Source: Eledone cirrhosa (lineage: Eukaryota). From it: a stretch of 64,000 nucleotides of DNA. The notes under the pieces are model-generated. The model saw only the letters and a list, made by a program, of their open reading frames with translations, ran no database searches and was not told the origin of the DNA. Both the position numbers and the translations under genes were made by a program. Each line of letters starts with the position of its first letter. Positions within the stretch are counted from its first letter, which is position 1. Below, one piece after another: positions 1-64,000 of the stretch. Where the stretch lies: assembly GCA_964016885.1 (NCBI GenBank), contig OZ024755.1, positions 12,462,001 to 12,526,000 on the forward strand, read 5' to 3'.

Positions 1-14250: not shown

Positions 14251-14669
14251 GTGGGTAGGAAGAGAGTTCCGAGGGTGTGTGGAGGAGTGGTGGAGAGACA
14301 TTTAGGAGAAGAAATAAAAGGGGGTAGGAGTAGAAGGGAGTATACATACACACACAAACACCAGACAGACAACCCTCAGCAAATTACTCACTCAGCTGTA
14401 TATAATCTGGTCTGGCCCGCTATGAAGAATATATAAACGGTATTAATGTTATTATTCATAGATCACTTCAGTAAAGATCCAAGAGTTATTGTGACTAAAT
14501 TAGGAATTTACCAACAACGACAACATATTGTAGAGTCAATTCATTCGAATATAACCGAATATAGTCTCCGCTTTGCACTTTACAGAGGCGGAACGAGGAG
14601 ACGGAACGAGGAGACGATAGAACGTGACAACCTTTCATTCGTTGATTCAGACTATTATTGTTTGTCAAG

Positions 14670-14861
14670 GCGGTGGATTGGCAGTGTCGGTAGAGGGTCG
14701 GACGCCATGCTTTGAAGTATAGAGTTACGGCCCTTGCCATTCTGAGTTCAAATCCCGCCGAGGATAACTTTGCCTTTCATCCTTACGGGGTCGATAAAAT
14801 AAAGTACCAGTAATGTACTGAGATAATTACTGGCCTTGTGCCAAAAGTAGAAACAATTATT
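14670..14861 (+). mobile_element. SINE family A with TSD
   Basis: Full length, with attgtttgtcaa on both sides. Confidence 0.85.
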
Positions 14862-15069
14862 GTTTGTCAAATACACACACACAGACATACACACATACAT
14901 ATACATAGACGTTAATCATGTGAGTGAGTGTATATAGACACACACACACAAAAAAACTTATCTATATTACACATGGTAGAGAGAACATCTATTTCAAAAT
15001 CGCTTATTGTCAACATAACCACACTCACACACGTGTGTGTGTGTGTATATATATGTGTGTGTATGCATA

Positions 15070-15174
<105 letters not shown>

Positions 15175-16202
15175 TGTGTTTAAAGTGCTGACCTGACCCG
15201 ATTTAAAGGGTGGAAGGACGAAGAGAAGAGGGAGTGTGGACGGAAGAAAGGTTTTCAGTTTTTAAAAAAAGGAAACGAAAGGATATGCGGGTAGGGGTAG
15301 TGAAGGTAAGGGTATAGGGTGTGAAGACTCGGTACCCAGCAACAACGAAGGGTGGATCATATTTCACTACGCAGACCATAACCAGTAAACCATTAGTGAC
15401 ACTACCATAAACATTATAACCACTCATTACTTCTCAGAGCCGGGAATTGATATAGTGTCATATATTAGGACACTAAAACAGTGACTCAGGGAAGAGGCCT
15501 ATACGGAAGCATATATAATGTTTATGTCTAAGAAACATGCCTAAGTCTTGCTATTAATTATTAAATCACAGCTTAAATACCCACAGCGTAACATGTGTTT
15601 ATTGTACATACACACAAATGCTTACACGTGGTTGACTAAACATTTATTAACAATTGAAATTCTAAATTTTACTCTCTCTGGCTCTCTTTGTGCGTGCGTG
15701 CGTGCGTGCGTGTGTGTCTCGGGCTCTCTGTTTCTGGCTCTCGCTGTTTCTCTCTGTCTCTGGCTCTTACTGTGTGTCTCTCTCTGTGTCTCTCCCTCTC
15801 TCTCTCTGTCTGCTTGTGCGTATAATTAACTTTTAATTATGTGTGTATATGTATGGTGTGTTATGCAAAAGCGCGACGAAATTGGCTGAGGTATAAACAT
15901 TGTGTGAAGCTGATAAGTTTATGTGTCTGAACCATTAGTTGCAATAAATTGGGTCTAATCTTCTAGATTGTCTAATCTTCCTCCCAAACCACACGAATTT
16001 GTTTGCTGTGGAAAGAAAAGGAAAAAGACGAACTTAACGTTTCGGAACTGTCTCTTCATCAAGAGAAACCTAACGTTTCATCTAACACAAAAAATGTAAA
16101 AGATCCCTCAGACATGCAGGGTGAGTCTAGAAACGTCAGATTTCAGCTTTCCCCCTACTCCACCACCTCACTAATAGGGGTAAAGACTCCCTTCGATCAC
16201 GA

Positions 16203-16519
16203 ATGATCATGGGATTTGCACCTATAAAATTCCCCTCCGAGGCACAAGTCCAGGCAAGGTTGTTTGTGGAAGACCAGTAGTCGCCCATGCATACCAGCCT
16301 CCCCTCTCCACGCCACTGATGATGTCCAAGGGAAAGGCAATGACCGACATAGCTTGGCACCAGTGACGTCGCAACTCATTTCTACAGCCGAGTAAACCGG
16401 AGCAACGTGAAATAAAGTGTCTTGCTCAAGAACACAACGCAAAGCCCGGTTCAAGAACCGAACTCGTAATCTCGTGATTGTAAGCCCGACGCTCTAACCA
16501 CTAAGCCATGAGCCTCCAC
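16203..16519 (-). mobile_element. tRNA-derived SINE, family B
   Basis: The minus strand has a tRNA-like head (ggcttagtggttagagcg...gagttcggttc), then cttgagcaagacactttatttcacgttgctcc. Partial relatives lie at about 21798-21935(+), 37625-37911(-), 52790-52938(-) and 53715-53840(-). Confidence 0.75.
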
Positions 16520-16532
16520 TCACATGTGCGCT

Positions 16533-16760
16533 TTAACCCTTTAGTATTTAAACTGGCCATATCCGGCCAGAATTCACTCACCTCTTTCTGTCCAAACCAG
16601 TCATAACCAGCTGCTCATACTTATGTTACGGTATTGTTCTCAAAATACATAATACCAAAATCTCATAGATTCGATATTGTGTGAGATAATTATGTAAGAT
16701 AAACCTTTTACTGTGAAAATATAAGAGTAAATATAGAGTTATGTAAAAGTTAAAGGGTTA
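16533..16760. mobile_element. piggyBac-like MITE
   Basis: TTAA-ccctttagtattt ... aaagttaaaggg-TTAA termini. A related truncated copy lies at 30011-30163. Confidence 0.6.
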
Positions 16761-16898
16761 ATATAAAACCTCTCAGACGATGTCTAGAATCCTCGTCGCC
16801 CTAATGACAAGCGAACTCACCCCACGATTGGTGAACTTCTATATTTAGTTCTGTTTCTCCAAATATTAATATACAAACATCCAATGATAAATGACATT

Positions 16899-17175
16899 GG
16901 TGAATTGGCAGAGGGTCGGACGCCATGCTTTAGTTACGTCCCTTTACGGTCTGAGTTCAAATCCCGTCGAGGTTAACTTTGCCTTTCATCCTTACGGGGT
17001 CGATAAAATAAAGTACCAGTAATGTACTGGGTATTTGCTGGCCTTGTGACAAAAGTAGAAACAATTATTTGACGAGGTTAACTTTGCCTTTCATCCTTAC
17101 GGGGTCGATAAAATAAAGTACCAGTAATGTACTAGGTGATTGCTGGCCTTGTGCCAAAAGTAGAAACAATTATTT
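16899..17175 (+). mobile_element. SINE family A with tandemly duplicated 3' half
   Basis: cgaggttaactttgcc...gaaacaattatttga occurs twice in tandem. Confidence 0.8.
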
Positions 17176-17438
17176 GATAAGATAAAATCTACTGAGACTA
17201 CCATCAATATATATATAATTCCAATTGATGTTTCAAGACTATTTGTTGTCAGATTAGTTAAGTGTTGCTATTGTCACAGTAGCTGCAACTCTACCACCAC
17301 CGCCACCACTACTACTACAGATGTTACTAACACCACTACGACTACTGCCACAACAACTACAGCAACCACTAATACGATCACAGCTATATATTTATATACA
17401 TACACACACATACACATATATATATATATATATATATA

Positions 17439-18002
17439 CATGGTGGCTGCCAACTCGTTTTCGAGTACGGCCACTACTTCATATCCATGTAGGAGAACCC
17501 CTACCGATGCGCTGAACGAGTGTGGCTTTTTAGTCCAGCCAGCAACTTGAAAACTCTGGTACAAACACTACACTTGTGACAATTATTGACACATAGTGCT
17601 GGGCCCATGGTACCATGTGACGACAAGTGCAGAGAGATCTCCAGATGTAAAGCAATGCCTGTGCCGTGAAGCTTTTATAGTGAGCAAAGGCACTGCACAA
17701 AGCCAGTCCCACTCTCTTAACCAAGATGATATTTACCAAAAAGAAGAACAAGTCAACATCATTGGATACTCTCAGGGTTGCAGGTGTTATATCAGAGTTT
17801 TCCTCCTAGAATTTTGCCTTGAGAAAGGCTAAGGGGTCATCTCTCCCGGTGATTTTGGATGGCCATTGACTCTTAAGAGCTCCTTTGCCCTTTGACGGGT
17901 TCTGTTTTTAGTCCTGCAGGATGTCCAAAGTCACCCTCCCCACCAAGAAACCTTGGTGGGGTTGCCAGTTTAGTCGCCAACGACCTGACCATGAGACAGG
18001 TT
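17439..18002 (-). mobile_element. Non-autonomous RTE-type retroposon, copy 2 (5' truncated by ~55 bp)
   Basis: Aligns along its length with 9457-10057. Confidence 0.75.
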
Positions 18003-18254
18003 ATACATATACACACACATATACATATATACACATATATATACACATATATATACACACATATATATATACACACATATATATATACACACATCTATAT
18101 ACACATATATATATACACACATCTATATACACACATATACACATATATATATATACACACATATATACACACATATATACACACACACACATACACATAT
18201 ATATATATACACACATATATATACACACACATACACATATATATATATACACAC

Positions 18255-18287
<33 letters not shown>

Positions 18288-18558
18288 TATATACACACAC
18301 ATATATACACATATATATATGCACACACATATATATATATATATATATCTACACACACATATATCTACACACACATATATAGATATATGTATATATATAT
18401 ATACACACACATATATATACACACACACACATATATAGATATATGTATATATACACACACACACACATATATACACACACACACACACACATATATATAT
18501 ACATATATATTAAAGAATGATTTTGCAAAGAACCACGACACGTGAATTCTAACTATAA

Positions 18559-19336
18559 AATAATTGTTTCTACTTTTGGCACAGGGCCATCAAATACCCA
18601 GTACATTACTGGTACTTTATTTTATCGACCCCGTAAGGATGAAAGGCAAAGTTAACCTCGGCGGAATTTGAACTCAGAACGTAAAGGGCCATAACTCTAT
18701 GTTGCAAGGCATGGTGTCTGACGTTCTACTGAATAACATTAATGATTTCTATTTCAGGAACATGGCCAATAATTTGAAAGAAGAAGAAAGTCCATTAAAT
18801 CCAGCAGTGCTTGACAAATATTTTATCGATTCCGAATGATGAAAGGCAAACTTAACTATGGTGGGATTTGAACTCAGCCTCTAATGGGCCGGAACAAATA
18901 CCGCTAGGCATTTTGCTCGACGTTCTTACGATTCTGCCGACCCACTATTCATTGCCAATCGACTATAATAATTGTTTCTACTTTTGGCACAAGGCCAGCA
19001 ATTATCCCAGTGTATTACTGGTACTTTATTTTATCGACCCTGTAAGGATGAAAGGCAAAGTTAAACTCGGCGGGATTTGAACTCAGATCATAAAGGGAGG
19101 TAACTATGCTTCAAAGCATGGCGTCCGACCCTCTACCGATACTGCCAATCCACCCCCAATCCAATCGACTATAATAATTGTTTCTACTTTAGGCACAAGG
19201 CCAGCAATTACCCAGTGTATTACTGGTACTTTATTTTATCGACCCCGTAAGGAAGAAAGACAAAGTCAAGAAGAAAGGGACATAATTCTATGCTGCAGAG
19301 CATGGAGTCCGAATCTACTGATACTGCCAATCCACC
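18559..19336 (-). mobile_element. Cluster of four minus-strand SINEs
   Basis: Units at about 18559-18730, 18750-18945 (older variant), 18967-19154 and 19173-19336. Confidence 0.8.
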
Positions 19337-19366
19337 TCATAATAATATGATTTTCTATTTCAGAGC

Positions 19367-19510
19367 TCCTACAGTTTGGAAGAGAGGCTGCTTTCATGTA
19401 TATGGACACACGATCGTGTTTATTGAGGATGTGTGACATGACTTTACTGCAAGATTCGGCAAACCAGCTCCTCCGAAGAGGACGATACTGCGATGGAAAC
19501 AAACTGTTTC
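19367..19510 (+). mobile_element. Tc1/mariner-type transposase N-terminal HTH remnant
   Basis: LEERLLSCIWTHDR ... HDFTARFGKPAPPKRTILRWKQ, interrupted. It resembles transposase N-terminal HTH regions. Confidence 0.45.
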
Positions 19511-19623
19511 TCATTACTTTTTGGTAGGAGTGGGTGAAAAAACTTCTGTACGTCAATACTCATCCTTTTCCACTTTTTAGAGGGTTTTAAACCCCACTAT
19601 CAGTCTAAAATTTCTTTTATTTC

Positions 19624-19688
<65 letters not shown>

Positions 19689-19789
19689 GGGGAGAAGAAT
19701 ACTGCATGGTTGCACATGGATTACATATTATAAAATTAGTCCCTCATCAGTGATTTGCCAACGATCATATATATATATATATATATATA

Positions 19790-19916
19790 GGGAAAGAGTC
19801 AGGACCCCGACGGCTGAGCGCCGGTCGTTTCGACAGCTAGATCCGAACTAACCCAGCGGTATTAGGACGGCAGGGACCTAGCTTTGCTCCACCGTCGGGG
19901 TCCTGACTCTTTTCCT
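19790..19916. mobile_element. Inverted-end element related to the gaccccgacgg family
   Basis: ggaaagagtcaggaccccgacgg ... ccgtcggggtcctgactcttttcc between (TA)n tracts. Confidence 0.55.
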
Positions 19917-19980
19917 ATATATATATATTCACGTATACACCCATACACACACGTAGTGTGTATCTGAGCTCGTGAACATG

Positions 19981-20014
<34 letters not shown>

Positions 20015-20484
20015 CAATAGAGAGAGGAGACAGATGACTTTGGTATTAATACAATCGTTTGTAATGTCTGAACATTAGCCACACGTAATCTGTCTATATT
20101 TACAGCGCCTTTCTAGTAATGATACTGTTGGCATTTTAGTTGTATTACTGTGACAATTATACATACACACTTTCACACATACACACTCTCTGTTACACAC
20201 AGACAGCTTCGACAGTTACTGTATGGCATGCACGCGGCATTGACAAATTATTAAAGAGTTTGCTTCGCAATCATTAGGTCTCGGGTTCGATTCCTTTGCG
20301 TGCCATCTTGGGAATGTGTTATTTACCTTAGCTTCGGGTCGGTCCATGCCTTGTGGGTAAAACTGCATAGACGGACATTGTTAGGAAGCCTGTCTGATGG
20401 ACTACATATAACAAAGGACGTGCCTTGTCAGAAACTGTAACACGCTGAATCTCCCTGAGAATTACGTCAAGCTTACACGATAAT

Positions 20485-20900
20485 AATAATGTTTCTACTT
20501 TTGGCACAAGGCCAACAAATACTCCAGTACATTACTGGTACTTTATTTTATCGACCCCGTAAGGATGAAATGCAAAGTTAACCTCAGCGGAATTTGAACT
20601 CAGAACGTAAAGGGCCATAACTTTGCTGCAAAGCATGGTGTCTGATGCTCTACATGGTGTCTGGCGCTCTACATGGTGTCTGGCGCTCTACCGATACTGA
20701 ATAACATTAATGATTTCTATTTCAGGAACATGGCCAATCCTTTGGAGGAAGAAGAAAGTCCATTAAATCCAGCAGTGCTTGAGAAAAATTTTATGAAAGA
20801 CAAACTTAACAATGGTGGGATTTGAACTCAGCTTGTAATTGGCCGGAACAAATACCGCTAGGCATTTTGCCCGACGTTCTAATGATCTGCCAACCCGCTG
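20485..20900 (-). mobile_element. Two minus-strand SINEs, paralogous to 18559-18945
   Basis: Same two units with the same junction sequence. Confidence 0.75.
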
Positions 20901-21029
20901 TTCATTGCCAATCGACTTTAGTAATAAGAAGAGAGGGGAAGAAATAGACTCCAACTTGTAACAACATTAATAACAGTGGCTGTTTTATTACAGCAATTAA
21001 AATGTCATCTTTCAAGTGTACACAGGTTA

Positions 21030-21170
21030 AAGAGGAAGGACAAACAGAGAGCTGGAAAGAGGAGGGACAAACAGAGAGCTGGAAAGAGGAGGGACAAAGA
21101 GAGAGATGGAAAGAGGAGGGACAAAGAGAGAGATGGAAAGAGGAGGGACAAAGAGAGAGCTGGAAAGAAG
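21030..21170. repeat. 27-bp minisatellite, ~5 copies
   Basis: Unit aagaggagggacaaacagagagctgga. Confidence 0.9.
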
Positions 21171-21284
21171 AGTTAAACAGAGATAAACATACATAAGGAC
21201 ATTTAAACGGTGGAACAGACTGTTATCTTGAAAAATAAAATAAAATAATAATATATATATATACATATATATGTGTGTATATAC

Positions 21285-21330
<46 letters not shown>

Positions 21331-22947
21331 GCGCGCGCATACATTCATTTTATACTAGTTTCTACAGCCAGTGGAAAGAAAATGTCACCGTGATTGCACA
21401 GTCTTAGAAAATAGCTATTTTATTCGTTTGGTATAAAACAATAAAAAAAAGAACGACACAAACAACGATGACGACATACTCGGTGTCGTCACGTGATATC
21501 GAATGAGTCATACTTCAAAGAAGGCTTCATTTTCAGATAACTAAGTAATATATTTAGAACATGTTAACCTCGTTAGAGCCCGGCTTCCTAAATTGATAAA
21601 CTCACAAATCTCAGCAAAACACCCCTAGCCCCACCAACACATCCCTACCCCCACCAAGACACCCCTACCCTCACCAGACATCAAGGGTGGCTTCATTTTC
21701 AGATAAGTAATATTTGGTCCCTCATTTTGGCATAAGGCCAGAAAATCTGATGGGACGCCAAAGTTGATTAAATGAAGTCCAGTACTTCATTAACGACAGC
21801 GCATGTCTTAGTGGTTCGAGTATTGGGCTTGCAATCGAAAGGTTGTGAGTTCAATTCTCGGACTGGGTGATGTGTTGTTTCCTTGAGCAAGACATTTTAT
21901 TACACGTTGCTCCAGTTTACTCAGCTGTAGAACTGGGGTCCCTATCATTAAATTAACCAAGGCACCTCCAACGAGATATACCTTGGAGGAGGCCAGCTAA
22001 ACCTGCATAGGTGTGAGCTGTCACACCACACACACACAGTACTTCATTGGTACTATATTTTATCGATCCCCTGAAGAGTGGAAGACAAAGTTGAACACGG
22101 CGGGATTTGAACTCATAATGTAAAGCAATAGTATTTTATCCAACGCACTTTTGATATCAAGCTCCCTGAAACTGCCCCAGATTTTATGATAGAAAAACTA
22201 CCTGTTTAAACGTATGTATACATATGTATTAAAAGCTTCGCCCTCACACAGAAACTATAAAAATAATCGGTATTCTATTAATAGCAAAATTAATATGTTG
22301 TCAACGATGAAACAGATAACATTTATGTACACTAACCTGATATTTGACCAACATTTATGTATATGTGAGGAATTACCGAGGCCACAACTTGCAGTTAATC
22401 TTAAGAGGATTAATTCGGCTAACGATTATAATTAATCCAATCGGAATGTCTAATTCGCAAAAATCACAGGACAGTCTATTTAAGCTTAGGTGATTGGTGA
22501 TATTGTTGCTAGTATGTTAGAATTGTTTGATAAATTAGTGTAGGTATGCGTATGTCTTCGTATATGAAGTGGCGGAGAATAGCAAACATCACGGGCGCTC
22601 TATCTCAAAATTATTTTTGAAAAGCATTAGAAATGCGCAACCGGTAAACACTTAAAACCAAAACTGAATACTAACCAATACTTATTCCTAATTAAACTAT
22701 TTTTCACTGGGTACAATTTGTCAGCATTTTCTTTTCCTTTTACCAATATATATATATATAGTTGAAAATTGCAAACTTGACTGTCACCACATATTATGAA
22801 CCTGAAGATTGCGAAAGCATGAAAGTACTTGTGCAATTAACACTTAGAATTTAATATTCTATCATACTATTTCATTATAATACCATTATAAATTTTAAAG
22901 GATTGTAAATAAAACGAGTAAATCAGACAAAGTTGGAATTCCTCTTA

Positions 22948-22994
<47 letters not shown>

Positions 22995-23239
22995 TGTCCT
23001 TAGAATTATTAGATAAAATATATACCATTTCCTCTCCCAATTAGCATAATTAAACATATAAAAAAACCAATTAGACCAGGCTATAAGAATAAAGGCTTCT
23101 ATGAAGAAATTTTCGACAAATAACTGAAAGCGGCCACTTCGCGGTGACCCCAATAGGGTATTTATCCAACATTTCAACAGCATGTAGAAACTGACTTAAT
23201 ATACCGTCAACCAAATTTACACCTAATTGTGTATGGTTC

Positions 23240-23845
23240 GCCAAACCACTGCAATGGTTCTGATGCATAACATTCAGATTAAACATGGACTGGTGGTATC
23301 TAAGTTATATTCCATCGCCAAACCACTGCAATGGTTCTGATGCATAACATTCAGATTAAACATGGACTGGTGGTATCTAAGTTATATTCCATCGCCAAAC
23401 CACTGCAATGGTTCTGATGCATAACATTCAGATTAAACATGGACTGGTGGTATCTAAGTTATAGTCCATTGCCAAACCACTGCAATGGTTTTGATATTTA
23501 AAAAATAGACACCACCAGTCCACATTTTATCTATTTTTTAAATATCAAAACCATTGCAGTGGTTTGGCAATGGACTATAACTTAGATACCACCAGTCCAT
23601 GTTTAATCTGAATTTTATGCATCAGGACCATTGCAGTGGTTTGGCGATGGAATATAACTTAGCTGTCATCAGTCCACATTTTATCTAAGTTATATTCCAT
23701 TGCCAAACCACTGCAGTGGGTCTGATGCTTAAAATTAAGATTAAATATGGACTGGTGGTGTCTAAGTTATATTCCATTGCCAAACCACTGCAGTGGTTTT
23801 GGTACTTAAAAAGTAGATTAGATGTGGACTGATGACGGCTAAGCA
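23240..23845. repeat. 77-bp tandem repeat with an internal inverted block
   Basis: gccaaaccactgcaatggtt units start at 23240, 23317, 23394 and 23471. Inverted units span about 23500-23685, and the forward orientation resumes from about 23690. Confidence 0.9.
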
Positions 23846-24270
23846 GCAATTGGTTTAGCTTTCCACTCGTAGAAAAGGTTAAACAGATTCTCAGTTGTTT
23901 ATTTGTTTATCAGGGTATATACGAATAGAAATACATTTAGTGAGAAAAGCAAGGTTTTTATATAATTTTCGAGATTTTATGTATTTATTTGTTTCTTGTT
24001 TAGTCGAAATGAAATGAAGGAGTGACTACGTCGGGGAGAGCATCTCTCTTTCCCTCATCCCCTCTCTCTCTAATGGAACACAGAGTGGTAGTGTCTGGGG
24101 AGAGGATCTATGTATCTTTCTAATGGAACAAGAGAATCCTGAGAAGACTAGCGTAGGAATTGTTTTCTAAGGTCATATTAAAAGATCAGAAACTGAGCTG
24201 ATATAACCACTAAATCATGTGTGAAATGTTTTATTTTAGAATTTTGCCAACAGAATTGTCATTCAAAACT

Positions 24271-24304
<34 letters not shown>

Positions 24305-24309
<5 letters not shown>

Positions 24310-24378
24310 GTCCCCCAAAAATGTATACACGTTTTTTAGAATGCTGTTGTAGTGTGCATACATTTTTGGGGACACCGT
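24305..24378. mobile_element. Tc1/mariner-type MITE
   Basis: TIRs ggtgtcccccaaaaatgtatacac / gtgcatacatttttggggacacc. A related copy lies at 46372. Confidence 0.6.
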
Positions 24379-24444
24379 GTGTGTCTGTGTATACATACTG
24401 AGAGAGAATGATTTACGTAAAACACCGGTTGCGAGGCAACGTTG

Positions 24445-24960
24445 AGAGAGAGCGGGGGAGAGCGGGAGGGAGAGAGAGAGCGGGAGGGAGAGAGAGAGCG
24501 GGGGAGAGAGAGAGTGGGGGAGAGAGAGAGAGAGAGAGAGTGGGGGAGAGAGAGAGAGAGAGAGAGTGGGGGAGAGAGAGAGAGAGAGAGAGAGAGAGCG
24601 GGGGAGAGAGAGAGAGAGCGAGGGAGAGAGAGAGCGGGAGAGAGGGGGAGAGAGAGAGAGCGGGAGAGAGAGAGAGAGAGAACGGGAGAGAGAGAACGAG
24701 AGAGAGAGAGAGAACGAGAGAGAGAGAGAGAGAGAGAACGAGAGAGAGAGAGAATGAGAGAGAGAGAGAACGAGAACGGGAGAGAGAGAACGGGAGAGAG
24801 AACGGGAGAGAGAGAGAGAAGAGAGAGAGAGAACGGGAGAGAGAGAGAACGGGAGGGAGGGAACGGGAGAGAGAGAGAACGGGAGAGAGAGAGAGAGAGA
24901 GAGAGAACGGGAGAGAGAGAGAACGGGAGAGAGAGAGAACGGGAGAGAGAGAGAGAGCGG
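24445..24960. repeat. GA-rich polypurine satellite
   Basis: (GA)n with cggg/acgg interruptions. Confidence 0.9.
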
Positions 24961-26266
24961 TATAGAAAGGGACTGAAGGGTAGAGAAAAAGAGAAAAGTG
25001 ATAGAGAATAAACTGGATGAAAGAAAAAGCATGGAAGCAACGTCCTGATAGCAGATTCTACTATTGAGATACCACTACAGTGTTCAAATCTCTATGGAGT
25101 GGTAAATAGTAAATTGTAATGTCCCTGCTTTCCTCTATGACAATACTATAACTGCGCCATTGACCAGGTCGGAGACAGTACGACGAAAATTTTGATACCA
25201 AAAAATTATTTAGAAACATAATTACAAAAATTTTAGTTTTTTTTTAAACTTTCAATGTCACTTCTACGAATTAATTACATTAGGTTCAACACATGCTCTA
25301 GCTCAAGTTACTTGACAAAAATAATTTCGAAATATAAGACGATTTTTTTTCGAAAATAACGTGTCGCAAGGTAAAGAACCTCCTCTAACGAACGAATAAG
25401 TCCGAAACCTAAACATTTCTTATTTGAAATTTATCAAGGCTGACCAGGTTACTTGCTGAACATGACCTGCTATAGATATATACTTTTTGCCTCGTCATTT
25501 TAGTGGAAAGACTTTTGCACGTATTGTATTTTGTCTTAATCCGTTGTTCTTTAATCCCAGATAGTTATTGCTGCACTGAAGAGAACGATACGGACTACGT
25601 TAACCGAATTCGTATTGATGATAAACGGACAGCTGATGAGTGGGACGATTCCTTTTGTCCGTTTTTCCCCATTTTTCCAATGACTTTTCCTCTCTCCCAG
25701 TGCTAATTTTTGTCTAATATACATATATAAATTAAATAAGGTTTCTATAAAAACAAAGTCAAAACGCCCCGGGCAATAGAAAGAGAACACGTGCTATATA
25801 ATTCACTCATCATGAAAGGAAAGAAAATAGAAACCGGAACAAACATGGCTAACTTCCGGTCAAAAGCGAGCAAGAACACAAAGACATTTTTTTTTAAATG
25901 GCAAGTATTGTGGTTTTACTCTAATTAGTGTCAAGAGTTAAAGAAGATATATGAAGAGACACTCAGTGGATGGTTGGTATGGAGGTGGAGGTGGTGTAGC
26001 GGTGGAGGTGGTGTAGCGGTGAAGGTGGTGTGGAGGTGGAGTAGCGGTGGAGGTGGTGTAGCGGTGGAGGTGGTGTTGATGTGGAGGTGAGTATGTCTCT
26101 CAGTGTATAAGTGGGTATGTGTGTGTGTTCGCGAATATATGTGTGCGTATGTGTGAGTATGTATATATATATGATGCTTCAATATTGATTGACATATACT
26201 TGGTTATGTTGGTGACTACTTTAGTTACTTCTTTAACAATGAGGTGGTGTGATTATATTGCCATTA

Positions 26267-26422
26267 TGGTGGATTGGATGCCATGCTTTCCAGCATAGAG
26301 TTACGTCCCTTTATGGTCTGAGGTTAACTTTGCCTTTCATCCTTACGGAGGTTGATAAAAGAAAGTACCAGTAATGCACTAGGATAATTACTGGCTTTAT
26401 GCCAAAAGTAGAAACAATTATT
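26267..26422 (+). mobile_element. SINE family A, internally deleted
   Basis: Matches the consensus with two short deletions. Confidence 0.75.
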
Positions 26423-27504
26423 TAATTAGCCCTACATTAACCTAAATAGAGTAAATCCTTTGTCAAAAGTGTTCCAAGCATGACCATTCCATCTTTTATT
26501 CTCAGTTAGACATACTGTCTCTAGAATTAAATTATCCAATCTAGTCCTTGAAATTCCAAAGGCAAAGTATGGTTTGTAGGAGATTTGGCTGCTGTAGTTA
26601 GCAATAACAATCATATAGAGGCTCCCAAATGGCGCAAAGTTAAAAGTGTTCCAAGCATGACCATTCCATCTTTTGTTTTCAGACAGACAGACTGTCTCTA
26701 GAACTACATTATCCAACGTAGCCATTTTATTTTAGATGGCAATGTGATTCGAGGGAGATTTGGCTGCTATTCCTAGCAACCACAAACAGATTCTCTCCCT
26801 CCCTCGTTGATGCTGATCATTACGGATGGTAAGCTTGGTTATTACCACGGTTGGGTTAAAGATTATTCTAACCAAGGGTATAGAGCTTTCTCCTCCCACA
26901 TTCCACCGCCATTTTGTTTCTCTTCTTTTCTCATTATTATATTATAAACGTATTTTGTAATATTAAAAATTGAACAATGAAACAACACGATATATAAGGT
27001 GGTGTATTTCCTACTCAACTTTCACAAGCGTTCAGCCATTCATTCTTAGGAAGCCGTTATTGTTCATTTATTCATTAAAACATGTGTTATGTAACTTTGA
27101 TTGAGTAGGCGGTCTTCCTTCTCTTTATTATCTTCTTCCTCTGCTAAATAATTAATAATATCGAATAAAAAGAAGGGGTGACAAAGAGGCAGAAACGGTC
27201 GTGAGGTGGATAGGCGAATATATTGGAGAGAATGTGTGTGTGTATATATATATATATAAGTTTGATATATTTCTGCATTATCAGCAGTTTCAAAATACAA
27301 ATACGTCTGTCGCATCAGATGATAAAAAAAGTATTAAAAAACAAAATAAGATGGAGAATACAGCTTAAGGACAAGTTAATATAAATACTCTCAACATCTA
27401 AATGCGCTTACTGCTCTTTGCTTTCGTTTGCACCCATGCTTACACACACATATATATATACATACATATATACATACATACACACATATACATACACACA
27501 TATA

Positions 27505-27537
<33 letters not shown>

Positions 27538-27797
27538 TTATTTATTTATTTATTATATAACCAGATATATAGAGAAAGCATTCACTAGTTTTTATACATA
27601 TATTTCTGGAAGCTTTGGTTAAATTCTGTACTGACTAAAGATATGAAGTTATAGTATACTTAGTGCATGATTATATATTACATACATATGTCTTGTATTG
27701 ACATTATACATACATACATACATACATATGTCTCGTATTGACATACATACATCCATACATACATACATATGTCTCGTATTGAGATTATACATACATA

Positions 27798-28408
27798 CAT
27801 GGTGGCTGCCAACTTGTTTTCGAGTACGGCCACTACTTTATATCCATGTAGGAGAACCCCTACCGATGCGCTGAACGAGTGTGACTTTTTAGTCCAGCCA
27901 GCGACTTGAAAACTCTGGTACAAACACTACACTTGTGACAATTATTGACACATAGTGCTGGGCCCATGGTACCATGTGACGACAAGTGCAGAGAGATCTC
28001 CAGATATAAAGCAATGCCTGTGCCGTGAAGCTTTTATAGTGAGCAAAGGCACTGCACAAAGCCAGTCCCACTCTCTTAACCAAGATGATATTTACCAAAA
28101 AGAAGAACAAGTCAACATCATTGGATACCACCAGGGTTGTAGGCGTTATATCAGAGTTTTCCTTCTCCTAGAATTCTGCCTTGACAAAGGCTAAGGGGTC
28201 ATCGCTCCCGGTGATTTTGGATGGCCATTGACTCTTAAGAGGTCCTTTGCCCTTTGACAGGTTTTGTTTTTAGTCCTGCAGGATGTCCAAAGTCACCCTC
28301 CTCACCAAGAAACCTTGGTGGGGTTGCCAGTTTAGTCGCCAACGACCCGACCATGAGACAGGTTGTACTGGGATACATGTTACCAGTAGCACCAACTGGT
28401 GACCTGAC
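27798..28408 (-). mobile_element. Non-autonomous RTE-type retroposon, copy 3
   Basis: Full-length copy with (ACAT)n on both sides. Confidence 0.75.
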
Positions 28409-29709
28409 ATAGATACATACATACATACATACATACATACATACATACATACATACATACATACATACATACATACATACATACATACATACATACGTCT
28501 CGTATTTACAAAGTAACACATGACTTAGGAAATAAAGACCCCAAATCATACTCAAGCCATATATCTTAAAATCTACTGCTGTCTCAGTTTCTGAAGGAAA
28601 TAGAAAAAGGGCCGGGCATGTTAATACGTTACCCACAGATGATGTTTGTCAAATAACTTGAAAATAAATAAAAAAAATGGCGGATTTAGTAGACAATACG
28701 TTTATCATTATTCAGCTGATATTTTGAGCATAACCTAAATGTTCTTGCTTAGAATTACGATGGAAGCTTTTTAGTTAAATTTAAGCACGTTGAAATAAAT
28801 AAAGTGAGTTATTGAAGAAGGCGTGGTTTCAGGCGGTATGATCTCAAAAAGGTTAAGAAATTATCTTATAAGGGTCATACTGACCCTTAAGTGCAACCGG
28901 CGTTATTTTTCAACTCAGGATCAGCAAAAATTATAGCACACGCAATAAAAGAAGAAAGTACAGAAATAAGTCTGTTGGTTTTTAACGACCAACAAAAGAA
29001 GAATTTTCTTTAGCTTAGGTACACCTAAGACACGAGATTTGCCATTGATTTTTATGTGGTTTTCATTATTCCGACATAAACACTTCTTGTTTGTAGCGAA
29101 TGTCTAGCAGAATTTTTTTTTTTTTTTTCCTGCTTCTTTAGCTAAGCTGCTTATTTTCGACCTAAACTTCATCACCACAACAAATGACATCACAGTAAAC
29201 TCCGCCGCACCAGCGACCACCCCACCCTCTCTATCAGGACCACAAACACTGCCACCATTATCACTGTTATCGCATCAAAACCACCATCTCAACACTACCA
29301 CCACCACCACTGTCATGAAAAGACCTCAAACGCCGGCGTCACCACATCAAACCGCTGAAACCACACCCCACAAACATCGCACCGCCAAACCCACCACCAC
29401 CGTCATCACACTGCCAAAACCATACCAAAGCTACCACCACAACCACCACCACCACCATACCACAAAAACAACCACCACATCCACACAGACATTTCCAACG
29501 TCACGACCACCGCCACTATCATACTACTAAAACTACCACCATCACCATCATACCACCATCACACACCCATCACCACCATACAGCCGCCACCACCATCAGC
29601 TATTTCGTTAGCTGCACCTAAATATAAAACAGTACACTATATTTATATATTAGTTGATAAATAACATTGTTTACACCGAGGCTATGAAGACAAGTGAGTA
29701 CATTATATA

Positions 29710-29889
29710 TTGGCAGTATCGCTAGATGGTCGGACACTATGCTTTGACGCATAGAGTTACGCCCCTTGCCATTCTGAGTTCAAATCGCGCCAAGGTTAAC
29801 TTTGACTTTCATCCTTACGGGGTCGATAAAATAAAGTACCAGTAATGTACTGGGTAATTGCTGGCCTTGTGCCAAAAGTAGAAACAATT
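29710..29889 (+). mobile_element. SINE family A
   Basis: Matches the consensus. Confidence 0.85.
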
Positions 29890-30163
29890 ATATATCTTAT
29901 ACTATTTTTGATATTAGTTAAGTCGATAATTCCCCGATTGTCAGGACTGGCGCTACCATTAAGACCAACGAGGCAGCCACCTATGACGCAGACAGGTGCA
30001 TTACTGACCCTTAACCCATTAACATTTAAAGCAGCCGTATCCGGCCAGATTCTCTCAGCTGTTTCTGTTCAAACCGGCTGTAACCAGCCACTCATACTGA
30101 TGTTAAGGTATTATTCTCAAAATAAATAATATCAAAATCTCGTAGATTCGATATTATGTGAGA

Positions 30164-30305
30164 TAATTGTTTCTACTTTTTGGCACAAGGCCATCAATTA
30201 CCCAGTGCATTACTGGTACTTTATTTTATCGACCCCGTAAGGATGAAAGGCAAAGTTAACCTCGGCGGGATTTGAACTCAGAATGGCAAGGGCCGTAACT
30301 CTATA
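30164..30305 (-). mobile_element. SINE family A, 5' truncated, next to a MITE fragment
   Basis: Matches the consensus. Confidence 0.8.
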
Positions 30306-31669
30306 CTAAAGAGTAAGGATAATTGTTTACAAAAATATATAGTTAAATATATAATAATTTCCAATGACTAATAAATTAATTGCTAAATATATCTGACGTG
30401 TTGCAATGTTGTGGAAATATCCAAAGCGGCAGAGAGGGTTGTATGGTGTGGATTGTATAGTGGGAAATGCAGGCTTAGTAATTTTCTTTATGTGGTCAGA
30501 GCAAGAAGTGTCACAAAGTAGGTTCGTTAGCTTATGAAAATATAAATTGAAATCATTTTGGAGATTGTGGAGCATAACTGGGCTAAGAGGACAAACATTG
30601 TAGGGTTAAGCTATGACGCTAAATACCCAGGCGCCAGCAGGGCTGACATGTTATAACCCTCTCTCACACCACTGTCTAAATCAGACATGGGCAACCATTT
30701 TCGAGGAGTGGGCCGCATGAGCCATATATGTGGGGCGTAGCTGAAACATACCTCTCAGACTAGGGTGTAAAGATCTGCTATTCCCTCCCTCGTCCCCCCC
30801 TTTTCTGTTGCCATTTAAGGTAACTGTAAAGTTAGACAATTAAAATAATTAAAAGATCATTATGTAGTACAACTAAATAATAGAACAAACTCTATAGATA
30901 ATGAACACAACCACAAGGATATGGTCCGATCGTTGTTTAACTTTTTTTCTTCCTTATTTCTACAACTTATCCTTAGAATGTTTTTGACAGCTCTTCTTGT
31001 GTGACAGACGGACAAACAGGCCGTACAATTGTTATAATATAGATTACAAGCTATTTAAAGTGACGCTCTATCGTTTCTGCCAATTGCAACCTGCATGATG
31101 GCTATATAATAGCGTGACAATAGCAACAACGAAATTATCAATGGTGAAATGTACGTGGCCATCTTTATTACTAAATAAACGTGTGGATATTACAAATTGG
31201 GTGGAACAACAATTGAATAGAAAGGGGAAAAGGTGGAGGAGAAGACAGGAAATAGTTCTTGTTGTAACAAGAAAGGACATCGTTGGCAATGGACACGATA
31301 ATTTCTCCTGATTGGCCTAAATTTACGATGTCAACGTTGTTAAAGTCCAATGAGAAGAAAAGGAAAAAAGAAAATCAGTGATAGTGACTCAGAGGAAAAC
31401 TTTCCCCTGCAGCTAGCAAACGAGATGACAATTGAAAAACTCCCTTAACTGTAATTCAGATACAGTATATTCATTGTAGCTTACCTCAGCAAAACTCCCT
31501 TGGCAATAGGAAGGAAGCTTTTGTATGTTGAGAAGAGAGGGAGTCGGGCAGGAAGGGAGAGAGAGATCGTAAAGACAGCAATAGTAGAGGGGAGAGATAC
31601 GGTCAAGAAAGACAGATAGTAGAAAGGAGAGAGTGACTGTAGAGAAAGCAATGGTGGAGAGAGCAAGAT

Positions 31670-32005
31670 GGGAGAGAGAGAGAGATCGTCGAGAGAGAGG
31701 GGGGGGAGAAAGATGGCTGAGAGAGAGAGAGATGGTCGAGAGAGAGAGATGGTCGAGAGAGAGAGATGGTCGAGAGAGAGAGATGGTCGAGAGAGAGAGG
31801 TGGTCGAGAGCGAGAGATGGTCGAGAGAGAGAGAGATAGTCGAGAGAGAGAGAGATAGTCGAGAGAGAGAGAGATGGTCGAGAGAGAGAGATGGTCGAGA
31901 GAGAGAGATGGTCGAGAGAGAGAGATGGTCGAGAGAGAGAGATGGTCGAGAGAGAGAGAGATGGTCGAGAGAGAGAGAGAGATGGTCGAGAGAGAGAGAT
32001 GGTCG
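31670..32005. repeat. (GA)n-TGGTC minisatellite
   Basis: gagagagatggtc units. Confidence 0.9.
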
Positions 32006-32433
32006 AAAGGAAAAACGAAAAACTGTGAAGGAAACAGCTAACGTAATGAACTAAAAGAATTATATTAGTTATTAGCAGGCTCAATTCAGTGTTAAAGTTG
32101 AATGACTCAATAAAACAAAATATGATGACAAAATAAAACATGACAAAATAAGATAAAAGAAGATGGGACACATCATTTGTGACAATGACGGTGTTGTGTG
32201 AACAATAAAATCTATTGTAATTGCTGTATTCAACCAAGAAGGAATGGCCATACAAATGAATCGTACTTTATTATGCATGATGTAATTTTATTATGTATCG
32301 ACCAAGTAAATTATATAAAGGATGTCAAATTAAGTGACCATAGTGTTGTTGTTGCATTCAGACATTTGAAATTGGAAATGACGCCACACAAATGGATAAC
32401 AGATTTATTTTGTATTTCTGGACAACATATTCT

Positions 32434-32464
<31 letters not shown>

Positions 32465-32652
32465 TTATTTTTACTGAACTCAGTCATTCGACTGCGGCCT
32501 TGCTGTGGCACCTATTTAAAGGGATTTGGACGATTATATCGACCAGCAATACTTATTTTTGCAATCAAGCATGATACTTATTTTATCGATCTCTTTTTGT
32601 TTGAACCGCTATGTTACAGGACACAAACAAATACGGACGAACGGGGACACGG

Positions 32653-32806
<154 letters not shown>

Positions 32807-32951
32807 ATTCAAAGGCCTACCCACACGAAGTCGCTTTTCTCACTGTTTAACGTAATTGTCCACTTTAATTGTTGGGTCTTAAGCTCTTGAGTGAGTGAGA
32901 AAACGACCGAGGTCATATCAATTGCATCTTACTAGCTTCGTTCATTATATA

Positions 32952-33139
32952 GTGGATTGGCAGTATCGGTAGAGGGTCGGACGCCATGCTTTGCAGCAAA
33001 GAGTTACGGCCCTTTATGGTCTGAGTTCACATCCCGCCGAGGTTAACTTTGCCTTTCACCCTTACGGGGTCGATAAAATAAAGTACCAGTAAGGTACTGG
33101 ATAATTGCTGGCCTTCTGCCAAAAAGTAGAAACAATTAT
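32952..33139 (+). mobile_element. SINE family A
   Basis: Matches the consensus. Confidence 0.85.
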
Positions 33140-34132
33140 ATATATATATGGACTTCCACACCGTTTACGTCTACAGTTTTAACAGCCATGCCTACGTCTA
33201 CTATGTTGTTTCCCTTTAAATGTTTTGTTTCCTCTGTCCTGCCTATGATGTTCAAATTATTTTCAAAATAATAAACATTTTCAAAGGATTTAGTATTATA
33301 GCTAATTTTCACATTAATAAAATAGTGTTTGGAAGATAATAAAAGTTCTTAGATAAACTTATAATTGATGTCTTTTAATGTAAATATAAACACTTTAAAA
33401 CAAACAGTTTTGTATCATAGAACCAGGTCGGTGTTCAAACGGTTTAGTATAGAAAGGATAAATAGAAAGAACTAGAGAATGTCATAGCTTTTATTTTCAC
33501 AACATTGGTATATTCAGGTATGTTAATACGTCGTCCAATAATAGCTTTTATTGTTAGTTTTTTTCAGATTCCCTCTGTTATTATATAATGATTTATTTAT
33601 TCTTTGTCTATTATTTACTCTTATATAATAACAAAGCGGACTCTTAATTCATTGCGATTATCGCAAAACGAATTTATTTTAATACTTTATGGTCCATTAA
33701 GCATTCAACGACATTCTATTACGAAGTGAAAATAATTGAAAATATACATTTCTATATCTCAACTATAAACGAGATAGAAGTGGTTAGGGTGCTGGACTCA
33801 CAATCGTAAAGTCGTGAGTTCGATTACCTGAACAGACAGAGCGTTTTATGCTTGATCAAGACATTTTATTTATCGATACCTTAAAGTACCACTAAACTAC
33901 AGAGGTCGATATAATCAAGTTTCCAAACTCTCCAAATTTGCTTACATTGTGTCTCAATTATAAATCATCATCATCATCATCATCGTCATCATCAGTGAAT
34001 AAATTCTATTTCATGGTTGACGAAATTACTTTTCCTCCGCCTCCAGTGATTTATGAACCAAGGAGAGATAAATGTTAAAACCTTCCACCACCAGTATAAA
34101 AAATGACGTGTGCAACTGTGGGTGTTGAAGAG

Positions 34133-34180
<48 letters not shown>

Positions 34181-37100
34181 TATATATATATATATATATA
34201 TATAATAACTTCAAGCTAAAGTTTCTCATCTTTGATCCACCAAGTTTCTCCTATCATGTTCTTTGAAGTGGCATAAAGAACGTGTTGCTGCAAATCTCAT
34301 AAGTTTCGAAGCTCGAAGTGATCAAAATTATCATTCTGCCTTAGATCTCTCTCTCTCTCTCTCTCCCTCCTTCACTTCTGTCCCACCTCTACTAGCTAGT
34401 TGTGGTTGGAGCAAAGCCTTAGCCAAGCAGTGGGCAGCATTGTGTTGTAGACTGGTAGTACAGTGAACAAGGTTATGAGTGATAAACAGGCTTGGCCGCG
34501 TATTTAAGATGCTTGCTGCGCTATCGTGAAGTCCTAGGTTCGATTCCCCTGGGTGACATGTTGGATATGTGTCATTACCATAGCCTCGAGTCAACCCAAG
34601 ACTTGTGAGGGAAATTAGGAGGAAGTACCTCAAATTGACTGTACCTATAATTTGAATTATTGTGTGCCACACTGATTCAGCTTTTCAATTATATTAAGGG
34701 TACTGAAACAGTAATTTAGACTTAAATTCGTCTGTTAACATGTCTAAACCCCAGCCCTTTTTTTTAAATGGCAGCTTGGTACACTCGGTTAATAGAATAC
34801 GAACTCTGATAATTTGACTGGTTATTCTCTATTTGTGGCTTGAGTCAACGAGGGAGCTTATATATGGCCATTTAATCTGCTAGAAATAACAGCTACATTT
34901 TCAAATCAAGTAGTACAGTGAAGGACATATATAGACTTGGCTATCACCAAAAGACCTGATGGTTACATCTCTCTGCAAGATCATGGTTATCTGGGTTAAA
35001 AAACATCAACAACCAGTTTTCTCACATATTAAGTTAAACAAACATTATGCCAGACAGGTAATCAAAAGAAACGTTACATCACCGAATACTTGTTTGAATT
35101 ATTTTTTATCTAACCCCTTTGACGCTAAACTGACTGAAATCGCGACTGGTTCTACAATCAAGCTGTTTGTTTTAAATTATTTATATTTACCTAAAATTCA
35201 ATTTTATGTAAAAACCGTCTAAGTTATGTCCCCCAACACCAGATTAATAGTGAGAAAGTTTTTATTACTAAATCCACTCACATTTTTGTTTATTTTCAAA
35301 CTTATTTTGAAATCATAAATAGCGTCTTTTATTAGAAATATGGTAATGGCAATGTTATAAGATTTATATTTATTTAAAAATCTGCTACCATAATTTTATG
35401 TAACAAAATAAGTTATGCTTCAAACACCAGCTTAATAGTAAGAAAGTTAATTGCAAATCCCTCAAAATTCGGAATTATATTCAAAATTATTTGAAAATTA
35501 TATGTAGTAACTTTCATTAGAAAAGCATCATAGAATCTTTCATGAAAAATATGGTAATGAACGGGTTAAAGTATATATATTGATATAACACAAACTTCCA
35601 TTATAATTTTATGTAAGAATTTATTTTCTAAACACCAGCTAAATAACGAGAAAATTAGTTAAATTAGTTATATTACCAAATACCGCCAAGATCTATAACA
35701 TTTTCAAAATTATTTCAAAAAAATATAGGTAGTGTCTTTGATGAAAAATATCGTAACGAAAGAGTTAATTGAAATTCAAGACATTACAGTAAAAATTTCC
35801 AGAGAGATGTAAGTCAACTGTCTAATAGACTTTAATCAAGCTTCTAGACACACTTTACCAAAGAACTGGTGTCATAGAGAAAAGAGAATTGGTAGTTAAA
35901 TATGGAGGAATAGCATTAAATTGATGAAGACTTCGTATAAAGAGATTACACAGACATGTGTTAGGTGAGTGAATGTATTCCACGCAAGTGCATGTGTATG
36001 AAATGAGTGCGTGTTCGTGAGTGTGTGCAAGTTTGTGCATTGTATCATGTTCGTTTGTATGTGTGTGTGTGTGTGTGTGTGTACGTATGTGTGTACGTGC
36101 ATACGTTGTGTTCGCGTGTGTATGCGCGTTGTATTTAGAAAAGAATGAGTCAGGCTACATACACGATCTAGAAAACGCATGTGTGCATGCGTATGTGTAT
36201 TTGTGTGAAAGCCTATGTATGTATGTGCCTCTAAGTGTATGTGTATTTCTGAGTAAGCGTATGTATGTATGGGTTTGTGTGCGTGCGTGCGTATGTGTGT
36301 AAGCGTGTGTATGCGTACGTGTTGTGTATATTTTGCCACATACTCAATTTGACAAGATTATTGATGTTACTTCACACACATACACAATATAAAACTATGA
36401 GTACATACATTTGTACAGCTACAGAGATTTTTTTTTTTCTTTTTGAAAATTATATCATATGTATGTGTGTTTTCATCCTTTAAAAAATGTGTGATTACAT
36501 CTGAAGTGACCAAATTTGAGAAGTATTTATTTATATAGTCGAGGACCACCAACCCTACCAGTCCCACCTCAATCTGCCCTATCTCGATTATTATCAATTC
36601 AACAGAGTTAGTTTGGTCAGGCTGACCGTAGTTGAAATGTTCAATGATGGCTAGACATAGCATTGCAGCATGTCTAGCAGACATATTTGGTTATTGTGTG
36701 GAATCTACAGCAAAGAGAAACTGCCTAGTGATGTCATCGATATTATCTGCCTTCCAATTCCTCCTGCAAAACGAAGCTCTTTTATTTGTTTGGATTTGGG
36801 ATTTTTATTTCTACTATTTGGTGAAATTCGTTTTGCAACAATCAAGATGATGATTATGAGAAGTCCCAAGGGGGGAATGAGGAATCCCCAAACAGAAGTA
36901 TTTTCTTCATTGAAAAATCTATAACTATTAACTCTATAAGATATTTATCTGCACAGTATTTCGGCAATGTAGACTACTCTCAATGGATTGCGTGTGTAAC
37001 GGCGCTGTTTTCCTCAGGGCTATATGCGTTGCAACAGTATGCATTGATATATTGCGAGGAACTAACTCTCTCTTTCTCTTATAATGTGTGTGTGTGTATG

Positions 37101-37311
37101 TATGTCTGTGTAATGTGTGTGTGTGTGTGTCTAGTGTGTATGCAATGTGTGTGTTTGTAGTGTGTGCGTGTGTGCATGTGTGTGTAATGAAAACTATAAA
37201 TGTGAAGAGCAAATAGACAAAATATAATCTAAAAATACTGCCTAAGATTTTCAAGTGATTTTGAAAACCATCAAAAATTTAGAGGGATTTAGTAATATAA
37301 CTTTCTAATTA

Positions 37312-37570
37312 TTAAGCTGATGTTTGGAACATAACTTGAAGGTTCTTACATAAAATTACGATGGAAGTTTTCAGGTAAATATAAACAGTTTTACATCGTG
37401 TGGTTTAATATTACAAAGATTAAGCTGATGTTTGGAGAATAACAAAGGTTCTTACATAAAATTACGATGGAAGTTTTCAGGTAAACATAAACAGTTTTAC
37501 ATCGTGTGGTTTAATATTACAAAGATTAAGCTGATGTTTGGAGAATAACAAAGGTTCTTACATAAAATTA
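37312..37570. repeat. ~107-bp tandem duplication (about 2.4 copies)
   Basis: ttaagctgatgtttgga...ggttcttacataaaatta is repeated. Confidence 0.85.
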
Positions 37571-38855
37571 TTAAATTATGAAAAAGTTTTTAGATAAATG
37601 TGTTGTTAGATCTCCATCGGTTCCAAAAATGAGTTTTCCACTTGTTTGATCAAGGGATCAGCCTGCTTGAGAAAATAACGAGCTAGTGGTCAGGAATTCC
37701 ACAGACATGTGTACACTCAGCATAGTTCTCGTAAAGATTCAGCGTGACTCAATTTGTGACAATGCTGGACCTTTGAACTACAGGTATAACTTCATTTTTC
37801 CCCAGCTGAATGGACTTGACCAACGTGAAATAGATTGTCTTGCTCAAAAATATAATACGCTGCCGTGAATCGAACTCCCGACCTTTCCCTCAACCATTAG
37901 GCCACGCGCCTTTACCTTAGTTAAATATCAACACTTTAATATAAATATTTTTCTTTCATTGTAAAACCAGGAGCGGTTTCATAGGTTTATTGTTAAAAGG
38001 GTTAAAGCAGCATTCACTCATGATAGACGCTTCTAGCATCTTCCTTGAAAGATGTCAAGAAACATGCCTAGATCCAAAAAGAGAACATTAACCAAACCGA
38101 TGTCAATAAGTTAATAATGGATGTTAGAAAGTGGGGAGGGTGAAAAGGGGACGTTGCTGAATTATAATAACTCAGCTCTCCTTCATTGGTACAACATAAA
38201 AATTGTTTAGCAGGCAACATTTCTGTTCAAATCCCAAAGGTCCTATTGCAATAGAAAATACAATCTAATGGGGCTATAAAAAATAATTCTTTGGAATATC
38301 GAGTCAATTTATTCCACGGCAACACATCAATGTAAGAGTGACTGCGAGAACATTGCTTTCTATTTTTATTTTTAGATATTTATTTAATTTTATCTTCTAT
38401 CTTTCCACTTGTGCTTCAAAGTGTTGGCAGAAGAAACAGATTCTATCAATTTATTTTTACAAATTTAAATGCCTGTAGATGAGAAACACCATGTTCTCAC
38501 CGAAAGTTTTTTGCACATTCCATCCATAATTATCTTAGTTTGCGCCTACACTTGAATAAAAAGACAGAAATACTACATTCTTGTATTTTATGCCTCGTGT
38601 GTCAACTGGGTCATAGCTATACTCATTTCTTTAAATCACTTGATTCTCTCCTATTGTGTATATATTTGTATAGTGTGTGTGTGTATGTGTGCGTGTGCGT
38701 GTGTGCGTGTGCACGCGCGTGTGTGTGTGTACGCGCGTGTGTGTGTGTACGCGCGCGTGTATGCATATGATTCTAGTTCATCTTCCAATTGTTCGAATAA
38801 AACTGCTCGATTATGCCGTCTTCTGAATAAACAACTAAATATGTGGTATTATAAT

Positions 38856-39070
38856 TGTGGATTGGTAGAATCGGTAGAGCGCCGGACACCTTACATCGCG
38901 GCATAGAGTTACGGCCCTATACATTCTGAGTTCGAATTCCGCCGAGGTTAACTTTGCCTTTCATCCTTTCAGTATCAATAAAATAAAGCACCAGTAATGT
39001 ACTAAGGTCGATATAATCGACTTCCCCCTCCCCAAAATTGCTGGTCGTGTGTCTATAGTAGACATCATTA
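38856..39070 (+). mobile_element. SINE family A, longer variant
   Basis: Consensus with an extra ggtcgatataatcgacttcccc segment. Confidence 0.8.
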
Positions 39071-40137
39071 TAATTATTTCATATCAAGAACTGATATCTT
39101 TATCATCGAATTTATCGTCTTAATATATAGTAAATTGTTCATAAAGTTATATTGGAAAATTATATAGAGAAAATAATAGAGGGAAAATTATAGAGGGGAA
39201 AATATAGAGGGGAAAATATAGAGGGGAAAATATAGAGGGGAAAATATAGAGGGGAAAATATAGAGGGGAAATATAGAGGGGAAATATAGAGGGGAAATAT
39301 AGAGGGGAAAGGGACCGGACCCTCCACCCAATGCTTATAAATCAAATTATGAAGTGAGGACAGTAACAAACTTGTTACCCCTTTCTACGTCTCATCGGTT
39401 CCCTCGTTGCCGTTTTTCTACACTATTTAAATCTGGAAGGGAGTATCATGTCTAAAAAGGGAGCCCCATGAGATGGAATGGCTGATGTAGCGAGTATCGC
39501 TGGCTGTTCTCCACAGCTATTCTCCCACCATCGTGTCCTTGGGGCACAGCTAAGATATATCATTCAACCAACGGTGTAAGAAGTTGCTCTTCTCCAGTTT
39601 TTTTTTCTTTTCCCTTTTTCTATTCACAGTGTCCATGTTTTTCAAGAGGATTGTTGTACGAATGTAATTCTTTCAAATACGTATATCTCCTATATTTGTC
39701 ATTACAATATTTTAAATGTATTTTTAATAAAAAAAAACTTGCGATTCGAAAGTTGACTTCACAATTTTAAAGTAGAAATATTGTTATTGTCGTTGTTGTT
39801 AATGTTTGACTTAGTTTTTAAAGTTTTGTTTTTTTGTTTTCTTGTTGAAGGGTGGCATTTTTTGTTGTTTTTAACAGACTGGAAAATGGGAGAGTGAGAG
39901 GGGAAACGAGTGAAGAAAACATTAAAGAAAAACATGTTTAGAGAGAGAGGAGAGGAAAAGAAGGAAATAAGACCACGTGCCATGTAGAGAAAAGTAACGT
40001 TTTAATGTGTGTTAAGTATTTTCAAAGACAACATCAAAGGAAGAGTCAGGAAAATATGAAAAACACACACATATACATCACACATACACACACAGTGCTG
40101 CATGCAGGTGCTAGTGCGTACGCAACATTACACACAC

Positions 40138-40168
<31 letters not shown>

Positions 40169-40179
40169 CACACACACAC

Positions 40180-40248
<69 letters not shown>

Positions 40249-40362
40249 TGTGCGCGTGCATGTGCGTGTGTGTGTGTATATATATATATATGTGTGTATG
40301 CATGTATATATGTATATGTGTATGTATGTATGCATGTATATATGTATATATATATATATATA

Positions 40363-40965
40363 TCACCAGTTGGTACTACTGGTAACATGTATCCCAGTAC
40401 AACCTGTCTCATGGTCGGGTCGTTGGCGACTAAACTGGCAACCCCACCAAGGTTTCTTGGTGAGGAGGGTGACTTTGGACATCCTACAGGACTAAAAACA
40501 AAACCTGTCAAAGAGCAAAGGAGCTCTTAAGAGTCAATGGTCATCCAAAATCACCGGGAGAGATGACCCCTTAGCCTTTGTCAAGGCAGAATTCTAGGAG
40601 AAGGAAAACTCTGATATAACACCTGCAACCCTGATGGTATCCAATGATGTTGACTTGTTCTTCTTTTTGGTAAATATCTTGGTTAAGAGAGTTGGACTGG
40701 CTTTGTGCAGTGCCTTTGCTCACTATATAAAGCTTCACGGTACAGACATTGTTTTATATCTGGAGATCTCTCTGCACTTGTCGTCACATGGTACCATGGG
40801 CCCAGCACTATGTGTCAATAATTGTCACAAGTGTAGTGTTTGTACCAGAGTTTTCAAGTCGCTGGCTGGACTAAAAAGTCACACTCGTTCAGCGCATCGG
40901 TAGGGGTTCTCCTACATGGATATAAAGTAGTGGCCGTACTCGAAAACGAGTTGGCAGCCACCATG
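40363..40965 (+). mobile_element. Non-autonomous RTE-type retroposon, copy 4
   Basis: Opposite orientation to copies 1-3. Track ORF 40634-40903 ends in the C-x2-C-x12-H-x4-H peptide. Confidence 0.75.
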
Positions 40966-41369
40966 TGTAGTGGTTACTTGTTGACAGCAACCAATCTTTA
41001 ATCAACTAATGATCACTTAGTAATGCAGTAGAAAACCCTTCTCATTCCTATCCTTTCTTCCTAGCAAGCACCACCCTCACAAATATCACCACCCTATGAC
41101 ACTTACCCTCGATCCCTAGCAAACCCATCCCCCCAACAAATATCACAATACCTGCCCTCACTCCCTAGCAAGCCCCCCCCCCCCCCCCACACACACACAA
41201 GTATTACTACTATATTACACTTACCCTCGACACCTAGTATCTACCACGCCCACGTATTACAACCTACACCCGATTACAGCCGTTTTAATCTCATCGCTCA
41301 TCACTAGGCTAAATAAGTTGATTCTATCAGGAATCATTAACAAGATAAGTTATAAACACTTGAAGAAAT

Positions 41370-41400
<31 letters not shown>

Positions 41401-41523
41401 TATATATATAAAATAAAGTTCTCAAAACAAATGCATGGTACGACCACCATAGGACAGACATTCTACATCTGCTCTAGTCTCTCTCTCTCTCTTTCGCTCT
41501 ATGTATGTGTATATATATATATA

Positions 41524-41817
41524 TAGTTATGTAATAAACAACATAAGATAATTATTTCATTTACCAGTGGTTTCTTGAAAGCAACCAAAATTGCTTTCAT
41601 TCATCAGAATGAAAAAATCCTGGTGTCTTTATTCCAAGACACCAGGATTTTTTCATTCTGATGAATGAAAGCAATTTTGGTTGCTTTCAAGAAACCACTG
41701 GTAAATGAAATAATTATCTTATCTTGTTTATTACATAACTAATAAGCTCTGTAACCTACATAGAGCACTCTTTTTTCCTGGACCTTTCCGGCGGAATTAT
41801 TTCATTCACACATATTT

Positions 41818-41818
<1 letters not shown>
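41524..41818 (+). mobile_element. Penelope-like pLTR-derived insertion: 106-bp inverted repeat plus ~77-bp tail, in (TA)n
   Basis: Arms 41524-41629 and 41636-41741 have one mismatch and a 6-nt spacer. A hammerhead is inside, and the flanks are microsatellite. Confidence 0.75.
41651..41710 (+). ncRNA. Type I hammerhead ribozyme, intact core
   Basis: tttcatt-CTGATGA-atgaaagcaattttggttgctttcaa-GAAA-ccactgg-TA-aatgaaa. Stem I is a perfect 7 bp, stem II is long, and the cleavage triplet is GUA. Confidence 0.88.
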
Positions 41819-41875
<57 letters not shown>

Positions 41876-42018
41876 CAGATTAAAGTTTAAGCAAAGAATC
41901 GTTGCTTTCACCCTTAACGGGATCTTCTGAAACTATGTTTGCTCTATGGTTCTTATATATTTGATATATATTTATCCTTATCGAGCCCTCTTTGGATTTT
42001 AGTCTTCACATTTCTTAT

Positions 42019-42068
<50 letters not shown>

Positions 42069-42340
42069 CAAAAAACTACAGCGGTCACTCACAATTGAGT
42101 ATGACTTGGTATTGTATAACATGTTTTCCCTAAAAGGTTTTAGATGCCATGTAGTTTGATCCAGTGGAATATCCATAATATCACAACTAAAAGGAGAGAG
42201 GACTGCACCAATATAAGTCTGATACTGTCTTTATTGATCCTGAAAGGCAAAATGGACCTCAGCAGGATTTGAACTCAGAATGCCGAAAACTGGTACAAAT
42301 TTAACATCGTTTTGACAACTCTGCCAAACCGACCACTTGA

Positions 42341-42793
42341 CGTTACAGCCCTTTATGATCTGAGTTCAAATCCCGCCGCGGTTAACTTTGCCTTTCATCC
42401 TTACGAGGTCGATAAAATAAAGTACCAGTGACGCACTGGGGTAGATTTAAACGACCCCCCCCCTCCAAAATTGCTGGCCTTGTGCCTATTTAAGAAACCA
42501 TTATTATTAAATCGATTGCCTTGTGCCTAAATTAGAAACCATTATTATTATTAAATAAGGGTGGTGGATTGGCAGTGACGGTGGAGCGTCGCACAGCATG
42601 CTTTGTGACAGTGTCATGGCCCTTTACGTTCTGTGTTCAAATTCTGCTGAGTTTGGCTTTGCCTTTCATCCTTACGGGGAAGATGAACTAAAATACCAGT
42701 TTCGCACTGAAGTCGATTTAATCGAGCCCCCTCCCCCCCCCCCCCATCCTTTCTTTCAAATTGCTGGCCTTGTGCTAAACGTAGAAACTATTA
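42341..42793 (+). mobile_element. Two tandem SINEs, longer variant
   Basis: Units at about 42341-42507 and 42560-42793. Confidence 0.75.
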
Positions 42794-43199
42794 TAAAGCC
42801 ATTCCAGATTAATATAGAAGACTATTATAAAGCCATTCCAGATTAATATAGAAGGCTGTCAGTCAGTTATAAATGTAGATGTGTGTGTACGTACATGTAC
42901 GTGAGTTCCTTCTCAATGTATACAAATACTTTACAAAATCCTAGTTTATCAAAACACACAATGTAAAGAAGAAATAAACAAAATATAACGAACGTGTGCC
43001 CACCGAGTGGAAATGAAAAGATAGCTAATAAAATTGTTTACTTTAAAGGTAGTGTAAATAAGTTTTAAAAAGCATGTTCTATATTACCTCAACAGACAGG
43101 TGGAAAGTCTTAGTTAGCTCTTGGGTTATGTAACCAAAAGAATTATAATTATAATTTCCATTTTACAAGCGTTTTTTATCTGTTTTGATCGGGTTAGAT

Positions 43200-56902: not shown

Positions 56903-57861
56903 ATGTCAAGTTGTCAGTAAAATGACGAATCAGTTCAGTCGAGCTCCTTTTAAACAATGAATGTCAATATCAACGAAAATTGATTTTTCCAGAATTGCTG
57001 ATTCAAACGTGTTAAACTTCATTATGTAATAATAATCGATATTATTAACAACGGAATGACATTTAATTAAATTCTGATCAATGGAGTTATCATAAAGCTA
57101 TAAATATTTCTTCAAAAGATGAAGGATGAAATCAGAAAATTGCTCCAACTGAGCCACAGAGAATTGAAATGAAAAATGATATGAAATGAACTTTACACCT
57201 CACATCTATGTTGGTTGTATCGCATAAAAAGGTTTCTCGGGTGTTTTAATGATAGTTCCCCCCCTCCCCTCCCCCCACAGTCCTATCAACTCTACGGGTT
57301 TTTGTTAAAGGTCACACCTATGTAGGTTTAGCTCGCCTCATACAAGGTTGTCTCATAGGTTTCTGGGGTGTTTTAATAATAGGGCCCTATATAGGTTTAG
57401 CAGGGTTCCTACAAGATTGTATCAAATATGTTTCTTAGATGTTTAAATGATAGGAGCCCTCAGTCCTTTTAACACTCTACGGGTTGTTACAGCTCACACC
57501 TATATAGGTTTAGCTGGCCTCCTACGAGGTTTTATCATAAGTTTCTTCGATGTTTCAATGACGGGGGTTCCAGTCCTATCAACACGCTACGGGTTGTTTC
57601 AGCTCACACACATGCAGGCTTGGATGGCCTCCTACAAGTTTGTATCTCCCAGATTTCTTAGGTGTTTTGAAGATTGAGGCTGAAAATGGAATTCAAGACA
57701 GTGGATGATATGGTAATGTTCTATTACAGGTTTCAGTTATTTGACTGCGATCATGCTAGACCAATGCTTTGAAGGGATTTAGTCGCCTCAGTACTTCTTT
57801 TTTTTTTCAAGTCATTTTATCTCTTTTTTCGAACTGCTAAGTTACAGGACATCAACACACA

Positions 57862-57913
<52 letters not shown>

Positions 57914-57917
<4 letters not shown>

Positions 57918-58122
57918 GGAAAAAGAATAAAGCAAGAACTGTGGGGGGGGGGGGGCCTCATCAGTTGTTTACTGGGGGTCTCGGATATTTCAACACGAAA
58001 TATCCGAGACTCCCAGTAGACAACTGATGAGGAAAACTCCCGACCCCGTTCTTGCTTTCTTCTTATTCTCTTTCCATTTTTAAGCCTACCTTAAATAGAA
58101 ACTACACAGCCAATCCTATCCT

Positions 58123-58125
<3 letters not shown>
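57914..58125 (+). mobile_element. Inverted-arm element with one-sided tail in (TA)n
   Basis: cctcatcagttg...ggatatttc pairs with gaaatatcc...caactgatgagg around a 5-nt loop, with degenerate outer arms and TA flanks. Confidence 0.5.
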
Positions 58126-58156
<31 letters not shown>

Positions 58157-58159
<3 letters not shown>

Positions 58160-58421
58160 AAAAAATCTGCTTCGTAGAATCAAGACGTATCTGAGGACCT
58201 TGCGATTTTTAGAGTCAGGTTCGAACATCACATCGATCGTGCCTCGAGCTGGTCGCCAGAGAAACGATTGTAATATTCCAATAAATTCCGTTCGTCGCAA
58301 CACTGATTCTCTTTTTTTCTGTGATATCATACTCTGTTCTATGAGAGCATCGAGTGCTCATACGGCCTACCGCATACGGACGCTTTAAGCATCCAACACC
58401 AATTATATATAAGCCCATCCC
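58157..58421 (+). mobile_element. Hammerhead-bearing PLE-like element, source of the adjacent array unit
   Basis: It contains a hammerhead core, GAGTGCTC at 58352-58359, and the terminal hairpin ggacgctttaagcatcc at 58378-58394. TA flanks. Confidence 0.55.
58187..58276 (+). ncRNA. Diverged type I hammerhead ribozyme
   Basis: gtat-CTGAGGA-ccttgcga...tcgccaga-GAAA-cgattg-TA-atat. Stem III is quasi-palindromic and stem I is short. Confidence 0.55.
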
Positions 58422-58443
58422 TATATATATATATATATGTGTT

Positions 58444-58458
58444 GGATGCTTAAAGCGT

Positions 58459-58496
<38 letters not shown>

Positions 58497-58509
58497 ATGC
58501 TTAAAGCGT

Positions 58510-58549
<40 letters not shown>

Positions 58550-58562
58550 ATGCTTAAAGCGT

Positions 58563-58598
<36 letters not shown>

Positions 58599-58611
58599 AT
58601 GCTTAAAGCGT

Positions 58612-58657
<46 letters not shown>

Positions 58658-58670
58658 ATGCTTAAAGCGT

Positions 58671-58722
<52 letters not shown>

Positions 58723-58735
58723 ATGCTTAAAGCGT

Positions 58736-58779
<44 letters not shown>

Positions 58780-58792
58780 ATGCTTAAAGCGT

Positions 58793-58830
<38 letters not shown>

Positions 58831-58843
58831 ATGCTTAAAGCGT

Positions 58844-58893
<50 letters not shown>

Positions 58894-58906
58894 ATGCTTA
58901 AAGCGT

Positions 58907-58942
<36 letters not shown>

Positions 58943-58955
58943 ATGCTTAAAGCGT

Positions 58956-58989
<34 letters not shown>

Positions 58990-59045
58990 ATGCTTAAAGC
59001 GTCCTATATATATATATATATATATATATAGGATGCTTAAAGCGT

Positions 59046-59079
<34 letters not shown>

Positions 59080-59092
59080 ATGCTTAAAGCGT

Positions 59093-59126
<34 letters not shown>

Positions 59127-59270
59127 ATGCTTAAAGCGTCCTATATATATATATATATATATATATAGGATGCTTAAAGCGTCCTATATATATATATATA
59201 TATATATATAGGATGCTTAAAGCGTCCTATATATATATATATATATATATATATAGGATGCTTAAAGCGT

Positions 59271-59314
<44 letters not shown>

Positions 59315-59761
59315 ATGCTTAAAGCGTCCTATATATATATATATATATATATAGGATGCTTAAAGCGTCCTATATATATATATATATATATATAGGATGC
59401 TTAAAGCGTCCTATATATATATATATATATATATAGGATGCTTAAAGCGTCCTATATATATATATATAGGATGCTTAAAGCGTCCTATATATATATATAT
59501 ATAGGATGCTTAAAGCGTCCTATATATATATATATAGGATGCTTAAAGCGTCCTATATATATATATATATAGGATGCTTAAAGCGTCCTATATATATATA
59601 TATATAGGATGCTTAAAGCGTCCTATATATATATATATATAGGATGCTTAAAGCGTCCTATATATATATATATATAGGATGCTTAAAGCGTCCTATATAT
59701 ATATATATATAGGATGCTTAAAGCGTCCTATATATATATATATATAGGATGCTTAAAGCGT

Positions 59762-59763
<2 letters not shown>
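58444..59763. repeat. Array of 30 identical 17-bp hairpin units GGATGCTTAAAGCGTCC separated by pure (TA)n spacers
   Basis: Copies counted by eye. Spacers are 16-48 nt and shorten towards the right end. Confidence 0.95.
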
Positions 59764-59801
<38 letters not shown>

Positions 59802-59804
<3 letters not shown>

Positions 59805-59989
59805 AAATAAGACCCCGACGGCTGAGCTCAAGCCGTTTCGACGGCTAATTCTGTACAGAATTAGCCGTCGAAACGGCTTGAGCTCAGCCGTCGGGGTCTT
59901 ATTTGTTCCTATTACCCACTCTACTACCCTAAGTATTGAGTACTTTGGTGCGTTATGGTCCACCTGGTTCCTTACCACATTTCCTTCGT

Positions 59990-59990
<1 letters not shown>
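59802..59990 (+). mobile_element. Palindromic PLE-like insertion, gaccccgacgg family
   Basis: Perfect palindrome centred on ctgtacag plus an ~80-bp tail ending ttccttcgtt, between (TA)n tracts. It carries a hammerhead 3' half, GAAA-cggc...gccg-TC-ggggtc. Confidence 0.7.
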
Positions 59991-60020
<30 letters not shown>

Positions 60021-60727
60021 GGATGGGCTTCTGCACAGTTTCCGTCGACCGAATTTCATTCATAATGCAATTGCGTAACATTCCATATTTAGGTATCCAG
60101 ATTAATGGACTTACGAGCTTATGATAGTGAACCGAACACTAACCACTGAACTAACTATTTGCATTCTTCGATTCGTCATAAATGTGATTAAATAAAACGT
60201 TTAAAATATAACAGGAAAAGAACTAAAACGTAAAGAATATTTTGTCAGCTGGTGGAAAGACCAGCCTACAATCTAAATATAATCCAGCCATAAAACAAAG
60301 ACATGATTGTCTTTTCAAATATTCTTTTGTTCTGGTATCAAAGATTACAGAAAGAGAAATTAAATACAAATTGAATTCTTATCAAAAGAATTCAGTAGAA
60401 AGACAAAGAAATAAACAAAACAAAATGTTAAATTATTTTTAAATGTTCACTAAAATTTACTCAAGTGTATAAACTGTAGGTTGAAGAAGAGAGCAAAAGG
60501 AAGAAAGGAGCACTTGCACAACACGCTCCTGAAGTTGAGGTTGTTCTATCTACGGGGTATTAAACAACCCATTTACGGCGCCTCCCCCCTATAGGGGATT
60601 TCGATTGTTATATTTGTTTGTTTCATATTTTTACACGATTGTATGTAATATCCCCGGCATGTGTCCTTGTTTTGTCCCCCTTTTCTTGTGCGCATTTGGC
60701 TAATAAAGAAATATATATTAAAAGAAA

Positions 60728-60917
60728 ATAATTGTTTCTACTTTTGGCACAAGTCCAGCAATTACCCAGTACATGACTGGTATTTTATTTTATCGACCCC
60801 GTAAGGATGAAAGGCAAAGTGAACCTCGGCGGGATTTGAATTCAGTCCGAAAAGGGACGTAACTCTATACTGCAAAGCAAGGCGTCCGACCCTTTACCGA
60901 TACTACCAATCCACCAT
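60728..60917 (-). mobile_element. SINE family A
   Basis: Matches the consensus. Confidence 0.85.
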
Positions 60918-61527
60918 AATGATGGTTTGGTGTTCAAGACAAAAGAATCAATATAATTTGTAAAATAAGGTGAGTTAGTGTACCGTAAGTAGAGTTATCG
61001 TGGCAAAAATTTAGAGGAGCCGTTAACTGTGTATTAACTCTTAACATTTGTAATGATTTAGAAAAAAACAAGGGTGTTAATTCATATGTTTATAGTATCT
61101 TTACTGATGGAGAGATTTTTGTTCAAATTTGCAGTAATTGATAAACGACTGAAAATGTGTGTGATGCAGTCATGGTGTTGTTTTATACTTTTCAATAATG
61201 TATTGCTCATGTGGTTTTATGGGTTAATGTCGTTTCCAATGTAATGTACTCTATGCTGAAATATACTGAGGTTAAGGTAGAGTTTTCCACAAAACTGATA
61301 TAGATTTATATGAAATGATAATTTTTATGTTGTTGCAGCTCATAACTATGTAATCTAAGCTTACCTCCTATATGTTTGCATTTAATGGGTTTCTTGGATG
61401 TTTTGATAAGGGTCATAGTCATATCATAACAATGTCTTCATGGACCGTAAAAGATACAACAAAGGTATAAACATTACATTACATTATATTATATTTTAAA
61501 AAAACTACGTAATAAATGTCTCCTTAC

Positions 61528-61749
61528 CTGAGCTGCTCCAGCAAGACTTAGTAGAAACAAAATCCATTTGGGATGTCCAAATCTTTGACATAAGTTGGGT
61601 CGTATAGAGCCCCATCCACATTTTATGTTAATATCATCCGGATTATCAGGTGGAAGTCTCTTGTGGCAATTTGGTAATTTGCCATTTTTTTCAGGCGGGG
61701 AAATGCCCCCATTTTCACTCATGGCTGTGTATGATATTGGCCCAGTCAT
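61528..61749 (-). CDS. SLCO4A1: First coding exon of an SLCO/OATP organic anion transporter (SLCO4A1/4C1-like)
   Basis: 74 codons, MTGPISY...IKCGWGSIRPNLCQRFGHPKWILFLLSLAGAAQ. The CGWGxxRPxxxQxFxxPKWxL motif precedes TM1 in OATP4-like proteins. The exon ends in phase 0 at a canonical donor, CAG|GTAAGGA (GT at 61527-61526). Subfamily assignment is tentative. Confidence 0.85.
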
Positions 61750-63714
61750 ATTTGTATATTTATGAAAATATATTAACTTGAGATAATAGGACAGGAAATT
61801 ATCTCTTATTTATCTATTTAGATGTTGATTGTATTTTATAATCTTTCCAAGTATAGCAAAAATACAGACCCCCAATAAATTTATCAACCTTACATATGTA
61901 GAAGTGCTCTTCTTTAGTTACAATTATAAAATGACAAAGAAACAAAAAAAAAAAAGAACTACTTCCGATTTCCCAGTCACGAGATCAAGTTGGCCCGAGA
62001 GATGAGATACGTAAATGTTCGATGATTAATATATGCAAATTTATCGCCTATCACGAAAGAAAAACCGGAATGTAGCCAAACAAGGAATTTATGAATAGTT
62101 TCTGAAATGATAGTAACAGCAGCCTTTTGAACTATGAGACTGCCTCCATTTGCAAGGAATTTTCTTTGAAATTAATTGTTAAACCGATGTGGTTATTACA
62201 AATACTACTACTTAACACCAGAGTTTAACTCTGTCGAACCCATCTCTAAAACCTTCCGCTCAATGGAATGGACAAGCGAACTGATATGTATGTTTATCAC
62301 CCTTAACATCGAATTCTATTTAAATACAGTACTTAACCATAAAATGCTTAAGTTTAAGCTGCAATAGTTTACATGCATATATATGTAAATAAGCACATAT
62401 ATTTATTAGAAATTATATACGGACTTACGCACATACATATATATGCACATTTCTAAATATAATTCAGAAAAAAAAATAAAACCCGTACAAGTTAAATAAA
62501 GAATGATGATTACTTTAGCCTGAAAAATATATTATTGGTCGTGATACGAATGTAAATACTTCTAGTATATAGTTGTCTCAAAATGGTAGAATTGTTTAAA
62601 GGTGAAAAAGAAGAGCCACCTGTTTTCCCAATTTGTTTCGTTTTAACAACTCAGTTGTTTTGAGGACGAAAAAATAAAACTAAAAAAAAAAATAAACTGC
62701 TTTTATATCCCCTTTGATATTTATCCCGTTGGTACACTTATGTAAAGATATGATTATTTAAATGTATTTGCTTAAGCATTATATTTAAAATATAAAAAGC
62801 TGCAGGTAATTATATCTGAGGAGGTGTTTTAATAGTTTGGTAAAACCACGTTCTCAACTTTGTAGCTTCGTTTTCCTCTCTGTCGACTTTCCTTTTTTCA
62901 CTTAAGCTGCAAAGATCTGGTAGAGAGAGAAAAAAAAATAAAGCAGGATTAATATAAAATATCAATGTGATTACATATTTATTGATTACTTAAACATGTA
63001 TATGCAGTGCCGGATTTAGCCATAAGATAAACCAGCTACAGCTTAGTTCATGTTGATAGGGATTGAAGGCCCCTTTCATTAAAAACACTCCAGAATCATT
63101 CTATGAGATGCAACCTCGTAAGAGGCCAGCTAAACCTGAATAGCTGTGATCTATAACAATAGTATAGGACTGGAGGTCCCGTTACTAAAAAATTCGACAA
63201 ACTTCCGTAATGCAGATTCGTAGGAAGCTAGCTAAATCGAAAAAAGTGTGGGCTGTAATGGTAGGAATAGGACTCGTACCTATGAGATACAATCTCCTAG
63301 GGAGCCAGCTAAACTTGTATAGGTATGAGTAGTACATTTCATTCCACATGGGCCTCAAAATAATTGAAGGCATATATGGTTTCTATTTTTGTTTAAACAA
63401 TGGCCCCCCAACAATTTCGTAGTTTAGGGACCACTGCACATGTTATAGTTCTGTCATTTAATACATCACACATGATAAATGTTATCTTTCTAAATTATAT
63501 TTACACTTTTACATTATTTCGTTTTTGGATTTAAATTAAAATGATATGAAATTTCAAGCGAAAACAGAAACTAGAGCATAAACCAAATTAGTTGAGGGTT
63601 AGTGGTAAGAAACTCACAGGAGAGCTGGACAGCAGAAGGTTTTCAGGGAAGAACCCCCTAACCCCACCTTAACAAGTGTTTTGGCCCTTGACTTCTAGAA
63701 GCTGAAATACGTGC

Positions 63715-63849
63715 TTGATTATGCATTACTGTTACTTTATCGACCCTGAAAGCTAACCTCAGCAGGATCTAAAATCAGAACGTAAAGGCCGTAAATCTAT
63801 GCCACAAAACACAGTGTTCGACATTCTACTGATACTGCCAATACACCAC
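63715..63849 (-). mobile_element. Diverged SINE family A
   Basis: Degenerate match to the consensus. Confidence 0.6.
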
Positions 63850-64000
63850 CCTAACTTCTATTACTCCAATGCTACATAATATTGCTTTGGCTATTTTTGG
63901 CTCTCGTCTTTGGCAATGCCGTATTGCTGATCTTAGACCGGACATTAAACTTAGCTTTGTTCCCTTTCTTATTCCAATCATGTAATTTTCTCCTTCATAT

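What the first reader, a model, noticed from the sequence alone, without database searches (positions are those of the whole stretch)
58378..59763. CRISPR-looking array: 30 copies of a retroelement's terminal hairpin separated by (TA)n spacers
Seen in sequence: invariant GGATGCTTAAAGCGTCC (7-bp stem with one GU pair, extended by flanking TATA) repeated 30 times. The spacers are pure TA, 16-48 nt, and converge on 18 nt at the right end. The unit is the exact reverse complement of 58378-58394, near the 3' end of the adjacent hammerhead element. The first unit also keeps gtgtt, complementary to the element's next bases, aacac. Inference: the array began as an inverted copy of the element's end. 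One route is reiterative priming by a Penelope-type RT (established as the closest retroelement relative of telomerase RT) alternating between a short RNA template and the TA target, a telomerase-like repeat addition at an internal site. The other is later slippage or unequal exchange. The tract can also form cruciforms in many registers.
Basis: partly seen in the sequence, partly recalled or inferred. Interest (0 to 1): 0.8.

Follow-up and report, generated by a model that had tools for sequence, protein, structure and literature searches.

The report
Retroelement-hairpin minisatellite with TA spacers
Thirty identical copies of a 17-base hairpin, matching the tail of a very abundant hammerhead-bearing repeat next door, sit between TA runs and were most likely multiplied by ordinary DNA slippage rather than by a telomerase-like enzyme, which makes this a curious but likely ordinary minisatellite.

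Summary
The array is in the window as described: 30 exact 17-nt units (58444-59763), 29 pure-TA spacers of 16-48 nt, shorter and more uniform to the right. The unit is the reverse complement of 58378-58394. The neighbour (E2, about 58162-58403) is a high-copy family (3011 contigs in one run) with a type I hammerhead motif, ends running into (AT)n and inverted truncated copies, as in Penelope-like elements. Corrections: the hairpin is not terminal (at least 9 nt follow it), and E2's RNA lacks the A-B-A' layout that telomerase-type repeat addition needs. Best reading (0.68): a 22-nt inverted tail fragment landed between two TA runs, was trimmed to a perfect TA-extended hairpin, and grew by slippage or unequal exchange. 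The unit is the most stable TA-flanked hairpin of 1064 tail windows, and the window holds six other unit-plus-microsatellite arrays, though with short or non-hairpin units. Reiterative reverse transcription (0.12) is not excluded: the spacer gradient runs in the cDNA direction. Reads did not test the array and no genome was held, so an assembly artefact (0.08) and genome-wide recurrence remain open.

The parts
57915..58124 (+). E1: fold-back element between TA runs (79% arms), with a decayed CTGATGAG motif; separate neighbour in the same TA hotspot
58125..58156 (.). (TA)16 run upstream of E2
58162..58403 (+). E2: copy of a high-copy non-coding family with Penelope-like features; fixed 5' end near 58162, one 3' end at 58327, family sequence continuing to 58404-58410
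   Evidence: tables 1, 2, 5, 6, 7, 8
58184..58279 (+). Type I hammerhead motif: CUGAGGA (58191-58197), 63-nt stem II region, GAAAC-NNNN-GUA (58261-58272); stem I 4 bp in this copy, 7 bp with the family-majority letters
   Evidence: table 7; no Rfam hit
58328..58403 (+). 76-nt tail beyond the first 3' end, a run of small stem-loops ending AC-rich
58378..58399 (+). Sequence matching the founder in reverse complement: 17-nt hairpin (58378-58394) plus aacac
58411..58421 (+). 11-nt fragment identical to the TA-adjacent end of another repeat at 60020-60030 (minus strand); likely a separate ultra-short insertion (weak: E 0.87)
58422..58438 (.). 17-nt TA run left of the founder
58439..58460 (-). Founder unit: 22-nt inverted copy of the E2 tail (gtgtt + hairpin)
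58444..59763 (+). Array: 30 invariant 17-nt hairpin units with 29 pure TA spacers, 16-48 nt, shortening rightwards
59764..59801 (.). (TA)19 closing the array
59802..59989 (+). E3: unrelated family, perfect 106-nt fold-back head plus 82-nt tail, further copies near 46049 and 1585-1731

Best explanation
The array is a composite minisatellite whose unit matches the tail hairpin of the adjacent high-copy hammerhead repeat, and it likely grew by hairpin-assisted replication slippage or unequal exchange between flanking TA runs. Step 1 (inferred): a 22-nt inverted piece of the family's 3' tail came to lie between two TA runs, either as an aborted reverse-transcription product of a Penelope-like enzyme or by fold-back DNA synthesis at a break in the TA run next to E2; I cannot separate these. 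Step 2 (inferred): a nascent strand ending at the base of the stem folded on itself, copied its own TA, and re-annealed to the TA run behind it. This gives a same-orientation copy trimmed exactly to the stem and leaves gtgtt only on unit 1. Step 3 (inferred): [hairpin + TA] blocks were duplicated repeatedly with TA as the flanking direct repeat, most recently at the right end, while older, longer spacers drifted in length. No function is implied.
For: All 30 units share one orientation although TA is palindromic. With 12 nt of TA on each side, the exact unit ranks 1 of 1064 sub-windows (12-30 nt) of the E2 tail for DNA hairpin stability; dropping gtgtt removes a bulge. Spacers come in plateaus (26/30, 24, 16/18); 9 of 28 neighbours are equal against 2.3 expected, p 6e-5; step size falls 7.1, 4.2, 1.6 nt by thirds. 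The window holds other fixed-unit plus dinucleotide arrays without hairpin units: 5 of the 6 clusters found by my scan and 3678-3884. Family ends listed are 58327 and 58404-58410, not the stem base. Tail-only arms of inverted pairs exist in the family (joints to 58329-58373, table 5). Slippage between short flanking repeats is the published route from TE pieces to minisatellites (PMC6947457, passages); hairpins and (AT)n cruciforms drive expansions (PMC12708500, passages).
Against: Neighbour similarity is confounded with the gradient: after linear detrending, lag-1 autocorrelation is 0.21, p 0.09. The comparison arrays found by the scan have 3-5 nt units, and most have less variable spacers, so this array is extreme in the window. 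No unit carries a mutation, so duplication history cannot be traced. Plain slippage alone would keep gtgtt; step 2 is needed and is untested. The array strand is the cDNA strand and the gradient runs in the cDNA direction, which the reverse-transcription rival predicts. One search hid 383 loose-end rows and skipped the TA-rich end, so rare ends at the stem base are not excluded.
Confidence: 0.68

Rival explanations
1. Reiterative reverse transcription by a Penelope-like RT: the enzyme copies a short RNA (hairpin + (UA)n), stops at the stem base, jumps back to the UA tail and repeats, in one event; progressive trimming of the tail would give spacers falling from 48 to a protected 16-18 nt.
For: The array strand is antisense to the hammerhead-bearing strand, i.e. 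cDNA sense. A purified Penelope/Poseidon enzyme nicks AT-rich DNA on both strands and starts without homology in an AC-rich stem-loop (PMC11167929, parts 1-2 of 4); the founder starts in the AC-rich end of the E2 tail. The gradient direction fits. RT-made tandem repeats exist in DRT10 (PMC12632851, passages) and DRT2 (PMC12039810, search listing only).
Against: Telomerase/DRT10-type addition needs an A-B-A' template; E2 RNA has none around the unit, and the only short flanking repeat (AUA) would give units that include gtgtt and an extra G (read). A derived RNA lacking 9 nt must already exist. No frequent family end is listed at 58394 or 58399. My search for repeat addition or template jumping with Penelope-like RTs listed no paper whose title or abstract opening shows it (14 of 15 listed).
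Confidence: 0.12
2. One burst of iterative DNA repair synthesis (repeated fold-back and re-annealing at a broken TA cruciform, or rolling-circle copying of a tiny DNA circle) made most units at once; spacer differences arose during or after that event.
For: Units are invariant, so the array is young. The locus is a TA cruciform hotspot with several fold-back insertions. It uses the same chemistry as step 2 of the best explanation.
Against: A single circle predicts one spacer length; plateaus at 26/30, 24 and 16/18 suggest several rounds with inherited spacer length.
Confidence: 0.1
3. Assembly or library artefact: a short TA-flanked hairpin was over-expanded by the assembler or by amplification.
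For: No read or contig tested the array. The best runs hold only 0.36-0.43 of 42 sampled words, about what the family-shared part of E2 could give (E2 is 235 of 368 distinct 31-mers).
Against: No N in the window; spacers are structured rather than uniform; no indel error in 30 units or 29 spacers; other long satellites in the window are resolved with internal variation.
Confidence: 0.08
4. Thirty independent abortive insertions of the family into one TA run.
For: The run is an insertion hotspot (E1, E2, an 11-nt fragment, E3), and ultra-short inserts between TA runs occur (39 nt at 51177-51215).
Against: Independent events in a palindromic target would be random in orientation (1 in 2^29 for all alike) and would not share both boundaries.
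Confidence: 0.01

Closest known systems
[quoted passage not shown]
   Same: A short piece of a retroelement, flanked by direct repeats, is amplified head-to-tail into an array of tens of copies.
   Different: The flanking repeats are TA microsatellites that vary from 16 to 48 nt, the unit is trimmed exactly to a hairpin, and the array is polar. Searches listed no paper whose title or abstract opening describes this layout; full texts and supplements were not checked.
Non-autonomous Penelope-like element pLTR fragments / non-LTR retrozymes (PMC8557442 passages; PMC4209133 parts 1-2 of 4; 10.64898/2026.07.22.740005 part 1 of 5)
   Same: The donor family E2 has a type I hammerhead motif, ends in (AT)n, an optional tail, and inverted 5'-truncated partners.
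   Different: The tail is 76 nt, not 30-40; the stem II region is 63 nt; no RT partner was seen. Retrozyme tandem units each hold a ribozyme; the array's units hold none.
Telomerase and DRT10 repeat addition (PMC12632851, passages)
   Same: Many identical short units in one orientation, on the cDNA strand of a structured RNA.
   Different: No A-B-A' template in E2; spacer length varies threefold; internal site; no enzyme identified.
CRISPR arrays (recalled)
   Same: Invariant palindromic repeat, polar array.
   Different: Spacers are pure TA with no information, vary threefold in length, and lie in repeat-rich eukaryote-like DNA with no coding-looking frame.

Membership tests
TE-derived minisatellite | Head-to-tail array of a unit over about 10 nt, tens of copies | tested here: met
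   30 units, period 33-65 nt
TE-derived minisatellite | Unit matches part of an interspersed repeat | tested here: met
   17/17 and 22/22 match to E2; 3011 and 3054 contigs laid on E2 in X1 and X2, one sample
TE-derived minisatellite | Short direct repeats flanking the founding motif | tested here: met
   TA runs on both sides of 58439-58460
TE-derived minisatellite | Copy number varies among individuals | not testable with these tools
Penelope-like non-autonomous element (donor E2) | Type I hammerhead motif in the repeat | tested here: met
   Descriptor hit at 58191; 10 hits in the window against 0.2 per shuffle, 50 shuffles; a first scan missed it through a pattern fault; no Rfam hit; in this copy the ribozyme fold is 8.9 kcal/mol above the free fold; cleavage untested
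Penelope-like non-autonomous element (donor E2) | Two alternative 3' ends (body and tail) into a (TA)n target | tested here: met
   Loose ends read (AT)n behind 58327 (37 contigs X1, 34 X2, 256 reads X21); other contigs and reads run on to 58404-58410, where the tool began skipping repeats
Penelope-like non-autonomous element (donor E2) | Inverted 5'-truncated partner copies | tested here: met
   10 of 15 listed joints are between opposite strands, 8 of them anchored at 58162-58168; 3 rows not shown
Penelope-like non-autonomous element (donor E2) | Autonomous partner with PLE-type RT and GIY-YIG endonuclease sharing this pLTR | not testable with these tools
   No genome; none of 62 stop-to-stop frames of 120 aa or more looked coding by eye, no Pfam scan run
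Telomerase-type repeat addition product | RNA template with alignment and templating segments (A-B-A') equal to the unit | tested here: not met
   Flanks of the hairpin in E2 are unrelated; requirement from PMC12632851
Telomerase-type repeat addition product | Fixed repeat length | tested here: not met
   Period 33-65 nt
Telomerase-type repeat addition product | Processive repeat synthesis by an RT shown in vitro | not testable with these tools
   Bench experiment
CRISPR array | Unique spacers of near-constant length | tested here: not met
   All 29 spacers pure TA, 16-48 nt
Non-LTR retrozyme array | Each tandem unit holds a hammerhead | tested here: not met
   No descriptor hit inside 58444-59763

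The most novel reading that the evidence does not exclude
The array is a fossil of one reiterative reverse-transcription event: a Penelope-like RT, primed on a nicked TA run, cycled about 30 times over a tiny hairpin-(UA)n RNA, and the spacer gradient from 48 to 18 nt records the shrinking RNA tail. That would be telomerase-like repeat addition by a eukaryotic retrotransposon at an internal site, and a direct source of new minisatellites.
Probability: 0.12. Interest if true: 0.8.

Novelty: new member of a known kind. Interest (0 to 1): 0.3.

Why it matters
On the best reading it is a clean, young example of a minisatellite born from a retroelement fragment in a TA microsatellite, with the founder, its likely source and a polar growth record side by side; useful as a case study, and as a likely cruciform-forming fragile spot, but not a new system. 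If the reverse-transcription reading held, it would show repeat-addition processivity in a Penelope-like RT and bear on the origin of telomerase. A genome-wide count can tell the two apart cheaply.

Tried and rejected
No whole genome is held, so the key genome-wide test was not run. Rfam: 0 hits at gathering level in 64 kb; the 537 E-value hits on 57800-60100 (150 listed) are hairpin noise below the gathering scores; no hammerhead model hit E2. E2 folds no better than shuffles (z -0.55). I first read the hammerhead core as CTCGAG at 58243 and dropped it: it is non-canonical and has no stem I; the canonical box is at 58191. Metagenome scans: the TA-flanked unit gave 0; the bare 17-mer gave 22 single matches, 0 of 22 with a TA run and none similar to E2 beyond 24 nt, so chance. 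Runs X4-X20 hold 0.05-0.14 of the words; of these only X4 was laid, and the rest are no evidence. Read starts at 58375 and 58392 in X21 both fall on GCAT and are likely restriction sites of that RAD library, not element ends (untested). Snap-back copying as the amplifier was rejected because it would alternate orientation. Earlier scan notes: nothing for this genome or for look-alike stretches; one search gave 8 bacterial repeat notes that do not bear on this. From recall, the repeat landscape resembles octopus genomes; this was not tested and nothing rests on it.

Full report
Observation. The window shows 30 exact copies of the 17-nt unit from 58444 to 59763, separated by 29 pure TA spacers of 16-48 nt and closed by (TA)19. 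The reverse complement occurs once, at 58378-58394, and unit 1 extends the match to 22 nt. Spacer length falls from left to right (rho -0.88, p 5e-10) and 9 of 28 neighbouring pairs are equal against 2.3 expected. After removing the linear trend, neighbour correlation is weak (0.21, p 0.09). The stem has a G.T pair on the array strand and a C.A mismatch on the other. All this is shown in the assembled sequence only.

The neighbour. No genome is held, so I searched public runs and laid 4 of the 23 listed on 58157-58472. E2 is a very abundant family in organism A: 3011 and 3054 contigs in two runs of one sample, and 3189 raw reads in a RAD run of another. It has a fixed 5' end near 58162; 10 of 15 listed joints join opposite strands, 8 of them from 58162-58168 to varying places up to 58350. 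It has one 3' end at 58327 running into (AT)n, and other copies continue to 58404-58410. So there is a body and a 76-nt tail, and the hairpin lies in the tail with at least 9 nt after it. A type I hammerhead motif sits at 58191-58272 (10 such motifs in the window against 0.2 per shuffle). Its stem I is 4 bp in this copy and, by my reading of the loose-end consensus, 7 bp in the family majority. Rfam does not detect it, and the ribozyme fold is not the preferred fold of this copy. Hammerhead, tail, inverted truncated partners and TA targets are the features described for Penelope-like elements (PMC8557442, passages; PMC4209133, parts 1-2 of 4). No RT partner was seen, so 'Penelope-like non-autonomous family' is a likely label, not a proven one. 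The tool skipped the TA-rich right end of the stretch, so the junction, unit 1 and the array were not tested by reads.

The setting. This TA run is an insertion hotspot: E1, E2, an 11-nt fragment identical to the end of the repeat at 60020-60030 (weak match, E 0.87), the founder and E3 lie within about 2 kb. Other fold-back elements beside TA runs occur at 13674, 41526 and 46049. Arrays of a fixed unit with dinucleotide spacers are common here: my scan found 6 clusters, this one and 5 others with 3-5 nt units, and 3678-3884 has a 17-nt unit with (GT)4 eight times. None has a long hairpin unit or spacers this long, so the array is extreme but not alone.

Mechanism. The founder is a 22-nt inverted piece of the tail (shown). 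Against the family end it lacks 2-4 nt next to the TA run (alignment). It may be an aborted cDNA: a purified Penelope/Poseidon enzyme nicks AT-rich DNA on both strands and starts without homology in an AC-rich stem-loop (PMC11167929, parts 1-2 of 4). It may equally be a fold-back copy of the adjacent E2 (-28 kcal/mol hairpin). The exact match does not single out the neighbour, because one search lists no common variant within the 17-mer (48 rows not shown). Units 2-30 begin and end at the base of the stem, and with TA on both sides that exact 17-mer is the most stable DNA hairpin of 1064 tail sub-windows. I infer that a nascent strand ending at the stem base folded back, copied its own TA and re-annealed behind the unit. 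That yields a same-orientation copy without gtgtt. Later slippage or unequal exchange with TA as flanking repeat would then add blocks, the published route to TE-derived minisatellites (PMC6947457 and PMC9659126, passages), helped by hairpin and (AT)n cruciform instability (PMC12708500, passages). Plateaus of spacer length and the uniform right end fit recent growth there. Confidence 0.68.

The telomerase-like rival. Repeat addition by telomerase and DRT10 needs an A-B-A' template (PMC12632851, passages). E2 RNA has CCGCAUAC before the hairpin and AACACCAAU(AU)n after it, so it cannot template unit plus TA without skipping 9 nt exactly in each of 29 cycles, and one search lists no frequent end at the stem base (383 loose-end rows not shown). 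A looser version survives: an RT jumping back on a derived hairpin-(UA)n RNA. For it, the array is on the cDNA strand and spacers shorten in the direction of synthesis, as tail trimming would give; a DNA-level model leaves that direction to chance. The search listed no paper whose title or abstract opening shows such cycling by a Penelope-like RT. I give this 0.12, a single burst of DNA repair synthesis 0.10, an artefact 0.08 and independent insertions 0.01.

Literature and novelty. Searches listed no paper whose title or abstract opening describes hairpin units with variable TA spacers derived from a Penelope-like tail. I read only listings for most, no supplements, and the library lacks most subscription papers, so absence from print is not established. 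PMC13282606 (part 1 of 3) and 10.64898/2026.07.22.740005 (part 1 of 5) were read for background; the parts read do not describe such arrays. Metagenome scans gave nothing related.

Verdict. Real in the assembly, correctly described, and correctly traced to the neighbouring repeat family. Most likely a young TE-derived composite minisatellite: a new member of a known kind, interest 0.3. The reverse-transcription reading would be worth 0.8 and can be tested by a genome-wide count of such arrays, their boundaries and their polarity.

Noticed in passing
window 13674-14082, 41526-41831, 46049-46327, 57915-58124, 59802-59989: Fold-back elements beside TA runs: an inverted head that stops at a fixed boundary plus a longer arm; four have an extra tail of about 80-90 nt, longer than the 30-40 bp given for Penelope-like tails in PMC8557442. 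Two carry full hammerhead motifs in both arms.
   Followed up: partly
window 11056, 11274, 13236, 13771, 13894, 41607, 41658, 46613, 51955, 58191: Ten type I hammerhead-like motifs in 64 kb against 0.2 per shuffle, none detected by Rfam at gathering level; stem II regions of 12-63 nt.
   Followed up: partly
window 58243-58272 and 46759-46788: A recurring CTYGAG...GAAAC-NNNN-GTH motif without the canonical core; in E2 it lies inside the long stem II region of the canonical motif.
   Followed up: no
window 31651-32006, 3678-3884, 24444-24957, 44195-44504, 56284-56902, 6062-9458: Other composite arrays of a fixed unit with dinucleotide spacers, several with block-wise drift of the unit along the array.
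   Followed up: partly
run X4 (organism B), laid on window 58157-58472: Only 6 contigs hold the E2 family, 5 of them at 95% identity or more, against about 3000 in organism A: a low-copy relative, carry-over or transfer.
   Followed up: no
window 58411-58421 and 51177-51215: Ultra-short inserts (11 and 39 nt) between TA runs; the first equals the TA-adjacent end of the repeat at 60020-60030.
   Followed up: partly
window 46109-46279: The E3-family copy here has an 87-nt internal tandem duplication after its inverted head, a partial tandem.
   Followed up: no
window 23238-23843: A 77-nt tandem repeat present in both orientations, forming inverted arrays of about 600 nt.
   Followed up: no
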